In this document: positions 1 to 64,000 of the stretch, one piece after another | How positions within the stretch are numbered: the stretch's first letter is position 1 | Layout: each line of letters begins with the position of its first letter | Assembly (NCBI GenBank): GCA_016706815.1 | Contig: JADJIW010000040.1 | Location: forward strand, 16,251-80,250 | Direction: 5' to 3' | DNA length: 64,000 nt | Source of the DNA: Deltaproteobacteria bacterium | GTDB lineage: Bacteria; Myxococcota_A; UBA796; CAJQPC01 | The notes under the pieces: generated by a model | The model's input: the letters and a program-made list of their open reading frames with translations, nothing else | What the model was told of the DNA's origin: nothing | The model's database searches: none | Made by a program: the position numbers and the translations under genes

Positions 1-1916
1 CGGCGTCCCACGAGATCGCCGTCACCGGATGATTGATCCTCCCGGCGCCGGGCAAACCTCACGGTCCCCTGCGTCGGAGATACTGGTCGCCTGGAGCTGC
101 ACCAGGGCCAACAGCTCTCCACCCCCGCCTCATCCCCCGCGGCGATGAGCGCCTCCAAAAACGCCGCGTACTCCCCCAAGGTCACCGGGAAACGCCCCAA
201 GACGAAGCCGTCCACCCACACCCGCTGCCGGGGCAGGCTGTCGGCGGCGAAGGGGTCTCCGCCGACGATGCAGTAGCCCGGCGGGATGTAGACCTGGTCG
301 TCACGAAGCTCGCCGGGCTCGGGGATCACGATCAGCGCGGGCTCACCCCCCTCGGGAGGCACGCCGTCCCAGCGCCCGGCGCGCTCCATGAGCACGGGGT
401 AACGAACGGTGACGCCGTCGGCCTCCAGGGTGACGAGCCAAGATCCCCGGGGCACGGTCACCTCACGCAGGGGCGTCACGCCGAGGCGCCGCTCGGGCTC
501 GGGCACGAGGCGACGACCCTGCTCGACGAAGCGGTGCAGCCAGGCGACGGCGGGCCGGGACGTGCGGATCGACAAGGCGCCGTCGCCCTTGAGGTAGGCC
601 GCGTGTCGCCCGCGGTCGTGGCTCGCGAGCAGCAGCTCCGCCCGCTGCGTGGCCAAGGGGTCAAGCTGGCGATCGGCGCGCTCCAGCTCGTCGCGGTAGT
701 GGTCGGCGAGGAGCGCGTGGGCCTCGGGAAGCTCGGGATCCCGGTTGAGCGCGGCGCGAAGATCCTGATGCCAGGCGACCTCTCGTAAGGTCACCTCGGA
801 CTCCAAGGCGGCGGCGCGGTCCTGCATCTCCCAGATCGGCAGCTTGGACTCGACGGGCTCATCAGCGCTCAACGACTCCAAGAGCGAGGCGGCGTGGGCC
901 CGAAGCGCCTCGGCCTCCCGCTGGAGCTTGAGGATCCCCGGGCGCTGGGCCTCGGCGCGGCGCGTCTGGGCGAGGGCCTCGGCGCGGCGCAACGAGCCGT
1001 CGAGCCACAACGAGAGCGCCTCGGCCATCGCGCCGGCGTCGGGGTAGCGGTGAATGGGGTCGGGCATCAGCGCCCGGCCGCAGATGTGGCGCAGCTCCGG
1101 GGGGAGCTCCGCGCGCTCGATGGCCTCGGGCCAGCGCGGCGGGTCGGAGACGAGGCGCCGCCAGATGAGCTTGGGGTCGCCCTCCAGGGGGCCTCGACCG
1201 CACAGGACGCTGTGCAGCACGGCGCCCAGACCGTACACGTCCGAGGCCGGCCCCACCTGATCGTGCTGGCCCCGGGCCTGCTCCGGCGACATAAACGCCG
1301 GGGTGCCCAACACCGCGCCGCCCAAGGTGACGCCCTCGTTCTCCCAGACCGGCGCCCCGGCGAAGGGCGGCAGCTCCGGCGCGCCGATCCACCGCGCCAG
1401 GCCCCAGTCCATCACCCGCACCTCGCCGAAGCGGCCCACCATGAGGTTCGCGGGCTTGAGGTCGCGGTGCAGCACCCCGCGGCTGTGGGCGTACCCGACG
1501 GCGTCGCAGATGCTTCGCACCAGGGTGACGAGGCGGTGAACCACGTCGGGGCCCACGGCCGGGCCGGTGATCATCTCGCCCAGCGTCTTGCCATCCACCA
1601 AGGTCATCGTGAACCAGAGGCGCCCGTCAAGAAGCTCTCCGCGGTCCATCACCGAGACGACGCCGGGGTGCTGCAGCCGCGCCGTGGTCGCGATCTCCCC
1701 CAGAAACCTCGCCCGCGCGGCGGCGCTCTCCAGGAGCTCCCAGCCGAGCACCTTCATCGCCACGGGCACCCGCAGCTTCCGATCCCAGGCCCGGCGAACC
1801 TCGCCCATGCCGCCCCGGGCGATGAGCCCGAGATCGTGGTACCGCGCCTCGGGCGACTCAAAGGCCGCCACGGCCGCGGGCTCCCCGTCTGGGGTCCAGG
1901 TGGTCTCGTCGTGCAT
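1..1916 (-). CDS. Hanks-type Ser/Thr protein kinase with C-terminal FGE-sulfatase (SUMF1-like) domain; start codon at 1914-1916, C-terminus runs off the window start
   Basis: Own translation of the minus strand gives HRDLKPANLMV, DWGLAR, GTPAFMSPEQ and DVYGLGAVL kinase motifs, then a long coiled/linker region, then YIPPGYCIVGGDPFAADSLPRQRVWVDGFVLGRFPVTLGEYAAFLEAL (FGE-sulfatase-like). The frame is continuous to position 1. It is absent from the ORF track only because it is edge-truncated. Confidence 0.85.
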   Translation of the reverse strand, partial: MHDETTWTPDGEPAAVAAFESPEARYHDLGLIARGGMGEVRRAWDRKLRVPVAMKVLGWELLESAAARARFLGEIATTARLQHPGVVSVMDRGELLDGRLWFTMTLVDGKTLGEMITGPAVGPDVVHRLVTLVRSICDAVGYAHSRGVLHRDLKPANLMVGRFGEVRVMDWGLARWIGAPELPPFAGAPVWENEGVTLGGAVLGTPAFMSPEQARGQHDQVGPASDVYGLGAVLHSVLCGRGPLEGDPKLIWRRLVSDPPRWPEAIERAELPPELRHICGRALMPDPIHRYPDAGAMAEALSLWLDGSLRRAEALAQTRRAEAQRPGILKLQREAEALRAHAASLLESLSADEPVESKLPIWEMQDRAAALESEVTLREVAWHQDLRAALNRDPELPEAHALLADHYRDELERADRQLDPLATQRAELLLASHDRGRHAAYLKGDGALSIRTSRPAVAWLHRFVEQGRRLVPEPERRLGVTPLREVTVPRGSWLVTLEADGVTVRYPVLMERAGRWDGVPPEGGEPALIVIPEPGELRDDQVYIPPGYCIVGGDPFAADSLPRQRVWVDGFVLGRFPVTLGEYAAFLEALIAAGDEAGVESCWPWCSSRRPVSPTQGTVRFARRREDQSSGDGDLVGR

Positions 1917-2065
1917 GATGAATGCTACAGCGCGGAGGGATCCCCGGTCAAGGCGGAGGCGCTGCCGCGCCCTTGATGGCCCAGGCGGCGATTGACGCCG
2001 GGGGGTGGCGGCGGGCGCCTCGCCGGGTGAGAGTACAGCGTGCCTCACCTCCTCTGGAGCCGCTG

Positions 2066-2677
2066 ATGTCGAGCCAGGTCCCCCTTCGTTGTGATTGTGG
2101 CGCTGTTGCCGGGGAGATCACCGTGAGCCCCGGCGCCGGCAACCACTGCGTCTGTTTCTGCGACGACTGCCAGGCCTTCGCCGCCGCCTTGGGCCGCGAG
2201 GACGTGCTCGACGCCTGGGGCGGCACCGACATCTATCAGACCGCCCCTGCGCGTCTGCGCATCACCCAAGGTCAAGACGAGCTGCGCGCCCTGCGCCTCA
2301 ACCCCAAGGGCCTCGTGCGCTGGTACACCGCCTGCTGCAAGACGCCCGTGGGCAACATGATGGCCACGCCCCGCTCCCCCTTCGTCGGCGTCATCAGCCG
2401 CTTCATCGCCCTGGACGCCGAGGCCCGCGACAAAGCCGTCGGCCCGGTGACCTCGTGGGTGCTGGGCCGCTTCGCCAAAGGCGGCTGCCCGCCCCACGCC
2501 CACCCCAAGGTGCCGCTCTCGGCGATCCCCGGCATCGCCAAGGTGCTGCTGCGCAACATCGTCACCGGCGGCCACAGCCCCTCGCCGTTCATCGTTGATG
2601 GCGCCTGGCGGGTGGAGCCCGAGGTGCTGAGCCCCGAGGCCCGGGCCAAGCTCAGCCCAAGCGCGCCCACGCCTTGA
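2066..2677 (+). CDS. Small Cys-rich zinc-binding protein, GFA/CENP-V-like (putative)
   Basis: Track ORF 1922..2677. Internal ATG at 2066 gives MSSQVPLRCDCGAVAGEITVSPGAGNHCVCFCDDCQAF..WYTACCKTPVG, a CxC..CxC..C pattern typical of the GFA family. The start is uncertain. Confidence 0.45.
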   Translation: MSSQVPLRCDCGAVAGEITVSPGAGNHCVCFCDDCQAFAAALGREDVLDAWGGTDIYQTAPARLRITQGQDELRALRLNPKGLVRWYTACCKTPVGNMMATPRSPFVGVISRFIALDAEARDKAVGPVTSWVLGRFAKGGCPPHAHPKVPLSAIPGIAKVLLRNIVTGGHSPSPFIVDGAWRVEPEVLSPEARAKLSPSAPTP

Positions 2678-2693
2678 TGAGCCCGGCGAGCGC

Positions 2694-3689
2694 CTACTCC
2701 GGCGCCTCTCCCCGGCGGCGCCCGCGGGGGGCCGCGCCGACGTGCCGCCGAAACGCTCGCCGAAACGCCGCGGCGTCGGCGTAGCCCACACGCTCGGCGA
2801 CGTCCTCCACCGAGGCCTGGGTGGTCTCCAGCAGGTGCGCGGCGTGGGCGACGCGGATGCGCTGCACAAAACGCAGCGGCGTCAGCCCGACGCTCCCCTG
2901 CACACGCCGGGCGAGGGTGCGCGGCGACATGCCCGCCGCCCGCGCCAGCTCATCCAGCCCGATCTGCCGCCCGAGGTTGGCCACGACCAGCTCCTCGACA
3001 CGTTTGAGCGCGGGGTCATAGGTCGAGAGGTGGTCGAGCACCATGTACCGGCCCTGGGCGGGGCGCGCGTCGAGCACGAGGTACTGGGCGGCGAGGTGGC
3101 CCACCGCCGGGGACGCCACCCGCGAGACCACGGCCAGCACAAGATCGGCGTGGGCGAAGGCCGCCCCCGCGGTCAGCGTGGCGCCGCTCTCCACCACCAT
3201 CCGGTCGGCGCGCAGATCCACCAACGGGAACCGTCGTTTAAACGCCGGGATCAGCCACCAGGTCGTCGTCGCGCTCGCGCCGTCGAGCAGGCCCGCCGCC
3301 CCCAAAAAAAACGTCGCCGAGCACGAGGCGGCCACGGTGGCGCCGCGGGCGTGGGCGGCCTGCAGCGCGGCGAGGACCCGCCGCACGTCGGGCCGCGCGA
3401 GGGCCCGGTCCACGGCGCCGAGCGTCGGGGTGAACACGCCAGGCACGACGACGACGTCACCGGGGCCGAGTGAATCGGGCTCAAACGCGCCGTCTACGGC
3501 CACGGGGCGGCCCAAGAGCGAGGTGACCGGCCCCCCATCGGCGGAGACGACACGCTGGGTGAGGGCGCGGGACGAGCAGGGGCTGGGGGCGAGCCCGGCG
3601 CGGACGAGGCGCTGGGCGGCGCCCACGATGTCGAGGCCAAGGCCAAGCGCCCCCTCCAGCACGTCATTCAGCGCGAGATGCACGATCAT
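2694..3689 (-). CDS. GlxA-family AraC-type transcriptional regulator (DJ-1/PfpI domain + HTH_AraC)
   Basis: Track ORF. The N-terminal DJ-1/PfpI-like domain is followed by a C-terminal AraC HTH (LDELARAAGMSPRTLARRV..RFVQRIRVAHAAHLL). It is divergent from the hydrolase operon. Confidence 0.85.
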   Translation of the reverse strand: MIVHLALNDVLEGALGLGLDIVGAAQRLVRAGLAPSPCSSRALTQRVVSADGGPVTSLLGRPVAVDGAFEPDSLGPGDVVVVPGVFTPTLGAVDRALARPDVRRVLAALQAAHARGATVAASCSATFFLGAAGLLDGASATTTWWLIPAFKRRFPLVDLRADRMVVESGATLTAGAAFAHADLVLAVVSRVASPAVGHLAAQYLVLDARPAQGRYMVLDHLSTYDPALKRVEELVVANLGRQIGLDELARAAGMSPRTLARRVQGSVGLTPLRFVQRIRVAHAAHLLETTQASVEDVAERVGYADAAAFRRAFRRHVGAAPRGRRRGEAPE

Positions 3690-3807
3690 GGCGGCGACCT
3701 CCGGGCCGGAGGGTCATACGCCAGCGCCTGAGGTTTGGCAAGAACAGACCGATCATCGTCAATCCCGCCAATGGTCCCGGCGCGGCGCCGCCCCTACACT
3801 GTCCCCC

Positions 3808-4650
3808 ATGAACGACGACCCCCTCGACGACTTCTCCCGCCGCGCCATCACCCTCCAGTCGGTGGAGCGCGCCGTGTACGTCGCCGCCCCACCGGGCGAC
3901 GGCGTCTTCCCCGCGGTGATCGTGCTCGCGGAGCTCCCCGGCATCAGCCCCCACGTCGCCCGCTTCGCCCGCTGGGTGCGGGACGCGGGGTTCTGCGTCT
4001 ACATGCCCTCCTTGTTCGGGAGAGACGGCGCCTGGCCCGAGACGGCCGCCGGGACGAAGGTGCTGCGGGCGGCCTGCGTCAGCGCCGAGCTTCGGGCCCT
4101 CGGCGCCGGTCGGTCGAGCCCGGTGACGAGCTGGCTTGGCGCCCTGGCCCGCCTCGCCCACGCAGAGCGCGGCGGCCCCGGCGTCGGCGCCGTCGGCATG
4201 TGCCTCACGGGCAACTTCGCGCTCTCGATGATGCTGGAGCCCACGATGTTGGCCCCGGTCCTCTGCCAGCCCTCCTTGCCCCTCGATGATCCCGCCGGGC
4301 TCAACATCGCCCCCGAGGAGCTGGCGACGGTGCGCGCCCGCCTGGAGGCCGAGGACCTCACCGTGCGCGCCTACCGCTTCGAGGGTGACCGCTTCTGCAC
4401 CGCCCAGCGCTTCGCCGCGTACCAGGCGGCCCTCGGGCCCCGCTTCGAGCCCCGGGTGCTGCCGAGCGCCGCCGCCTCGCCCACCCCGCCCCCGTTCTTT
4501 CGTGACGTCGTGGCCTGCCCACACAGCGTCGTGACCGCCCACCTCATCGACGCCGAGGGCGAGCCCACCCGGGCCGCCCGCGACGAGATCCTGTCGTTCT
4601 TGGCCGCGCGGCTGCGCCCCGCCGCGCTGGAGGAGACCCCCCATGCCTGA
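3808..4650 (+). CDS. Dienelactone hydrolase family protein
   Basis: The track ORF 3043..4650 is over-extended. The real start is MNDDPLDDF at 3808. VIVLAELPGISPHV and the GMCLTGNFAL nucleophile-Cys motif are typical of DLH. Confidence 0.8.
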   Translation: MNDDPLDDFSRRAITLQSVERAVYVAAPPGDGVFPAVIVLAELPGISPHVARFARWVRDAGFCVYMPSLFGRDGAWPETAAGTKVLRAACVSAELRALGAGRSSPVTSWLGALARLAHAERGGPGVGAVGMCLTGNFALSMMLEPTMLAPVLCQPSLPLDDPAGLNIAPEELATVRARLEAEDLTVRAYRFEGDRFCTAQRFAAYQAALGPRFEPRVLPSAAASPTPPPFFRDVVACPHSVVTAHLIDAEGEPTRAARDEILSFLAARLRPAALEETPHA

Positions 4651-5296
4651 GTCACCCATCGTCATCATCGGCCGCAGCAGCTCCCACTTCACCCGCGTCG
4701 CCACCCTGTTCGCCGCCGAGCTCGGCCTGCCCTGGACCCTGGAGGTGGTCCCCCGCCTGCTCAGCCACGACCCCGCGGACTTCGGCGGGCACCCCGCCCT
4801 CAAGCTCCCGACGCTCCTCACCCAAGGGGCGCCCGTCTACGGCGCGGAGAACATCTGCCGCAAGCTCACCGCCCTCGCCGGGCGCGCCGGAGACCCAACC
4901 CTCGTGCTGCCCGAGCACGTCCACGACGACACCGCCCGGAACGCCCAGGAGCTTATCTGGGTGGCGATGGGCGCTCAGGTCTCGATGCGGCTGTTTAAGC
5001 CCGGGGAGGAGCCGCCCACGCCGTACCTGCTCAAGACCCAGGCCGGGCTCCGGGGCGCGCTGGCCTGGCTCGACGCCCACCTCGACGACACCCTCGCCGC
5101 CCTGCCCGCGCCGCGTCAGGTGAGCGTGCTAGAGGTCACCCTCTTGTGCCTCGTCGATCACCTGCGCTTTCTCCCCACCTTCCCCCTCGACGCCTACCCC
5201 CGCCTGTTGGCCTTCGCCGACGCCCAGGGCCAACGCGAGTCCGCCCAGCGCACCGTCTTTCATTTTGACCCCCGCCCACCCAGAGATCCCCGATGA
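4643..5296 (+). CDS. Glutathione S-transferase-like protein
   Basis: Track ORF with a thioredoxin-fold GST N-terminal-like sequence. It overlaps the hydrolase stop by 8 nt (operon). Confidence 0.65.
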   Translation: MPESPIVIIGRSSSHFTRVATLFAAELGLPWTLEVVPRLLSHDPADFGGHPALKLPTLLTQGAPVYGAENICRKLTALAGRAGDPTLVLPEHVHDDTARNAQELIWVAMGAQVSMRLFKPGEEPPTPYLLKTQAGLRGALAWLDAHLDDTLAALPAPRQVSVLEVTLLCLVDHLRFLPTFPLDAYPRLLAFADAQGQRESAQRTVFHFDPRPPRDPR

Positions 5297-5769
5297 AGCC
5301 CCTCACCCTCCCCGCCCTCGACCCCGCCACCGTCACGCCGCGTCTCGGCTCGGGCTACCCAGAGCCCTTCCGCTCCCGGGTGCTCCCCCGCGAGAAGCGC
5401 GCCCTCGGCGACGCCCTCGGCCTCACCCGCTTCGGCGTGAACCTCACGACCCTCGCCCCAGGGCGCGAGTCCTCAATCCGCCATCACCACTCCCACGAGG
5501 ACGAGCTCGTCTACGTCTTGGAGGGTGAGCTGGTGCTGCGCACCGACGCCGGAGAGCAGCGCCTCACGGCGGGCATGTGCGCGGGCTTCCCCGCGGGATC
5601 GGGCGACGCTCACCAGCTCGTGAACCGCGGCGACGCCCCCGCCCGATTCTTAGAGATCGGGAGCCGCGACCCCGACGACGCCGTCGAGTACCCCGACGAC
5701 GACCTCGCCGTCCACAAAGACGCCACGGGCGCCTACGTGTTCACCCGCCGCGACGGCTCCTCGCCCTGA
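5293..5769 (+). CDS. Cupin domain protein
   Basis: Track ORF with a His-rich cupin core (IRHHHSHEDELVYVLEGE). There is a 4 nt overlap with the upstream gene. Confidence 0.7.
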   Translation: MKPLTLPALDPATVTPRLGSGYPEPFRSRVLPREKRALGDALGLTRFGVNLTTLAPGRESSIRHHHSHEDELVYVLEGELVLRTDAGEQRLTAGMCAGFPAGSGDAHQLVNRGDAPARFLEIGSRDPDDAVEYPDDDLAVHKDATGAYVFTRRDGSSP

Positions 5770-5789
5770 GCGCGTCGGCGCCGGGCCGC

Positions 5790-6896
5790 TCAGCCCAGGC
5801 GCTCCAGCTCTTTGATCAACGCCTGATCCCGCTCGGAGACGAAGTTGATCACCACGCCCGTGCGCCCAGCGCGGGCCGTGCGACCGGCGCGGTGCAGGTA
5901 GTTGTCTACCCGCGACGGCAGGTTGTAGTTGATCACCCGGCCGACGTGCTCGATGTCGAGGCCTCGGGCGCCCAAGTCCGTGGCGATGAGCAGGTCCACC
6001 TCGCCGTCGCGGAACCTCTTGAGGTTCACCCGGCGCTCGACGCGGTCCATCTCCCCGCGGAACACGGCGCAGGGCCGCTTGATGCGCGCGAGCTGATAGA
6101 CCACCTTGTCACACTGCTCGCGGGTGTTCGTGAACAGGAGCGTGCCGCCCTCGTTCGGCGTGGCCAGCTCGACCTGGAGCTGCTCAAAGCGGCGGCCATC
6201 GACGATGCGGCGGTTGATCGTGTGCAGCGTCGAGACCGGGCGGTGGCTGCCCCGGCTGCGCAGCTCCACGGGCATGTTGAAGGTGCGCTGGGCGAGGCGC
6301 GCGACGGGCGGCGGCAAGGTCGCGGTGAACAAGGCGAGCTGGCGACCGGCCGGCGTGGCGTTCACCAGATCACCGGCCTGGGGCAAGAAGCCCAGGTCCA
6401 GGAGCTGATCGGCCTCGTCGAGCACCATCATGCGCACGTCGCCCAAGGAGACGATCTTTCGCTCGACGAGCTGGCCCAGGCGACCGGGCGTGGCCACGAG
6501 CACCTCAAAGGCGCCCTTCACGTTCTCCCGGCTCTTGAGCAGGTCTACGCCGCCAAGGGCCATGCGCACCCGCAGGCGGGTGTCGTGGGTGAACGTCTTA
6601 AACACCCGGGCCACCTGCTCGCCGAGCTCGCGGCTGGGCACGAGCACCACGGCGCGGGGGGCGCTCTCAGCGGTGACCGGGCTGCCGCTCTCCTCTAAGC
6701 TCTTGATCTTGTGGAGGATCGGCAGGGCGTAGGCCAGCGTCTTGCCGCTGCCCGTCTCGGCGACGCCCACCACCGATCTCCCGGCGAGGAGCTCCGGCAT
6801 CGCCCGCGCCTGAATCTCCGTGGGCCGGGTGATGCGCTGGGCGTCGAGGGTGGCCTGAAGGGTGGGCAGCAGCCCAAGCTCATAGAAGCTGTTCAT
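5790..6896 (-). CDS. DEAD-box ATP-dependent RNA helicase
   Basis: Track ORF 5790..7028. The true start is MNSFYELGL at 6896, because the extension overlaps tRNA-Glu. Motifs: Q-motif, AETGSGKT, DEAD (VLDEADQLL), SAT (FTATL), HRAGRTAR. Confidence 0.9.
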   Translation of the reverse strand: MNSFYELGLLPTLQATLDAQRITRPTEIQARAMPELLAGRSVVGVAETGSGKTLAYALPILHKIKSLEESGSPVTAESAPRAVVLVPSRELGEQVARVFKTFTHDTRLRVRMALGGVDLLKSRENVKGAFEVLVATPGRLGQLVERKIVSLGDVRMMVLDEADQLLDLGFLPQAGDLVNATPAGRQLALFTATLPPPVARLAQRTFNMPVELRSRGSHRPVSTLHTINRRIVDGRRFEQLQVELATPNEGGTLLFTNTREQCDKVVYQLARIKRPCAVFRGEMDRVERRVNLKRFRDGEVDLLIATDLGARGLDIEHVGRVINYNLPSRVDNYLHRAGRTARAGRTGVVINFVSERDQALIKELERLG

Positions 6897-7016
6897 CGAG
6901 GCTCCGATCCTGCCCTGGGGTTCGCCACACGTCACGATGTGCCCGCCGCCGTGACGTGCAGGGCTCCAGAGTACACAACCCCCTCCGACAGACGCCGAAG
7001 GGGGTCGTGGGGGAGA

Positions 7017-7094
7017 TGGTGACCCCAACGGGATTCGAACCCGTGTTAGCGGAATGAAAATCCGCCGTCCTGGACCTGACTAGACGATGGGGTC
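7017..7094 (-). tRNA. tRNA-Glu (anticodon UUC), CCA encoded
   Basis: Reverse complement GACCCCATCGTCTAGTCAGGTCCAGGACGGCGGATTTTCATTCCGCTAACACGGGTTCGAATCCCGTTGGGGTCACCA. It has a 7 bp acceptor stem, anticodon loop TTTTCAT and a TPsiC GGTTCGAATCC. It is close to E. coli tRNA-Glu. Confidence 0.85.
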
Positions 7095-7102
7095 GAGGGG
7101 TA

Positions 7103-7175
<73 letters not shown>

Positions 7176-7213
7176 ATAGAGCGCAGGCGAAGTAACAGGG
7201 GGGGCCGCGCTGG

Positions 7214-7636
7214 TCAACCCGCCGTGCGCTTGAGGCCCGCCTTGGCCTCCTCGTGATCGGGCTTGAGGGCGAGGATCGCCTTAAACTCGCGGTTGGCGTT
7301 CAGCTTCATCGCCAAGGCCTCGTACACGTTCGCCAAGGCCAGCCGGTACTCAACCACCTGCGGATCCTTGTCTACGGCCTTGCGGAAGTAGGTCAAGGCG
7401 CCCTTGTTGTCGTTGCCGTTGGCCTGGATGATCTTGCCCAGGCGGTAGAAGGGCTCGCCCATCGGCGGATCGAAGCCTACGGCCTGGTGGTAATGAAAGA
7501 ACGCCTCCTTGGTGCTGGAGAAGCTCTCGGCCTTCTTCGCCAGCTCGATCTGCTTCTCGGCCTGCTGGCGTCGGCCCTTGGCGTCGGCCTCGGTGAAGCG
7601 TTTTTTGTACTCCTCGTTGCGCGGGTCAAACTCCAT
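7214..7636 (-). CDS. TPR-repeat protein; probably the C-terminal part of a frameshifted DnaJ-TPR gene
   Basis: Track ORF. TPR-like sequence continues upstream of the annotated Met in the same frame (..FFKLGEADVAANEWSKAARNFKLAMEFDPRNEEY..) with no start codon. It connects by a +/-1 shift to the preceding small ORF 7701..7892. Confidence 0.6.
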   Translation of the reverse strand: MEFDPRNEEYKKRFTEADAKGRRQQAEKQIELAKKAESFSSTKEAFFHYHQAVGFDPPMGEPFYRLGKIIQANGNDNKGALTYFRKAVDKDPQVVEYRLALANVYEALAMKLNANREFKAILALKPDHEEAKAGLKRTAG

Positions 7637-7747
7637 CGCGAGCTTGAAGTTCCTCGCGGCCTTGGACCACTCGTTCGCGGCGACGTCCGCCTCGCCGAGC
7701 TTAAAGAAGCCCGCGCGCCTTCTTGAGCCGCTCGATGATCGGGGCCT

Positions 7748-8362
7748 TCAAGGCGTCAACGGCGGGGGAGGAGGGCTTCTTGGGCTCGGCGGCGGGCTTT
7801 CGGCGCCTCGGGCGCGGCGGCGCCTGGCGCCGGAGGGGTGAAACGTACGGTGTAGGGATCTGCGGTGGCGGCGGCGGCCGGCGACGCGCCACCCGGACGC
7901 CCCACGTTCGGCGGCGAAGGCGGCGGGGGCCGGGCGGGCGGTGAGCGGGGGCTGGCCCCGGCGGGCGGCGGCGAGGCGGTCGTCGTGACCGGGCGCGGCG
8001 GCGCGGGGCTCGGTCTCGGCGGCGGAGGCGGCGGCGGCCGGGGGCTTGGGCTTGGGCTTCCGTTTCTGGGCGGTGACGAGGTCTTGGTCGTACTGGGCGC
8101 GGGCGCGCTCGTCCCCCAAGGTGCGATAGGCCTGGTTCACCCCGGCGAACACGTCCTCCAGCATCTTCTCGAGGCCGCCGAGGTCTTGGCGGTAGTAGCG
8201 GTCGGGGTGAAACCGCCGCGAGAGGTTGTGGTAGGCGTTCTTCAGCGCCGTGCGGTCAAAGTCCTCCGCCACGCCGAGGAGCTCATAGTGTGTGCCGTCG
8301 CGCAGCACCTCGCTGAGCCGGTGCAGCTCGGCCACATCTTCAGGCTTGAGGCCGCCGCTCAT
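7748..8362 (-). CDS. J-domain (DnaJ-like) protein with Pro/Ala/Lys-rich linker; likely N-terminal part of the same broken DnaJ-TPR gene
   Basis: Track ORF with a J-domain signature (HYELLGV..LSRRFHPDR). After QKRKPKPKPP the translation degenerates into low-complexity sequence. Its start overlaps the xerC stop by 4 nt. Confidence 0.7.
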   Translation of the reverse strand: MSGGLKPEDVAELHRLSEVLRDGTHYELLGVAEDFDRTALKNAYHNLSRRFHPDRYYRQDLGGLEKMLEDVFAGVNQAYRTLGDERARAQYDQDLVTAQKRKPKPKPPAAAASAAETEPRAAAPGHDDRLAAARRGQPPLTARPAPAAFAAERGASGWRVAGRRRHRRSLHRTFHPSGARRRRARGAESPPPSPRSPPPPPLTP

Positions 8363-9294
8363 GGAGCCTCCTCGGGGTCAAAGGGTTCAAGTCTGTCGGG
8401 CGCCCCGCTCGCCCCGCCCGCGGCCCGCCGCCCGTGGGGGTGCGCGCTGCGGTGCACCTCCAACAGCCGCTCCAAAGAGACGTGGGCGTAGCGCTGGGTC
8501 GTAGACAAGGAAGCATGGCCAAGCTGCTCCTGAATGGCCCGTAGATCAGCCCCAGAGGCTAACATATGCGTCGCTGCGCTGTGTCTGAGGGCGTGGGGGT
8601 TCACCCGGGGCTGTCCGTTCTTGAGCGCGCTGTCTCCGACGATGGTGTGAATCGCCCGCGCAGAGAGCCGACCACCACGGTGGTTCAGAAAGAGCGCCCG
8701 GCCCTGGGCGGGGAGCTGGCGCATCCACAGGCCCAGCGCCTCGGCGGCGGGCGGGCCGAAGGGCACGCGGCGCTCTTTGCGGCCCTTGCCCTTTCGCACC
8801 GTGACGAGGAGCTGCCCGAGGTCGATGTCGTCGCGGTCCAAGGCCGAGACCTCCCCTACACGCAGGCCGGCGCCGTACATCAGCTCCAGGAGCGCCCGGT
8901 TGCGGTCGTGCAGCCAGCCCTCTTGAATCGGCGCCTCGACCAGCGCCGCGGCGTCCTGCTCGTCCAGGTAGCGCGGCACCTTCACCGGCAGGCGGGGGCT
9001 GCGCAGGCGCGCGGCGGGGGAGTCGGGGATCAGGCCTTCAGAGACCATCCACTTAAAGAAGGATCGCAGCGCCGCCACTCTGCGCCGAATGCTGGCGGCG
9101 GCGGGCGCGCCTTCAGCCACGGCGGCGAGGTGCTCCCGAAGATCCACCAGACGCGCGCTCTGGAGATCTCGTCCGCGCTCCAAAAGGCGCGCCCGCAACG
9201 CCGCGAGATCGGCGCCATACGCGCGCAGCGTGTGCTCGCTCGCGCCCCGCTCAGCGCGCAGAACAAGCAGGTATCGGTCCAGAAGCTCACTCAC
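8359..9294 (-). CDS. xerC: Tyrosine site-specific recombinase XerC/XerD family
   Basis: Track ORF. The N-terminus is the canonical Xer start (LLDRYLLVLRAERGASEHTLRAYGADL). The catalytic region is HALRHSAATHMLASGADLRAIQEQLGHASLSTTQRYAHV, with R..HxxR..Y. Confidence 0.85.
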   Translation of the reverse strand: MSELLDRYLLVLRAERGASEHTLRAYGADLAALRARLLERGRDLQSARLVDLREHLAAVAEGAPAAASIRRRVAALRSFFKWMVSEGLIPDSPAARLRSPRLPVKVPRYLDEQDAAALVEAPIQEGWLHDRNRALLELMYGAGLRVGEVSALDRDDIDLGQLLVTVRKGKGRKERRVPFGPPAAEALGLWMRQLPAQGRALFLNHRGGRLSARAIHTIVGDSALKNGQPRVNPHALRHSAATHMLASGADLRAIQEQLGHASLSTTQRYAHVSLERLLEVHRSAHPHGRRAAGGASGAPDRLEPFDPEEAP

Positions 9295-9390
9295 AATGAC
9301 TCACCAGGGTGCGTGACGCGGCCAGGGGCTGGCTTGCTTCCCCGCTTGCGGCATCCTATACGGCGAGCATGATCTTGGGCCGCGCGGCTC

Positions 9391-12300
9391 ATGTCGGAAG
9401 ATCTACGGAGCATCATGGGCAAGCCCCTCGTCATCGTCGAGTCCCCCGCCAAAGCACGCACCATCGAGAAGTTCCTCGGCGCGGGCTACCAGGTCGCCGC
9501 GTCCGTGGGCCACATCCGCGATCTCCCCGAGACCGCCGCCGACATCCCCAAAGAGTTCAAAGACAAGAAGTGGGCGCGCACGGCGGTAGACGTCGAGAAC
9601 AACTTCGCGCCGCTCTACGTGTTGACCGAGCGGGGCCGAGAGCAGGTCAAGACCCTCAAGAAGATGCTCAGCGACGCCGACGCGCTCTACCTCGCGACCG
9701 ATGAGGATCGTGAGGGTGAGGCCATCGCCTGGCACCTCTTTGAGGTGCTCAAGCCCAAGGTGCCGGTGAAGCGCCTCGTCTTCCACGAGATCACCGACCG
9801 CGCGATCAAAGAGGCCCTGGCCTCGCCCCGGGCCTTAAACCTCGACCTCGTGCGCGCCCAGGAGACCCGCCGGATCATCGACCGCCTGTATGGCTACAAC
9901 GTCTCGCCGGTCCTGTGGAAGAAGATCAAGCCGCGCCTGTCCGCGGGGCGTGTGCAGTCCGTGGCCGTGCGCCTCATCGTCGATCGGGAGCGCAGCCGCA
10001 TGCGCTTCGTGCCCGGCGCCTGGTGGGATCTCAACGCCACCTTCGACGCCCAGGCCGGGCGCTGGGCGGCGCAGCTCGTCGAGCTGAACGACAAGCGGGT
10101 GGCGAGCGGCCGCGACTTTGAGGCCACCACCGGCGCGCTCAAGCCCGGCGCCGACCTGGTCCTGCTCAACGCCGAGACCGCCGCGTCGCTGCGGGAGCGC
10201 CTGCTCCAGGGCGCGGCCAAGGTGCACAAGGTCCAGCGGAAGCCCTTCACCGAGCGGCCCTACCCGCCCTTCACCACGTCTACGCTCCAGCAAGAGGCCA
10301 ACCGCAAGTTTAAGTGGCCCGCCCGGCGCACGATGTCCGTGGCCCAGCGCCTCTATGAGACCGGCTGGATCACCTACATGAGAACCGACAGCCTGCACCT
10401 CAGCGAGCAGGCCATCAGCGCCGCCCGTGGGCTCATCAAGAGCCAGTTTGGGCCCGACTACGTCCCGAACCAACCCCGGATGTACAAGACGAGCGCCAAA
10501 GGCGCCCAGGAGGCCCACGAGGCCATCCGCCCGGCGGGGGACGTCTTCCGCAGCATCACGAGCTGCCGCGCCGAGCTTGGTGACGAGGAGGCCCGGCTCT
10601 ACGAGCTCATCTGGAAGCGCACCATGGCCTGCCAGATGGAGGACGCCCGAGGCGAGCGGGTCACCGTCGACACGTTGACCACCACCGCCGCCGGAGAGCG
10701 CGCCCTGTTCCGCGCCAACGGCCGCACCTTCTCCTTCGCGGGGTATCGCCGGGTCTACGTCGAAGATCTCGACGAGGGCGCCTTTGACCTCAGCGACGCC
10801 GACACGCTCCTGCCCCCGCTCAAAGAGGGCGACGCGGCCAAGGCTGTCGAGGTCGGCGCGTCGAGCCACGAGACGTCTCCCCCCGCGCGGCTCACCGACG
10901 CCAGCCTGGTGAAAGAGCTGGAGTCCTTGGGCATCGGCCGCCCGAGCACCTACGCCAGCATCATCGAGACCATCCTCTCCCGGGGCTACGTCTTCAAGAA
11001 GGGCACCTCGCTTGTGCCCACCTGGACGGCCTTCGCCGTCACCCAGCTCATGGAGACCCACTTCCAAGAGCTCGTCGACTACACCTTCACCGCCACCATG
11101 GAAGACGGCCTCGACTCCATCGCCTTGGGTCAAGAGACGCCGCTCCGCTACTTGTCGTCGTTCTACCACGGTCACGACGCCAACAAGCCGAACAGCGGCC
11201 TCACCGAGCAGATCCGCGCCGCCGAGGCCGCCGCCGACCCCCGCGTCGTGTGCTCGATCCCCCTGGGCACCGTGGATGGGGTGCCTGTGGTCGCCCGCGT
11301 CGGCCGCTTCGGGCCCTACATCGAGCTTGAGGACAAGACCCGCTCTCTGCCCGATGAGCTGCCCCCCGACGAGATGACCGCCGCCGCCGCCGCCGCCTTC
11401 GTGCGCAGCGCCCCCGCGGGCCCCACCAAGCTCGGCGACGACCCGGCCACGGGCCTCGCGGTGATGTTGTTCAACGGCCGCTTCGGGCCCTATGTGCAGC
11501 TCGGCGAGACGACCGACGACGACAAGCCCAAACGCCAGAGCTTGCCCAAAGAGCTCACCCCCGCCGAGTGTACCCTCCAGGACGCCATCGCCCTGCTCGC
11601 CCTGCCCCGCAACCTGGGCAAGTCCGCCAGCGACGACGACATCCTCGTCTTCAACGGCCGCTTCGGGCCCTTCGTGCGCGCCGGGAAAGAGGTCCGGAAC
11701 ATCCCCCCGGGCGTGTCGTTGCTCACGATCAGCCGGGAGCAGGCCCTGGAGCTGCTCAGCGCCCCCGCCAGCCGCGCGCGTGGCGCCGCCGCGGCCTCAA
11801 ACCTCGCTGAGCTCGGCGAGAGCCCTGAGGGGCGCCGTGTGGTGGTGAAGAAGGGTCGTTTCGGCGCTTATGTCACCGACGGCGTCGTGAACGCCACCCT
11901 GAAGCGGGGCGTGACCGTCGAGGAGCTGTCTCTGGCCGACGCGCTGATCCTGCTCAACGAGCGCCGCGACGCCCCTCCGAGCACCAAGTCCCGGGGCCGT
12001 GGCGCCCCCCGCCGCGGCGCGCCCAAAGCCGCCGCCGCGCCCAAGGCCACCGCGAAGAAGGCCGTCGCGAAGAAGGCTGTCGCGAAGAAGGCCGTCGCCG
12101 CCGAGGCCAGCGAGGAGGCGCCCAAGCCCACGAAGAAGGCCACCGCAAAGAAGGCCACCGCGAAGAAGGCCACCACGAAGAAGGCCCCGAGCGCCGCCGC
12201 AAAGGCCGCTGAGGCCGCCCCCGAGGCGAAGCCCACAAAGAAGGCCACGGCGAAGGCCGCCGCGAAGGCCGCTGAGGCCACCCCCGAGGCGAAGCCTGCT

Positions 12301-12501
12301 GAGAAGGCCACCGCCAAGAAGGCCAGCGGCGCCAAAAAGCCACCGAAGAAGGCCACCGCGAAGAAGGCCACGCCCAAGAAGGCCACCGCGAAGAAGGCCG
12401 CGCCCGAGGCCGCCACCGCCGTCGCTGAGGCCCCCGCCGCTCCGGCCAAGCCGAAGACGGTCACCCGCAAAGCCAGCCCCAAGGCGCCCGCCGAGGCCTA
12501 A
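9391..12501 (+). CDS. topA: DNA topoisomerase I with long C-terminal lysine/alanine-rich repeat tail
   Basis: Track ORF. It has a TOPRIM start (GKPLVIVESPAKARTIEKFLG), the active-site region and zinc-ribbon-like GRFGPY repeats. After about aa 870 it becomes KKATAKKAVAKK repeats. Confidence 0.95.
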   Translation: MSEDLRSIMGKPLVIVESPAKARTIEKFLGAGYQVAASVGHIRDLPETAADIPKEFKDKKWARTAVDVENNFAPLYVLTERGREQVKTLKKMLSDADALYLATDEDREGEAIAWHLFEVLKPKVPVKRLVFHEITDRAIKEALASPRALNLDLVRAQETRRIIDRLYGYNVSPVLWKKIKPRLSAGRVQSVAVRLIVDRERSRMRFVPGAWWDLNATFDAQAGRWAAQLVELNDKRVASGRDFEATTGALKPGADLVLLNAETAASLRERLLQGAAKVHKVQRKPFTERPYPPFTTSTLQQEANRKFKWPARRTMSVAQRLYETGWITYMRTDSLHLSEQAISAARGLIKSQFGPDYVPNQPRMYKTSAKGAQEAHEAIRPAGDVFRSITSCRAELGDEEARLYELIWKRTMACQMEDARGERVTVDTLTTTAAGERALFRANGRTFSFAGYRRVYVEDLDEGAFDLSDADTLLPPLKEGDAAKAVEVGASSHETSPPARLTDASLVKELESLGIGRPSTYASIIETILSRGYVFKKGTSLVPTWTAFAVTQLMETHFQELVDYTFTATMEDGLDSIALGQETPLRYLSSFYHGHDANKPNSGLTEQIRAAEAAADPRVVCSIPLGTVDGVPVVARVGRFGPYIELEDKTRSLPDELPPDEMTAAAAAAFVRSAPAGPTKLGDDPATGLAVMLFNGRFGPYVQLGETTDDDKPKRQSLPKELTPAECTLQDAIALLALPRNLGKSASDDDILVFNGRFGPFVRAGKEVRNIPPGVSLLTISREQALELLSAPASRARGAAAASNLAELGESPEGRRVVVKKGRFGAYVTDGVVNATLKRGVTVEELSLADALILLNERRDAPPSTKSRGRGAPRRGAPKAAAAPKATAKKAVAKKAVAKKAVAAEASEEAPKPTKKATAKKATAKKATTKKAPSAAAKAAEAAPEAKPTKKATAKAAAKAAEATPEAKPAEKATAKKASGAKKPPKKATAKKATPKKATAKKAAPEAATAVAEAPAAPAKPKTVTRKASPKAPAEA
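12030..12430 (+). repeat. Tandem near-identical 18-30 bp repeats (gcgaagaaggcc(acc/gtc)..) encoding the KA-rich tail of TopA
   Basis: Direct reading of the sequence shows aagaaggccaccgcgaag / aagaaggccgtcgcgaag units reiterated more than 15 times. Confidence 0.8.
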
Positions 12502-12526
12502 GCCTCACGGCCAAGGCGTCCGCCGC

Positions 12527-12835
12527 TCAAGAGAACAGCAGCGCCCACTCCCGCTCAAGGAGCTGGCGCTGCGGGTCTCCCAACTTCGCCTCCTGCTCCA
12601 TGAGCATCGAGGCGACGAGGCGGCGCACGTCGTCGAGGCTCACCTGAACGTGGGTGGCGCCTTCAGGCACGAGGGCCTTGGAGATGCTCTCCAAGACCTG
12701 CTCAAAGAGGGCGTCGTCCAGATGACCCAGGTCTTGAAGCAGCTCCAAGAAGCCCAAGGCCTCCGGGGTCAGCTCGACGTGTTGGCTGGGCGAGGTGGAG
12801 CGACGCCGGGAAGGACTGGATTTACGAGAGTGCAT
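12527..12835 (-). CDS. Small conserved hypothetical protein, possibly Smg/DUF494-like, immediately downstream of dprA
   Basis: Track ORF. The segment LTPEALGFLELLQDLGHLDDALFEQVLE resembles the central region of E. coli Smg ([26 protein letters not shown]..). It is co-directional with dprA and overlaps it. Confidence 0.35.
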   Translation of the reverse strand: MHSRKSSPSRRRSTSPSQHVELTPEALGFLELLQDLGHLDDALFEQVLESISKALVPEGATHVQVSLDDVRRLVASMLMEQEAKLGDPQRQLLEREWALLFS

Positions 12836-13907
12836 AGCGCTGATCGGGTAACCGCACTACCGCGCCCGTCAACTCCAGCTTTGTCAGCAGGCCAAGAACC
12901 TCACGCAGCGGCGCCTCCAGACGTGCGGCGATCTCCCCCAGGCCCCGGGGCGCGTCAAGGGCCATGAGCAGCCGTGAGGCGGGATCGTTGCCCACCCGAC
13001 GCCAGCCCGCGGTGACCTCGACCAGCTCTCGCACACACAAGCAGCCCTCTGCGATGAGCAACAAACATCCCGCCGAGGCCGGCGCGTCGATGCGCCCCGG
13101 CACCGCCCAGACCTCTCGGCTGAGATCCCGCGCGGCCTTCGCGGTGTGCATGGCGCCGGACTGCAAGGACGCCTCGACCACCACCGTCGCCCGCGCCAAG
13201 GCGGCGATGAGCCGGTTTCGTCGTGGGAAGGTGTACTTTGTGGGCGGATCCCGAGGCGGCAGCTCGCTCACCAGGCTGCCGCCGCCGTTGAGGATGTCTT
13301 CATGCAGCCGCCGCGCCTCGGGCCCCGACGCGCGAGAGCAGAGCCCCTGGCCCAAGATGGCGATCGTCACCCCGCCCGCCTCCAAGGCCCCGCGGTGGGC
13401 GCTCTCGTCGATGCCCCGGGCGGCGCCGGAGACGAGCGCCCCGCCGAGGTTCGCCGCTTGAGCCCCCAGACGCCGGGCCACGAGCCGCCCATACGGCGTA
13501 CAGGCCCTCGCGCCGACCACGGCGAGCCCAGCGCGATCTCCGACCTTGGCCCCCCGCACGCAGATGAGCGCCGGAGGCTGGGCCAAGCCGAGCAAAGCCT
13601 CGGGGTAGGACGGCGAGCCCAAGGTGTAGAACGGATCGGGGCTCACCTCGTCGCGGGCGCTGAGCATCCTCTCGACGAGCTTGGGGCGAAACCCAGCGGC
13701 CACCAGCTCCGCGCCGCCCGCGCTCAACAGACCCGCTTCGCCGCCGATCTTGTCCAGCAGCGCGCGTGGATCGACGGCGTCTGTCGACCGGGCCAACGCG
13801 GCCCAGCGACCAGGGATGACATAACTCACGGCTGACTCCCGGAGACCGGGAGGGGCGACCAGCACGCCGAGGCTTATCCGCGACAGCGCGGGCTGGCCAG
13901 GGCACAA
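12822..13907 (-). CDS. dprA: DNA-processing protein DprA (Smf)
   Basis: Track ORF with a Rossmann-like DprA core (GLAVVGARACTPYG..VSGAARGIDESAHRGALEAGG..AVPGRIDAP). Confidence 0.85.
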   Translation of the reverse strand: MCPGQPALSRISLGVLVAPPGLRESAVSYVIPGRWAALARSTDAVDPRALLDKIGGEAGLLSAGGAELVAAGFRPKLVERMLSARDEVSPDPFYTLGSPSYPEALLGLAQPPALICVRGAKVGDRAGLAVVGARACTPYGRLVARRLGAQAANLGGALVSGAARGIDESAHRGALEAGGVTIAILGQGLCSRASGPEARRLHEDILNGGGSLVSELPPRDPPTKYTFPRRNRLIAALARATVVVEASLQSGAMHTAKAARDLSREVWAVPGRIDAPASAGCLLLIAEGCLCVRELVEVTAGWRRVGNDPASRLLMALDAPRGLGEIAARLEAPLREVLGLLTKLELTGAVVRLPDQRYALS

Positions 13908-13984
13908 CGGCGGGGCGCGGCCAGTTTTTGTGAGCGCCTCAGCGTGGAGGCGCCCTCACGCCGCTGGTCTCACGCCGCTAAATC

Positions 13985-15070
13985 TCACTCCACCGTCATC
14001 GACACCGCGTCGCCGACGGCGATGGGGCGGCTGGCGTCGACGACGATGGCCGCGGCGTGATCCTCCTCCACCCGAGTGACGACCACACGCCCGACGACCT
14101 GATCGGGGATCGCCAGATCCTCGTGATCGACGCCGAAGTTCTCATCGCGGTGGTGGATGATGAAGAAGCTGTTGCCCACCCGAAGGCCGTCCGCGCGCCC
14201 ACGGTCGAGGAAGACCGTCTCTCCTGTGGCCGCGAGCTCGTACTGATCGAGGCCGCTGCGGGCGATGATCACGCCGTCGAGATCCCCCTTGGGCGCGGTC
14301 GTCGGGAGCTTGGCGGTGACGGGGTAGGCCGGGCCGACACGATCCCCGCGGCGCATCTCACGGAAGCTCCGGCGCACCACCGCGGAGACCATCTCATCGG
14401 TGGTGTGAACCACCCGAAGCTCGGCGACGACGTGGTAGAGCCTGCCGTAGCGTAAGTCTTTGGCGTCGGGGTGACGCACCTTGCGGCCCTCGCGGTACAC
14501 GGCGATCACGTCGCCGCAGGCCACCAGGTCGGGGTCGTCCATCCGCAGGTAGACCAGATCGCCCTCGCCGAGATGCGTCGCGCCGGTCTTCGCGTACTTC
14601 ACCTCGCCCCAGAGCTCCAGCTCATCGGCCAACATCGAGGCCGTGGTGTAGGTGGCCGCGGGGTAGGCCGAGGTGAAGTTGATGTCGGGGCCACACTCGG
14701 GCTCGGAGAGCTCAAAGTCGGCGGCATCGACGATGTAGCCGTCTTGGGCGCCACCATCGAGCTCAAGCCCCGGAGGGTCCAAGAGCGTGCCAGGGCGGAA
14801 GACGATGACGTTGCCGGGGTAGATCCAGTGGGGGTTCGTGATGTAGTCGTTGAACGACCACAACCTCGGCCAGTAGCCGGCGTCGCCCATGAACCGCGAC
14901 GAGATGTCCCACAGGGTGTCGCCCGTCTGGATGACGTAGCGGTCGGGCGTCGAGTCGCTCAGCTCAACGGCGTTTGTGGCCACCACGACCCCACCTTCTT
15001 GGGCCAGCGCGGGGCTCGCGCTCATCAGCAGGGCGGCGGCGAGGGCCGACCCCAACAACGTACGCAGCAT
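13985..15070 (-). CDS. Secreted LysM domain protein
   Basis: Track ORF with a signal peptide (LAAALLMSASPALA) and a LysM motif (YVIQTGDTLWDISSRF). Confidence 0.75.
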   Translation of the reverse strand: MLRTLLGSALAAALLMSASPALAQEGGVVVATNAVELSDSTPDRYVIQTGDTLWDISSRFMGDAGYWPRLWSFNDYITNPHWIYPGNVIVFRPGTLLDPPGLELDGGAQDGYIVDAADFELSEPECGPDINFTSAYPAATYTTASMLADELELWGEVKYAKTGATHLGEGDLVYLRMDDPDLVACGDVIAVYREGRKVRHPDAKDLRYGRLYHVVAELRVVHTTDEMVSAVVRRSFREMRRGDRVGPAYPVTAKLPTTAPKGDLDGVIIARSGLDQYELAATGETVFLDRGRADGLRVGNSFFIIHHRDENFGVDHEDLAIPDQVVGRVVVTRVEEDHAAAIVVDASRPIAVGDAVSMTVE

Positions 15071-15130
15071 GGACTCTCCTGGTCGACTACAGCGCGTCAG
15101 AGGGAAGTCTGCGTGAGACCGAGCGCCATG

Positions 15131-15478
15131 TCAACCAGGGACACGCCCGTAGTCGTCCGAGTGCCGCACCACGTCGTCGGGGTGGGCGGTCGAGACCTCA
15201 TAGACCTCGCAGTCGGTGATCCCGGTCATGCGGTGCCTTCGGCGCGGCGGGATGTGGCGCACATCGCCGGGGCGCAGGTGGTGGGCCACCAAGGCGCCCG
15301 CGTCGTCCTCCAGGTCAAGCAACATCTCCCCCTGGGTGACGCGGATCGTCTCTTCCTTTTTTTCGTGGTGCTGAAGCGACAGGCGGCGCCCGGCGAGGAT
15401 CACGAGCACCTTCCCCAAATAGTCCGGGGTCTCGGCCCAGATCTCCTCATGGCCCCAAGGCTTCTCCACACGGCGCAC
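15131..15478 (-). CDS. Cupin_2 domain protein
   Basis: Track ORF. The KPWGHEEIWAE start and cupin His residues resemble the mannose-6-P isomerase-like small cupins. Confidence 0.6.
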   Translation of the reverse strand: MRRVEKPWGHEEIWAETPDYLGKVLVILAGRRLSLQHHEKKEETIRVTQGEMLLDLEDDAGALVAHHLRPGDVRHIPPRRRHRMTGITDCEVYEVSTAHPDDVVRHSDDYGRVPG

Positions 15479-15501
15479 GGCGACTCCTAAGCGGTTTCGC
15501 C

Positions 15502-16164
15502 CTAGCGTACCCGCGTGAGGGTGGCCTCCGCCAGCCCGAGCGTGATCAACACGCCGGCCTTGGCTTTGTTGGCCTCCTTCTCGTCGCCATAGGGGCCCAC
15601 GCGCACATGCCAGCGGGTGACGCCCTCGTCTAAGGCCGCCACGGAGAAGGCCTTGAGCCCGGCGGTGGTCGCCGCCTCCACCTTGGCCTTCGCCTCCTCC
15701 GCGCTCTCGACGGTGGCGATCTGCAAGGCGTAACCTGGGCCGGGCACGCTCCCGATCTGATCGCTCGGCGGCGCGTCCGCCGCTTCACCCGCGGCGACGA
15801 GCAGCGTCTCCCCTTCCCCGGGCGCCGGGGGCGCGGGCAAGACCACGCTGACCTCGGTCTCGGTGAGCGCCGTCGGGAAGCTCAGCACCCCGGCCTCTGT
15901 GGTCGTGGCCGTCTTCGCCGCGGCTTGCTCCACCTTGGCGAGCAGCTCGACCAAGGCGTCGCTCTCGACCTCAGCGGGGATCAGGCCGATGTCTTGGGTG
16001 ATCACGACAGGCTCGGGCACCTTTCGTTGCCCAAGCTCAAGGCCGATAAAAAACGCCAAGATGGCCGTCGAGATGCTCATGATCCCCAACGCCGTGAGCT
16101 GGGCGCGGGAGAGCCAGATGGAGTCTTCGCCACGAACGCGAGGAGGAGCGTACATGCCGCGCAC
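15502..16164 (-). CDS. Membrane-anchored SPOR-domain protein (cell-division associated)
   Basis: Track ORF with an N-terminal TM segment, an Ala/Pro linker and a C-terminal SPOR-like segment YALQIATVESAEEAKAKVE..RVGPY. Confidence 0.55.
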   Translation of the reverse strand: MRGMYAPPRVRGEDSIWLSRAQLTALGIMSISTAILAFFIGLELGQRKVPEPVVITQDIGLIPAEVESDALVELLAKVEQAAAKTATTTEAGVLSFPTALTETEVSVVLPAPPAPGEGETLLVAAGEAADAPPSDQIGSVPGPGYALQIATVESAEEAKAKVEAATTAGLKAFSVAALDEGVTRWHVRVGPYGDEKEANKAKAGVLITLGLAEATLTRVR

Positions 16165-16257
16165 TATAACCTGATCCGAGGCTTAGTGTTGGCATGTCAA
16201 GTGCAATTGATCCGGGGCGATGGCGGCCCAGTCAACGCAGCAGTCCACGCAGCCGGA

Positions 16258-16602
16258 TCAGCCCTCGCTGGTGCTGAGCCCGAGATCCATAAACCGGGTG
16301 GCGAAGGGCGTGACCTTCACCTCACGATCCACCAGCTCGGCCTCGGAGTGGGAGACGACGAGCTGGGTGACCTTGTCGAGCTCGGCCCGCAGGATCCCCG
16401 CGTCGTTGCCGACGAAGGCCACCCCCAGCACGGCGCGCTGGAGGTTGTCCATGTCTTCGACCTCGGCCACGGCGGCGTTAAACCGCGCGGCGAGGCGGTC
16501 GCGCAGGCTGCGCACGACCTGCCGCTTGTCCTTGAGGCTGCGGGCCCAAGGCACCCGCAGCACAAACCGCGCCGTGGCGACGTGCATCTGCTCCTGCGTC
16601 AT
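16258..16602 (-). CDS. DUF503 (YlxP-like) protein downstream of infB
   Basis: Track ORF. It matches the DUF503 pattern (RF.LRVPWARSLKDKRQVVRSL..FNAAVAEVEDMDNLQRAVLGVAFVGND) and sits where DUF503 sits in nusA-infB operons. Confidence 0.7.
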   Translation of the reverse strand: MTQEQMHVATARFVLRVPWARSLKDKRQVVRSLRDRLAARFNAAVAEVEDMDNLQRAVLGVAFVGNDAGILRAELDKVTQLVVSHSEAELVDREVKVTPFATRFMDLGLSTSEG

Positions 16603-16614
16603 GGGTGACCCCGA

Positions 16615-19509
16615 TTAGACAGGAGAGACCATCTCCACGGTGTAGGACTCGAGCTCGTCGCCCTGCTTGATGTCGGTGAAGCCGTCCAAGGCGAGACCAC
16701 ACTCGTAGCCCTTCTCCACCTCGCGGACGTCGTCCTTGAAGCGGCGGAGCGAGTTGAGGCGGCCTTCCCAGATGACCACGTTGTCGCGGGTGAGGCGAAC
16801 GGAGTGGGAGCGGGCGATCTTGCCGTCGAGGACAAAACAGCCCGCGACGTTGCCGATCTTGGGGATGCTGAACACCTCGCGGATGGCGACGTGGCCCTGG
16901 ATCTTCTCCTCTTTGATCGGGGCGAGCATGCCGCCGAGCGCCTTCTTGATGTCGTCGAGGACATCGTAGATGACGCGGTAGGAGCGAACCTCAACACCCT
17001 TCTCTTCAGCGGCGCGCCGGGCCTTGGCGTCGGGGCGCACGTTGAAGCCGACGACGATGGCGCCGTAGGTGCCCGCCAAGGTGACGTCGGACTCGCTGAC
17101 CGCGCCGACGCCGATGTGCAGGATGTTGACCTCGGTGCCCGGCACCTTCACGCCGCTGACGGCGCCCTTGAGGGCCTCCATCGAGCCCTGCACGTCGCCC
17201 TTGATGACGAGGTTGAGCTTCTTGATCTCGGACTCGGCCTGGGACGTGAAGAGATCCTGCAGGGTGACCTTCGCGCGCTGGCCGGGCTCGCTGGCGCGGC
17301 GGGCGGACTCAGCGCGGTGATCGGCCAAGGTGCGGGCGTCTTTCTCCGTGGCGACGACGATGAAGGTGTCGCCGGGCTGCGGCGGCGTCTCAAGGCCGAT
17401 GATCTCGACGGGGGTAGAGGGGCCGGCCGTCTTGAGGCGTTTGCCGACAAAGTCGGTCATCGCGCGGATCTTGCCGAAGGTGCTGCCGAGCACGAGGGGA
17501 TCGCCCTGCTTGAGCGTGCCGGTCTTGACGAGCAAGGTGGCCACGGCGCCGCGCCCGGTCTCGAGCTTGGCCTCAAGCACGATGCCTTCAGCGTTGCGGT
17601 CGGGGTCGCCCTTGATGTCTTCAAGCTCAGCGACGAGCAGGACGGCGTCGAGGAGATCGTCGATGCCCGTGCCCTTGAGCGCGGAGACGTTCACCATCAA
17701 GGTCTCACCGCCGAACTCTTCAGGGACGAGGCCATACTCCATGAGCTTGGTGCGGATGTTCTCCGGCTTCACGCCGGGCTTGTCGCACTTGTTCACGGCG
17801 ACCACGATGGGGACCTTGGCGGCCTTGGCGTGGTTGATGGACTCCACCGTCTGGGGCATCACGCCGTCGTCAGCGGCGACGACGAGGATGACGATGTCCG
17901 TGGCCTGGGCGCCGCGGGCGCGCATCTCGGTGAAGGCGGTGTGACCGGGGGTGTCGATGAACGTCACCCACTCCTGACCACGCTTGACCTGGTAGGCGCC
18001 GATGTGCTGGGTGATGCCGCCGGCCTCACCCGAGGCGACCTTCGTCTTGCGGATGGCGTCGAGCAGCGTCGTCTTGCCGTGGTCGACGTGACCCATGACC
18101 GTGACGACCGGCGGCCGCTTGACCGCGTTCACGTCGGCCTGCTGCACGTCCTCGAGCACCTCGGCCTCGTTGAAGCCGACGTTGACGATCTCGTACTCGA
18201 ACTCCTGGGCGACGAGGGTGGCGGTGTCGAGGTCGAGCTGCTCGTTGACCGTCGCCTGAACACCCATGCCCAAGAGGACCTTGATCACTTCAGGGGCGCG
18301 CACGCCGAGCTCGTGGGAGAGCTGGCGAACGGAGACGGTGTTGTCGATCTGGATCTTGCGCTTCTGAGCCTTGGGCTTGGGGCTCATCAGGCGGTTGTTG
18401 ACCGCGCCCTTCTTGGGACGTTTGCGCTGGAGCTTGGCGTCCATGCCGTCGAGGGCCTCGACACGACCGCGCTTGCGGTTGCGGCGGCTCTCTTCTTCAG
18501 ACGTCCCAGGCTGGCCGGGGCCGGGGGGGCCTCCGAAGTTGCCGGGCTGCTGCTGCATGCCGCCGCGCTGATCGGGGCGAGGGCCGCGGTTGTCCCCTTG
18601 CTGCGCCTGGGCGCCGGGGGTGGGCACACGCTGGCCGGGGCCGCCTTGATTACGATCGTTGGGGCCACGATCGTTCGGACCCCGATCGTTCGGGCCGCGG
18701 GGCTGCGGCGCCGCGCGGCTGGCGCGGGGATCGTTGGGGTCGTAGCCCGGGGGCGGACGCACCACCGCGCGGCCGAGGCCGGGGAGGCGGGGGCGATCGG
18801 ACTCGGCCTGGGGCTTGGAGGGATCGTAGCCCGGGGGCGGACGCACCACGGCGCGACCGAGGCCCGGCAGACGCGGCAGCTCACCTTCAGGGGAGCCTTC
18901 GCGGGGCTGGGCGGCGGCCCGTGGGGGCGGACGCGGGGGCTCGGGCGGGCGGGGCGGCGGCGCGGCGCGGACCGGCACACGACGCGTAGGCTCGGCGGGC
19001 GCCTCGACGACGGGCGCGGCGGCGACCGGGGCCACGACGGGCGCGGCGGGCGCAGGCTCGGGGGAGGCGACCTCAACCGGCGGCGCCACGGGCTCAACGA
19101 CCACCGGGGCGGGCGCAGGAGCCTCGACCACCACAGGGGCGGGCGCGGCGGCGGCAGCCTCGACGACGGGCGCCTCCACGACTGGGGCCACAGCCACCGG
19201 CGGAGGGGCCTCAACCACTGGGGGAGGCGCAACAACCGGCGCGGGCTCGCGGTAGGCTTCACGCTCGACGGGATCGGCTTTGCGAAGGCGCGTCACCGGG
19301 GGCGGAGGGGGCGGCGCGGGACGGGCCGGCTGCGTCGGGCGATCGTTACGACGGCGGATCACGTCGCTGGTGACGCGGGTCTCGACCTCCTTGGGAGGCT
19401 CAGCGGGGCCCTCTCCGGGGCGGCGCCGAGCAACCGGCGGTGGGGTCTGCGCTGGCTTGCTCGGGCTCGGCTTGGAGGTAATCCGGTCGAGCAGGTCCTT
19501 CTTTGACAT
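16615..19509 (-). CDS. infB: Translation initiation factor IF-2
   Basis: Track ORF 16615..19842. The real start [15 protein letters not shown] is at 19509. The GTPase domain has [17 protein letters not shown] and NKCD. There is a long Pro/Ala-rich N-terminal region. Confidence 0.95.
18660..18885 (-). repeat. In-frame tandem duplications within the infB N-terminal region (PNDRG x3; [18 protein letters not shown] x2)
   Basis: About 60 bp units are repeated at 18727-18793 and 18820-18880. ccacgatcgttcgg units recur at 18660-18700. Confidence 0.7.
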
Positions 19510-19672
19510 TCGATTCCTTTCGCGCCTCTCCATCGCTTGGGAGAGGGTACAAGATTCGCCCGAGCACTCTCCGCCTTCACAGCGTCGGGCCCTTCGATGA
19601 TGCAGGGCCACTGAGCTATCGCGCCAGCGCCCAAAGTTCAACCTTCGCCTGCGAGCGAGGAGAGAGGATCCC

Positions 19673-20053
19673 CTAACGCAGCGCCGCCTGCCAACGCAAC
19701 TCCCGCAGGAGCGCGCGGGAGGCCGCTGACCGCCGGACGACGAGCGCGGATCGTGCTCCTTTGCCGATTCGTTGACCCAGCTCGTCAACGCTGAGGTGGA
19801 CGGTGAACACCGGCAGCGCCCCGGCGCGGCTGCGCAGGTCATCGCAGAGGCGCGGGCTCGTGTCGTTCGCCAAGACGAGGCACTCGGCGAGACCCGAGAC
19901 CAAGGCGTCGCGAACGGCGTCTTTGCCCCCGGTCAACACGCCGCTGCGCGAGGCGATGGCCAAGGCCTCCTCCACCGCGCGCTGGTTGGCCTCTTGCACC
20001 TTGAGCAAGAGCCCCGCGGTGCGGGCCTGGGTAGACCAGGCGCGACTGCACAA
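19673..20053 (-). CDS. L7Ae-family ribosomal-protein-like YlxQ
   Basis: Track ORF. The core aligns to B. subtilis YlxQ (GVLTGGKDAVRDALVSG..LVLANDTSP..ELGQRIGKGARSALVV). The start is uncertain, as a TTG opens the ORF. Confidence 0.6.
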   Translation of the reverse strand: MCSRAWSTQARTAGLLLKVQEANQRAVEEALAIASRSGVLTGGKDAVRDALVSGLAECLVLANDTSPRLCDDLRSRAGALPVFTVHLSVDELGQRIGKGARSALVVRRSAASRALLRELRWQAALR

Positions 20054-20243
20054 GCCGGGCTTCTTCTCGAGCTCCTTCGATGGCGGCGCGGTTGGGCGTC
20101 ACCCAGGCGCCACGACCGCCGAGACGGGCTCGGTAGTCGGGGAAGACCTCGCCCTCTGGGGAGAGGACGAGGCGCAGCAGCGCCCCGGAGGGGCCTGATT
20201 CCCGGTTGACCAGGCAGCGGCGCTCAGGATCTTCAGCCCCCAT
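19839..20243 (-). CDS. YlxR/DUF448 RNA-binding protein; C-terminal 40-50 codons look out-of-frame and overlap ylxQ
   Basis: Track ORF. The N-terminal 75 aa match DUF448 (RRC..R....LLRLV..PEG.V.PD...RLGGRGAWV). The rest is a Gly/Arg-rich read-through that overlaps ylxQ by about 200 nt. Confidence 0.55.
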   Translation of the reverse strand: MGAEDPERRCLVNRESGPSGALLRLVLSPEGEVFPDYRARLGGRGAWVTPNRAAIEGAREEARLVQSRLVYPGPHRGALAQGARGQPARGGGGLGHRLAQRRVDRGQRRRSRRLGLGSRRVPRLGERHEPAPLR

Positions 20244-20249
20244 GCAGGC

Positions 20250-21560
20250 TCAGGCGTCCGCTTCAGGCGGGAGATCATCAGCGATCTCGTTCGCCTGCTT
20301 CTTGCGCTGGGAGTCCTCATAGATGAGGGCGTCCAGCACCTTGTCCGCGTGGTTGATGAGGGAGGCGGCCTCCTCCTCTTCGACGTCGAGGATCGACGCG
20401 AGCTCGTAGGGCTCGGCGTCGGTGAGATCTTTGACGGTGCGGAAGCCGTGGCGGATGAGCAGCTCGATGGTGTCGGCGTCGACACCCTCCAGGCGGGCGA
20501 ACTCGCCGCGGGCGAGATCGTTGAGCTCGGCGTGCCGGGTCTCGGAGTAGATGTCTACGCGCCAGCCGGTGAGCTGGGCCGCGAGGCGCACGTTCTGGCC
20601 GCGGCGGCCGATGGCCTTGGAGAGCTGCTCGTCGGGGACGATGAGCTCCATGCAGTGCGTGTGCTCGTCGATGTAGACGCGGGACACGCTGGCCGGGGCG
20701 ATGGCGTGAACGATGAACCGCGCCGGATCGGGGTGGTAAGGGATGATGTCGATCGCCTCACCACGCAGCTCTTGCACCACCGCCTGAACGCGGGAGCCCT
20801 TGAGGCCCACGCAGGCGCCGACCGGATCGACGTCGGGATCCGTCGAAGACACGGCGATCTTGGCGCGGAAGCCCGGCTCGCGGGCGCAGGCCTCGATGCG
20901 CACGATGCCCTCGTAGATCTCCGGCACCTCAAGCTCAAAGAGCTTCATCAACAGGCCGGGGTGCGAGCGCGAGAGCACCACCTGAGAGGACTTCGCCGCC
21001 CGGGTGATGTCGAGCACGTAGGCCTGGATGCGGTCGCCTTGGCGGTAGGTCTCGGAGACCACCTGCTCACGGCGGGGGAGGATGGCCTCGGCGCGGCCCA
21101 AGTCCACGATGATGTTGCCCTTCTCGAAGCGCCGAACGATGCCGGTGATGAGCTCACCTTTGCGGTCGCGGAACTCGTTGAAGGTCATCTCACGCTCGGC
21201 GTCGCGAACGCGCTGGATGATGACCTGCTTGGCCGTCTGGGCGGCGATGCGGCCCAAGCCCTCGACGTCCATCTTGATGCCCAAGGAGTCGCCGACCTCA
21301 CAGTCCGGATCGAGGGCGCGGGCCTCCTCGATGAGGATCTCGGTGTCGTTGTTGTCGAACTCCTCAACCACCGTCTTGAACTCGAACAGCTCCACCTCAC
21401 CCAGCTCCTCGTTGAACTGGGCCTCGATGTCGCGCTCGTTGCCGAAACGCTTCCGCGCGGCGGCGACCATAGCGGACTCAAGAACCTCAATCACCGCGTC
21501 GCGGGGGATGTTCTTCTCGCGGTGGAGCATGTCGATCTGTCGGGCGAGCTCGCTGATCAT
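20250..21560 (-). CDS. nusA: Transcription termination/antitermination factor NusA
   Basis: Track ORF with an N-terminal domain, S1, KH1/KH2 and C-terminal acidic repeats. Confidence 0.95.
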
Positions 21561-22102
21561 GGCGAACCTCCATCGGGGTCGGGGCGCGGTGGCGACGACT
21601 CGGCCAAAGACTCGTACTCGTCGAGCGTGAGCTGGAGCTGAGCGCGGACGATCTGGGCCAGGGGGATCGAGTGCGGCTGGCCGTCGGCCTCAATGAGCAC
21701 CGCGTCACCGTCGAGCCCCTTGAGGCGGCCGGTGATCTGGCGGCGCGAGGCGGTGCCGTCTAAACGAAGACGGCAGCGGTAGCCGGAGAACTTGGCGAAG
21801 TCAGCGGGCCGCTGAAGCGGGCGCTCGATGCCGGGGGAGGAGACCTCAAGGTCGTACGCCCCGGAGATGGGATCCTCGACGTCAAGCAGGGCCGAGAGCG
21901 CGTGGCTGAGCTTGGCGAGGGGGTTCATGATGACGCCGCCGGGGCGATCCACCGAGACGCGCAGCGTGCGGCGCCCGAAGGTGTTGGTCAGCTCGACGGC
22001 GACAAGCTCGTACCCCAACGACACGGCGACGGGCTCAAACAGCGCGAAGAGCTGCGCTTGAATCGGCCGAATGTCGGTGGTGGGGCGTGGAGACTCGGAC
22101 AT
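21557..22102 (-). CDS. rimP: Ribosome maturation factor RimP
   Basis: Track ORF 21557..22156. The likely start is MSESPRP at 22102. There is a 4 nt overlap with nusA. Confidence 0.85.
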
Positions 22103-22263
22103 GTTGAGGAGGACCGGCGGGAGAGGTTCAGGAGTTGATGGCCACGCCGAGGCCAAAAAAAAGGAGCCGCCCGGGGGGGCGCCTCCTCGATGAAGGAAGC
22201 AGGGACGATTCTTCTATGTCCGCGCGCACCCGCTGTCAAGCGCGGTCAAGCGCAGCCACAGCA

Positions 22264-23139
22264 TCAGGAGCCGAGGAGCGTCTTGGCCTCTTTGGCGGCC
22301 TTGCTCTTGGGGTACTTCGCGACGACGTCCTCCCAGAAGAGCTTCGCCGCGTCGTTGTTCCCCATCGCCTTGAAACACTCCCCTTGGCGCACCATCGCCC
22401 ACGGCGCCCACACGCTGTCCGGGGCCTGGGTGGCGACCTCGTCGAACTTCAAGGCCGCGGACTTGTAGTTCTTCTCGTTGTAGTAGGTCTCGGCGAGGCG
22501 ATAGCGGGCCTCGACGGCGCGGGCGTGGTTGGGGTTCTCGCGTAAAAACCGCTCAAGCTGGGCCCGGGCGAGCACGGGCTGGTTGGCCTTGAGCGACTCT
22601 TCAGCCATACGGATGAGGTCGTCGGGGGTGGCCGCGAGCTCGACCTCTTTGGGAGGGCCTACGGGGGAGGTGATCTCGCCGCCACCGGCGGGCGGGGCGA
22701 CGGCGACCTGGCCGCCGGGGATCGGCGCGGCGGGAGGCTTGACGCCGAGCGCCTTCTCTAAGGTGGCGACGCGCAGCTCCATGTACTCCAAGCGGAACTG
22801 GGCGTCCTCGCGGAAGGCCTTGGTGGCGGTGTTGCTGGCGTCGGCCTCGTGCTGGCCGGTCTCGAGCTCACCCCGCAGGCGGCGGACCTCGTCGCGCACC
22901 TGATCGAGGTTCTCCAGCTTCTCGGCCTCTTGTTGGCCGCGGTAACGCACGACCTCGTCGAGCTGCACGAGGCGGCGCTCTAAGTCGGCGTTGAGGCGCT
23001 CTAGCTCATCGGCGCGGGCCTTCTGGGCCGCTAGCTCACGCTCATAGGCCGCCGTGGCGGACTGGCCGGTGCGGTCGAGCACGCAGCCGTTGAGCAGGCC
23101 GAGGCCAACGCTGAGCAGGACGAGGCGGCGGGGGCTCAC
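22264..23139 (-). CDS. cpoB: Tol-Pal system protein YbgF/CpoB (coiled-coil + TPR)
   Basis: Track ORF with a signal peptide, a long coiled coil and a C-terminal TPR (AETYYNEKNYKSAALKFDEV). It lies directly downstream of pal. Confidence 0.8.
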   Translation of the reverse strand: MSPRRLVLLSVGLGLLNGCVLDRTGQSATAAYERELAAQKARADELERLNADLERRLVQLDEVVRYRGQQEAEKLENLDQVRDEVRRLRGELETGQHEADASNTATKAFREDAQFRLEYMELRVATLEKALGVKPPAAPIPGGQVAVAPPAGGGEITSPVGPPKEVELAATPDDLIRMAEESLKANQPVLARAQLERFLRENPNHARAVEARYRLAETYYNEKNYKSAALKFDEVATQAPDSVWAPWAMVRQGECFKAMGNNDAAKLFWEDVVAKYPKSKAAKEAKTLLGS

Positions 23140-23867
23140 CGGGTCACCCGGAGCTCAACGCGGCGGTTGGCGGACCAGACGTCCTCGCCGGAGCCCGCGC
23201 GGGTGGGGCGCTCCTCACCGTAGGTCACGGAGTCGATGCGGGACGGGGGCACACCTTGGCTCACGAGGTACTCGCGGACGGCGTTCGCCCGGCGCTGGCC
23301 CAAGGCGAGGTTGTAGTCGGTGGTGCCGCGCTCGTCGGTGTGGCCCTCTAGGCGAATACGCTCGGTGCGGCGGGAGAGGCAGGGCACCAAGGCGTTCAGC
23401 GCGGTGCGCTGGTCGGGGCGCAGGGAGTTGCTGTCGAGGTCGAAGTAGATCGTGGCCTTGTCGCAGACGGCGTTGGCGTTCGCCGCCATGAGCGAGAGGC
23501 CCCGGCGCAGGGTGGACTGCTGGCCGCTCGGGAGCTTGACCGTGATGTCCACGGAGCCCTCGGGCAAGGCGGGGACCATGACGTCGAGGGTGTTCGCATC
23601 GACGAAGGTGACCGACGAGGCCGGGGTGCCGCTGAAGCTCACCGTCGAGCCTTGGGCGAACTCGGAGCCGTAGATGCGGGCCGAGAAGGGCTTGTTGGCG
23701 TCGCCCAGGGCCGGGTCGATGGAGATGATCTGCAGCGCGACGTCCACCGCGGGGATGTCCACGGCGATGGTGTCATCAGGCACCTCCTCGATCTTCTTGT
23801 CGCGACACTTGGCCGCGAGCAGCGTCGGGGCCAGCATGAGGAGGAGCACGAGGCGCGCGCGAGACAT
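23136..23867 (-). CDS. pal: Peptidoglycan-associated lipoprotein Pal (OmpA-family C-terminal domain)
   Basis: The track ORF is extended to 23909. The real start is MSRARLVLLLML at 23867. The OmpA-like motif is TDERGTTDYNLALGQRRANAVREYL. The ORF and the ybgF/cpoB gene overlap by 4 nt. Confidence 0.85.
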   Translation of the reverse strand: MSRARLVLLLMLAPTLLAAKCRDKKIEEVPDDTIAVDIPAVDVALQIISIDPALGDANKPFSARIYGSEFAQGSTVSFSGTPASSVTFVDANTLDVMVPALPEGSVDITVKLPSGQQSTLRRGLSLMAANANAVCDKATIYFDLDSNSLRPDQRTALNALVPCLSRRTERIRLEGHTDERGTTDYNLALGQRRANAVREYLVSQGVPPSRIDSVTYGEERPTRAGSGEDVWSANRRVELRVTR

Positions 23868-24036
23868 GACGACTCCGGATGCAGCGTCATCGCTGCGAGG
23901 CACACACACACTTTTAACCCGATAATGGGTACGCGGTCTCTCTTGTCATGTCAAGTCATCACCGAGGCTTCACCTGAACCCCAACAACGCCCCCAGCGCC
24001 CCTGCCTTCGCCGTTGTCTGCGGCCTGCTCTGCGTC

Positions 24037-25248
24037 TTGAGCGCGGCGGGCGTCGTGGCGCTGGGCGACCTGCGCGGCGCGGCGACGGCGTTTGTTGGCC
24101 TCACCAGCCTGTGGTCCCTCGGGGCCCTGGGCGCGGCGTGGGCGCACCGGGCTCAACCCTCCGCCGCCTGGGGCTGGCTGGCCTTGGGCGCGGCGCTGCG
24201 TGTGGGGATGCTCTTCTCCCCGGCGAGCCTCTCCGATGACGTCTACCGCTATCTCTGGGAGGGTGAGGTGATCGCCGCCGGGCTCAACCCCTTCTTCTAC
24301 GCGCCGAGCGACCCTGCGCTCACGCCCTTGCGGGATGCGGTCTGGGCCCAGGTGAACCACAAGGACGTCTCGACGATCTACCCGCCGGGGGCCTTGTGGC
24401 TGTTTCGTGGCGTGGTGGCGCTCACGGCCTCGCCTGTGGGCTGGAAGATCCTGTCCGGGGCCTGTGATCTCGGCGTGGCGGCGATCTTGTGGCGGCTGTG
24501 CGCGGCGCGCGGGATCGCCGCCTGGGCGCCCGTGGCCTACGCGCTGCACCCCTTGCCGATCATCGAGACCGCGGGGAGCGGGCATCTGGAGGGGCCCGCG
24601 GTCTTGGGGATGATGTTGAGCTTCACGTTCGCCCAGCGGCCGGGCCTCGCCGCGCTCTTCGGGTGGGCGGGGGCCTCGGTGAAGCTCTTGCCGGGCCTGG
24701 TGATCTTGGCCTTGGCCCGCACACCCAGCCGGGGCCTCGCCCTCGGCGTGCTCGTGGGGCTGCTCGCCATCGTGGCGTTGGGCCTGCCCTTTGTAGACGC
24801 CGGGAGCGCGCTTGGGCGAGGGTTCGGGCGGTACTACGAGGCCTGGGCGTTCAACGGCCTCGCCTTCTCGTTCTTGGAGGCGCTCACCGGGGACGGGCAG
24901 CGGGCGCGCTGGCTGGGCGTGGCCTTGGGCGGGCTCTACTGCGGAGACGTTCTGCGCCAGGGGCCCAGCCCGGATCGCCTGATGCTGCACGTCGCCGGGG
25001 CGCTCTTGGTGCTCTCCCCGGTGGTTCACCCTTGGTATGTCTTGTGGGCCTTGGCCCCGGCGATGCTGCGCGGGGTGTGGCCGTGGCTGGTGTTCGCCTC
25101 GTTGTGCCCCTTGTCGTACCTGGCGCTCGCTGAGTACGATGTCCGAGGTTGGCAGGAGGTCTGGTGGATCCCGTGGATCGAACATCCGGCGCTCTGGCTG
25201 AGCCTCCTCGTGTGGTGGGCTCGCTCGACGCCGCCCTCGCCGGGCTGA
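24037..25248 (+). CDS. Polytopic membrane protein, DUF2029/GT87-like glycosyltransferase (putative mannosyltransferase)
   Basis: Track ORF with a TTG start. It has many TM helices and a conserved HPWY motif near the C-terminus (VVHPWYVLWAL). Confidence 0.55.
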   Translation: MSAAGVVALGDLRGAATAFVGLTSLWSLGALGAAWAHRAQPSAAWGWLALGAALRVGMLFSPASLSDDVYRYLWEGEVIAAGLNPFFYAPSDPALTPLRDAVWAQVNHKDVSTIYPPGALWLFRGVVALTASPVGWKILSGACDLGVAAILWRLCAARGIAAWAPVAYALHPLPIIETAGSGHLEGPAVLGMMLSFTFAQRPGLAALFGWAGASVKLLPGLVILALARTPSRGLALGVLVGLLAIVALGLPFVDAGSALGRGFGRYYEAWAFNGLAFSFLEALTGDGQRARWLGVALGGLYCGDVLRQGPSPDRLMLHVAGALLVLSPVVHPWYVLWALAPAMLRGVWPWLVFASLCPLSYLALAEYDVRGWQEVWWIPWIEHPALWLSLLVWWARSTPPSPG

Positions 25249-26327
25249 GCCTGCCACCGGGCCTGCGCCGCCTCGCCATCGCCGTGCCCGACCTCACCCG
25301 GCCTCTGGACACCGTGCGCGTCTTGGCCACCCTTCGCCGGGCGCTGGGGGAGCGCGCCCCCGCGGAGATCACCGTCGTCGTGGGCCTCGGCCTGCACCGC
25401 CCGCTCACCGAGGCCGAGCTCTCGCGGATGCGCGCCGCTTGCGGCTGGCCCGTCGTGAACTCGACCCCCGACGACACCGCCGATCTCGGCCTCGTCCATG
25501 GCATCCCCTGCCAGGTCGCCCACCCCATCGCTGAGGCCGAGATGACCCTCGCCATCGGGGTCGTGGAGCTTCACCAATACGCGGGCTTCTCCGGCGGTCA
25601 CAAGGCCAGCGCCGTTGGCTGCGGCGGTCGTGACACCTTGGCCGCGCTGCACGCCCGGGCCATGGTCTGTGACCCCGAGGTGCAGGTGGGCCGGGTGGAG
25701 GGCAACCCCTTCCGCGAGGCCGTAGACGCCTTGGGTGAGCACAACGGCACCCGCCTCGCCCTGCTCTCTCTGGGCGATGGGCGCTGGATCTTGGGCGAGC
25801 CCCGGGCCGCCCTGCGCGTCGCCGCCGCCGCCCAAGACCCGTGGTGGACGGTGCCCGAGCCCGTCTCCGCCTGCATCCTGCGGGTGCCCGAGGCCAAAGC
25901 GGCGAACTTTTACCAGGCGAGCCGCGCCGCCACCTACCTCGCGCTCTCGCCCTCCCCTCCCCTCATCGACGGCGCGCGGATCGTGCTCGACGCGCGCTGC
26001 CCAGATGGCGCCGGAGACGGCGATGGGGAGCGCGCCTTCGCATCTCTCATGGCGATGACCGCGCCGCCTTGGCAGAGCTTACTCACCGGGCCGGTGCCCT
26101 CTGGCGCGGGGCTGCAGCGGGCGTTTATGCTCGCGCGCCTCGCCCAGCGGTATCACCTCATCGTCGCCGGGTGTGATCAGCCCGAGGCCCTGCAAAGGCT
26201 GGGGGTTGAGGCCACGTCTTCCCCCGCTTCAGCCGTCGCGCCGGGGGCGCTCACCGTCAATCAGCCGTTCACCCGGCTGCCTCAGCTTCAGCGGCCACCA
26301 CCGGCTTCGGGGACGGCGCCGGGCTGA
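25212..26327 (+). CDS. LarA-family (DUF2088, lactate-racemase N-terminal-like) protein
   Basis: Track ORF 25149..26327. The likely GTG start is near 25212. Motifs AVPDLTRP, GLHRP and HQYAGFSGGHKA correspond to LarA ISSDHTRP, FHRP and HFFAGFSGGRK. Confidence 0.6.
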   Translation: MVGSLDAALAGLSLPPGLRRLAIAVPDLTRPLDTVRVLATLRRALGERAPAEITVVVGLGLHRPLTEAELSRMRAACGWPVVNSTPDDTADLGLVHGIPCQVAHPIAEAEMTLAIGVVELHQYAGFSGGHKASAVGCGGRDTLAALHARAMVCDPEVQVGRVEGNPFREAVDALGEHNGTRLALLSLGDGRWILGEPRAALRVAAAAQDPWWTVPEPVSACILRVPEAKAANFYQASRAATYLALSPSPPLIDGARIVLDARCPDGAGDGDGERAFASLMAMTAPPWQSLLTGPVPSGAGLQRAFMLARLAQRYHLIVAGCDQPEALQRLGVEATSSPASAVAPGALTVNQPFTRLPQLQRPPPASGTAPG

Positions 26328-27735
26328 GGCTGCCCAAGCCCACCCACAGGTAGCCCAGGCCAAACAGCGCCAGCAGCGGCGCCGAGCCCCAGGCCCCGGC
26401 GAACATGCAGGCGACGGCGCCGAGGAGCTGCCCCAGGCCGAGGGTGATCTCAACGATGGCGCCGCCGTCGCCGCCCAAGGCGTATCGACCGCCGCCGGAC
26501 TCGCCCCGTTTGGGGGTGCGCACAAACGCCCCGACCTCGCCAAAGAGCGCCTCAAACACCGCCCGGCTCTGGTTCACGGCCATGCCCGCGCCCAAGGCCA
26601 TCGCCCAAGGCACCCGGCCCAGGCGCCGCGCCCAGTCGTTGTGATAGGCCCCGGCGCTCACCCCGTAGAACACGCCCAGGGACGTCATCGCCACGGTGAA
26701 GAACACGGCGTGGAGCGGCTCCACCAGGGCGTGCCCCACCCGCTGAATCGCCGCGAGGGGCGTGATCACCGAGAGCAGCAGCACCAGGGGATACGCGAGG
26801 TTCGCGCAGAGGTGCGCCGTGGCCTCAAGCTTCACCGGCCAAGGGGCGGGCGAGCGCCAGAGCCTCGGCAAGAGCTTCTTCGCGGTCTGGATCGAGCCCT
26901 TCGCCCAGCGGCGCTGCTGGCTCTTGAACGCCAAGATGTCGCCGGGAAGCTCAGCGGGCACGGCGAGATCCGGCAAGTACACAAACCGCCAGCCCACGAG
27001 CTGGGCGCGGTACGAGAGGTCGAGGTCTTCAGTGAGCGTGTCCCCTTGCCAGCCGCCGGCGTCGTGAATCGCCTCCCGGCGCCACAGCCCCGCCGTGCCG
27101 TTGAAGTTGAACCAGCGCCCGGAGCGCGCTCGGGCGGCGTGCTCGATGACGAAGTGCCCGTCCAACAACATCGCCTCCACCCGGGTGAGCCAAGACTCTC
27201 CTTCGTTGAGGTGTGTCCAGCGCGCCTGGACCATGCCGATCTCCGGGCCGAGGGCGGGCACGGCGCGGCGCAAAAAGTCGGCGGGAGGCACAAAGTCCGC
27301 GTCAAAGATGGCGATGATCGAGCCCTTCGCCCGGCTGAGCCCCCAAGCCAAGGCCCCGGCCTTAAAGCCCTGGCGGTCGGGCCTGCGCAGCACCGTGACG
27401 TCGAGGCCCTTCGCCCGGTGGCGCGCGGCGGCGGCTTCAGCGAGCGGGGTGGTGTCGTCGTCGCTGTCGTCGAGGATCTGCAGCTCCAGGCGATCCCGAG
27501 GCCAGTCCAGCGCCGCCGCGGCGTCGATGAGCCGGGTGATCACATACCGCTCGTTGTAGACCGGGAGCTGCACGGTGACGAGGGGCAACGTGCGCTCCTC
27601 CAGCGTCGTGAGGGTCGGCGCCTGCCGCCGGGTGCGCCAATACCGCGCCGTGAGCCACAGCCGATGCAGCCCGTAGAGCGAGAGCGTTGAGGCGAGCAGC
27701 GCGTGACCGCCCAGGAGCAAAAGTTCCGTCACCAC
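26269..27735 (-). CDS. Processive family-2 glycosyltransferase (cellulose/chitin-synthase-like), C-terminal TM domain
   Basis: Track ORF with DDSDD, DADF.P, TED and QQRRW motifs plus N- and C-terminal TM helices. Confidence 0.8.
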   Translation of the reverse strand: MVTELLLLGGHALLASTLSLYGLHRLWLTARYWRTRRQAPTLTTLEERTLPLVTVQLPVYNERYVITRLIDAAAALDWPRDRLELQILDDSDDDTTPLAEAAAARHRAKGLDVTVLRRPDRQGFKAGALAWGLSRAKGSIIAIFDADFVPPADFLRRAVPALGPEIGMVQARWTHLNEGESWLTRVEAMLLDGHFVIEHAARARSGRWFNFNGTAGLWRREAIHDAGGWQGDTLTEDLDLSYRAQLVGWRFVYLPDLAVPAELPGDILAFKSQQRRWAKGSIQTAKKLLPRLWRSPAPWPVKLEATAHLCANLAYPLVLLLSVITPLAAIQRVGHALVEPLHAVFFTVAMTSLGVFYGVSAGAYHNDWARRLGRVPWAMALGAGMAVNQSRAVFEALFGEVGAFVRTPKRGESGGGRYALGGDGGAIVEITLGLGQLLGAVACMFAGAWGSAPLLALFGLGYLWVGLGSLSPAPSPKPVVAAEAEAAG

Positions 27736-28094
27736 GACCCCGTCGCCACGACCGTCTCGACGGCTCCTCCCGACCTCAAGCGCCAGGGTGAGCCGCGAGA
27801 CGTTTTAGCCCCGCAGACGACCTCCGCGCAAGCCGCGCCCCGCTCGGGTATAGTGAGCTTGGCCTCTGCCCGGTTCGAGTACAGAGCGATCGTGGTTCCT
27901 CCACAAGTATGTCCCGGGACCCGCCCCTCTCCGTGGTGTGCACGCCTCCTCGTGAGGAAGCCTGAAGCGGGAATGCGGCTCCCCCCTCCTGAGTGGAGGA
28001 GGACCCCAACGCTCACACGGCCAGGGTGGAGGCCACTTTTTTGCGCGGACGCCGACACGGGAACCTCCCCGCCGCCGCCAGGGTCTCCTGCACC

Positions 28095-29090
28095 ATGACC
28101 ATCGTAAGCCTGCTCGTGCTCTTCGCCTGCGCCGCCCGCGCGCCCGTCGTGCTCTACCCCTTGGACCAGCACCAGCCCCCGGCGGCGCTGGTCGGGGTCT
28201 TCGCCAGCCAGAGCCCCGACGCGCTGTTTGAGGACGCCTACTCCCGGCTCCTCAACGACGACCTGGAGGGCGCTGAGCAACGGCTGGTGTACCTCGCGGG
28301 CCTGCCGGACGGCCCACCCGAGGCGCTCTACCACCTGGGCGTCGTCTACGAGCTGCGCGGAGCGCTGGAGACGGCGATCTCGGCCTACGATCTGCTCCTC
28401 ACCCAAGATCCCCCTGAGGAGCTCGCGCCGAGCGTACACTTTCGCCGCGGCCTGTGCCTTGAGGAGCTCGGCCGCTTTGACGAGGCGCTCAAGGCCTTCG
28501 CCAAGGTGCCTACCACCGGCGGCCTGAGCCTCAACGACCGCGTCACCTACGACGTGGCGCGTGGCGTGGCGATGTTGGGCTCGGGCAAAGAGGCCAAAGG
28601 GCTTGAGCTGCTCACCGCCGCGCTCTCCACCACCCGCCGCGACCCAGAGCTGGCCTGGATCCTCGGCAAAGGCTGGTACACCCTCGCCCGGCACGACCTC
28701 GACCAAGCGGCGGCGCTCTCGCTGAACGAGTCTGAGCGGAAGGTCAAGAAGAACCTAGAGGCCCGGGCGGGGCTCATCATGGACGCCGAGGCCGACCTCG
28801 TGCACGTCGTCGAGCAGCACGAGCCGGAGTGGATCCTCCGGGGCCTGCTCGACCTCGGCGACGCCTACATCACGCTCCGCGAAGACATGATGCGCTCGCC
28901 CACCCCCGCCGGGCTCAGCGCCGAGCAGGCCGCGCTCTACGTCGCCCAGGTCGACAAGAGCACCCGCGTGCTCATCGCCAAGGCGTTCAACGCCTACGAC
29001 CAGGGCCTCATCGTCGCGGGCACCCTCGGGTTTGAGGGGGAGCTGACCGAGACCCTACGCGCCCGGCGCGACGCCTTGCCCACGGACTGA
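28095..29090 (+). CDS. TPR-like lipoprotein
   Basis: Track ORF 27993..29090. The real start is MTIVSLLVLFACAA at 28095 (lipobox L-F-A-C). The rest is helical repeat content. Confidence 0.5.
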   Translation: MTIVSLLVLFACAARAPVVLYPLDQHQPPAALVGVFASQSPDALFEDAYSRLLNDDLEGAEQRLVYLAGLPDGPPEALYHLGVVYELRGALETAISAYDLLLTQDPPEELAPSVHFRRGLCLEELGRFDEALKAFAKVPTTGGLSLNDRVTYDVARGVAMLGSGKEAKGLELLTAALSTTRRDPELAWILGKGWYTLARHDLDQAAALSLNESERKVKKNLEARAGLIMDAEADLVHVVEQHEPEWILRGLLDLGDAYITLREDMMRSPTPAGLSAEQAALYVAQVDKSTRVLIAKAFNAYDQGLIVAGTLGFEGELTETLRARRDALPTD

Positions 29091-29176
29091 CTCGGCGGCG
29101 CTGAAGACGAGGCGGCCCGGCCTCCTCTGCCTCAGAGGGACCGGGCCGCAGGCTGAGAGCACCAGCCAGAGTCGTT

Positions 29177-30292
29177 TCAGTCGGCGTTCTTGTAGAACGT
29201 CGGGATGTCGTAGTCGTCATGCGCGATGTCGAAGCCGCTGGCCATCTCGCGGCCATGACCGCCGTGCATCCCGCGGCGACCGGCCACCTGAACGGCGACG
29301 CGGCGCTCGGCGGAGGGCACCACCTGCTGACGGGCCTCCTCGAAGCCCGTGGCGATGACGGTGACGCGGGCCTCGTCGCCCATGGTGTCGTCGATGACCC
29401 AACCCCAGATGAGGTTGACGTCCTCGTGGGCCTCTTCCTGAATCAGCGAGGAGGCCTCGTTGATCTCGTACATCGTGAGGTTCGAGTTGCCGGTGATGTT
29501 CATCAGGACGCTGGTGGCGCCGGAGATGGACACGTCGTCGAGCAGCGGCGAGGAGATCGCGCGCTGGGCGGCGTCCACCGTCTTGTGGTCGCCCGTGGCC
29601 GTGCCGACGCCCATGAGCGCCACGCCCTTGTTGGCCATCGTCGTGCGCACGTCGGCGAAGTCGACGTTGACGATGCCCTCGAAGTTGATGAGGTCGGACA
29701 CGCCCTTGATCGCCTGGAGCAGCACCTGGTCGGCGAGGTTGAACGCCTCCTTCATGGTGGTGCGGTCGCTGGCCATGGCGATGAGGCGCTGGTTGGGGAT
29801 GGTGATGAGGGTGTCCACGACGCCCTTCAGCGCCTCGATGCCCTCTTCAGCCTGACGGCGGCGCTTCTTGCCCTCGAACCAGAACGGGCGGGTGACCACA
29901 CCGACGGTGAGCGCGCCGTGCTCCCGGGCGAGCTGGGCCAGAACCGGCGCCGCGCCCGTGCCCGTGCCGCCGCCCATGCCGGCGGTCACGAAGACCATGT
30001 CCGCGCCGACGACGAGCTCCGCGAGGCGCTCCTTGTCCTCAAGGGCCGCCTCACGGCCGACCTCGGGGTTGGCGCCAGCGCCAAGGCCCTTGGTGAGCTG
30101 ACCGCCGAGCTGAAACCGGCGGGGGGCCAGCGAGCGACGAAGATCCTGGGCGTCGGTGTTCACGGCGATGAACTCGACCCCGGTGAGACCACCCGCGATC
30201 ATGGTGTTGACGGCGTTGTTGCCGCCGCCGCCAACGCCGATCACCTTGATCTTGGCGCCGACCAGTTCGTTCTCAATGATTTCGATGGGCAT
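29177..30292 (-). CDS. ftsZ: Cell division GTPase FtsZ
   Basis: The track ORF extends to 30532. The real start is MPIEIIENE at 30292. The tubulin signature is [10 protein letters not shown] and the C-terminal peptide is [10 protein letters not shown]. Confidence 0.95.
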
Positions 30293-30458
30293 GGAGTTCT
30301 CCCGAGGTGCCCCTGCGCGTTGACGCGACAGGAGGACAGGCGAGGCTTGGAGGGATTGTCGTTCGCGGGGGACGAAGGAGACGAGGAGGAGGAGTGCAGG
30401 AGGGGAGCAGCGAGGTGCTTGCAGAGGTCGTCGCGTCCGAGGATGAGCCGGGGATGGC

Positions 30459-31244
30459 TCAGGACGAGAGCGGGGTCGCCACAGCGAGGCCGTCGAGGTC
30501 GAGGTCGATGTGGTGAGGGACGGAGAGGTCAAGCCCGTTGCGAGCCATGACCCCGAGCCGCAGAAGCTGCTGCGCCGGGTCTCGGAAACCGAACCGGAGC
30601 AAGCCGCCGTTGCGGAGGAGGAGGGTGAAGCCTAAGGCCTCGTCAAAATGAAGCTCGGAGAGGTCTTCGGGCTGGATGACGCCGCTCTCCCCGACGAGGT
30701 CGAGGATGTGCAGCGCGTCGAGCACGATGCGCCGAGCCACCGGCCCATATTGTTCTACGAGGCGATCGTCCAGGCCCGTGAGCACCGGCCGATCGAGGCC
30801 GTCGCCGCGGGCCCGCAAGAACACCTCACCCGAGGGGTTCACGCGGTAAAGATGCCCGGCGTGGGAGAGCAGCAGCACGTCCTCGTGCTCCTGCACATGC
30901 ACCCGAAGGCCGCCGGGGTACACCCGCTCGACCTCCACCTCGGCCACCCAGGGGTGACGCATCACCTGGCGGATGACGGTGTTGAGGTCGATGAGCAGGA
31001 GCGCGTCGCCCTCGTGAACATCGGCGAGGTGGCGCAGGGCGACGACGCTGGCGTGGTGGTTGCCCACGACCTCCACCGTCGCCACGCGGGCGAAGCGGTG
31101 GTAGTTGCAGACCCCATAAACACCGAGGCCGCTCACCCCCGCCGTCACCACCGCCACGCCAAGGAGCCGGAGGACGCGGCCCACGATGGGGCGCTCCAGC
31201 AGGTCGGCGAGGCGGTCACGGAGGCGGGTCAGCATGGCTCTCAA
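30459..31244 (-). CDS. ftsQ: Cell division protein FtsQ (POTRA domain)
   Basis: Track ORF with an N-terminal TM helix and a POTRA-like region. It sits between ddl and ftsZ. Confidence 0.7.
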
Positions 31245-31404
31245 CAGGCAGGGGCAGCGGGGAGGGAATCAGCGTTCGCGGTGCGGCGGCGGCTTCTGCG
31301 GGGACTGAGCTTCTTTTACCAGAGGCCGAGAAGTCTTGACAAGTAAATAGTTTGATTTTCCCTGCTCGGGGTCGTTTTTACCCCCAAACAAGGATCCTTG
31401 AGGC

Positions 31405-32358
31405 TCAAGCGCGCTCGTCTCGGCGCTCCAAGTGCAGGCGCGCGCCGAGGAGGATCGTCTCGACGAGCTCCTCAAAGGACATCCCCAGGGCCCCGGCCGC
31501 CATTGGGCTCAGGCTGGTCGCGGTCATGCCGGGGATGGTGTTGATCTCCAAGAAGTAGGGCTGGCCGGAGGCGTCGACGATGAAGTCGGCGCGGGCGACG
31601 CCGCCCAAGCCCAGGCGCGTGTAGGCCTCCTCCGCGGCGCGCTGGGCGCGCTCGGCGACGGCGGGGTCGATCGGCGCGGGCACGATGTACTTCGTGAGGC
31701 CTTTGGTGTACTTCGCGGCGAAGTCGAAGAAGCCCGACTCGGGCACGATGGCGACCACGGGCAAGGCCCGGCCGTTGAGCACGGCCACGGTGATCTCCGC
31801 GCCGGAGACGAACTGCTCTAGGAGCACCTCCTCGCCGAGCTGGCCCAGGTCCAAGAGCGCCTTCTCAAGCTCGTGCTCCTCATGCACCATGACGATGCCC
31901 AAGGTTGAGCCGCCCTCGGGGAACTTGGCCACGACGGGCAAGGTGAGGTCCTCAGGGATGGCCTCCCCCCGGCGCCAGACCGTGTCCGCGGGCATCACCA
32001 CGCCCGAGCCCACCAGGGCCCGTTTGGTGGCGATCTTGTCCATCGCCATCGCCGAGCCCCGCACGCCGGAGCCGGTGTAGGGGATACGCATGATCTCCAG
32101 GAGGCCCTGCACGCAGCCGTCCTCGCCGAACTGGCCATGCAGCGCGATCCAGGCCACCTGGGCGCCGAGCTCTCTGAGGCGCTCGGGCAGATCCGGGCCC
32201 ACATCGACGGCGTGGGCGTCCCAGCCGCGGCTCTGCAGCGCGCCGAGCACGGCTTTGCCCGACTTTAAGGAGATCTCCCGCTCGCTGGACATGCCGCCCA
32301 GAAGCACCGCCACCCGCGCGTCGCGGGGAATCACCGTCTTTGTCGTGTCAGCCATCAC
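31405..32358 (-). CDS. ddl: D-alanine--D-alanine ligase
   Basis: Track ORF with an ATP-grasp fold. Confidence 0.9.
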   Translation of the reverse strand: MMADTTKTVIPRDARVAVLLGGMSSEREISLKSGKAVLGALQSRGWDAHAVDVGPDLPERLRELGAQVAWIALHGQFGEDGCVQGLLEIMRIPYTGSGVRGSAMAMDKIATKRALVGSGVVMPADTVWRRGEAIPEDLTLPVVAKFPEGGSTLGIVMVHEEHELEKALLDLGQLGEEVLLEQFVSGAEITVAVLNGRALPVVAIVPESGFFDFAAKYTKGLTKYIVPAPIDPAVAERAQRAAEEAYTRLGLGGVARADFIVDASGQPYFLEINTIPGMTATSLSPMAAGALGMSFEELVETILLGARLHLERRDERA

Positions 32359-33217
32359 TCCTCCGGCTACGCCCTAAGGGCTTGAGCTCAGGGTTCAGGT
32401 CTACGCCGAGGTGGCTCTTGGCGCGGTCTTTGACCATTCCGATGAGCACCTTGAGGTCGTTCTCTTTGGCGCCGCCGAGGTTGATGAGGGTGTTTGGCTC
32501 ATAGCCGCCGAGCCGCGCGCTGCGTAAGCGCACGCCGCGTAGGCCAAGCTCACTCATCATCTCCGCCGCGTTGTGGTTCTTTTTGGGGTCCAAGAACAGG
32601 CGCCCCGGCAGGCCCGGCCCACGTTTGGGAGCGCGGCCGCCCTTGAGCGCCTGAGCGGGGTCAAGCTCAAGGCGGGCCCGCACGATGACGTGGTCGTCCT
32701 TGAGCTTGCCGGGCACCACCTCGGTGAGCCGACCGCCGCGCAGCACCCGCACACCCACCAAGGTCGGCGGCGGCTCGTCGCGGCGGAGCAGCTCGGCGAT
32801 GGTGCCTGAGACGTGGTTGTAGAGCTCTAAGCCGATGAGGCCCTCACGCTTGGCGTAGCTGGCCAAGGCCGCCACGGGCGTCTGGGCGCCCACATCGAGG
32901 CGTAGGCCCTCGCGGGAGATGCCCTCTGCGCAGGCGCCGAGTCGCAGCCAGACGCCGTCCGCGCCGCCGTCGGCGATCCAGAGGTGCTGGCCGTCTACGG
33001 GCACCACACGCTCATTCGCCTCGCGGATGAGGCCCACCGCCTCCAACAGCGCCTCCTCGGTCTCGACCACCACCCACAACGCCGCCGGGCCGCCCACACG
33101 CCAGGTGCAGTGGCGGCTCATCGGCTCGTCCTCACGCACCATCAGCCCCGGCACGCTGCGCAGGCGCTCGGCGAGGGCGGCCGTGGGCAGGGCCGATGGA
33201 GGCGCGGACTCGCTCAA
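32348..33217 (-). CDS. murB: UDP-N-acetylenolpyruvoylglucosamine reductase MurB
   Basis: Track ORF with FAD-binding and MurB C-terminal motifs. Confidence 0.85.
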   Translation of the reverse strand: MSESAPPSALPTAALAERLRSVPGLMVREDEPMSRHCTWRVGGPAALWVVVETEEALLEAVGLIREANERVVPVDGQHLWIADGGADGVWLRLGACAEGISREGLRLDVGAQTPVAALASYAKREGLIGLELYNHVSGTIAELLRRDEPPPTLVGVRVLRGGRLTEVVPGKLKDDHVIVRARLELDPAQALKGGRAPKRGPGLPGRLFLDPKKNHNAAEMMSELGLRGVRLRSARLGGYEPNTLINLGGAKENDLKVLIGMVKDRAKSHLGVDLNPELKPLGRSRRSDG

Positions 33218-34602
33218 CGAGGCTCCCCGCCGAGGCGCTGCACCAACGGCGCGCAGATCGAGTTCACGTTGCCCGCGCCCAAGGTGATCACCAGATCGCC
33301 GGGCTGGGCCATGTCTGCGAGGCGGGTGAGGGCCTCGTCCAGATCGTCCACCCGATCGACGCCGCGGTGGCCGTAGCGGCGTAGGCCTTCAGCGAGGCTC
33401 TGGTGGTCGATCCCGTCGATGGGCGCCTCACCCGCCGCGGCGATGGGGCAGACGAGCACCCGATCGGCGCGGTTAAAGGCCCGGCAGAAGTCGGCGTGAA
33501 GGTCGCGAACCCGGGTGTAGCGGTGCGGCTGAAAGACCGCGATGATCCTGCGCTTCTCAAAGCCCGCGCGGGCGGCGGCGAGGGTGGCGCGGATCTCCTC
33601 GGGGTGATGGCCGTAGTCATCCACGACCATGACGCCGCCGGCCTCCCCCACGACAGTGAACCGGCGCTGCACCCCGGTGAAGCCGTCTAAGCCCGCGGCG
33701 ACCTGCTCAAAGGGGATGTCGAGGCCCAAGGCCGTGGCCGCCGCCGCCAAGGCGTTCTGCACGTTGTGCTGGCCGGGCATCATCAGGCGCAGGCGACCCA
33801 GGCTCTCGGGGCCCCGATGTACGGCGAAGCTCGTCTCTAAGCCATTGCAGCGGATGTCGTCCCCGCGCAGATCCGCCTGCCGGGTGAGGCCGTAGGTGAC
33901 CACGCGGCGGCGCAGCTCGGGCAGGCTCTCTTGCACGACGGGGTGGTCCAAGCAGGCCACGGTGAAGCCGAAGAAGGGCACCTTGTTGGCGAAGTCTACA
34001 AACGCCCGGCGTAAGGTGGCGAAGTCGCCGTAGTGGTCGAGGTGCTCGGGGTCGATGTTGGTGATGACGGCCACGGTAGGCGCCAACAACAAGAAGCTGC
34101 CGTCGGACTCATCGGCTTCAGCGACGAGCAGCTCCCCCTGGCCGAGCTTGGCGTTTGAGCCCAAGGCGTCGAGCTTTCCGCCGATCACCACCGTGGGGTC
34201 GAGGCCCGCGGCGCCGAGGATCTGGGCGATCATCGAGGTCGTCGTCGTCTTGCCGTGGGTGCCGGCGACGGCGACGCCGTACTTCATACGCATCAGCTCG
34301 GCGAGGAGCTCGGCCCGGGGGATGACGGGGATGGCCTGGGCGCGCCCGGCGGAGAGCTCCGGGTTGTGGTCGGGCACCGCCGTGGAGCGCACGATGACGT
34401 CCGCGCCGACGATGTTCTCCGCGCGATGGCCGATGAACACCTGGGCGCCCAAGCTCCGCAGCCGGGCCACGGTGCCGCTCTCTTTCATGTCCGAGCCGGA
34501 CACCACAAAGCCCAAGGTGAGCAGCACTTCAGCGAGCCCGTTCATGCCGGATCCGCCGATGCCCACAAAATGAACCTGACGCACCTTTCCGCGGAACATC
34601 AT
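33214..34602 (-). CDS. murC: UDP-N-acetylmuramate--L-alanine ligase MurC
   Basis: Track ORF with GIGGSGM and GTHGKTTTT P-loops. Confidence 0.9.
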   Translation of the reverse strand: MMFRGKVRQVHFVGIGGSGMNGLAEVLLTLGFVVSGSDMKESGTVARLRSLGAQVFIGHRAENIVGADVIVRSTAVPDHNPELSAGRAQAIPVIPRAELLAELMRMKYGVAVAGTHGKTTTTSMIAQILGAAGLDPTVVIGGKLDALGSNAKLGQGELLVAEADESDGSFLLLAPTVAVITNIDPEHLDHYGDFATLRRAFVDFANKVPFFGFTVACLDHPVVQESLPELRRRVVTYGLTRQADLRGDDIRCNGLETSFAVHRGPESLGRLRLMMPGQHNVQNALAAAATALGLDIPFEQVAAGLDGFTGVQRRFTVVGEAGGVMVVDDYGHHPEEIRATLAAARAGFEKRRIIAVFQPHRYTRVRDLHADFCRAFNRADRVLVCPIAAAGEAPIDGIDHQSLAEGLRRYGHRGVDRVDDLDEALTRLADMAQPGDLVITLGAGNVNSICAPLVQRLGGEPR

Positions 34603-35753
34603 CGGGCCAGAACCCCCTCCGCCGTGGCGCTCGGGCGGTAGATGGTGGGCGCCCGGGCTCCGGCGGCGCTGTTCGCCGAGACGTTGAGCAAGAGCCCCAC
34701 GGCGAAGAGCTGGGCGACGATGGCGGAGGCGCCATAGGACATAAACGGCAGCACGAGGCCCTTGGGCGGCACGATGCCCATGACGACGCCGAGGTTGAAG
34801 AAGGCCTGCAGGCCGATGGCCGCGGTCAATGACGTCGCGAGCAGGGCCCCGAAGAGGTCTTCAGCCTGCCGGGCGACGTGCATGCCGCGCCAGATGAGCA
34901 GGCCGTAGAGCGTCAACAGCGCGAGCACGCCGATGAGGCCCAGCTCTTCACCCAGCACCGAGCCGATGAAGTCGGTCCAGGGCTCGGGCAAGAACAGGTG
35001 TTTGGCTTGGCTCTCGCCGAGGCCACGCCCGGTGAGCCCGCCGGAGTGAAACGCGATCATCGACTGGATGACCTGGTAGCCGGAGCCCGCCGCGTCCGCC
35101 CAAGGGTCCATGAACGAGCGTAAGCGCTTGAGCCGATAGGGCTCGGCCACGGCCACCAAGGCGCCGACGGTGACCCCGAGGCCAAAGAGCGCGTAGATAA
35201 ACCGCGTGCGCAGCCCAGCGACGACCAGGGTGAGGAAGGCCATGCCGCCGATGATCACCGTGGTGCCGAAGTCGGGCTCCATGACGATGAGCAGCATCAA
35301 CGGCACGGGGATGGCCAAGGCCGGCAAGAGCACGTTCTTCACGTCGTCCAGGCGGCCGCCCTTCTCGTCGATGAAGTGCGCCATACACAAGACGCAGACC
35401 AGCTTCGCCAGCTCTGACGGCTGCAGGTTCACGCTGCCCATGCCGATCCAGCGCGACGCGCCGTTGACCCGGTGGCTGAGCCCCGGCACAAACACCAAGA
35501 TGAGCCCGATGATGATCGCCGCGTAGGCCGCCCAGGCGTAGCGCCGCAGCCACTCATACGGCGTGAACGCGATGCCGACGCCGCCGATGATGCCGACGAT
35601 GATCGCCGCGAGCTGGCGTTTGACGTAGTACCAGGGGTCGTCCAGGCGGTCGGCGGCCACGGGCCCCGAGGCCGACTGCACCATCACCAGCCCCAGAATG
35701 AGCAGCACGACGACGAGGCCCATGAGGGGCAGATCAAAACGGCGGGCCTTCAT
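34599..35753 (-). CDS. ftsW: Peptidoglycan glycosyltransferase FtsW (SEDS family)
   Basis: Track ORF, 10-TM SEDS topology. Confidence 0.9.
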   Translation of the reverse strand: MKARRFDLPLMGLVVVLLILGLVMVQSASGPVAADRLDDPWYYVKRQLAAIIVGIIGGVGIAFTPYEWLRRYAWAAYAAIIIGLILVFVPGLSHRVNGASRWIGMGSVNLQPSELAKLVCVLCMAHFIDEKGGRLDDVKNVLLPALAIPVPLMLLIVMEPDFGTTVIIGGMAFLTLVVAGLRTRFIYALFGLGVTVGALVAVAEPYRLKRLRSFMDPWADAAGSGYQVIQSMIAFHSGGLTGRGLGESQAKHLFLPEPWTDFIGSVLGEELGLIGVLALLTLYGLLIWRGMHVARQAEDLFGALLATSLTAAIGLQAFFNLGVVMGIVPPKGLVLPFMSYGASAIVAQLFAVGLLLNVSANSAAGARAPTIYRPSATAEGVLAR

Positions 35754-37041
35754 GTCGTGGCCTCCTGGGCGAGCCGCGCGAAGACGGCCCCACGGTGCTC
35801 GAAGTTGTTGAACTCATCAAACGAGGCGCAGGCCGGGGTGAGCAGCACCGCCTGACCGGGCCGCGCGAGGCGACGGGCCAAGGCCACGGCGTCGGCGAGG
35901 CCAGAGACGACGTGGTGGGGATGCTCCCCCAACCCTTGGGAGATCTCCTGGGCGCTGCCGCCGCAGACGATGACCTCCACCGCCGCGCGTGAGAGCGCCG
36001 GGCGGAGCAGGCCGTAGTCCGCGCCCTCTTTGCCTTGGCCGCCGAGGATCACCACCGCCGGGCGATCGACGCTCTCTAAGCCCACCAAGGCGGCGTCGAC
36101 GTTCGTGGCTTTGGAGTCGTTGATCCACAACACCCCGCCCTGCTCGGCCACGGGCTGCATGCGGTGGGGCAAGGCCGTGAGCGCCGAGAGGTCCAGCGCC
36201 GCCAAAGAGGCGCCCAAGGCCCGGGCCAAAGCGGCGGCCACGGCGGCGTTCCAGCGGTTGATCCGGCCCATGACCTTGAGGCCCGAGAGGTCTAGGCGCT
36301 CCCCCTCGATCATGGCGAAGGATCCATCCTCGCCGAGCAGCACACCGGGCTCAGCATCCAGCCAGCGCCGCTGCCCCGGTTTGCCCTCACAGGCGGCCTT
36401 CAGCAGAATGTCTCCATTGGGGACATAGGCCAGCCCGCGGGCGTCATGTGGTCAAAGAGCTTGGCTTTGGCCGCGGCGTACCCCTCCATCGTCCCGTGCC
36501 GGGCGAGGTGGTCGGGGGTGAGGTTGAGGATCACCCCGGCGTCGGGCGCGAAGTCTCCGGCGAGCTCAAGCTGGTAGGAGGAGACCTCGACGACGAGGCA
36601 GTCAAAGTCCCCGCCCACGGCCTCACACAAGGGCGTGCCCAGGTTTCCGCCGACGAAGGGCCGCCGCCCGACCCCACGCAGGAGCTGCCCGGTGAAGTGG
36701 GTGACGGTGGACTTGCCGTTGGTGCCGGTGATCGCCGCCGTGGGCAGGCGCGGCAAGAAGCGCCAGGCGAAGCCCAGCTCCCCCAGCACCTCCACCCCCG
36801 CGGCCAACGCCCGGCGAACCGGCGGCGCCGCGGCGGGCACCCCGGGGGAGACGACGACGAGGTCCACGTCGGTGAGATCGGCGTCGTCATGGCGGCCAAA
36901 GACGTTGTTTGCGCCCTCGACGCCCTCGGAGTCCGCCTTGAGGTCGGTGAGCGTCACCCGCTCTGCGCCCAAGCGCAACGCCAGACGCGCGGCGGCCCGG
37001 CCCGAGAGCCCAGCCCCGAGCACGGTGACCCGACGTGGCAT
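35750..37041 (-). CDS. murD: UDP-N-acetylmuramoylalanine--D-glutamate ligase MurD, split by an apparent 1-nt frameshift near 36425-36445
   Basis: Two track ORFs (36400..37041 N-terminal, 35750..36343 C-terminal). My translation shows ..KAKLFDHMTPAG, then in another frame LAYVPNGDILLKAACEGKPGQRRWLDAEPGVLLGEDGSFAMIEG, both open through a cccgcggg run. Confidence 0.8.
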
Positions 37042-37062
37042 GACGTTTGGCGGCGCCCATGC

Positions 37063-38172
37063 TCACCTCAGCTTCAAGGTGGTGAGGGCCACGAGCGCGA
37101 GCAGGATCGAGATGATCCAGAACCGCACGATGATCTTCGGCTCCGACCAACCACGCTTCTCGTAGTGGTGGTGAATCGGCGCCATGGCGAACACGCGCTT
37201 GCCCGTGGTCTTGAAGCTCACGACCTGCACGATGACCGAGACCGTCTCCAAGACGAAGATCCCGCCGACCAGGGCCAGGAGCACCTCATGTTTGGTGACC
37301 ACGGCCAAGGCCGCGAGCAGCCCGCCCAAGGCCAACGAGCCCACGTCGCCCATAAAGATCTGCGCGGGGTAGGCGTTGTACCAGAGGAAGCCCAGGCCCG
37401 CGCCGACCACCGCCATACACAAGACGGTCAGCTCTGAGGCCCCGGCGACGTACTCCACGGCGAGGTAGGTCGAGAAGTTCGTGTTCCCGGCGACATACGC
37501 CAAGATGCCGTAGGTGCCCGCCGAGGTCATCACCGGGCCGATGGCCAGGCCGTCGAGGCCATCGGTGAGGTTCACGGCGTTGGACGCGCCGACGAGGATG
37601 AACAGCACCAAGGCGAGGTAGAGCCAGCCCAGGCTGGGCGGGGCGCCCTCCCAGAGGTTCCCGAAGTCCACGCCCGCCTTAAAGAACGGGAGCTGAAACA
37701 CGGCGTTCATGCGCCCGGTCTGGTAGGCCCAGGCGAACGGCAGCACGCCGAAGACGAGCTGCCCGACGATCTTCCACCGCCCGGCGAGGCCGTCGGCGGA
37801 CTTCTCCATCACCTTCTTCCAGTCGTCTACGAAGCCGATGAGCCCATAGCCGAGGAGCACGATGAGGCAGACCCAGACCGACCACTGATCGAGGCGACAC
37901 CACAGAAGCGCCGAGAGCGTGATGCCCGCGAGCATCGGCACCCCGCCCATCGTCGGCGTGCCCAGCTTGTTCTCGATGTGCTCCTGCGGCCCGTCGGTGC
38001 GGATGATCTGCTCCATCTTCCGGGTGTTCATCCAGTTGATGAAGCTCGGGAAGACCAAGTAGCAGAACCCGAGCGCGGTCATGAGCGCCCAGGCCGTCCG
38101 GAACGTGGTGTACCGGAAGACGTTGAAGAAGATGTGGTCGTCCGCCAAGGGGACGAAGAGGTGGTAGAACAT
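37063..38172 (-). CDS. mraY: Phospho-N-acetylmuramoyl-pentapeptide transferase MraY
   Basis: Track ORF 37063..38211. The likely start is MFYHLF at 38172, overlapping the murF stop. Confidence 0.9.
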   Translation of the reverse strand: MFYHLFVPLADDHIFFNVFRYTTFRTAWALMTALGFCYLVFPSFINWMNTRKMEQIIRTDGPQEHIENKLGTPTMGGVPMLAGITLSALLWCRLDQWSVWVCLIVLLGYGLIGFVDDWKKVMEKSADGLAGRWKIVGQLVFGVLPFAWAYQTGRMNAVFQLPFFKAGVDFGNLWEGAPPSLGWLYLALVLFILVGASNAVNLTDGLDGLAIGPVMTSAGTYGILAYVAGNTNFSTYLAVEYVAGASELTVLCMAVVGAGLGFLWYNAYPAQIFMGDVGSLALGGLLAALAVVTKHEVLLALVGGIFVLETVSVIVQVVSFKTTGKRVFAMAPIHHHYEKRGWSEPKIIVRFWIISILLALVALTTLKLR

Positions 38173-39548
38173 CAGCCCTCCGGCTCCGGCGGAGCCTCCA
38201 GGGGGAGCCAAACGAGAGAACGCTCCATCTTGGAGCCGCGTGAGCCCTTGATGAGCACCACGTCATCGGGGCGCAGCACCCCTTGGACACGCTCGGCGAG
38301 GGCGGCCGAGTCGGGGGCGACGAGCAGGGACTTGGCCGACTTGGCAGTTTCTGCCACCGCCGAGAAGCGGGCTCCGGCGAGGCCGAGCACCTCGATCCCC
38401 AGCGACGCCGCGTAAGCCGCCAGCTCGCGGTGAGCGCCGTCCTCGACCTCACCCAGCTCCAGCATGTCGCCCAACAAGGCCACCCGGCGGCGCCCCCGCA
38501 CGGCGGCGAGGCTGTCCAGCGAGGCCCGCATCGAGAGCGGGTTCGCGTTGTAAGCGTCGTTGAGCACGGTGATGCCACCTTGGCGGCGCTCCACGCGCAT
38601 CCGCATGCCCACGGGGGCGTAGCGGGCGATGCTCTCGGCGTATGACCGGCTGGGCACACCCAAAGCCCAGGCCACGGCGACGGCCCCGGCGGCGTTCCGC
38701 GCGAGGTGAACGCCCGGCGCGGGCAGAGTCGCCGTGAGCAGCTCACCATCCGGCAGGCGCAAGACCAGCTCCGTCGTGAGGTGCTCGGGGTCGAGCTCCG
38801 CGCGCAAGAGCCGCACGTCCGCCCGCTCCCCCATGCCAAACCGTAGGATCCCGGCGCCTTTTGGCAGAGGCATCTGGCGAATGTGCTCGTCGTCCACGTT
38901 GACGATCACCCAGTCCCCTGCCCTCGCGCCGTCAAAGATCTCTTGTTTGCAGCGGGCGACGCCCTGAACGGAGCCGATGGTCTCGGTGTGCGCCGCGCCG
39001 ACGCTGGTGATGAGCCGCACGTTGGGCTGGCCGATGTCGCGCAAGAGGCGAATCTCGCCGTAGTCGCTCATGCCCATCTCCAGCACGACGGCGTCGGGCT
39101 CTTCGGGGCAAGCGAGCAGGGTGAGGGGCACGCCGATGTGGTTGTTGAGGTTGCCCTCGTTCTGGTGAACCCGGCCCAGGGGCGCGAGCAGCTCCGCGAT
39201 GAGCGCCCGCGTCGTCGTCTTGCCCGCGCTGCCGGTGACGCCGACCACCGGGCAGTCGAGCTTCCACCGGGCCCAGCGCGCGCAGTTCTGCAGGGCCTCT
39301 AAGGTGCGCGGCGTCTTCACGAAGCCCCGATCCCAGCCCTCAGGCACCTGCTCGGCGATCACCCCAGCGCAGCCAAGCTCCCGGGCCTTGGGCAAAAACT
39401 CGTGGCCGTCGAAGCGGTCGCCGCGCAGGGCCAGAAACCAGTCGCCCGGCGTGAGCGCGCGGCTGTCGGTGCGGATCGGCCCGGCGGGGCCGTCGTGAAT
39501 CAAGAGCCCACCCGTGGCCCGGGCGATCTCGGCTGGCGTGAGGATCAT
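38172..39548 (-). CDS. murF: UDP-MurNAc-pentapeptide synthetase MurF
   Basis: Track ORF with a [12 protein letters not shown]-loop. Confidence 0.9.
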
Positions 39549-40992
39549 GCGCCCTCCTCTAAAAACGCCGCGCGCAGGGCGAGGCGGTCGTCAAAGGGGT
39601 GCTTGACCCCGGCGATCTCTTGGGTGGTCTCGTGGCCTTTGCCCGCGATCAGCACCACGTCCCCAGCCTTGGAGAGCGCGACGGCGCGGCGGATGGCCTC
39701 GGCGCGGTCGGGCACGATCAGGGCGTCGGGGCCGAGCCCGGGGCCATGTCGTTCAGGATGGCCAGCGGATCTTCACCGCGGGGGTTGTCGCTCGTGGCGA
39801 TGACCACGTCGGCGCCTTCGCTCGCCGCCCGGGCCATGAGCGGCCGCTTCTGGGGGTCGCGGTCGCCGCCGCAGCCGAAGACGAGCACAATCCGCTGGGC
39901 GCCGAGCTCTCGGAGCGCGCTGAGCACCGTGCGCAGGCCATCTTCAGTGTGGGCGTAGTCCACCAGCGCCGTGACGCCGCGGGGGTTGGCCACAGGCTCC
40001 AGCCGACCGGGCACCGGCGGCGCCTTGGCGAGCCCTTCGGCGACCTGCTCCGGGCTCAAGCCCAAGCTCAAGGCCGCGCCCGCCGCGCCCAAGGCGTTGG
40101 CGACGTTGTGCCGACCGAGCAGGGGCAGCCGCAGCGCAAAGTCACCCCAAGGCGTCACCACCGTCGCCTCGCTCCCAGAGACGGTGAGGCGTAGGCCCTC
40201 GGCGTGAACGTCGCCGTGATCTACCCCGAAGGTCACCCGGCGCACGCCCTCAGGCAGCGTCGGCAAGGCCATCACCGCCGGGTCTTCAGCGTTGAGCAGG
40301 GCCGTGGCCCCGCTGGGCAAAAGCTCCAAGAACAGCCGCGCCTTGGCCTGGGCATACGCCGCCATGTCGCCGTGGTAGTCGAGGTGGTCTTGGGTGAGGT
40401 TCGTGTAGACCCCCACCGCAAACCGTGTGGCGTCCACCCGCCGGGCGTCAAGGCCGATGGAGCTGACCTCGGCGGCCGCCCACGCGCAGCGAGCGTCCAC
40501 GGCCCGGCGCAGGAGGCCCTGCCACTCGGTGGGCTCGGGCGTGGTGTGGGTCGCGGGCAGGTTCTCCCCGGCCACACGGTTGCCCACGGTGCCGATGACC
40601 GCGGCGCGCACGCCGTTCGCCGCGGCGATGGCCTCGATGAGCTGCGTCGTCGTCGTCTTGCCGTTGGTGCCGGTCACCCCGACGACCTTCAGATCATTGG
40701 ACGGATGACCAAAAAACGCCGCGGCCAGCTCGGCCAAGGCCTTGCGGCTGTCGTTGACCCGCACGACGGTGACCCCGGCGGGGGCCTCTACGTCCCGCTC
40801 AACGACGACCGCGGCGGCCTCGCTGAGCCCAGCGACGTGATCGTGGCCATCCCCACGCCGCCCGACCAAGGCGACAAACACCGCCCCGGGGCCCGCGCGG
40901 CGCGAGTCCTGGGTGATGGCGACGATGGGAAGATCAACGCGGCCATGAACATGAGCCACGTCGACCCCGCGCAGCAGCTCGGAGAGCATCAT
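39545..40992 (-). CDS. murE: UDP-MurNAc-tripeptide--diaminopimelate ligase MurE, with an apparent 1-nt frameshift near 39722-39760
   Basis: The track ORF 39718..40992 ends at ..[13 protein letters not shown]. The conserved MurE C-terminus [58 protein letters not shown] continues in the +1 frame down to the murF ATG, overlapping it as GCATGA. Confidence 0.8.
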
Positions 40993-41728
40993 CAGCGTTC
41001 AGCGGGGAGGAGGGGGGTCGCGACGGGGAGAGGGAGAATCAGGAGAAGTTCAGGATGAAGCGGCGGAGATGTCGGGCGGCGGTGAGTGGCGCCCCTCTGC
41101 GTACTGCCAGGGAGTCACGCGGATTGGAGATACGGCTCAGCGTGCAGAGAGGCGCCACCAACACCTGCCCAATGGAGGTCCGATCGTGTCTTGCCTCCTT
41201 CAGACGCTCCCACCCCGCGAGGCCCCAGCGCGAAGAGGCCGGGGTTCCAAACCAGCAGCAGCAGTTGTCTCAGCGAGGAGCGACAGGGCGGGGCGACGGA
41301 CCAGCACAACTCACGGCGGAAGGAGGCGCGCCAGAACAGCGCGCTTGACCTCCGAGGCGAGCGCCAGCGATGACTGGCGAGCCGGACCCGCACCCCCGGC
41401 CTGCGACGCGCGGAGCCTGTCTGCGGGGCGGGAGCGTGAAGGATGGCCGGGCCGACGTGGCCGCGCGCACGAGGACTTCCTCGTACAGCGTCAGCGACAG
41501 CATCAGCAGGTTTCAGCAGGGTTTCGGCGGGCAGCGAGAGCATCGACAGCGTCTCTGATGGGCCAGAAGCGGGGCTGGCGTCACCAGGGCACACCCTTCG
41601 CGCGGGGATTGCGCTCGGGGCTCTGTCAAGCATACGCGGCAGCGCAGACCCGACCATCGGCAGATCATCCGCAAAGCGCAAGAGCACGCCTTCGGACCTC
41701 TGAGAGCTTGTTTGGCGGAGGTTGGCCG

Positions 41729-43822
41729 TCATTGCAGCACGACCTCCAGCCGGTCCCCCGCCGCCAAAGCATAGCCCGGCGCGGGGTTTTGAGAGACGAC
41801 GCGGCCTGAGCCGACGAGGCTGACCTCAACCCCGGCGCCATCGACGGCGACGAGCACGTCACGCATCGAGCGGCCGGTGAGATCAGGGACGGACATGCGG
41901 CCATCGGCGAGCCAGGTGAGCTGGGCGGGGCCTGGGGCCACCTTCACCGGGGCGGGCATCGCCATGGGCGGCGGCACCACGGGCAGGGGCAGGCCATCGG
42001 GGCCGAGCGCCGGAGGCGGCGGGGCGAGCTTGGGCTTGGGCTCAATCGGCACATCTTCGGGCACGCCCAGGTAACGAAGCGCCCGGGTGGCGATGAGCGA
42101 GAAGCCGGGGCCGGCGACGATGCCGCCGTACTTGCTGCCGATGGTGGGCGTGTCGCCGATGACCACGATGGCGAGGCGAGGATCGTTCGCCGGGGTGAGC
42201 CCGATGAACGACGACACACGCGCCGTGGCCGAGTAGTGGCCGTCCACGACCTTCTGCGCCGTGCCCGTCTTGCCCGCGGCGGAGAAGCCCTCGGGCCGGG
42301 CCTTGGTGCCCGTGCCGCCGGTCTCCAACACCGTGATCATCATCTTCACGAGGCTGTCCGCGGCCTCTTCAGAGATGACCCGCTCCACCCGCACCGGGCG
42401 GTTGCGCAGCCGGACGTAGCCCAGGCGATCCCGCACTTCAGAGACGAGGTACGGCTTCATGCGCACGCCGTCGTTGCCCACCGCGGCCAAGGCCGCCGCG
42501 AGCTGCACCGCGGTGGCGGTCATGCCCTGACCAAAGGCCGTCGTCGCCACCTCAATGGGCCGAATGCCTTTGGGGTTCCGCAAGAAGCCGTAGACCTCGC
42601 TGGGCAGGTTCAGGCCCGAGGGCTGGGTGAACCCAAACCGCTTGAGGCCGGCCATCATCTCTTCAGCGCCCATGGCGAACGCCAGCTTGGCCGTGCCGAT
42701 GTTGGAGCTGTACTTCACCACCTCAGAGAGCGTCACGACGCCGTGGGGGTGGTCGTCGTTGATGATGCTGTTGCCGACGCGCCAGCTCCCGCCCTCGCAG
42801 TCGATGAGGTCTTCAGCCTTGTTGATGCCTTTGTCTACGGCGAGGCCGACCACAAAGGGCTTGAGCACCGAGCCCGGCTCGTGGGCATCCGCGACGGCGC
42901 GGTTACGCATCGCCGAGACGTCGATGGTGGAGACGTCGTTGGGGTTCGCGTTGGGCCGGTTGGCGATGGCGAGGATCTCGCCGGTCTTCACGTCCATCAC
43001 CACCGCGATGGCCGCGGCCGGGGCGGAGGTGATCATCATCTGGTCCAGCGCGTCTTCAGCGGCGCGCTGAATGAAGGGCTCGATGGTGAGGGTGACCGAG
43101 TCCCCGGCGTGGGCCCGGGCCCGGGCGTCCCCCGCCGTCGAGATGTTGCGGCCGCGGCGGTCACGCTGCTGCACGAAGCGGTAGGTGCTGCCCCGAAGCT
43201 GCTTGTCCAGGGAGCGCTCGATGCCCTCAAGGCCCTGGTTGTTCTGCCCGACCATGCCCAACAGCGAGGCCGCCAGGGCGCGCCCGGGGTAAAACCGAGT
43301 GGACTGGTAGTCTACCCACAAGGCGCCGGGGACGAGCTTCTCGACGGCGTCGACGGCGTCGGGGGAGATCTGGCTGGCGAGCAGGATGTCGCGGCGCTCG
43401 CTCTTGCTCAGCTTCTCGGTGAGGTCCGCGGCGTCGAGGCCGAGCATGCCCGCCAGCTCACGCGCCAGGGGCCCGACCTGCTCGGCGGTGAGCTTGGACG
43501 GATCGGCGCGCAGCGCGGGCATCTCGACGGAGGTGGCCAGCACCGTGCCGTCGCGGCCGAGGATGTCGCCGCGCGGGGCCTCCACCTCTACCGCCGTCTG
43601 AAACTGCGTCGCGGCCTTGGCTTGAAGGCGATCGTCGGGCATCAACATCAGGGGCACGGCGCGCAGGGCCAACACGACGTAGCCAAGAATGACGCCGACC
43701 ATGATCAATGACGCGCGGAAACGGGCCCGGGCCATGAGCGTCGCCCGATCCACGGTGCCGGGATCTGGCGCGAGCATCGCGCCAAGCCAGGCGGAGAGAT
43801 CGTTGGCGACGGGCTTGTTCAC
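41729..43822 (-). CDS. ftsI: Penicillin-binding protein FtsI (transpeptidase) with C-terminal PASTA domain
   Basis: Track ORF with SxxK/SxN/KTG motifs. The C-terminal PASTA is PDLTGRSMRDVLVAVDGAGVEV..SQNPAPG. Confidence 0.9.
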   Translation of the reverse strand: MNKPVANDLSAWLGAMLAPDPGTVDRATLMARARFRASLIMVGVILGYVVLALRAVPLMLMPDDRLQAKAATQFQTAVEVEAPRGDILGRDGTVLATSVEMPALRADPSKLTAEQVGPLARELAGMLGLDAADLTEKLSKSERRDILLASQISPDAVDAVEKLVPGALWVDYQSTRFYPGRALAASLLGMVGQNNQGLEGIERSLDKQLRGSTYRFVQQRDRRGRNISTAGDARARAHAGDSVTLTIEPFIQRAAEDALDQMMITSAPAAAIAVVMDVKTGEILAIANRPNANPNDVSTIDVSAMRNRAVADAHEPGSVLKPFVVGLAVDKGINKAEDLIDCEGGSWRVGNSIINDDHPHGVVTLSEVVKYSSNIGTAKLAFAMGAEEMMAGLKRFGFTQPSGLNLPSEVYGFLRNPKGIRPIEVATTAFGQGMTATAVQLAAALAAVGNDGVRMKPYLVSEVRDRLGYVRLRNRPVRVERVISEEAADSLVKMMITVLETGGTGTKARPEGFSAAGKTGTAQKVVDGHYSATARVSSFIGLTPANDPRLAIVVIGDTPTIGSKYGGIVAGPGFSLIATRALRYLGVPEDVPIEPKPKLAPPPPALGPDGLPLPVVPPPMAMPAPVKVAPGPAQLTWLADGRMSVPDLTGRSMRDVLVAVDGAGVEVSLVGSGRVVSQNPAPGYALAAGDRLEVVLQ

Positions 43823-44175
43823 TGGGACACCCCGATCGTCACGGTGCGGACCTGAACGTCAGAGACGAGGCCCATGGCCGCGCCGACCTGGCCCAAGCGG
43901 GCGAGGTCTTGGCGGGTGGCCAGCTCAAGGCGCAGGCGCTCTTGTTCGGCCTGACGGGTGGCGAGCTGGGTGTTCACGCGGTCGAGCTCGGCGGCGCTGG
44001 CGCGCACGTCCACCCGAGACCAGACGTAAAACATCAACGAGGCGACGAGCAGCATCGCGAAGGTGAAGTACCGCAGCACCACACCGACCCGCACACCTGC
44101 CCGCGACGCGCCCGCGAGCAGCCCCGCCGCAGAGCGACCGACCCAAGCGCCTCCTAGCTCGCGACCCCATTCCAT
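43819..44175 (-). CDS. ftsL: Cell division protein FtsL-like (single TM + coiled coil)
   Basis: Track ORF in the position between rsmH and ftsI. It has a TM helix and a short coiled coil. Confidence 0.6.
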   Translation of the reverse strand: MEWGRELGGAWVGRSAAGLLAGASRAGVRVGVVLRYFTFAMLLVASLMFYVWSRVDVRASAAELDRVNTQLATRQAEQERLRLELATRQDLARLGQVGAAMGLVSDVQVRTVTIGVSQ

Positions 44176-44227
44176 GACAGACCTCCTACGCCACCTCAGC
44201 CACCGCCGACGTACTGCACCGCTGCCG

Positions 44228-45136
44228 CTACACCCGCTCGATCACCCGGAGCTTCGCCGAGCGCGCCCGGGGGTTCCCCGAGCCCGAGTCCTCGACGGCC
44301 TTCTTCGTGATGAGCTTCGCCGTCGGAACACCGAGGGACCGCCCGTAGGCGTCCTTCTCGGCGTCCAGCCCCGCGAGCGCCCGAAAACGCTGCTTGACCC
44401 GACGATCTTCCAAAGAATGAAACGAGATCACCGCCGCCCGACCGCCCACGGTGAGGCAGCCAGGCAAGGCCGCCAAGAGCCGGTCCAGCTCACCCAGCTC
44501 GTCATTGACGGCGAGGCGAAGGGCCTGGAACGAGCGTGTGGCGGGGTGAATGCGATCCCGAGGGCCGCCCATCGCCCCGGCGATGACCTGGGCGAGCTGC
44601 GCCGTGCCGGTGATCGGCCGCGCGGCGACGATGGCCCGGGCCAAACGACGCGACTGGCGCTCTTCACCGAGGCCATAGAGCAGATCCGCCAGCTCCGCCT
44701 CGGGGAGGCCGTTGACCAGCTCCGCCGCCGTGGTGGGGGCGTCTGGGTCCATCCGCATGTCCAGCGGGCCGTCTCGCATAAACGAGAAGCCCCGGGCGGC
44801 CTGATCGAGCTGGGGGCTCGAGACGCCGAGATCGGCGACGAGGCCGTCCACGGCGCTCACACCGGCCTCGGCCAAGGCGGCTTGCAGCGCGCCGAAGGTG
44901 AAGCGCACGGCGACGAAGCGCTCACCAAACCCGGCGAGGCGGGCTGAAGCGGCGGCGAGGGCGTTGGGGTCGCGGTCGAGGCCGATCACCCGGCCCGTGG
45001 GCCCCGAGGCCTCCAAGAGCCGCTCGGCGTGGCCGCCGCCGCCCAAGGTGCAGTCGAGGTACAGGCCGCCGTCGCGCGGAGCGAGCAGCGCGCAGACCTC
45101 GGACCCCATCACCGTCTCGTGCTGGAACACCGTCAC
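44228..45136 (-). CDS. rsmH: 16S rRNA (cytosine1402-N4)-methyltransferase RsmH (MraW)
   Basis: The track ORF is extended to 45508 across mraZ. The real start is VTVFQHETV (GTG at 45136). The SAM motif is DCTLGGGGHAE. Confidence 0.9.
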   Translation of the reverse strand: MTVFQHETVMGSEVCALLAPRDGGLYLDCTLGGGGHAERLLEASGPTGRVIGLDRDPNALAAASARLAGFGERFVAVRFTFGALQAALAEAGVSAVDGLVADLGVSSPQLDQAARGFSFMRDGPLDMRMDPDAPTTAAELVNGLPEAELADLLYGLGEERQSRRLARAIVAARPITGTAQLAQVIAGAMGGPRDRIHPATRSFQALRLAVNDELGELDRLLAALPGCLTVGGRAAVISFHSLEDRRVKQRFRALAGLDAEKDAYGRSLGVPTAKLITKKAVEDSGSGNPRARSAKLRVIERV

Positions 45137-45140
45137 TGGC

Positions 45141-45593
45141 TCACCCCTTCGTGGCGGGGAGCGCCTGTTGACGAGCCCGGGCGTACTCGTGAATGGCCTG
45201 CTGGCGAGTGGCCTCCCAGCGCGCCGGATCCCAGAGCTCAATCCACTGCATGACGGAGATGAGCACACACTCGCGGTCGAGGCCGGCGTCTTGGCGGAGC
45301 CGGTTGGGGATACGCAGGCGGCCTTGAGGATCCACCGCGCAGTCTTCAGCGTCAGCGAGCACGGCGTGGAAGTATGCTTGAGCGACGGGATCGAACGGGT
45401 CTCGGTCCTGGAACGGACCCTCGACGCGCTGGGCGAAGTAATCCGGGGTGAACGCCCGGATTCCTCCATCCACACACGTGAGCACCAGTGATTCGATCCC
45501 AGCGTCATTGATCTTGTGCCTCAGCCGCGCAGGGAGAGCGATGCGACCCTTGTCGTCCAAAGACGTCGAGACCTGGCAGCGTTCTCCGAGCAT
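45141..45593 (-). CDS. mraZ: Transcriptional regulator MraZ
   Basis: Track ORF with a duplicated MraZ/SpoVT-AbrB-like fold. It is the first gene of the dcw cluster. Confidence 0.9.
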   Translation of the reverse strand: MLGERCQVSTSLDDKGRIALPARLRHKINDAGIESLVLTCVDGGIRAFTPDYFAQRVEGPFQDRDPFDPVAQAYFHAVLADAEDCAVDPQGRLRIPNRLRQDAGLDRECVLISVMQWIELWDPARWEATRQQAIHEYARARQQALPATKG

Positions 45594-45659
45594 TCACCCA
45601 TCCGGGCCTTCGAGTGCACCACCGCGCACCCTTCTGTACCCTACCTCTCCACTCTACTC

Positions 45660-45965
45660 CATTTTGATCCACGTTCAAGGCGAAAGGGGGAAAACGCCCC
45701 ACGAGCCTGATCTCTGGTGGATCCCCCGGCAGGAGCGCCCGGACAGGGGATGCCCTTAATGTGGTTTCCAGCTTGATTTCTTGACGATCCTTGGGCTTTG
45801 GGGCGCAGGATCCACGGCGTCGGGCCGGGTGGATCGTGATCCACCGCGACGATCCACCGCGCGGCCAAGCGCCGCCCGCCGGGGGTGGATCCGGGGGCAG
45901 GGGTGGAGCGTGGTGGAGCGCCGGGCGCCAAACCGCGTCTCAGTGGAGCGCCGTGGAGTGGATCG
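45660..45965. promoter_or_regulatory. Array of about 12 GTGGA(T/G)C / GATCCAC heptamers upstream of mraZ, including four GTGGAGCG repeats phased 10 bp apart. Candidate MraZ or other regulator operator region.
   Basis: Motif positions read from the sequence: 45666(rc), 45717, 45808(rc), 45829, 45838(rc), 45851(rc), 45885, 45903, 45913, 45943, 45953 and 45958. There is a palindrome GTGGATCgtGATCCAC at 45829-45844. Confidence 0.4.
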
Positions 45966-45969
45966 CCGC

Positions 45970-46809
45970 TCAGAGCTCGGCGAGCCAGGCGAGCACGTCG
46001 TCCGCCACCTGCTCCCAGCCGGGCTGGGTCAAGGTGCCGTGGGTGCGGCCAGGCATCACGACGAGGTCCGTGCGCGAGGGCGAGGCCTCATACCGCCGCG
46101 CCATCCGCTCGTTGAGCCCGGCGGGGATGACGTGGTCCTCAGCGCCAGCCACGATCAGCAAGGGCGCGCGCTCCTTCGCCCAGTCCAGCTCCGCCGCGTC
46201 GGTGAGCGGCCCCTTGGCCACCCCTTTGGCCTCGGGCACCAAGCTCGCCTCGTACAGGGCCAAGGCCGCGTCCGACTCGAGGTAGTTGCCGAAGCCGAAG
46301 TGAAACTGCTTGGGGGAGAGCAGGATCGGGTCCATGCCCGGCTTGAGCACCGGGGCGTTTGAGCGCAAGAACGCCGGGGCGAAGCTCGTGAGCCCCTTGG
46401 GAGGGGCGGAGTGCAGCACAACCCCCGCGCTCCCGAGGCCCTCTTGCAGAAGAAGCTGCACGATGAGCCCGCCCATGCTGTGCCCGATGAGGATCGGCGA
46501 GTCCAGACCCGCGACCAGCTCCCGGTGCTGGGCGACGAGCTGCTCAAAGCTCAGCGTGTTGAGCGCCTCTGGGATGTCCGCGCGCAGCGCCGCGGGCTCG
46601 CCGTCATGCCCCGGCCACTCCGGCGCGAGGGTGTTGTAACCCTGGGCCTCAAACACCTCTCTCCAGTCATCCCAGCAGCCCGCGTTGAGGTAGAGGCCAT
46701 GAATGAACACCACCGTCCTCGGCGGCGCGACCCGGGCGGGTGTAGGGAGGCGCTCGGGATCCTCAGCGAAGGCGTAGAGCGTTGAGATCAGGGCCAAAGT
46801 CAGCGTCAT
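45970..46809 (-). CDS. Secreted alpha/beta-hydrolase
   Basis: Track ORF with a signal peptide and a GHSMGG nucleophile elbow. Confidence 0.7.
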   Translation of the reverse strand: MTLTLALISTLYAFAEDPERLPTPARVAPPRTVVFIHGLYLNAGCWDDWREVFEAQGYNTLAPEWPGHDGEPAALRADIPEALNTLSFEQLVAQHRELVAGLDSPILIGHSMGGLIVQLLLQEGLGSAGVVLHSAPPKGLTSFAPAFLRSNAPVLKPGMDPILLSPKQFHFGFGNYLESDAALALYEASLVPEAKGVAKGPLTDAAELDWAKERAPLLIVAGAEDHVIPAGLNERMARRYEASPSRTDLVVMPGRTHGTLTQPGWEQVADDVLAWLAEL

Positions 46810-46906
46810 TCACCACCTCGTTCCCACCTGCATAACTCAGCCTAGGCCCGACGAGCGCGCCGCCGAGCGGGCAGTCGGTTATGCAGGCCCAAAGACGGAC
46901 AGGGCC

Positions 46907-47380
46907 ATGACCAACCCCACGAACAAGCCCCAGAAGCCAAAGACCGTGCGCCCGATCGCCCAGAACCGGCGCGCGACCTTTGAGTTCGAGATCACCGACC
47001 GCTTCGAGGCCGGCATGTCTCTGCTCGGCACCGAGGTCAAGTCCTTACGCAACGGCAAGGCCCAGATCACCGACGCCTACGTCAAGGTAAAAGACGGCGA
47101 GGCGTTCCTACACGCCGCCCACATCGCGCCGTACACCCACGGCAGCGACAACAACCACCTCGCCGAGCGCGTCCGGAAGCTCCTTCTGCAGCCCGCTGAG
47201 ATCGAGAAGATCCGCCGGGCGGTGCAAGAGAAGGGCCTCTCCGTCATCCCCATCGCGATGTACTTCAAGGGGCCCTGGGCAAAGATCGAGATCGCGCTCG
47301 CCCGAGGCAAAAAACTGCACGACAAGCGCGAAGACCTCAAGGCCAAAGCCGACCGGCGCGAGCTGCGCAACGTCCGCTGA
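46907..47380 (+). CDS. smpB: SsrA-binding protein SmpB
   Basis: Track ORF with conserved SmpB N-terminal sequence (IAQNRRATFEFEI..GTEVKSLR). Confidence 0.9.
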   Translation: MTNPTNKPQKPKTVRPIAQNRRATFEFEITDRFEAGMSLLGTEVKSLRNGKAQITDAYVKVKDGEAFLHAAHIAPYTHGSDNNHLAERVRKLLLQPAEIEKIRRAVQEKGLSVIPIAMYFKGPWAKIEIALARGKKLHDKREDLKAKADRRELRNVR

Positions 47381-47424
47381 GCCGAGGTCCACCCCCGCTG
47401 CCCCCGCACGTTCTCGGAGAGACG

Positions 47425-48801
47425 ATGAAGCGCTTGATGACCCTCCTGCTCCCTGTGCTCGGACTCGCCGCAGGCGGCGTCGCGTTGGCGCTCTTGGGCG
47501 ACGGCCAAGAGACCCCGGCCCTCATCACCGGCCTCGTCTCGGGCTTGATGCTCTGCGGCGCCGCGATGGCCCACGCCCCGATGTTGGGTGTGGCGGCCCT
47601 GGGCGCGTACGGCGCGGGCCTCTCGGCGTATCTCGCCGTGCAGCACAAGGTCGCGATGGCCGGCGGGTCGAGCGTCTGCAACATCAACGACGTGCTCAAC
47701 TGCGACCTCGTGAACACCAGCGAGTGGTCTGAGATCGGCGGCTTGCCCATCGCGATGTTTGGCCTCGCGTTCTACGCCGCGCTCACCGTCGTCGGTGTGC
47801 AGGCCTGGCGTGACCGCCCGGGCTTAGACCGCGCCGCCGCCTTCACCTTGGCCCTGGCCATCCCCGGTCTCGGCGTCTCCTTGTTCTTGGGCGCGGTGAG
47901 CCTGCAGCTCGGCGCGTTCTGCATCCTCTGCGTCACGACCTACCTCATCAACGCCCTGCTCGTCGTCGCTGGGGTCCAGGCCCTTCGGGGTGAGCCCTTC
48001 TTCGATCAGCTCCCCTCAGCGCTCACGGGCTACAAAGATCGTTCGTTGCCTCTGGCGCTCATGGGCGCCGTCGTGGGCGGGATGGGCGGTTTTTACCTGT
48101 ACGAGAGCGCCAAGCTCCCCGCCTCGGCCCAGGCCATCGAGGCCGTCAACGACGGCAACGCCGAGAGCGCCGACTACGGCCGGCTCTACGAGCAGGTCGC
48201 GGGCAAGGTGAACCTCCACGGCTACGAGCCCGCCTGGGGCAAACCCGACGCGCCGTTCACCGTCGTCGAGTTCGCCGACTACCAGTGCCCCCACTGCGCG
48301 ATGATGGCCAAAGAGATCAAGGCCGTCTCCGCCAAGTTCCCCGAGATGCGGGTGCTCTACAAACACTACCCGCTGTCCAACATCTGCAACGACCGCATCC
48401 CCTCTCCGGGCCACACCGAGTCGTGTATGGCCTCGGCCGCCGCGGTCTGCGCCACCCAGCAGGGCCGCTTCTGGGAGCTCAACGCGCAGATGTTTGAGAA
48501 CCAGGACGTGCTCAACAAAGAGAACATCCGGTTCATGGCCCAGCAGCAGAACCTCGACATGACCGCTCTGGACGCCTGCATGAGCGACGAGGCCACGAGC
48601 GACCGCGTGCGCAGCGACGTGGCCCACGGCTGGGAGGCCGGGGTCATGGCGACGCCCTCGCTGTTCGTGAAGGGCCTGCTCGACGATCCAACCGCCTGGG
48701 TTCACATCACCAGCGGCTCTGAGGGCCTCGCGCTCTTGATTGAGGCCAAGAAGAAGGGCGTCCGGCTGCCCGCGCCTCGCCCGCCGACGCCGATGGAGTG
48801 A
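47425..48801 (+). CDS. Vitamin K epoxide reductase (VKOR) fused to thioredoxin/DsbA-like domain
   Basis: Track ORF. The N-terminal 4-TM VKOR domain carries CNIND..C and CILC motifs. The C-terminal DsbA-like domain carries CPHC (DYQCPHCAM). Confidence 0.8.
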   Translation: MKRLMTLLLPVLGLAAGGVALALLGDGQETPALITGLVSGLMLCGAAMAHAPMLGVAALGAYGAGLSAYLAVQHKVAMAGGSSVCNINDVLNCDLVNTSEWSEIGGLPIAMFGLAFYAALTVVGVQAWRDRPGLDRAAAFTLALAIPGLGVSLFLGAVSLQLGAFCILCVTTYLINALLVVAGVQALRGEPFFDQLPSALTGYKDRSLPLALMGAVVGGMGGFYLYESAKLPASAQAIEAVNDGNAESADYGRLYEQVAGKVNLHGYEPAWGKPDAPFTVVEFADYQCPHCAMMAKEIKAVSAKFPEMRVLYKHYPLSNICNDRIPSPGHTESCMASAAAVCATQQGRFWELNAQMFENQDVLNKENIRFMAQQQNLDMTALDACMSDEATSDRVRSDVAHGWEAGVMATPSLFVKGLLDDPTAWVHITSGSEGLALLIEAKKKGVRLPAPRPPTPME

Positions 48802-48807
48802 GCGCTG

Positions 48808-49674
48808 ATGTCCTGGATTGAGCTGCGCGCGGTGGTCCCCCGGACCCGCATGGATGACCTCTCGGATCTGGCCTTCGTCAACGGCGCCAGCGGCGTACAA
48901 GAGGCCCCGGCGCCGGGCACGCCGCTGCGTTTTCGCCAGCCCTGGGACACCGAAGATCCCCCCCTGCCGATGTTTGTGACCTTCCGCGCGTGGTTTGGCG
49001 AAGACGACGCTGAGGCCGCCGAGGCCGCCTTCGCCGAGGCCGACGGCGAGCTGACCTTCGAGCGCCTGACGGTGAACGAAGAGGACTGGGCGGAGAGCTG
49101 GAAGATCCACCACCACCGCATCGTGATCTCCGATCGCCTGCGCGTCTCGCCGCCGTGGGAGGCCGTGCCCGGCGACCTCGTCATCCCCCCCGGCCAGGCC
49201 TTCGGCACCGGCGACCACCCCACCACCCTGGCCTGCCTGAGCGCCATCGACCGCCTCGCCGGGGAGTGCCGCACCTGCCTCGACGTGGGCAGCGGCTCCG
49301 GCGTGCTCGCCTTGGCCGCGGTGAAGCTGGGCATGAAGGCCGTGGGCGTCGACAACGACCCCGAGTGTGTGCGCACGGCCAAAGAGAACGCCGCCGAGAA
49401 CGAGCTCGAGGCCCACTTCTCTGACACCGAGCTGCCCGCGCTGCGCGGCCCCTACGACCTCGTCGTGGCGAACCTCTACGCCGAGGTGCTCGTCGGCATG
49501 GCGCCAGAGCTCATCCGCCTCACCGGCCGTCACCTCGTGCTCGCGGGCATCCTCGCCGACCGCGCCGACAAGGTGGTCGAGGCGCTCTCCCCTCCCCTCG
49601 CGCTCACCGCCCGGGTTCAAGAGGGCGACTGGGTGAGCCTACACCTGGTCAAGCTCGCTGAGGAGCGCGGTTGA
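48808..49674 (+). CDS. prmA: Ribosomal protein L11 methyltransferase PrmA
   Basis: Track ORF with FGTGDHPTT and DVGSGSGVLALAA motifs. Confidence 0.9.
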   Translation: MSWIELRAVVPRTRMDDLSDLAFVNGASGVQEAPAPGTPLRFRQPWDTEDPPLPMFVTFRAWFGEDDAEAAEAAFAEADGELTFERLTVNEEDWAESWKIHHHRIVISDRLRVSPPWEAVPGDLVIPPGQAFGTGDHPTTLACLSAIDRLAGECRTCLDVGSGSGVLALAAVKLGMKAVGVDNDPECVRTAKENAAENELEAHFSDTELPALRGPYDLVVANLYAEVLVGMAPELIRLTGRHLVLAGILADRADKVVEALSPPLALTARVQEGDWVSLHLVKLAEERG

Positions 49675-50372
49675 CCCGTCGTTTTCGTGCGCCCTTCTTG
49701 CCGGGTGAAGGCGAGCGGGTGCAGCTCGACGCCGAGGTCTCTCACCACCTGCTCCGGGTCACGCTTGTGCCCCGGGGTGAGGCGGTGATCCTCTTTGACG
49801 GCCAAGGCGCCGAGTGTGACGGCCGCCTCGTGGACTCCGACGGCGAGCGGGCCGTGGTGTTGGCGACGAGCGGCGCTCGTCAGGTCTCGGCCTTGGCCCC
49901 GCGGGTGATGGTGATGGGCCTCACCCGAAAGCCCGCTTGGGATCTCTCCTTACGGCTGGCGACGGAGCTGGGCATGACCGAGCTTCGCCCCTTTGTGGCC
50001 CGGCGCTCCATCGCCCAGGGGGACCACCTCGACCGCTGGGAGCGCATCACGTCCGAGGCCGCCCGCCAGTGTGGCCGCGCCGACGCCCCCACCCTGCGCC
50101 CCGTCGCGCCGCTGCGCGCCCAGCTCAGCGGCCTCGTCGGGCATCGCCTCGTGCTCACCCCCGGCGCCAACCCCACACGCCCGGCGGCAGAGGACGAGGC
50201 GCTGTGCCTCCTCCTGGGCCCTGAGGGTGGCCTCGCCCCCGATGAGCTGGCCTTGGCCGCCGAGGCCGGCTTCGTGACCGCGAGCTTGGGGCGCTGGACG
50301 CTGCGCGCCGACACCGCCGTCGCAGTGGCTCTGGCCCGCTACGCCCCGAGCGAAGCGCCGCCGAATCGCTGA
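49671..50372 (+). CDS. rsmE: 16S rRNA (uracil1498-N3)-methyltransferase RsmE
   Basis: Track ORF. It overlaps prmA by 4 nt, has the SPOUT fold and ends with the LLLGPEGG motif. Confidence 0.85.
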   Translation: MTRRFRAPFLPGEGERVQLDAEVSHHLLRVTLVPRGEAVILFDGQGAECDGRLVDSDGERAVVLATSGARQVSALAPRVMVMGLTRKPAWDLSLRLATELGMTELRPFVARRSIAQGDHLDRWERITSEAARQCGRADAPTLRPVAPLRAQLSGLVGHRLVLTPGANPTRPAAEDEALCLLLGPEGGLAPDELALAAEAGFVTASLGRWTLRADTAVAVALARYAPSEAPPNR

Positions 50373-50413
50373 CGCCGCGCACCGAATCTGACGCGGCGCC
50401 CTGAAGCGCGACA

Positions 50414-50437
50414 CGCGGTGAGGAGGGCCTCACCGCG
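50414..50437. terminator. GC-rich 10 bp-stem hairpin (cgcggtgagg-aggg-cctcaccgcg) between convergent rsmE and the lipoprotein gene; no U-tract
   Basis: Perfect inverted repeat read directly from the sequence. Confidence 0.35.
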
Positions 50438-50468
50438 CGTCGATTGGAGACGCCTGACGGCGTGGGGA

Positions 50469-52967
50469 TCAGCTCCGGCGGCGGCGGCGCGCCATCGCGA
50501 GACCGGCGCCCAAGAGGCCCAGGCCCACACCGGCGCCAGCCCCGGAGGACGAGCAGCCCGACGTCTCCTCGGAGGGGACGATCTTCACGAAGTTCTTGAA
50601 CAAGGCGCCTTCAGGGTAGACCGCCACCCGGGCGAAGTCCCAGACCTGGTGGCCCGAGGCGTCCTGGGCGACGAGGTAGAACTGGAAGATCTCACCCTCG
50701 TCGTTGTCCAGAGTCTCCGGCGCCGTCCAAGACAGGGTCGAAGAGGTGGTGCCCGCGGAGGTGCCGCCGTCGGTCGTCCAGGTGAAGAAGATCGTCTCGC
50801 CGTCGGCGTCGTAGATGAAGGTGGAGAGCTGGACGGTGTCGTTGACCTCCACCGCCGTCTGGCTCAGGTCGATCCCGCCGACGATGAGCGGCTCAGAGTC
50901 CAAGGCGAGGCAGGCGTCATCGACGAGGCCGTTGCAGTCGTTGTCAACGCTGTCGCAGATCTCGACGGCGCTGGGGCTGATCTCCTCGTCGAGGTCGTTG
51001 CAGTCGTTGTTGACCTCGGCGTAGCCGTCACCGTCATCATCGCTGAGCGTGGTGTTCTCGTCGATGGTGCCGTCGCAGTCGTTGTCCTTGTAGTCGGGGG
51101 ACTCGGGCGCGCCGGGGTAGGTGTCCTCGTCGGTGTCGTCACAGTCGAGGTCGTTCTCGGAGAAGGTGTCGCCGTCGTCGTCGGAGCCGATGGTGCCCTC
51201 GTCAACGATGCTGTCGCAGTCGTTGTCCAGAGAGTCGTAGATCTCCGCCGCGTTGGGGTAGGTGTCGCGGTTGTTGTCGTCGCAGTCGACCACCAGCTCG
51301 CTGGAGTCGGTGCCGAAGGCGTCGCCGTCGTCATCGCTGCTGGGGTAGGCCGCGTTGATGATCATCGACAAGGAGGCCGTCGTGCGGATGCCCGAGGCGT
51401 CGGTGACGCGGACGAGCAGGGTGTCAACGCCGGGGTTGAAGTCTTCAGTGGGCACCGACAAGAAGACGTGGCCAGAGGACTCCGTCGGCGTGCAGTCGGC
51501 GACGTTGGCCAGCACGTTGAGCGAGCTGTACACCTTGCACGAGAGCGAGGTGGCCGGCTGGTTCTTGTCGAAGACGTTCAGCTCCATCTCGATGGGGCCG
51601 GGGTTGTTGTGCATGTACCCGGGCTCGGGGGAGCGGATGCTCACCGTCGGCGCCACGTTGTCTGGGTCGGTGCCGTTGTTGCCCTGGAGGTAGACCGGCA
51701 CCGAGGGGCTGGAGCTGTCGTCGGAGTTGACGTAGACCGTGCAGTACGCGCTCTTTTGGTCCTCGGGGACGAAGGTGACCTCGATGAGCGAGCTCTTGCC
51801 GGACTCAAGCACCTTGGTGGAGTCCGCGGCCTCAGCGAAGGAGTAGGTGAGGCTGAAGGCGGCGTCGCAGGTGGAGTCCAGCGTGGGGGCGGTGAGCGTC
51901 AGATCGCCGTCGCCGCTGTTCAGCACGCGGATGTAGCGCACCTCCTCTTCACCCGTCCAGACCGAGCCGAAGGGCACGGAGCGGGGGGTCACGATGGCGC
52001 GGCCCTCACCCTTCTCGGCCTCACCCTTCGTGTAGACGACGGTGAAGGAGTTGTCGAGGTCGGCCCAATACTCGGGGTCGGCGTCGTCTTCACGGACCTG
52101 GGTCTTGGTCTCGATGATGACCGAGCCGTAGACATCCCCGACGCTGACCGGCGAGAAGGTGACGTCTACGGGCATCTTGCAGCCCTTGTCTAAGGTGAAG
52201 AGCACCTGGCCGTCGCCGGGATCCGTGCCGGTGTCGCCGCCGCCGGAGTCGCCGCCGCCGGAGTCGCCGCCGGAGTCACCGCCGATGCCCGTGTCGGTGT
52301 CGATGGGCTCACCGCCGATGTTGCCCTTGAGATCGACCTCAAGCACCGCGGGGGTGCCGTTGGTGACGATGACCAGCAGGGCCTCATCGCCGGTGTTGGT
52401 GGTCGGCGCGTAGTTGAGCAGCACCACCGTGGATGCGCCCTTGGGGATGGTGGAGCCCGTGGGGTCTACGATCATCGAGAAGGGGCTGTCAGACGGCGCG
52501 ATGGCGGCCTTGGTGATCGAGAGATCGGCGTCGCCCGTGTTGGTCAGGGTGAGGTACTCAAGGCTGTCGCTGCCCGCCGCGACCTTGCCGAAGTCCACCG
52601 TCGTCTTATCGACGGAGATGACCGGCCCAGGAGGCGCGCTGCCGCCGGACTTCGCGGTGGGCTCGCCGGTGTCACCCTCGGCGGACTCGGGGCAAGACAT
52701 CAGGGTGGGGTCGTAGGTGACGGTGAAGTCGCCGTCCATGCCCCCGCCTTCACGGATGTCGGAGATCCCCAGCGGCAGGTCGCCGTTGTTGGAGATCGTG
52801 AAGGTGCGCGTGACCGCCTCGCCGTGCTCCGTGAGGCCAAACTCAACCCACTTGGAGCTGACCTCGATGACCGGGTACGTCAGCTCGACAAAGTCGTTTG
52901 AGGGTTGGCGGCAACCAGCGAGGGCCACCGCGATGACGCCGAGGGAGAGAATCGGGAGCGACTTCAT
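50469..52967 (-). CDS. Large secreted lipoprotein with four Cys/Asp-rich 'putative metal-binding (MopE-like)' repeats and a C-terminal MYXO-CTERM-type sorting signal
   Basis: Track ORF 50469..53033. The real start is MKSLPILSLGVIAVALAGC (lipobox). Repeats of DxDGDxxxxDCDDxxxxxYPGAxExCDxxDNDCDGxxDE occur four times. The tail is GCSSSGAGAGVGLGLLGAGLAMARRRRRS. Confidence 0.8.
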   Translation of the reverse strand: MKSLPILSLGVIAVALAGCRQPSNDFVELTYPVIEVSSKWVEFGLTEHGEAVTRTFTISNNGDLPLGISDIREGGGMDGDFTVTYDPTLMSCPESAEGDTGEPTAKSGGSAPPGPVISVDKTTVDFGKVAAGSDSLEYLTLTNTGDADLSITKAAIAPSDSPFSMIVDPTGSTIPKGASTVVLLNYAPTTNTGDEALLVIVTNGTPAVLEVDLKGNIGGEPIDTDTGIGGDSGGDSGGGDSGGGDTGTDPGDGQVLFTLDKGCKMPVDVTFSPVSVGDVYGSVIIETKTQVREDDADPEYWADLDNSFTVVYTKGEAEKGEGRAIVTPRSVPFGSVWTGEEEVRYIRVLNSGDGDLTLTAPTLDSTCDAAFSLTYSFAEAADSTKVLESGKSSLIEVTFVPEDQKSAYCTVYVNSDDSSSPSVPVYLQGNNGTDPDNVAPTVSIRSPEPGYMHNNPGPIEMELNVFDKNQPATSLSCKVYSSLNVLANVADCTPTESSGHVFLSVPTEDFNPGVDTLLVRVTDASGIRTTASLSMIINAAYPSSDDDGDAFGTDSSELVVDCDDNNRDTYPNAAEIYDSLDNDCDSIVDEGTIGSDDDGDTFSENDLDCDDTDEDTYPGAPESPDYKDNDCDGTIDENTTLSDDDGDGYAEVNNDCNDLDEEISPSAVEICDSVDNDCNGLVDDACLALDSEPLIVGGIDLSQTAVEVNDTVQLSTFIYDADGETIFFTWTTDGGTSAGTTSSTLSWTAPETLDNDEGEIFQFYLVAQDASGHQVWDFARVAVYPEGALFKNFVKIVPSEETSGCSSSGAGAGVGLGLLGAGLAMARRRRRS

Positions 52968-53179
52968 GCTGAGCGCCTCGAAGATGAGGTGGCCTGAGGG
53001 CGAGGAGCCGGGTGTGACAGCGGGTGTTGTCAACTCGACGTGAACGGCTTCGCATCATAGCGCAAGTTCAGCAGGGCTGCAGCGCACCCGCGGCGTGCGG
53101 CGGCATAAAAAGTATACCTGACCTCGCTCCCGTGGGTGTCAGGGACATGATCCGCCGCCGCTGCGGATCGTGCCTGGGC

Positions 53180-53800
53180 TCAGAGCAGATGCCCGCTCTT
53201 GGCGCGTTTTGTGTCGAGGTAGTGCTGGTTATGCTCGTTGGGGGGCATCCGCACGGGGATCGTCCCGACCACAGGCACCCCGAAGCCACGCAACCCGGCG
53301 ATCTTCTTTGGGTTGTTGGTGAGCAGGCACACCGAACGAATGCCGAGGGCCATGACCATGCTCGCCGCGATGTCGTAGCGGCGGAGGTCGTCCTCAAAGC
53401 CTAAGGCGAGGTTGGCCTCGACGGTGTCAAGGCCCATGTCTTGAAGCGCGTAGGCGCGGATCTTGTTCACGAGGCCGATGCCCCGGCCCTCTTGCGGGAG
53501 GTAGAGCACCGCGCCGCGCTCGGCCCGACCGATGAACCGTAAGGCGGCCTCAAGCTGGTCACGGCAGTCACACCGCAGGCTGCCCATGACGTCGCCGGTG
53601 AAGCACTCGGAGTGCAGTCGAACCGGCACCCCTTCGGCCTCGTTGACGTCGCCGCGGATCACCGCGCCGAGATCAACACCATCCCAGGTGCGAAACCCAA
53701 CCACGCGGAAGTCGCCGTAGCGGCTGGGGAGCCGAGCGTCAGCGACGAGCTCGACAAGGGGGAGGGAGGAGCCGGAAGCTCCGTGAGTGAACTCTTCCAT
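53180..53800 (-). CDS. ribA: GTP cyclohydrolase II
   Basis: Track ORF 53180..53824 with a CxCxxC zinc motif (ECFTGDVMGSLRCDCRDQ) and a conserved GTP-binding region. The likely start is MEEFTH. Confidence 0.85.
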   Translation of the reverse strand: MEEFTHGASGSSLPLVELVADARLPSRYGDFRVVGFRTWDGVDLGAVIRGDVNEAEGVPVRLHSECFTGDVMGSLRCDCRDQLEAALRFIGRAERGAVLYLPQEGRGIGLVNKIRAYALQDMGLDTVEANLALGFEDDLRRYDIAASMVMALGIRSVCLLTNNPKKIAGLRGFGVPVVGTIPVRMPPNEHNQHYLDTKRAKSGHLL

Positions 53801-53993
53801 GTACCTGCTCCTGGCGACTGCCAAGGGGCAGCCGCGCGGGCGAATCGCCCTTCACGGTGGGAATCACCGAAGGCCACGCGATGTGCCGATGCTTGAACAA
53901 GCCGGAGACAGTGTACATCAGGAGCGAATCGTCAAGCGGACAGGGATCGTTGGGCGCGCGGAGCGAGCGCGCGCCCAACGAGGAGCGCTCAGC

Positions 53994-54287
53994 TCACTCA
54001 GCGACGACGTCGTCGACGTTGAGGGCCTCTTTGAGCCCCTTGCCCGCGCGGAACACGGGGATGCGGCGCTCGGGCACGTTGATCTCCTCGCGGTTCTTGG
54101 GGTTGCGCCCCTTGAACGAGCGACGGCGAGAGATCGTGAAGGTGCCGAAGTCGGAGATGGTCACCTTGTCACCGTTGGTCAGGGCCTCACGGATGGCCTC
54201 GGTGAGGATGTTGATGTAGTTCGCGGCGCGCACCTTGGGGATGTTCGCGCGCTCCGCCAGCGCCTCGGTCAGATCCGCCTTGTTCAT
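53994..54287 (-). CDS. HU/IHF-family DNA-binding protein
   Basis: Track ORF. The likely start is MNKADL. It matches HU/IHF (GDKVTISDFGTF..R..RNPKN.E.I.VP.R.IP.F.AGK). Confidence 0.85.
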   Translation of the reverse strand: MNKADLTEALAERANIPKVRAANYINILTEAIREALTNGDKVTISDFGTFTISRRRSFKGRNPKNREEINVPERRIPVFRAGKGLKEALNVDDVVAE

Positions 54288-54299
54288 GTTGGCCTCCAT

Positions 54300-54530
54300 C
54301 ATTCTTGTGATTATTGTATTTCTTAAAGAGTCGTAGTCTACAGAGGTTCTATGACTCTTTCTGACCCTTGCATGAACGAAGGTACCACACTGAGAAACCC
54401 GCGTCTACTCAGATAAGTGCGAGAGTTTCGTGAACTGCGCTCACTTTTCTGAGATCGCCCGACTCAAGGTTGCTCTTTGTGATATTAGTACAAATATCTA
54501 TATTTGTTGTTTTTGATGTACAGCACCTCC
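54300..54530. promoter_or_regulatory. AT-rich island (about 45% GC in a 70% GC genome) immediately upstream of the HU gene; probable strong promoter/UP-element region
   Basis: Read directly: ttgtgattattgtatttcttaaag.., ..tgtgatattagtacaaatatctatatttgttgtttttgatgtacagc. An 8 bp inverted repeat AAAGAGTC..GACTCTTT lies at 54326-54361. Confidence 0.35.
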
Positions 54531-54721
54531 GCAGGGATGAGCCCCATCGGCAGCACCATCCTCCATAGACAGAGCGTGGACAGGGATTGCACAGGGAGCC
54601 CAGATCCCCTTCAGGAGCGTCCTGATGAGATCCATTGGGCCAACGCCGAGGCCAGCCTATGGACAGGCCTGAGCGACTTTTGCACAGGCTTGGGGGGCGC
54701 TTGGGGAGACTTCGGCGTGAC

Positions 54722-55786
54722 TCAGGCGCGCTCGGGGCGCCAGACCTCACGCTCCCCTTCAAGCAAGGGGGAGTGGATCCAGCCGCCGCGCACCATGAGC
54801 GATTTGGGCAAGACGCTGATGGTGCCGGGCAACATTCCTGGCTGCTCGCCGTCTACGTCCAGGAGAACGGGCTCATCTCCCAGGCCACGCGCGGTCACCT
54901 TCGTGACATACGCGCGGCGGGCGCCGGGGATCTTCCAGGCCGTGCCGTCGTAGAGCCGCCACGAGCGGGCGACGTTGCCCACGAGGCCGAAGTTGGGCAA
55001 CAGCGTGAGATCAAAGGCGCCGTCGTGCATCGAGCCGCCTTTGCCGACGTGCATCCCGCCGCCGCAGTACGCGCCGTTGGCCAAGAAGCCCGAGAGGAGC
55101 TCCCCTGTCCACTCGCCGGGGCCGTCGGGGCCCTCCCACTCGACCTTCACCTGGCCGGGCTTGTACTGCATGAGGGAGTCGACGGTGGACTTGTAGAACG
55201 TGAACTTGCCGCCGAGGCGCTTGGAGCCCTTGTTGACGCGGTCCACGACGTCACCGTTGGCGCCGAAGCCCATGACGTTGATGAACACCCGCTCAAAGGG
55301 GCGCCCGTCGTGGGTGAGCGCCTCGACGTGGCCCACGTCCGTGGGGAGGGTCATGCCCGTGGAGGCCACCCACAGGGCGTCCTCTAAGCCGCCCGGCGCG
55401 CGCAGCGTCTTCGCGAGGTCGGAGCCCGTGCCCCAAGGCAAGATCGTGTACACCGCGCTGCGGCGACGGGTGAGGCGACCGTTAAAGAAGCCGTTGACGA
55501 CCTCGTTGCAGGTGCCGTCACCGCCGAGGGCCGCGATGATGTCGAAGCCCGCGTCGATCGCCTCGCGGGCGAGCTCGGTGGCGTGGCCGGGGCCCTCGCT
55601 GACCTTGACCTCCCACTGCTCAAAGGCGCGGTCGACCGCCCGGCGGATCTCGTCGAGGCGCGCCCCCACCTCTCCGGCCTTCGCTTTGGGGTTCACGACG
55701 CAGGCGAAGCGCTCGCCGGTGTTTCGGGCGCGGGCGCTCTCGCGATAGTCGTAGGCCGAGGGGAGCTTGTTGCGCCAGTCGCTCAC
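54722..55786 (-). CDS. Diacylglycerol-kinase-family lipid kinase (YegS/BmrU-like)
   Basis: Track ORF with the DAGK_cat signature (AALGGDGTCNEVVNG) and a GTGSD motif. Confidence 0.8.
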   Translation of the reverse strand: MSDWRNKLPSAYDYRESARARNTGERFACVVNPKAKAGEVGARLDEIRRAVDRAFEQWEVKVSEGPGHATELAREAIDAGFDIIAALGGDGTCNEVVNGFFNGRLTRRRSAVYTILPWGTGSDLAKTLRAPGGLEDALWVASTGMTLPTDVGHVEALTHDGRPFERVFINVMGFGANGDVVDRVNKGSKRLGGKFTFYKSTVDSLMQYKPGQVKVEWEGPDGPGEWTGELLSGFLANGAYCGGGMHVGKGGSMHDGAFDLTLLPNFGLVGNVARSWRLYDGTAWKIPGARRAYVTKVTARGLGDEPVLLDVDGEQPGMLPGTISVLPKSLMVRGGWIHSPLLEGEREVWRPERA

Positions 55787-55845
55787 GGAGAACCTCCAGG
55801 GGGTCGGTGGGGGCCGACGGAGCGTGTTTAACCCAAAACGAGCGC

Positions 55846-56316
55846 TCAGAGCGACCGGATCATCAGCACACGCTCCGCCAAACGTAAGCCCAGGCGGGCC
55901 TCGCGGGCTCTGAGCGCCAACATGCCCGGCGTCCAGGCGGCCTCGGGCACCACCTCAAAGCCTTCCCGGGCGTAGAACGGGGCGTTCCACGGGAGATGGG
56001 AGAACGTGGAGAGGCTCAGCACACCGGCGCCGCGGTCGCGGCAGAGGGCATAGCAGGCGCGTAAGAGCGCGGCGCCGAGGCCCTGGCGCTGGGCGCGGGG
56101 GTGAACGGCGAGCTCCTCGATGTGGGGGTGATCGTCCAGCGACTCCAAGTAGAGGAAACCGACGGGCTCCCCAGCGTCGTCCTCGGCGATGAGCACCCGG
56201 CCCGCCCGGAGGCCCTCGGCGTAGGGCGCGTCATCGGCGGGGCCCGCGCCGGTCTGGCCGAGCTCGACCCCGGCGGCGTGGAACAAGGAGTCGGCGGCCT
56301 CCTCGATGGGCCGCAT
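55846..56316 (-). CDS. GNAT family N-acetyltransferase
   Basis: The track ORF is extended to 56619 through a homopolymer region. The real start is MRPIEEA at 56316. The acetyl-CoA motif is AVHPRAQRQGLGAALL. Confidence 0.75.
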   Translation of the reverse strand: MRPIEEAADSLFHAAGVELGQTGAGPADDAPYAEGLRAGRVLIAEDDAGEPVGFLYLESLDDHPHIEELAVHPRAQRQGLGAALLRACYALCRDRGAGVLSLSTFSHLPWNAPFYAREGFEVVPEAAWTPGMLALRAREARLGLRLAERVLMIRSL

Positions 56317-56376
56317 GTGGGGGTGGTCGGAGGGCACCCCGAGGCGAATCGTCGGCACCCCCGGGGGCGCAGCCCC

Positions 56377-56435
56377 GGGGGGGGGGGCCCCGCGGCCCCC
56401 CCGAAGAAGACAGGGCCCCGCGGGGGGGGGGGGGG
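56377..56435. repeat. Extreme homopolymer tracts: G11 (56377-56387), C7 (56396-56402), G14 (56422-56435), in intergenic DNA
   Basis: Read directly from lines 56341-56460. Confidence 0.6.
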
Positions 56436-56749
56436 CGGGCGGAGAGGAGGGGGCCCCGGGGGTAGGCGCGAGGATACCCCGCTCGGCGCAGAGAAGAACG
56501 CCTGATCTGTGTACCCCAGAGACAAAAGACCCCGGTCCAAAAGGACCGGGGCTCTTGTGCGATCGGTGAGGCGTTCGGGGGGGCTTTCCGCCGGACCAAT
56601 CAGCGTCTCCGCCGCCCACAATGCAATCTGCGTGCCACGCGCCTGAATCGCCCGATAATAATGGTTCAACCTACACGTATGGTGAGGATCACCCCCCTGC
56701 CGACCCCCTCAAACCGACGAATCGCGACAAAAAAGTCGCAGTTTGGACC

Positions 56750-57700
56750 TCAGGTGCGTAGCGCGGTCGCGGTGAGCAGGTCGGCGAGCTCCCACGGGCG
56801 CTCTTCAGGGTGCAGATGTTGGCCGCCCGGGATGCGGTGAAGCTGGGCGTGAGGCGCGAAGCCCTGGACGGCCTCGGCTTGGGCGTAGGGGTAGAGCGGG
56901 TCGTGATCGCCCCAGATCAGCGTGAGGGACGAGGTTCTCGGCGCGCGGGTGGGCAGGGGCCCGGCGAGGGCGGCGAACCAGCGGGCCGCGGCGAGGCGGG
57001 CGGGGGCGTCGCCCGTCCAGGCCGCGGTGACCAGGGCAACGATGTCGCGCTCCATCGTGTAGGGGTTCACCACCGCGCGGCGCAGGCCCAACGACGAGGC
57101 CAGCCAGGCGTTGAGCGGGCGGGGGCGCAACAAGGTCGTGAGCGCGGCGCGGGTGGCCCCTGCCCCACCCAAGGCGCCCAGCGCCCGGGCGACAGGATCG
57201 ACCCGGGTGATCGGGCCGTTGGTGAGGATGAGCGCGTCGAGAGAATCATCGGGCAGGCCCAGGGCGACGGGCACGGCGAGGCCATGGGCGACGAGCTGCC
57301 GGGCGCCAAGCTCGGTGAGCAGCGCGGCCAAGGCGTGGCTCAGGGCGGGGAGGCCCTCGGCCTCGGGCGCGCGCAGGGTGATGGCGGCGGTGCGGCGCGG
57401 GGCGAGGCGGCGCTGAACCTCACGAAACAGCGCGGCGCCAAACGGCGGCCCGCTGACGAGCGCGAGGAGCGGACCCTCCGCGCCGTGAAGCACCACCTCA
57501 TGCGCACCGAACTGACGCTCTTCCACGAGACCTCCGGGAGTCTGCGGATAGCCGCGCGCTCCGAGGACCGCAAGCGTGAAGACGAAGGCGCCCCACACGC
57601 CGAGGTCGGCGGTGGGGCGTGAAGGTGGCCGTGGGTCCGGGTCTGGTCGCCACCTCCCGGATCCACACGATGGAGTTTTTGGGCCCACGGCCACGCTCAA
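56750..57700 (-). CDS. Alpha/beta-hydrolase
   Basis: Track ORF. The VLHGAEGPLLALVSGPP start is typical of the AB hydrolase_1 fold. The exact start is uncertain. Confidence 0.6.
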   Translation of the reverse strand: MSVAVGPKTPSCGSGRWRPDPDPRPPSRPTADLGVWGAFVFTLAVLGARGYPQTPGGLVEERQFGAHEVVLHGAEGPLLALVSGPPFGAALFREVQRRLAPRRTAAITLRAPEAEGLPALSHALAALLTELGARQLVAHGLAVPVALGLPDDSLDALILTNGPITRVDPVARALGALGGAGATRAALTTLLRPRPLNAWLASSLGLRRAVVNPYTMERDIVALVTAAWTGDAPARLAAARWFAALAGPLPTRAPRTSSLTLIWGDHDPLYPYAQAEAVQGFAPHAQLHRIPGGQHLHPEERPWELADLLTATALRT

Positions 57701-57718
57701 GGGGGTTTTGGGATGGCC

Positions 57719-58750
57719 TCAGCACACCTCGTCGTAGAGGTTGGGCACGCCGGAGGCGCTCTTCACGAGCTGCTCAATCCGCTCTCGCAGCGCGAGGTTC
57801 TCGGCCAAGGTCGCCCGGGCCTTGTCTCGGCCTTGGCCGAGGCGCTCCTCACCGAAGGCGTACCAGGCCCCCGCCCGCTGCACGACGCCGTGGGACTCGC
57901 CGAGATCCACCAGCTCGCCCAGACGATCGACACCTTCGCCGTAGAGCAGGTCAAACTCTCCGCTGCGGAAGGGCGCGGCGAGCTTGTTCTTCACCACCTT
58001 GGCCGTGGTCTTGGCGCCCATGACCTTGTCGCCGACCTTGATGCTGGCGCCGCGCCGGATGTCGATCCGCACCGAGGCGTAGTACTTCAGGGCGTTGCCG
58101 CCCGTCGTCACCTCGGAGGGGCCGAAGACCACGCCGATCTTCTGGCGGAGCTGGTTGATGAAGATCACCGTGCAGCGGGTGCGGGACACGACGCCGGTGA
58201 GCTTTCGCAGGGCCTTGGACATCATGCGGGCCTGGAGCCCCACCTGCTGATCGCCCATCTGGCCCTCCAGCTCGACCTCGGGCACCAAGGCCGCCACGGA
58301 GTCGATGACGATGAGGTCTACGGCGCCGGAGCGGCACATCTGCTCGGCGATCTCTAAGCCCTGCTCACCGGAGTCGGGCTGGGAGACGAGGAGCTGGTCG
58401 AGGCGCACGCCGAGGTGGGCGGCGTACTTGGGATCCAGGGCGTGCTCGGCGTCGATGATCGCGGCGATGCCGCCCTGGGCCTGCACGGAGGCGATGGCGT
58501 GCAGGGCGAGGGTGGTCTTGCCGCTGGCCTCGGGGCCGTAGATCTCGACCATACGCCCCCGAGGCAGGCCGCCGATGCCGAGCGCGATGTCGAGGCTCAA
58601 CGAGCCCGTCGAGATGGGGACGCCGGTCTGCTCGGCGACGCTGCCGTCGAGGCGCATCACCGCGCCGGGGCCGTACTGCTTGTGGAGCGAGTTGAGCGCC
58701 GCGTCGAGGGCCTTGAGCTGGTCGGGGTGGTGGGTGGTCTGGGTCATCAT
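57719..58750 (-). CDS. recA: Recombinase RecA
   Basis: Track ORF with Walker [13 protein letters not shown] and the L2 region. Confidence 0.95.

Positions 58751-64000: not shown

Follow-up and report, generated by a model that had tools for sequence, protein, structure and literature searches.

The closest described relatives of the LarA-like protein considered here are those of LarAH Group 25 (e.g. Htur_2912, HFX_2777 and RoseRS_3215), a group of unknown function whose published gene context is an SF1 helicase only (Desguin et al. 2020, PMC7583248). LarA-family gluconate/mannonate 2-epimerases also exist, and the genes for lar biosynthesis frequently lie apart from larA homologues (PMC7583248). 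For malate racemases (MAR), the published rule at the specificity positions is H or Q plus K (PMC11770544, section 6). On the glycosyltransferase side, parallels include two-sided systems in which a GT2 works in the cytoplasm and a GT-C enzyme in the periplasm, such as ArnC/ArnT, GtrB/Gtr, Ppm1/PimE and DPM1/ALG3.

In the window, i.e. the whole 64-kb stretch of DNA that was analysed, coordinates, coding frames and domains confirmed that three real genes overlap one another (Table 1). Third-position GC is 0.91 in ORF1, 0.85 in ORF2 and 0.90 in ORF3 (trio range 0.85–0.92), above the 0.68–0.70 of the long antisense ORFs at 23959–25257 (−) and 26173–27690 (+), which identifies the three as the coding frames. 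The true start of ORF1 is probably GTG 24055 (397 aa, as in P0121) rather than TTG 24037 (403 aa). With TTG 25149, the first in-frame start of ORF2, the overlap with ORF1 would be 100 nt; GTG 25212 is backed by homologue N-termini and by the start called in a contig of 97% identity, and the resulting 37 nt agree with the "about 35 nt" of the earlier note. This overlap implies one transcript for ORF1 and ORF2, whose translation is probably coupled. The convergent overlap of ORF2 and ORF3, put earlier at about 60 nt, is fixed at 59 nt by both stop codons; it holds most codons of the conserved ORF2 motif PFxRLPQL (nt 26265–26288), which lie antisense to the variable ORF3 tail, and no terminator-like site was found within it. 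Domain search likewise bore out the reported pal-cpoB neighbourhood, with pal (OmpA plus TIG) and cpoB/ybgF on the flank, in a wider nusA-rimP-cpoB-pal ... ftsZ region that is syntenic as a whole.

Table 1. Features of the three-gene locus and its neighbour (positions in the window)
Feature	Coordinates	Strand	Description or basis
ORF1	24037..25248, likely from 24055	+	polytopic GT-C glycosyltransferase, GT87/DUF2029/MptA_B type
ORF1 motif S66-D67-D68-x-x-R-Y-x-W-E-G	24232..24264	+	invariant in alignments A2 and A3
ORF1/ORF2 co-directional overlap, 37 nt	25212..25248	+	ORF1 3' end and ORF2 5' end, different reading frames
ORF2	25212..26327	+	LarA-family protein, LarAH Group 25 lineage, 371 aa
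ORF2 active-site residues	25287..26123	+	profile-to-5huq alignment and bridged MAFFT alignment
ORF2/ORF3 convergent 3'-3' overlap, 59 nt	26269..26327	.	stop codons read directly
ORF3	26269..27735	-	membrane-embedded cellulose-synthase-like GT2, 488 aa
TPR lipoprotein gene, LFAC lipobox	28095..29090	+	Pfam TPR matches and N-terminal sequence

ORF2 belongs to the Group 25 lineage of the LarA/DUF2088 superfamily. It matches Lar_N (E=7e-24) over profile positions 55–200 of 204, and its N-terminus is short by about 45 residues. Its best NCBIfam match is the MAR LarAH5 model, with 128 bits where the cut-off is 462; the other of the two models for Mar1/Mar2 (LarAH5/LarAH6) gives 113 bits against an equivalog cut-off of 500, the hexonate-epimerase model gives only 31 bits, and none of the curated equivalog thresholds of the NCBIfam LarA-family models was reached. 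Among characterised enzymes, the best sequence matches are Mar1/Mar2, the ORF2 profile matching Mar2 (6d6z) at E=2.5e-35. The AF2 model (pLDDT 95) superposes on 9eia and 5huq with TM scores of 0.84 and 0.79, and all 19 significant Foldseek matches are LarA-family structures. No transmembrane segment or membrane anchor was found in ORF2, which is predicted to be soluble and cytoplasmic.

The cofactor-binding Lys and His residues, whose loss the earlier note had named as counting against its reading, are kept together with both catalytic histidines: D27, R30, H62, H121, K131, H147 and Y234/Q235 of ORF2 correspond to D72, R75, H108, H174, K184, H200 and Y294/Q295 of LarA_Lp (whose numbering is used below), so that all cofactor and catalytic residues are conserved. 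The positions that differ are Q122/Y123 for F175/F176, R238 for K298 and Q302/R303 for W358/T359. Among the residues that bind the carboxylate, ORF2 keeps R75, Y294 and Q295 and has R in place of K298 (functional roles from PMC11770544, section 6). The active-site residues are invariant across at least 22 homologues, down to 44% identity (alignment A1). [quoted passage not shown] The pocket of ORF2 (Q175, Y176, R298, Q358 and R359) resembles that of malate racemases: as in Mar1/Mar2, the W358 position is occupied by Q or H and followed by a positive residue, a possible ligand of a second anionic group, although in ORF2 the charged residue is Arg instead of Lys, K298 is also Arg and the N-terminus is truncated. 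This resemblance suggests that the substrate is probably a small 2-hydroxy acid with a second anionic group, not a sugar. Malate-metabolism genes are absent near ORF2.

ORF1 is, by its predicted fold, a small GT-C enzyme. Its AF2 model is all-helical (pLDDT 91, pTM 0.92), and Foldseek matched it with probability 1.00 to PimE (9dm5), ALG3 (9s6r), GPI-MT-I (9wno) and ArnT, the top matches being polyprenyl-P-mannose-dependent enzymes that act on lipid-linked acceptors. The best structural matches, namely PimE (a GT87 enzyme), ALG3 and GPI mannosyltransferase I, have TM scores of 0.56–0.61 and a similar size (~400 aa); sequence identity to them is just 13–18%, and ORF1 had no sequence-level matches in the PDB. 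The GT87 label given earlier stands on this fold and on the homologues, which carry precomputed PF09594/PF26314 (GT87/MptA_B) matches and source names of DUF2029 or GT87, whereas the Pfam GT87 match of ORF1 itself is sub-threshold (E=2e-3). As in these GT-C mannosyltransferases, an acidic DD motif lies in the first extracytoplasmic loop; in the model, this invariant motif sits in the loop that follows the second helix (helices H41-58 and H68-80), and by analogy with the GT-C family we take it to be the candidate catalytic acidic motif. Unlike for PimE, a phosphatidylinositol-mannoside pathway context is absent around ORF1.

ORF3 matches Pfam Glyco_tranf_2_3 (E=2e-27), and with its QQRRW motif the three family assignments of the earlier note hold. 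Like BcsA (4hg6, E=6e-21) and the minimal cellulose-synthase-like mannosyltransferase PcManGT (6yv7, E=7e-18), it combines a GT-A domain bearing D, DxD, TED and QxxRW motifs (DDSDDD 89–94, FDADF 144–148, TED 235–237, QQRRW 273–277) with a C-terminal transmembrane bundle that follows it; hydropathy indicates one N-terminal hydrophobic segment and at least four C-terminal ones. Unlike BcsA (~730–890 aa), it is shorter and lacks a PilZ domain and a BcsB partner. It lies far under the CelA, PgaC and NodC equivalog cut-offs (115 bits against 699 for the NCBIfam CelA domain). The suggestion that ORF3 is likely polymerising is weakened, as QxxRW alone is insufficient for it and the mannosyltransferase 6yv7 scores almost like BcsA. 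Divergent from ORF3 lies the TPR lipoprotein gene, homologues of which flank the GT2 in most loci, including one without a LarA-like gene (L090), and in L089 directly downstream of the GT2; its product is a possible accessory component of the module.

Across relatives, 35 of 45 species-level loci have a GT-C gene directly upstream of the LarA-like gene and in the same orientation, its stop overlapping the LarA-like start or lying less than 35 nt from it, and a convergent GT2 gene lies downstream in 22 of 33; 19 of the 26 adjacent LarA-like/GT2 pairs overlap, by 4–166 nt and most commonly by 35 nt. Dozens of species-level genomes share the arrangement, with LarA-like proteins just 47–62% identical, which is far beyond chance, and the glycosyltransferase linkage is ancestral on the tree of the LarA-like clade. 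The N-terminal truncation was seen only in Myxococcota-type proteins, most of them glycosyltransferase-linked; the Bradymonadales-type homologues L082 and L084 also start late and have no glycosyltransferase neighbour on their short contigs. In L090, the orthologous locus contains the GT2/GT-C pair without LarA, which suggests that the pair is the core and LarA a clade-specific insertion. The pair alone is also found in L091, away from the orthologous locus, and the LarA-like gene without either glycosyltransferase at the orthologous locus of L025, so that the trio is not an obligate unit. Seven further relatives (L003, L022, L023, L029, L034, L040 and L041) have the LarA-like gene in unrelated contexts, and variant loci add GT4, extra polytopic membrane proteins or an acidic lipoprotein. 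The larB, larC and larE genes that the earlier note proposed to look for were found neither in the window nor within 10 kb of the 87 related loci. Genes for a polyprenyl-P-sugar synthase, for nucleotide sugars or for a nickel transporter are likewise absent from the window, and none of the papers searched connects DUF2088 with glycosyltransferases. With the cofactor residues kept and the trio syntenic across the Myxococcota clade, neither of the observations named as contradicting the earlier interpretation was made, and that interpretation is partly supported.

Tentatively, we favour the reading that the trio is a cell-envelope glycoconjugate module, conserved in an uncultured Myxococcota clade, with a two-gene GT2/GT-C core and an inserted, active 2-hydroxy-acid racemase that supplies it. 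ORF3 would use a nucleotide-sugar donor on the cytoplasmic side of the membrane and may let the product through by way of its own transmembrane domain. ORF1, being PimE/ALG3-like, would transfer a sugar at the periplasmic face from a polyprenyl-phosphate-sugar to a lipid-linked or membrane-proximal acceptor. ORF2, whose gene would have entered downstream of the GT-C gene in this clade and be co-transcribed with it, may supply one stereoisomer of a 2-hydroxy acid for the glycoconjugate, to serve as substituent, aglycone or primer, and would depend on LarB, LarC and LarE from genes elsewhere in the genome. A functional link of ORF2 to the glycan is plausible.

A serious, if doubtful, alternative is that ORF2, like its relatives in haloarchaea and Chloroflexota, is an independent central-metabolism racemase of a malate-like 2-hydroxy acid, which has no role in the glycosyltransferase product and only hitch-hikes in a very stable neighbourhood of envelope and cell-division genes. 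The identical signature is carried, without glycosyltransferase neighbours, by full-length Group 25 homologues of haloarchaea, Roseiflexus, Ignavibacteria and Thermoleophilia, so the chemistry of ORF2 is not glycan-specific; the helicase-only context of Group 25, the synteny of the whole flank, and the loci in which LarA or the glycosyltransferase pair occurs without the other point the same way. On the other hand, the LarA-like gene has stayed at the GT-C stop down to 47% identity and is packed so closely against the GT2 gene that the two overlap at its 3' end, a preservation unusual between unrelated genes, and the truncated clade is the one with ancestral glycosyltransferase linkage. The sugar-epimerising role of the earlier note, in which ORF2 would act on a sugar-derived substrate of the pathway itself (for example at C2 of an aldonic acid or at a free alpha-hydroxyl of a lipid- or nucleotide-linked sugar acid) and so yield a rare configuration for the GT2 or GT-C to transfer, is unlikely: the known hexonate epimerases, the position between two glycosyltransferases and glycan genes such as GT4 in variant loci speak for it, but at the specificity positions GntE has E, V, A, H where ORF2 has Q, Y, Q, R (Q175, Y176, Q358 and R359), the hexonate-epimerase score is low, the protein appears soluble, and the same pocket in relatives not linked to glycosyltransferases makes a small anionic 2-hydroxy acid more likely than a sugar or glycolipid. 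Still more improbable is a non-catalytic or cofactor-less ORF2, e.g. a regulatory or scaffolding GT-C subunit that has lost NPN chemistry, since the truncation, the missing larBCE and the low scores against all curated models are outweighed by NPN-binding and catalytic residues invariant across the clade, which would be unexpected without selection for catalysis, by a complete and confidently predicted two-domain LarA fold, and by the frequent unlinking of lar biosynthesis genes from larA homologues.

The module that we favour is a useful lead on Group 25 enzymes and stops short of a demonstrated new pathway. As in the two-sided systems, a GT2/GT-C pair is conserved here, including in lineages without a LarA-like gene; in those systems, however, the GT2 is of the short DPM1/GtrB type, a polyprenyl-phosphate sugar synthase that has no QxxRW, unlike ORF3, which matches ArnC and DPMS only at E ~3e-4, and a flippase gene is absent here. 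With Group 25, ORF2 shares 36–40% identity over nearly the whole protein and the entire active-site signature (D72, R75, H108, H174, Q175, Y176, K184, H200, Y294, Q295, R298, Q358 and R359). ORF2 and its Myxococcota clade (348–371 aa) are shorter than Group 25 proper (405–430 aa) and much more divergent from LarA, and most members of the clade are part of a cluster with GT-C and GT2 genes; the neighbours of Group 25 proper are helicases.

The G+C content of the window is about 70%, long ORFs therefore occurring on both strands, and real and spurious frames were told apart by third-position GC (GC3). The GT-C glycosyltransferase gene (ORF1), the LarA-like gene (ORF2) and the GT2 gene (ORF3) had GC3 values of 0.85-0.91, whereas two long antisense ORFs had just 0.68-0.70 and were ruled out as genes; the three genes named in the earlier note are therefore the coding genes, and their gene and family assignments are close to certain. 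The convergent overlap of ORF2 and ORF3 is exactly 59 nt, fixed by both stop codons, and a search for terminators and hairpins within it found none of note. The co-directional overlap of ORF1 and ORF2 varies with the start of ORF2: it would be 100 nt from TTG 25149, the longest frame, and 37 nt from GTG 25212. The latter is backed by homologue N-termini (e.g. MAGSVQEALSTL and MVGNPREALAAA), for which TTG 25149 was dropped, and by the gene call on a 97%-identical metagenome contig. A perfect AGGAGG within ORF1 lies 5 nt before another in-frame start, GTG 25164, which would add 16 residues and give an overlap of 85 nt; the homologue N-termini prefer 25212, on which the AGGAGG casts slight doubt. 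GTG 24055 is most likely the start of ORF1. The trio is flanked on one side by nusA, rimP, cpoB/ybgF and a gene for a pal-like OmpA/TIG protein, and on the other by a TPR lipoprotein gene and the dcw cluster, with its ftsZ end.

Coordinates of features in the window and in related loci from other genomes (L numbers)
Feature	Sequence	Positions	Strand	GC3
ORF1, GT-C	window	24037-25248	+	0.91
ORF2, LarA-like, longest frame	window	25149-26327	+	0.85
ORF3, GT2	window	26269-27735	-	0.90
ORF2/ORF3 overlap	window	26269-26327		
Antisense ORF, ruled out	window	23959-25257	-	0.68-0.70
Antisense ORF, ruled out	window	26173-27690	+	0.68-0.70
AGGAGG before GTG 25164	window	25153-25164		
6S/SsrS RNA gene	window	27860-28036	+	
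tRNA-Glu(TTC) and tRNA-Lys(TTT) pair	window	7017-7176	-	
Tyrosine-recombinase gene	window	8362-9294	-	
VKOR-DsbA/thioredoxin fusion	window	47425-48798	+	
MVP-like protein, 733 aa	window	60961-63159	+	
ssrS ahead of TPR gene	L007	12622-12802		
ssrS ahead of TPR gene	L009	13750-13929		
ssrS ahead of TPR gene	L011	13525-13708		
Acidic putative lipoprotein, 349 aa	L006	12552-13598	-	
Polytopic membrane protein, 509 aa	L017	7724-9250	-	
Locus without glycosyltransferases	L025	9049-14729		
PAP2-family phosphatase	L080	8745-9653	+	
Convergent pair without LarA-like gene	L090	7001-9621		
Convergent pair without LarA-like gene	L091	7001-10425		

Elsewhere in the window, the tyrosine-recombinase (XerC/D-like or integrase) gene lies ~1.2 kb from the tRNA pair, and a vitamin K epoxide reductase (VKOR) domain fused to a DsbA/thioredoxin domain is encoded next to smpB and prmA. 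The 733-aa protein, with the shoulder domain of the Major Vault Protein (MVP; E=1.9e-19) and one Vault_3 repeat (E=4e-8), is therefore a bacterial MVP-like protein.

The Pfam model Lar_N matched ORF2 above its cut-off (E=7e-24), the match beginning at profile position 55. The AF2 model of ORF2 (pLDDT 95, pTM 0.91) gave Foldseek TM values of 0.84 and 0.79 to the holo-LarA structures 9eia and 5huq, respectively, and all 19 significant matches were LarA-family structures. In LarA, H108 and H174 are catalytic, and R75, K184 and H200 bind the nickel-pincer nucleotide cofactor, NPN (PMC11770544). With LarA numbering taken from a profile alignment to 5huq and a bridged multiple alignment, the correspondences (ORF2 residue first) were D27=D72, R30=R75, H62=H108, H121=H174, K131=K184, H147=H200, Y234/Q235=Y294/Q295 and R238=K298, and each of these ORF2 residues was invariant across the family. 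As aligned, ORF2 keeps the equivalents of the cofactor-tethering Lys184, the nickel ligand His200, Arg75 and Asp72 together with both catalytic histidines. The LarA-like protein described in the earlier note thus retains its Lys/His residues (K131, H147, H62 and H121), and their loss, which that note held would speak against its reading, is not seen. ORF2 is probably an active NPN enzyme. Its matches start at LarA position ~44-60, ~45 N-terminal residues being absent relative to full-length LarA; the bounded ORFs of its relatives are 348-358 aa long, and the haloarchaeal homologues are full length.

Four specificity positions have been described in LarA, namely F175, F176, W358 and T359 (PMC11770544), and ORF2 has Q122, Y123, Q302 and R303 at these positions. 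Malate racemases have H/Q at 358 and K at 359, the charge being thought to bind the second carboxylate (PMC11770544). ORF2 has the Q at 358 and an Arg instead of the Lys at 359, and it scored 128 bits with the NCBIfam malate racemase model LarAH5 (cut-off 462), its best curated match, and 113 bits with LarAH6 (cut-off 500); on both the Lys-to-Arg change and the scores, it falls outside the malate racemase equivalogs. Full-length relatives in LarAH Group 25 scored ~250 bits with these models, likewise under the cut-offs. Group 25 of the LarA/DUF2088 superfamily (Desguin et al. 2020, PMC7583248) includes Htur_2912, Natoc_2745, HFX_2777 and RoseRS_3215, is marked 'Unknown function', has an SF1 helicase as its sole tabulated neighbour, and carries the signature D R H H Q Y K H ... 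Y Q S/T R G Q R in the supplement. When the bridged alignment was compared with the supplement table, Q122, Y123, R238, Q302 and R303 of ORF2 were identical to the residues of RoseRS_3215 and Htur_2912. Full-length homologues (405-430 aa, 36-40% identical) were found in species-representative genomes of haloarchaea, Roseiflexus, Ignavibacteria and Thermoleophilia, where they adjoin Lhr and Dna2-like helicases with no glycosyltransferases nearby. The Myxococcota-type proteins, shortened by ~45 N-terminal residues, are monophyletic and far more divergent from LarA. Taken together, the signature and the monophyly of this shortened type place ORF2 in a Myxococcota branch of Group 25.

As substrate clues, the neighbours of the LarA-like genes that are not linked to glycosyltransferases and of the haloarchaeal homologues were uninformative, being housekeeping genes (aroC, cysS, Tad pilus, Lhr and Dna2-like helicases, and MBL) plus a PAP2 phosphatase at six loci. 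This PAP2-family membrane lipid-phosphate phosphatase is encoded directly upstream of, and on the same strand as, a full-length Group 25 homologue in six haloarchaeal genomes (L080 in the table), and it was the sole membrane- or lipid-related neighbour seen outside Myxococcota.

For ORF1, the Pfam GT87 (PF09594) match stayed under the gathering cut-off of 25 (E=2e-3, 18.1 bits); many of its homologues have precomputed PF09594 or PF26314 (GT87, MptA_B_family) matches, and their sources label them as DUF2029 or GT87 proteins. PDB sequence searches returned either nothing or spurious DARPin matches, and a fold search was therefore used. The AlphaFold model (26-sequence input; pLDDT 91, pTM 0.92) is all-helical with ~12 or more helices, and Foldseek matched it at probability 1.00 to mycobacterial PimE, yeast ALG3, PIG-U and GPI mannosyltransferase I, and at 0.97-1.00 to ArnT. 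The motif S66-D67-D68-x-x-R-Y-x-W-E-G, invariant in the ORF1 family, lies in the loop following the second helix, the same loop in which GT-C enzymes carry their catalytic acid. The model thus gives ORF1 the polytopic GT-C fold, its first extracytoplasmic loop bearing the acidic motif. Enzymes of the PimE/ALG3/GPI-MT-I type are small GT-C proteins that transfer a sugar from a polyprenyl-phosphate carrier to a lipid-linked acceptor at the membrane's outer face, and by analogy with this fold family the donor of ORF1 would be a polyprenyl-phosphate sugar; no gene for a polyprenyl-P-sugar synthase was found in the annotated 64 kb window.

ORF3 carries the motifs DDSDDD (89-94), FDADF (144-148), TED (235-237) and QQRRW (273-277), which align with BcsA, and its hydropathy indicates one N-terminal and four or more C-terminal hydrophobic segments. 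It is a cellulose-synthase-like GT2 with the full D, DxD, TED and QxxRW set. Its match to BcsA (E=6e-21) is nearly equalled by that to 6yv7 (7e-18), a minimal cellulose-synthase-like archaeal mannosyltransferase that is non-polymerising, and its scores were far under every NCBIfam equivalog cut-off. The TPR lipoprotein gene stands alongside the GT2 gene at most loci. In the window, GT2 and the TPR gene (ATG 28095) diverge, and a 6S RNA gene (Rfam RF00013, 64.6 bits) sits between their starts. Three relatives keep the order ssrS-then-TPR, a sign that the 6S RNA may be co-transcribed with the TPR gene.

The arrangement of the trio was compared by six contig look-ups and across 80 species-level loci, the GT-C and GT2 counts being limited to Myxococcota-type loci with enough flanking sequence, and orthologues were extracted with a reading-frame check for the overlap distances. 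The GT-C orthologue lies immediately upstream of the LarA-like gene on the same strand at 35 of 45 loci, its stop overlapping the LarA-like start or leaving a gap of <35 nt. The GT2 orthologue lies downstream at 22 of 33 loci and is convergent every time; of the 26 cases in which it is the direct neighbour, 19 show an overlap between its 3' end and that of the LarA-like gene (4-166 nt, often 35 nt). By these counts the trio is syntenic in relatives, in a deeply conserved, operon-like arrangement, and the lack of synteny that the earlier note named as speaking against its reading is not seen. Most codons of PFxRLPQL, a motif conserved at the C-terminus of the LarA-like proteins, fall within the ORF2/ORF3 overlap in the window and are antisense to the GT2 tail, which is variable. 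At variant loci a 509-aa polytopic membrane protein is encoded between the LarA-like gene and GT2, and others carry extra genes, for an acidic lipoprotein, a GT4 or more membrane proteins. The 509-aa protein (L017 and about seven other loci) and the 349-aa acidic putative lipoprotein that follows GT2 (L006 and 17 other loci) have no Pfam match and do not occur in the window. Eleven of the loci (L008, L010, L012, L013, L015, L019, L021, L023, L027, L032 and L051) come from species-representative MAG records titled 'uncultured Enterobacterales', 'Klebsiella pneumoniae' or 'Bifidobacterium breve', which are evidently mislabelled submissions.

The glycosyltransferase pair and the LarA-like gene also occur apart. 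The GT2 family is very large, and in other lineages GT2 and GT-C are directly convergent with overlapping 3' ends (82-152 nt) and no LarA-like gene. One such case, L090, is an orthologous locus (TPR, GT2 / GT-C, pal-cpoB-rimP-nusA; nusA 71% identical), and in another, L091, the pair lies in a different neighbourhood, with a 200-aa GT2-domain gene before GT-C. On the other side, L025 is an orthologous locus in which the LarA-like gene stands between pal and the TPR gene, both glycosyltransferases being missing, and seven other relatives have the LarA-like gene in unrelated contexts. At L025, the LarA-like gene is met by a convergent 402-aa ORF of no recognised family, the two overlapping by 4 nt; this ORF was rejected as a glycosyltransferase remnant, having no Pfam match and an hhalign probability of 0.05% against A3, the alignment of GT-C homologues. 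The core is therefore formed by GT2 and GT-C, and the LarA-like gene is a clade-specific insertion that is also able to stand alone. The pair resembles a two-enzyme envelope module, as yet uncharacterised, with a wider spread than the LarA-bearing loci.

Searches by tblastn with LarB, LarC1, LarC2 and LarE from the plasmid lar operon of L. plantarum found no larB, larC or larE at E<0.01, either within the 64 kb window or at any of 87 related loci taken with flanks of 10 kb, and annotation of the whole window yielded no lar genes, no nickel transporters, no nucleotide-sugar genes and no polyprenyl-P-sugar synthase. The invariance of all the cofactor residues implies selection for NPN chemistry, and larBCE is thus predicted to be encoded elsewhere in the genome; the prevalence of LarA homologues in Myxococcota ranks with the highest of any phylum (PMC11770544). 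The ORF2 pocket is identical in relatives without glycosyltransferase linkage, which argues for a small, generic anionic 2-hydroxy acid as the predicted substrate over a sugar or another glycan-specific compound. In the mechanism we propose, GT2 would act on the cytoplasmic face and GT-C on the periplasmic one, the target of GT-C being a glycoconjugate that is lipid-linked or membrane-proximal; the LarA-like enzyme, co-translated with GT-C, would invert C2 of the anionic 2-hydroxy acid, one stereoisomer of which would be used by the pathway. A true functional link of ORF2 to the glycosyltransferases is nearly an even call, and the integrated mechanism as a whole is put forward tentatively. More specifically, the shortened Group 25 homologue might be a dedicated partner of GT-C and GT2, its NPN-dependent stereoinversion supplying a D/L-hydroxy-acid block or aglycone (malate-, tartrate-, glycerate- or sulfolactate-like) for an undescribed envelope glycolipid or glycan of Myxococcota, a version that we consider unlikely.

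The main rival, a real possibility if a somewhat doubtful one, makes ORF2 a metabolic racemase in its own right whose gene has been kept by its position, the chromosomal neighbourhood being very stable; the LarA-like genes without glycosyltransferases are consistent with it, and the tight GT-C coupling at most loci is consistent with the functional link. If the link is positional only, the locus is ordinary conserved synteny in GC-rich genomes. The sugar epimerase proposed in the earlier note, as part of a sugar-epimerising pathway with two membrane glycosyltransferases, is improbable: the pocket is shared with relatives that are not linked to glycosyltransferases, ORF2 lacks the E, V, A, H of gluconate epimerases, and the hexonate-epimerase model gave 31 bits only. 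That ORF2 is a pseudo-enzyme is very improbable given its invariant cofactor residues.

About half of the LarA superfamily is still without an assigned substrate. If the functional link is real, the range of nickel-pincer enzymes would widen beyond the metabolism of soluble acids to the biosynthesis of envelope glycoconjugates; the dedicated-partner version, if true, would be the first link of nickel-pincer chemistry to cell-envelope glycoconjugate synthesis and the first physiological role for Group 25. Two features provide testable handles on this group, namely the conserved, translationally coupled association with a PimE-like GT-C and a cellulose-synthase-like GT2, and the clade-specific N-terminal truncation. 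The locus is thus a good lead to Group 25 function and not yet evidence of a new pathway. The convergent GT2/GT-C pair by tol-pal and the dcw cluster, conserved well past the LarA-bearing clade, is in itself an uncharacterised envelope system of Myxococcota.

No paper linking DUF2088 to glycosyltransferases was found in the literature searched. The only tabulated GT2 association of a LarA group is that of Group 8, at 60% with COG1215 (Desguin et al. 2020, PMC7583248); it was set aside as a precedent, since it concerns C. botulinum strains, a different lineage, and full-length proteins with a different active-site signature. A search for PilZ and GGDEF domains, as the c-di-GMP receptor of exopolysaccharide synthase systems, found none. 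Compared with the TPR-containing export partners (periplasmic or outer-membrane) of the synthase-dependent exopolysaccharide systems (Bcs, Pga, Alg and Pel), the TPR protein on the ORF3 side is small (331 aa) and without a beta-barrel. The finding is a new form, truncated and glycosyltransferase-embedded, of a LarA group that is known yet uncharacterised; the GT2/GT-C envelope module around it is likewise uncharacterised.

Follow-up and report, generated by a model that had tools for sequence, protein, structure and literature searches.

The intergenic region upstream of mraZ is best explained, with better than even confidence on our part, as a composite control region of the dcw cluster, combining a predicted MraZ operator at the mraZ promoter, an inverted auxiliary MraZ operator farther upstream, and a separate class of GGATC sites. 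As read from the sequence, it is a conserved extension of the known MraZ operator, and the addition of an inverted distal operator and a GGATC cluster makes its layout unusual. The preliminary description of the window (the whole 64-kb stretch of DNA analyzed here) had taken a dense array of GTGGATC and GTGGAGC heptamers upstream of mraZ for a possible MraZ operator. That assignment stands in so far as the array belongs to an MraZ control region, with matching boxes, conserved reading residues in MraZ, and conservation upstream of mraZ. It does not stand for a single homogeneous operator, as three layers can be distinguished: proximal boxes, inverted distal boxes, and the GGATC class.

Few bacterial transcription factors are as conserved as MraZ. 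We take it to be a ring-type octamer or dodecamer that reads DNA through a beta-sheet, rather than a helix-turn-helix tetramer, and to our knowledge all characterized MraZ operators consist of a single run of three or four direct repeats. These operators contain GTG(G/T) boxes, three or four in number, that are separated by 6 nt and repeat every 10 bp, and tight binding depends on three to four boxes being contiguous (PMC12957436). In Bacillus subtilis, three GTGG[A/T]G boxes with 4-nt spacers overlap the -35 and -10 elements (bioRxiv 10.1101/2022.02.09.479790). Altered box spacing is tolerated by MraZ at high concentration, and the fibers it forms with DNA contain two or more DNA segments. 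In cryo-EM structures from 2026, four boxes are contacted by four MraZ subunits.

The mraZ locus and its predicted proximal operator

The window derives from an uncultured Myxococcota bacterium, and the MraZ encoded on the nearest public contig (JADKFE010000010) is 100% identical to its own; the L001 assembly, JADKFE01, has contig names of the long-read type. The genes and elements of the locus are listed in the table below; beyond the hydrolase gene, a VKOR-DsbA gene lies alongside smpB, both being divergent (Pfam and synteny). The intergenic region between the hydrolase gene and mraZ (45594-45969, 376 bp) is nearly filled by the repeat region. The heptamer array, which had been described as overlapping the 3' flank of the hydrolase gene, is in fact flanked by the stop codon of that gene (45970-45972) and the mraZ start; the hydrolase gene is outside the regulatory element and marks its boundary. 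A strict terminator scan found no terminator 3' of the hydrolase gene. At the other end of this gene, a GTGGG-N6-GTGGT sequence preceding the start was considered as a box pair and rejected, as it is not kept in two of the hydrolase-bearing relatives (L002 and L004) and is probably the ribosome-binding region.

Relatives were collected as 13 genome loci and 15 metagenome loci (L015-L029; exact-protein look-ups), and 20 representative lineages, with MraZ proteins 52-100% identical to that of the window, were scored. The five close genomes (the window and L001-L004) have MraZ proteins that are 99-100% identical, with clearly diverged distal intergenic sequence. The hydrolase gene is limited to the window, L001, L002, and L004, and is absent from L003 and all other relatives. 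Where it is missing, smpB abuts the intergenic region directly. The ancestral synteny is VKOR/DsbA preceded by smpB on one side, with mraZ, rsmH, ftsL, and ftsI running the opposite way on the other.

The MraZ protein of the window can be aligned with the Mycoplasma genitalium and M. pneumoniae structures, and both DxxxR motifs are present. Its residues D13, K15, and R17, and D88 and R92, align with the DNA contacts D11, K13, and R15, and D82 and R86, of M. genitalium MraZ (PMC12957436). From these conserved residues, the protein is expected to recognize GTGG-type boxes.

Features of the mraZ upstream region and flanking genes (positions in the window)
Feature	Position	Strand	Description	Basis
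mraZ	45141..45593	-	first gene of dcw cluster, followed by rsmH, ftsL, ftsI	Pfam PF02381 MraZ, E 1.9e-22, two stretches; synteny
Weaker units AGGGTA, AGGGTG, GTGGTG	45617..45642	-	three units in 5' leader, same 10-bp register	
Core MraZ operator (predicted)	45647..45672	-	P1-P3, 10 bp apart, mraZ-sense	
P3 GTGGAG	45647-45652	-	position -59	
-10-like TAGAGT	45651-45656	-	overlaps P3	
P2 ATGGAG	45657-45662	-	position -69	
P1 GTGGATC	45666-45672	-	position -79	
-35-like TTGAAC	45673..45678	-	mraZ (dcw) promoter	sequence; TTGnnn before box 1 in relatives
Exact GTGGAKC heptamers	45666-, 45717+, 45809-, 45829+, 45838-, 45851-, 45885+, 45903+, 45913+, 45943+, 45958+	both		
GGATC-class boxes	45709..45964	both	seven GTGGATC plus plain GATC at 45709 and 45786	
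Distal GTGGATC copies	45717+, 45809-, 45829+, 45838-, 45851-, 45885+, 45958+	both		
Less GC-rich block	45739..45798	-	52% GC vs 69% in window; midway between box sets; conserved	
Distal MraZ-type boxes	45903..45958	+	two GTGGAG pairs, starts 45903, 45913, 45943, 45953	
Alpha/beta-hydrolase gene	45970..46809	-	between smpB and distal boxes	Pfam Abhydrolase_6, E 4.6e-23
smpB	46907..47380	+	divergent from mraZ	Pfam SmpB, E 3.4e-54

The sequence at 45617-45678 is predicted to be a canonical MraZ operator of known design. Its boxes have the GTG(G/T) core, recur three times at 10-bp intervals as direct repeats in the sense of mraZ, and lie at the promoter, which in the mraZ sense reads TTGAAC-GTGGATCAAAATGGAG-TAGAGT-GGAG with a spacing of 16 between the hexamers. 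Only one box of this set, at 45666, had been noticed in the preliminary description. A strict sigma70 consensus scan called no promoter here, since TTGAAC and TAGAGT agree with the consensus at 8 of 12 positions, which is below threshold; the promoter assignment consequently rests on conservation. Indeed, a design of TTGnnn, box, N4, box, and TAnnGT over the third box recurs in the inspected loci, down to an MraZ identity of 52-53%. The three weaker units that continue the register could possibly be low-affinity MraZ boxes, and the stretch that contains them is invariant in the five close genomes, but so is the whole proximal 200 bp. Box 1 of L004 reads GTGGAAC, keeping GTGGA while losing GATC. 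GTGGATC serves as a proximal box in the window, L015, and L012.

Inverted distal boxes and smpB

The distal GTGGAG boxes, 250-300 bp farther upstream than the promoter, face away from mraZ; on the mraZ-sense strand they appear as CTCCAC four times at -365 to -310. They had been described as four copies of GTGGAGCG separated by exactly 10 and 40 bp. Those spacings, the shorter inside each pair and the longer from one pair to the next, are exact for the hexamer GTGGAG, but the fourth copy (45953) reads GTGGAGTG. These phased copies, on which the preliminary description had laid most stress, are oriented opposite to mraZ and in relatives lie on the smpB side. Judged as an MraZ operator, the distal set fits in its consensus and period, but not in having a contiguous triple, the sense orientation, or a position at the promoter. 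Its GTGGAG-N4-GTGGAG pairs agree with the published repeats, which in B. subtilis are GTGG[A/T]G boxes with 4-nt spacers.

The distal boxes are conserved. In an alignment of the five close genomes from -368 to -206, invariant positions make up 58 of 62 within the boxes and 36 of 101 outside them (Fisher P 2e-14, to be read with the caveat that the aligner anchors on repeats). The number of inverted pairs is two in the window and L003 and three each in L002 and L004; among the relatives it ranges from two to five, with the box sequence kept and up to nine boxes in L021. The hydrolase proteins of the genomes that bear the gene are 82-99% identical, and all these genomes keep the boxes with smpB some 0.9 kb away. 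That they are retained at a distance from smpB speaks for a function at the mraZ promoter rather than for a relic in decay. The helical phase between the proximal and distal sets is not conserved, owing to a 13-bp insertion in L001 and one of ~10 bp in L002, which argues against a rigid loop.

Of the 20 representative lineages, 11 have a strict inverted pair ([CT]CCAC-N5-[CT]CCAC) in their intergenic sequence, whereas shuffled sequences would lead one to expect 0.024. L012 and L024 also show inverted pairs with slight degeneracy, and in L026 and L029 one intact inverted box stands beside a degenerate second one. The split by orientation is complete: no inverted pair lies closer in than -231, and no forward pair farther out than -111. 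In the relatives, the inverted pair is 15-130 bp upstream of smpB and in the sense of that gene. In L007, L024, L026, and L027, the boxes on the smpB side follow directly after a TTGCnn hexamer, 15-50 nt from the smpB start. This layout mirrors that of the mraZ promoter, and smpB therefore looks like a direct MraZ target in these four lineages. We found no literature on MraZ in connection with smpB regulation. Promoter-like hexamers flanking the distal boxes were not found in the clade of the window. The sequence upstream of mraZ in Escherichia coli has the three GTGGG boxes near the promoter but lacks an inverted pair farther out, which makes the feature lineage-specific.

The heptamer array and the GGATC sites

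On both strands of the 64 kb, GTGGAKC occurs 46 times, with 11 matches within 45666-45964 and 35 in the other 63.7 kb. The cluster is real: at the background rate (lambda 0.16 per 299 bp) the Poisson probability of at least 11 matches is 5e-17, and the top 300-bp cluster in 200 dinucleotide shuffles had three copies. Of the twelve copies originally counted in about 300 bp, 11 are exact, while the twelfth, at 45953, is GTGGAGT. The phased pair TGGAG-N5-TGGAG occurs three times in the window (128 kb of searched strand; shuffle mean 0.21), each time upstream of mraZ, with one proximal pair on the minus strand and two distal pairs on the plus strand. The 10-bp phasing claimed for the array is confined to the GTGGAG copies and to the boxes near the promoter, and the GTGGATC copies are unphased. 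Within the 64-kb window the array is specific to the spot upstream of mraZ, and the motif is both present and conserved upstream of mraZ in the relatives, so that neither of the outcomes named as refuting in the preliminary description is seen.

A few smaller groupings elsewhere in the window are unlike the mraZ region: a GATC cluster at 14051 is coding, a GTGGR pair at 36697 is inside the dcw coding region, and a GTGGATC pair at 25164 is at the 5' end of a Lar_N ORF.

The GTGGATC copies are irregularly spaced (13, 9, 29, 56, and 112 bp) and of mixed orientation, and two of them form a 7-2-7 palindrome at 45829-45844 (GTGGATCgtGATCCAC), exactly as first described. This region contains the top GGATC/GATCC cluster of the window, with 11 per 300 bp compared to a mean of 1.0. 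Intergenic GATC amounts to 10 in 376 bp versus 2.7 expected (P 4e-4), and similar excesses are seen in the relatives L010 (9 versus 1.2), L015 (9 versus 1.3), and L005 (9 versus 2.5). Overall, GATC is enriched 3-7-fold at the equivalent place in L005, L021, L015, L010, L011, and L017, where it is found in CGGATC and GGGATC contexts without the GTG prefix or the TGG core. Within the close clade, L001 has gained a third 13-bp GGATCG unit.

Since the GATC clusters of these relatives lack the GTG prefix, the distal GTGGATC copies probably represent a signal separate from the MraZ boxes, here fused to MraZ-like cores. The division between the two is not a clean one in this clade, however, because GGTGGATC is common to eight copies, and, of four substitutions in the relatives, three affect just the first G, which is variable in genuine boxes too. 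The two heptamer types also have GGTGGA(G/T)C in common. The less GC-rich block between the two box sets is invariant in the five close genomes, with variable flanks, and ends in CCTGTCCGG (45739-45747), which is also found in L005, L021, and L017.

Possible mechanism, alternatives and related systems

In the composite reading that we favor, MraZ would act back on its promoter, repressing or tuning it, by way of (G/A)TGGAG boxes in 10-bp phase, of which there are three and perhaps as many as six. The proximal boxes interleave with a putative sigma70-type promoter at 45617-45678, and MraZ subunits on successive major grooves over the -35 and -10 elements would limit transcription as in other bacteria (PMC12957436). 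This part of the mechanism would be canonical and already known. For the rest, we infer MraZ binding at the distal boxes, looping, and the role of the GGATC sites from the sequence. The distal GTGGAG boxes may constitute a second, opposite-facing MraZ operator, descended from the pair at the divergent smpB gene in relatives, which the hydrolase gene has cut off from smpB and which is still under selection. The distal set would most likely be an auxiliary operator acting on the mraZ promoter, with one MraZ oligomer, or two interacting ones, holding both sets and thereby raising local occupancy, whether through DNA looping, through cooperative capture, or as a local reservoir (titration). Bridging of the two sets by MraZ is plausible in view of the four subunits seen on boxes and of the multi-segment fibers. 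The GTGGATC copies, with the core (T)GGATC, would be read by another factor or be subject to a GATC-specific modification, and might overlap weak MraZ contacts. The arrangement of the distal boxes in pairs, rather than as three or four contiguous boxes, counts against this model, and a role as smpB operator would explain their inverted orientation and, in relatives, their smpB adjacency no less well than an auxiliary site for mraZ does.

Several other readings have to be weighed against these data. If all twelve heptamers were MraZ boxes, the whole 300 bp would be one MraZ-coated operator, organized as a nucleoprotein filament or wrap. The 8-mer shared by both heptamer types, the presence of GTGGATC among the proximal boxes here (as box 1) and in L015 and L012, and the tolerance of MraZ for altered spacing at high concentration, together with its fibers, are consistent with this. 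We nevertheless consider it unlikely, given that the GTGGATC copies lack the 10-bp phase and a uniform orientation, that the GATC clusters of relatives occupy the same place without GTG or TGG, and that the genuine proximal box of L004 drops GATC while keeping GTGGA. It seems rather improbable to us that the distal GTGGAG boxes are merely an ancestral MraZ operator of smpB, stranded by insertion of the hydrolase gene and decaying without any role at the mraZ promoter. The smpB-sense pairs close upstream of smpB in relatives, their placement directly after TTGCnn in L007, L024, L026, and L027 as in the mraZ promoter design, and the perfect orientation split would all suit such a relic. The boxes are, however, intact in the four hydrolase-bearing genomes despite the divergence of the spacers and of the hydrolase (82% identity), the pairs have been duplicated rather than lost (as in L002 and L004), and no promoter-like hexamers accompany the distal boxes in this clade. 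A stronger form of bridging, in which an MraZ oligomer loops the two opposed sets over ~250-300 bp and ancestrally co-controlled smpB and dcw, with the GATC boxes as modulators that respond to methylation or to a factor and link the switch to the cell cycle or replication, strikes us as quite unlikely; here, the second operator would be held by those subunits that the opened MraZ ring leaves free of promoter DNA in the cryo-EM structures from 2026.

The GATC boxes could also be Dam-type methylation sites that tune the binding of MraZ or RNA polymerase and couple dcw to replication, a proposal that is compatible with the composite region but which we regard as distinctly doubtful. In its favor, the sites of distant relatives share the GATC core only, with the variable flanks typical of a modification target, the 3-7-fold intergenic enrichment is conserved in several lineages, and GATC overlaps MraZ-type cores in this genome. 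On the other hand, no GATC methyltransferase is found among the genes around the locus, the abundance of GATC across the window is neutral (observed/expected 0.97, neither avoided nor favored, and hence uninformative on methylation), and the preference for G at -1 (GGATC) and the palindrome would equally fit a protein site. We also found no literature tying mraZ control to GATC methylation. Finally, a DnaA-box cluster, a dispersed repeat, and a structured RNA leader are all highly improbable as explanations of the array. GATCCAC resembles the DnaA box TTATCCACA, with which it has ATCCAC in common, but only two sites are within two mismatches of TTATCCACA, none of them ends in CA, and the copies read (G/C)GATCCAC(C/G). 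Long dcw leaders that carry an sRNA (UpsM-like) reportedly occur in Rhodobacter and would offer a precedent for a structured leader or sRNA; the candidate was rejected on a fold z-score of -0.82 and an unfavorable covariation term of +3.48 in the consensus fold of five relatives. An Rfam search of 44000-48000 (E<=1) gave no match in the region and a chance snoRNA match elsewhere. A dispersed repeat (REP or MITE-like) was likewise rejected: the heptamers are not scattered elsewhere in the window, where the other 35 are singletons near the chance level and the next-largest cluster has two copies.

The composite region resembles the operators (MBRs) of E. coli, B. subtilis, and Mycoplasma in its GTGG(A/G)G core, its 10-bp period, its sense orientation, its position overlapping or abutting the mraZ promoter, and its cognate MraZ with both DxxxR reading motifs. 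Unlike these systems, which have a single set of three or four direct repeats, it has an additional conserved inverted 2+2 set 250-300 bp upstream and GGATC boxes between the two sets, and L021 extends the inverted set still further. A functional analogy can be drawn to the auxiliary operators of lac (O1/O2/O3), gal (OE/OI), and ara (O2/I1), which act through DNA looping: there, too, a proximal and a remote operator for one oligomeric regulator are a few hundred base pairs apart, and the less GC-rich conserved block near the midpoint adds to the likeness. Looping is established for lac, gal, and ara, whereas here it would be inferred, with a helical phasing that is not kept among close relatives, and the helix-turn-helix tetramer type of regulator contrasts with the presumed ring of MraZ and its beta-sheet reading. 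Our literature search on MraZ looping and MraZ ChIP-seq returned nothing relevant. The two-operator layout offers a concrete test of whether an MraZ oligomer holds two DNA segments by looping or bridging.

Promoters controlled by methylation are known from E. coli pap, agn43, and dnaA (GATC) and from Caulobacter ftsZ and mipZ via CcrM (GANTC). As in these cases, clusters of a methylation tetramer are located in a cell-cycle promoter, partly over repressor boxes; the difference is that the lineage here is Myxococcota, for which we found no literature on promoter control by GATC methylation. The conserved GATC cluster might mean that a dcw promoter is under control sensitive to DNA modification in bacteria other than the Alpha- and Gammaproteobacteria. 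Should neither this, nor bridging by MraZ, nor control of smpB hold, the region would be an ordinary, well-conserved autoregulatory promoter of MraZ.

Most relatives also resemble divergent gene pairs that share operators, with the box sets facing smpB and mraZ, each in the sense of its gene. Their second set nominates smpB, and hence trans-translation, as an MraZ target, which would link ribosome rescue to division. The window differs from such divergent pairs in that the hydrolase gene lies between the distal set and smpB.

Upstream region of smpB in relatives

A TTGCnn hexamer lies upstream of smpB in several relatives (loci L007, L024, L026, and L027). It is followed by two MraZ-type boxes 10 bp apart in L007, L024, and L027, while L026 retains one such box with a degenerate unit alongside. 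The layout in these four loci mirrors the promoter-operator arrangement of mraZ, and thereby suggests that smpB, and with it trans-translation, is a direct target of MraZ in this lineage. No account of smpB as a direct MraZ target was found in the literature.

The hydrolase gene and its flanks

Between smpB and mraZ, the alpha/beta-hydrolase gene represents a presence/absence polymorphism among near-identical relatives. It is missing from L003, even though the SmpB encoded there is 100% identical to that of the window, and a GCGCTC microhomology marks the junction, immediately adjoining the distal MraZ-type boxes, that is, the four inverted GTGGAG copies. On the smpB side of the gene, a perfect 10-bp inverted repeat (CCTGCATAAC/GTTATGCAGG) is found. 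In the hydrolase gene as well as in smpB, GTTATGCAGG stands ~22 nt upstream of the start codon, an arrangement kept in L001, L002, and L004. The repeat may be a promoter or leader element common to the two genes, and may reflect a duplication at the insertion of the hydrolase gene.

Features in the window and in two relatives
Feature	Sequence	Position	Strand
Lar_N-domain ORF	Window	25149-26324	plus
GTGGATC pair	Window	25164-25179	
Less GC-rich block	Window	45739-45798	
Hydrolase gene	Window	45970-46809	minus
10-bp repeat, CCTGCATAAC	Window	46827-46836	
10-bp repeat, GTTATGCAGG	Window	46878-46887	
GGATCG units with the 13-bp insertion	L001	2720-2745	
Region of the hydrolase junction	L003	2584-2640	

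GGATC boxes and the less GC-rich block

The GGATC boxes are located between the distal boxes and the mraZ promoter. In L001, the closest public relative, a 13-bp insertion creates a third GGATCG unit, giving three direct units with 13-bp spacing followed by the inverted copy; expansion of the GGATC boxes thus proceeds by tandem units of 13 bp. Outside the mraZ region, the only site in the window with two neighboring GTGGATC copies, 9 bp apart (GGTGGATCCCGTGGATCG), is at the 5' end of the Lar_N-domain ORF.

A 60-bp block with 52% GC, compared to 69% for the window, is invariant in five relatives. Its end, CCTGTCCGG, also occurs ~60–70 bp upstream of the -35 element in the more distant loci L005, L021, and L017. 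The block might serve to bend the DNA, to bind an activator, or to act as a second promoter.

Tetranucleotide composition

Over the full length of the window, CTAG shows strong depletion, with 14 sites against 58 expected (ratio 0.24). The ratio of 2.7 for TTAA indicates enrichment, and that of 0.97 for GATC is neutral.

Follow-up and report, generated by a model that had tools for sequence, protein, structure and literature searches.

The intergenic region upstream of a GNAT acetyltransferase gene carries three homopolymer tracts in close succession in the analysed stretch of 64,000 nucleotides (hereafter the window). The question raised by this locus is whether such tracts represent a regulatory device, a private mutation, or sequence introduced during genome reconstruction. 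Direct reading and a run count place G11 at 56377-56387, C7 at 56396-56402 and G14 at 56422-56435, all given for the plus strand, within a segment (56360-56440) that reads ...CAGCCCC-G11-CCCCGCGG-C7-GAAGAAGACAGGGCCCCGC-G14-CGGGCGG... The gene is on the opposite strand, where the two G runs are read as C11 and C14. Both the presence of the tracts and their rarity agree with the original prediction. In this window of 69.3% G+C, the longest G or C run besides G11 and G14 is 7, and G runs of 4, 5, 6 and 7 nucleotides occur 313, 89, 11 and 4 times, respectively, with none of 8-10. Under a model of independent, identically distributed (iid) bases, the expectation for the window is 0.40 runs of G11 or longer and 0.017 runs of G14 or longer, and the empirical fall-off of run lengths is even steeper than this model. 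No run exceeds 9 in about 52 kb of related contigs or 8 in about 300 kb of unrelated metagenome loci. Given these counts, the occurrence of two such runs inside 60 bp is far beyond chance.

The gene next to the tracts is located at 55846-56358 on the minus strand and encodes a protein of 170 aa, assigned to the GNAT acetyltransferases by Pfam and by its homologues. On this strand it follows an alpha/beta-hydrolase gene (56750-57598, minus strand, 282 aa form) and precedes a DAGK/YegS-type lipid kinase gene. Its close homologues (P0001, P0002, P0172-P0175) are all 170 aa long and begin with MPTIRLGV..., which sets the start codon at GTG 56358 and not at the internal ATG 56316. The tracts had been placed 60-120 bp upstream of the start; measured from the true start, they lie only 19-78 nt upstream of it, with G11 occupying positions 19-29, and the distance of 315 bp to the hydrolase stop (56750) was given correctly. 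All relatives have ATG as the start codon where the window has GTG. A 257-aa ORF running through the tracts was considered as potentially coding and rejected as a spurious high-GC ORF, which overlaps the candidate small RNA and the terminator described below and whose homologues cover only its last 170 aa.

Syntenic contigs for the alignment of the intergenic region were gathered through exact-protein look-ups. Alignments, BLAST breakpoints and composition delimit a block of 105 bp (56358-56462) that holds all three tracts and is present in only one of 17 assemblies, as 16 contigs from 16 different assemblies span the site without it. Six of the block-free contigs are 97-99% identical to the window and include two sibling MAGs of the same study (L008, L095/L105, L096/L106, L097, L098, L099), and the others are progressively more distant (L009, L010, L094, L005-L007, L001-L004). 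At the site, the block-free assemblies read ...GCGCCTA followed directly by TGCCGACG..., and in the longer context every one of them passes from ...GGGGTATCCTCGCGCCTA to TGCCGACGATTCGCC... with ATG as the start. The BLAST breakpoints invariably fall at 56463/56357, with contiguous coordinates in the other contig. The block therefore splits the ancestral ATG of the GNAT gene exactly after its A (56463), with the TG at 56357-56356 on the other side, and the last G of the block is the first base of the present GTG. The annotated GTG start of MBK7758481.1 (P0174), to which the GNAT translation of the window is identical, is accordingly due solely to the inserted block. As judged from these alignments, the tracts belong to a block private to this contig rather than to a conserved intergenic element.

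The junction itself is seamless. The flanks CCTA and TGCC border the block with zero bases lost or duplicated, and neither a target-site duplication nor microhomology was found there. On either side, at least 130 nt match the sibling genomes without a difference apart from an additional T at 56490. This T is located 27 nt from the block and is the sole other window-private indel in the well-conserved flanks. In a three-way comparison over 20.7 kb, other strain-specific indels fall in visibly diverged intergenic sequence, and real strain indels in this species measure 8-13 nt. The block also differs in composition, as it is 90% G+C and its gene strand consists of 60 C, 35 G, 10 T and no A.

The position of the block gains importance from the predicted architecture of the GNAT start. 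A -10-like hexamer, TATCCT (56471-56476, minus strand), is located exactly 7 nt before the ancestral ATG, and a box at this distance is conserved in all relatives, either as TATCCT or, in the most distant one, as TAAGCT. Among the 18 genes annotated in a sibling contig, TANNNT at -13 is confined to GNAT, and 13 of these genes have GGAG or GAGG at -6 to -18, while GNAT has no Shine-Dalgarno (SD) sequence. Since TANNNT-N7-ATG is conserved and no SD is present, the GNAT mRNA is probably leaderless, starting at the A of the ATG, with the promoter predicted from sequence. The block would thus occupy the position between +1 and +2 of the predicted transcript. Both a TANNNT box and GGAG require an A, which the gene strand of the block lacks, so that neither can occur in it.

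Could the tracts act as a hypermutable switch of GNAT expression, or as a G-quadruplex or i-motif that regulates it? Contingency tracts become prone to slippage at about 7-8 nt or more, so that G11 and G14 are long enough for slipped-strand mispairing, and they are found just upstream of a gene. The G4 prediction that had been proposed as a check gives a G4Hunter score of 2.8 at 56422, the highest in the window, and places a canonical motif on the plus strand, the template strand of GNAT, at 56413-56439. The in-silico potential to form a G-quadruplex was therefore confirmed, but the motif is absent from the orthologous position in all relatives and scores of 2 or more are reached at 12 other places in the window. 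The same lack of conservation concerns the tracts as such, with all 16 other contigs devoid of them. Furthermore, the tracts lie between the sole conserved promoter element, TATCCT (56476-56471; the promoter being a predicted one), and the GTG at 56358, and the block has no -10-like hexamer of its own. At this location a change in tract length alters neither promoter spacing nor the reading frame, which removes both classical mechanisms of phase variation. The proposal of phase variation thus finds no support, and a functional switch or structural regulator at this site is very unlikely.

An origin from a miniature mobile element or a REP-like repeat of the genome could be suggested by the size of the block, which is within the MITE/REP range, and by its ends, both of which read CCCCCGGGG and give a 9-nt direct and inverted terminal similarity. 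However, CCCCCGGGG is a near-palindrome, which makes the similarity of the ends trivial, and the target-site duplication and specific terminal inverted repeats that characterize such elements are lacking. Local alignment of the block with the rest of the 64-kb window gave scores within the shuffle null, revealing no donor sequence, and no second copy exists within these 64 kb. Repeat analysis found only low-complexity self-similarity in the block, and its fold, computed as DNA or RNA, is no better than that of shuffled sequences (z about 0 to +1.4). At the tracts, no family was recognized by Rfam searches, whether over the whole window or with permissive settings over 56300-56800. Searching 185,579 GTDB species genomes with a degenerate 23-nt core pattern produced three matches, none of them in a related genome, and two scans of viral contigs with the core pattern produced none. 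Taken together, we regard a mobile or REP-like element as very improbable.

The three genome matches belong to one actinomycete MAG and two Rhodobacteraceae (L011 1239-1261, L012 5163-5185, L013 2690-2712). They fall in an unrelated small HTH ORF (...PEKTGPRGPRK...) with unrelated flanks, and were treated as chance. The centre of the block without its homopolymers (CCGAAGAAGACAGGGCCCCGCGGG) differs by one mismatch in 24 nt from a coding motif, VPEKTGPRGPRK, of this small HTH protein in Celeribacter and Salipiger, and the actinomycete MAG has a variant of this motif; the likeness is probably a coincidence. At the protein level, no entry in a database of 5.8 billion clusters covers a translation of the block. 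With a 217-aa ORF spanning the block as the query, P0005 was the sole protein found, and it does not contain the block. A search of metagenome contigs with the GNAT protein gave only relatives of at most 45% identity, and exact look-ups of the GNAT and RecA sequences of the window gave no recorded match.

P0005 originates from a conspecific contig, L008 (ENA ERZ22160080 NODE_9628, coverage 1.7x), which is 98.6% identical to the window and does not contain the block. In this contig, GNAT has lost 79 nt (window 56350-56272), beginning 7 nt into its coding sequence, which shifts the reading frame, and the gene caller joined the remainder of GNAT to an upstream ORF. The deletion can be either a second independent lesion of GNAT or a low-coverage assembly error.

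Two explanations for a block of this kind carry most of the weight, and both treat it as private to a single genome or assembly. We prefer the one in which the block is an assembly or basecalling artefact, to which we give a probability of roughly 0.5. It is drawn from the combination of a singleton block, a seamless junction, a composition alien to the lineage, no signature of insertion, a nearby error of the type common on this platform, and an otherwise imperfect assembly. A seamless junction would be the expected appearance of noise inserted within a read. The imperfections of the assembly are visible in two genes of the window. In murD, which we take to be essential, a private 1-nt deletion (window about 36420-36450) splits the gene into two parts at 36403-37062, with the N-terminal domain and half of the middle one, and 35753-36451, with the rest and the C-terminal domain. 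In a comM-like Mg-chelatase gene, an extra G at 60039 converts GG into GGG and causes a frameshift, with the gene being intact in five relatives, including both sibling MAGs. Both frameshifts are probably assembly errors.

The provenance of the contig is compatible with such errors. The DAGK protein of the window is common to three NCBI MAGs, including JADJYZ010000037 and JADKFE010000010. In the supplement of Singleton et al. 2021 (PMC8012365), JADJYZ and JADJIW are, among the rows covered, both members of species cluster 487_1, classified as Myxococcota c__UBA796 in GTDB and as OM27_clade midas_s_814 in MiDAS, and three MAGs are given for the species midas_s_814. The same source lists JADJIW as Ejby_18-Q3-R6-50_BAT3C.362, with 20.4x Illumina and 12.3x nanopore coverage. 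By elimination, the MAG from which the window derives would be JADJIW, which would imply nanopore coverage of about 12x. The activated sludge samples, according to the methods given there, were sequenced on R9 PromethION flow cells (FLO-PRO002) and basecalled by Guppy 2.2.3 with the r9.4.1 flip-flop model. Reads were then assembled by CANU 1.8 with corMinCoverage=0, and polished with Racon, two rounds of medaka, and finally Racon with HiSeq X reads (PMC8012365). Sereika et al. 2022 described homopolymer indels as the main residual error of nanopore consensus sequences and homopolymers longer than 10 as rare in bacteria (PMC9262707). A poly-G artefact of two-colour chemistry was also considered as a source and was ruled out, as the Illumina data come from the four-colour HiSeq X.

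According to the artefact explanation, the block would be junk sequence that persisted when the consensus of a metagenome was built from nanopore reads at low coverage. Its source may have been a stalled or aberrant stretch of signal that was basecalled as G/C runs. Long-read polishing would then have left the block in place, and short reads would have been unable to correct it, as reads derived from block-free DNA cannot align across it. The origin of the junk and its survival through polishing are steps that we infer.

Several points argue against an artefact. At about 12x, Racon and two rounds of medaka should normally outvote a 105-nt insertion that only a minority of reads contains, and survival of the block through polishing would imply either very low local coverage or several supporting reads. 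In addition, R9.4.1 tends to shorten long homopolymers rather than create them, and we know of no documented basecaller failure with exactly this pattern. Nevertheless, among the three readings offered by the original prediction, namely phase variation, a G-quadruplex and an artefact, the caution about an artefact is the one best supported by context, in which a singleton among 17 assemblies is found in a window that matches a nanopore R9.4.1/CANU MAG and has private frameshifts. The observation on which that prediction was founded stands, apart from the distance to the start codon, and its interpretation stands in part.

In the other explanation, filler-like DNA would really have been inserted, very recently and in this strain alone, at the +1/+2 position of the leaderless GNAT gene. 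The insertion would have led to loss of its expression, with the homopolymers as mutable but inconsequential passengers. The fact that the block outlasted three rounds of long-read polishing would suggest that several reads contained the extra sequence. Real indels of 8-13 nt do separate strains of this species, and the 79-nt deletion in L008 suggests that GNAT is dispensable in the species, although at 1.7x coverage that deletion may itself be an error. The effect of an insertion can also be read from the anatomy of the locus, as TATCCT-N7-ATG is conserved, GNAT has no SD, and the GUG start is embedded in the self-complementary CCCCCGGGGG. On the other hand, a target-site duplication, genuine terminal inverted repeats, microhomology, a donor and a second copy are all missing, the composition is unlike the rest of the lineage, and none of the 16 other assemblies contains the block. 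We consider a private insertion possible, though less likely than an artefact.

If the block is real, the 5'-terminal AUG would have given way to a GUG placed internally, preceded by a leader of 106 nt that is extremely G/C-rich and offers no usable SD. The locus would then present a neat natural case in which an insertion directly after the first base of the start codon has silenced a leaderless gene. It is also conceivable that such real DNA arose de novo and untemplated at the leaderless transcription start, for example by a template-independent polymerase during break repair, and we grant this origin a small chance. In that case, the gene would have acquired, in one step, a hypermutable leader with the capacity to fold into a G-quadruplex or i-motif, through an undescribed mutational process that yields long G/C homopolymers in a high-GC bacterium. 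Even if the extra DNA is real, the tract lengths of 11, 7 and 14 obtained with R9.4.1 chemistry cannot be trusted.

Under every explanation considered, the feature is not a conserved regulatory device. The tracts are probably not a real feature at all, or at most an ordinary private mutation. As a genetic element the block matters little, being unconserved and placed where switch mechanisms are barred. Its practical meaning is rather that of a warning: however striking G11-C7-G14 looks in a public MAG, noise or a private lesion is its most likely source.

The more promising biology near the tracts is a candidate sigma-54-dependent small RNA of about 90 nt on the minus strand (window 56520-56637), with a predicted +1 at about 56611. 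Its putative promoter at 56637-56622, TGGCACGCAGATTGCA, is a perfect match to TGGCAC-N5-TTGCA and the only one in 64 kb, where 0.01 would be expected. The candidate ends in a strong intrinsic terminator, a hairpin with a U-tract at 56529-56552 on the minus strand, which also delimits the promoter region of GNAT. Relatives show 100% identity over transcript and terminator but only 84-92% in the neighbouring DNA, and the fold has a z-score of -3.4, with no matching Rfam family. An invariant palindrome, GCGAC-T6-GTCGC (56724-56739), is located about 95 nt upstream and could be a site for an enhancer-binding protein or the terminator of the hydrolase gene. In Myxococcus, the small RNA Pxr likewise has a sigma-54 promoter and a size of about 108 nt (PMC5568312). 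The resemblance is one of promoter type and size; the candidate belongs to another locus and another lineage (Myxococcota UBA796).

Elsewhere in the window, the plus strand at 60961-63159 encodes a protein of 733 aa, 97-99% identical in relatives, in which an MVP_shoulder domain (of the major vault protein) and faint Vault repeat matches were recognized. By its sequence, this is a vault-protein homologue from bacteria of an uncultured Myxococcota lineage. Rfam and ARAGORN scans also found an ordinary 6S RNA at 27860-28036 (plus strand), and tRNA-Glu and tRNA-Lys genes at 7017-7176 (minus strand).

Homopolymer tracts with a known role in gene expression allow the block to be compared with established systems. 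Phase variation through promoter homopolymers takes place at the poly-C of Bordetella pertussis fim, and in Neisseria at the poly-G of porA and the poly-C of opc. The locus studied here shares with them a G/C homopolymer of 11-14 nt immediately upstream of a gene. However, in those systems the tract is located between promoter or activator elements and its length sets their spacing, whereas here it lies downstream of the -10-like box. Likewise, their tract loci are conserved across strains and vary in length, while the block was found in no other strain. A second group is formed by intragenic contingency loci, such as the poly-G tracts of Campylobacter and the 7C tract of Mycobacterium tuberculosis glpK. 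Here too a hypermutable G/C run is tied to one gene, and glpK demonstrates that such loci are possible in high-GC genomes, yet those tracts reside inside the reading frame and the present ones upstream of the start codon of the 170-aa protein. If the block is real, the closest counterparts would be indels that destroy a leaderless start, as the predicted +1 A is parted from the start codon and neither a 5'-AUG nor an SD is left, with the difference that the leaderless status is deduced here from conservation of TANNNT-N7-ATG and from the missing SD. The last comparison concerns the residual errors of R9.4.1 nanopore assemblies. These are typically homopolymer indels of 1-2 nt, mostly shortenings, and in this respect differ from a 105-nt insertion with G14 and G11; the likeness consists of a window with private 1-nt indels, in which a singleton block with seamless flanks is accompanied by an adjacent 1-nt error.
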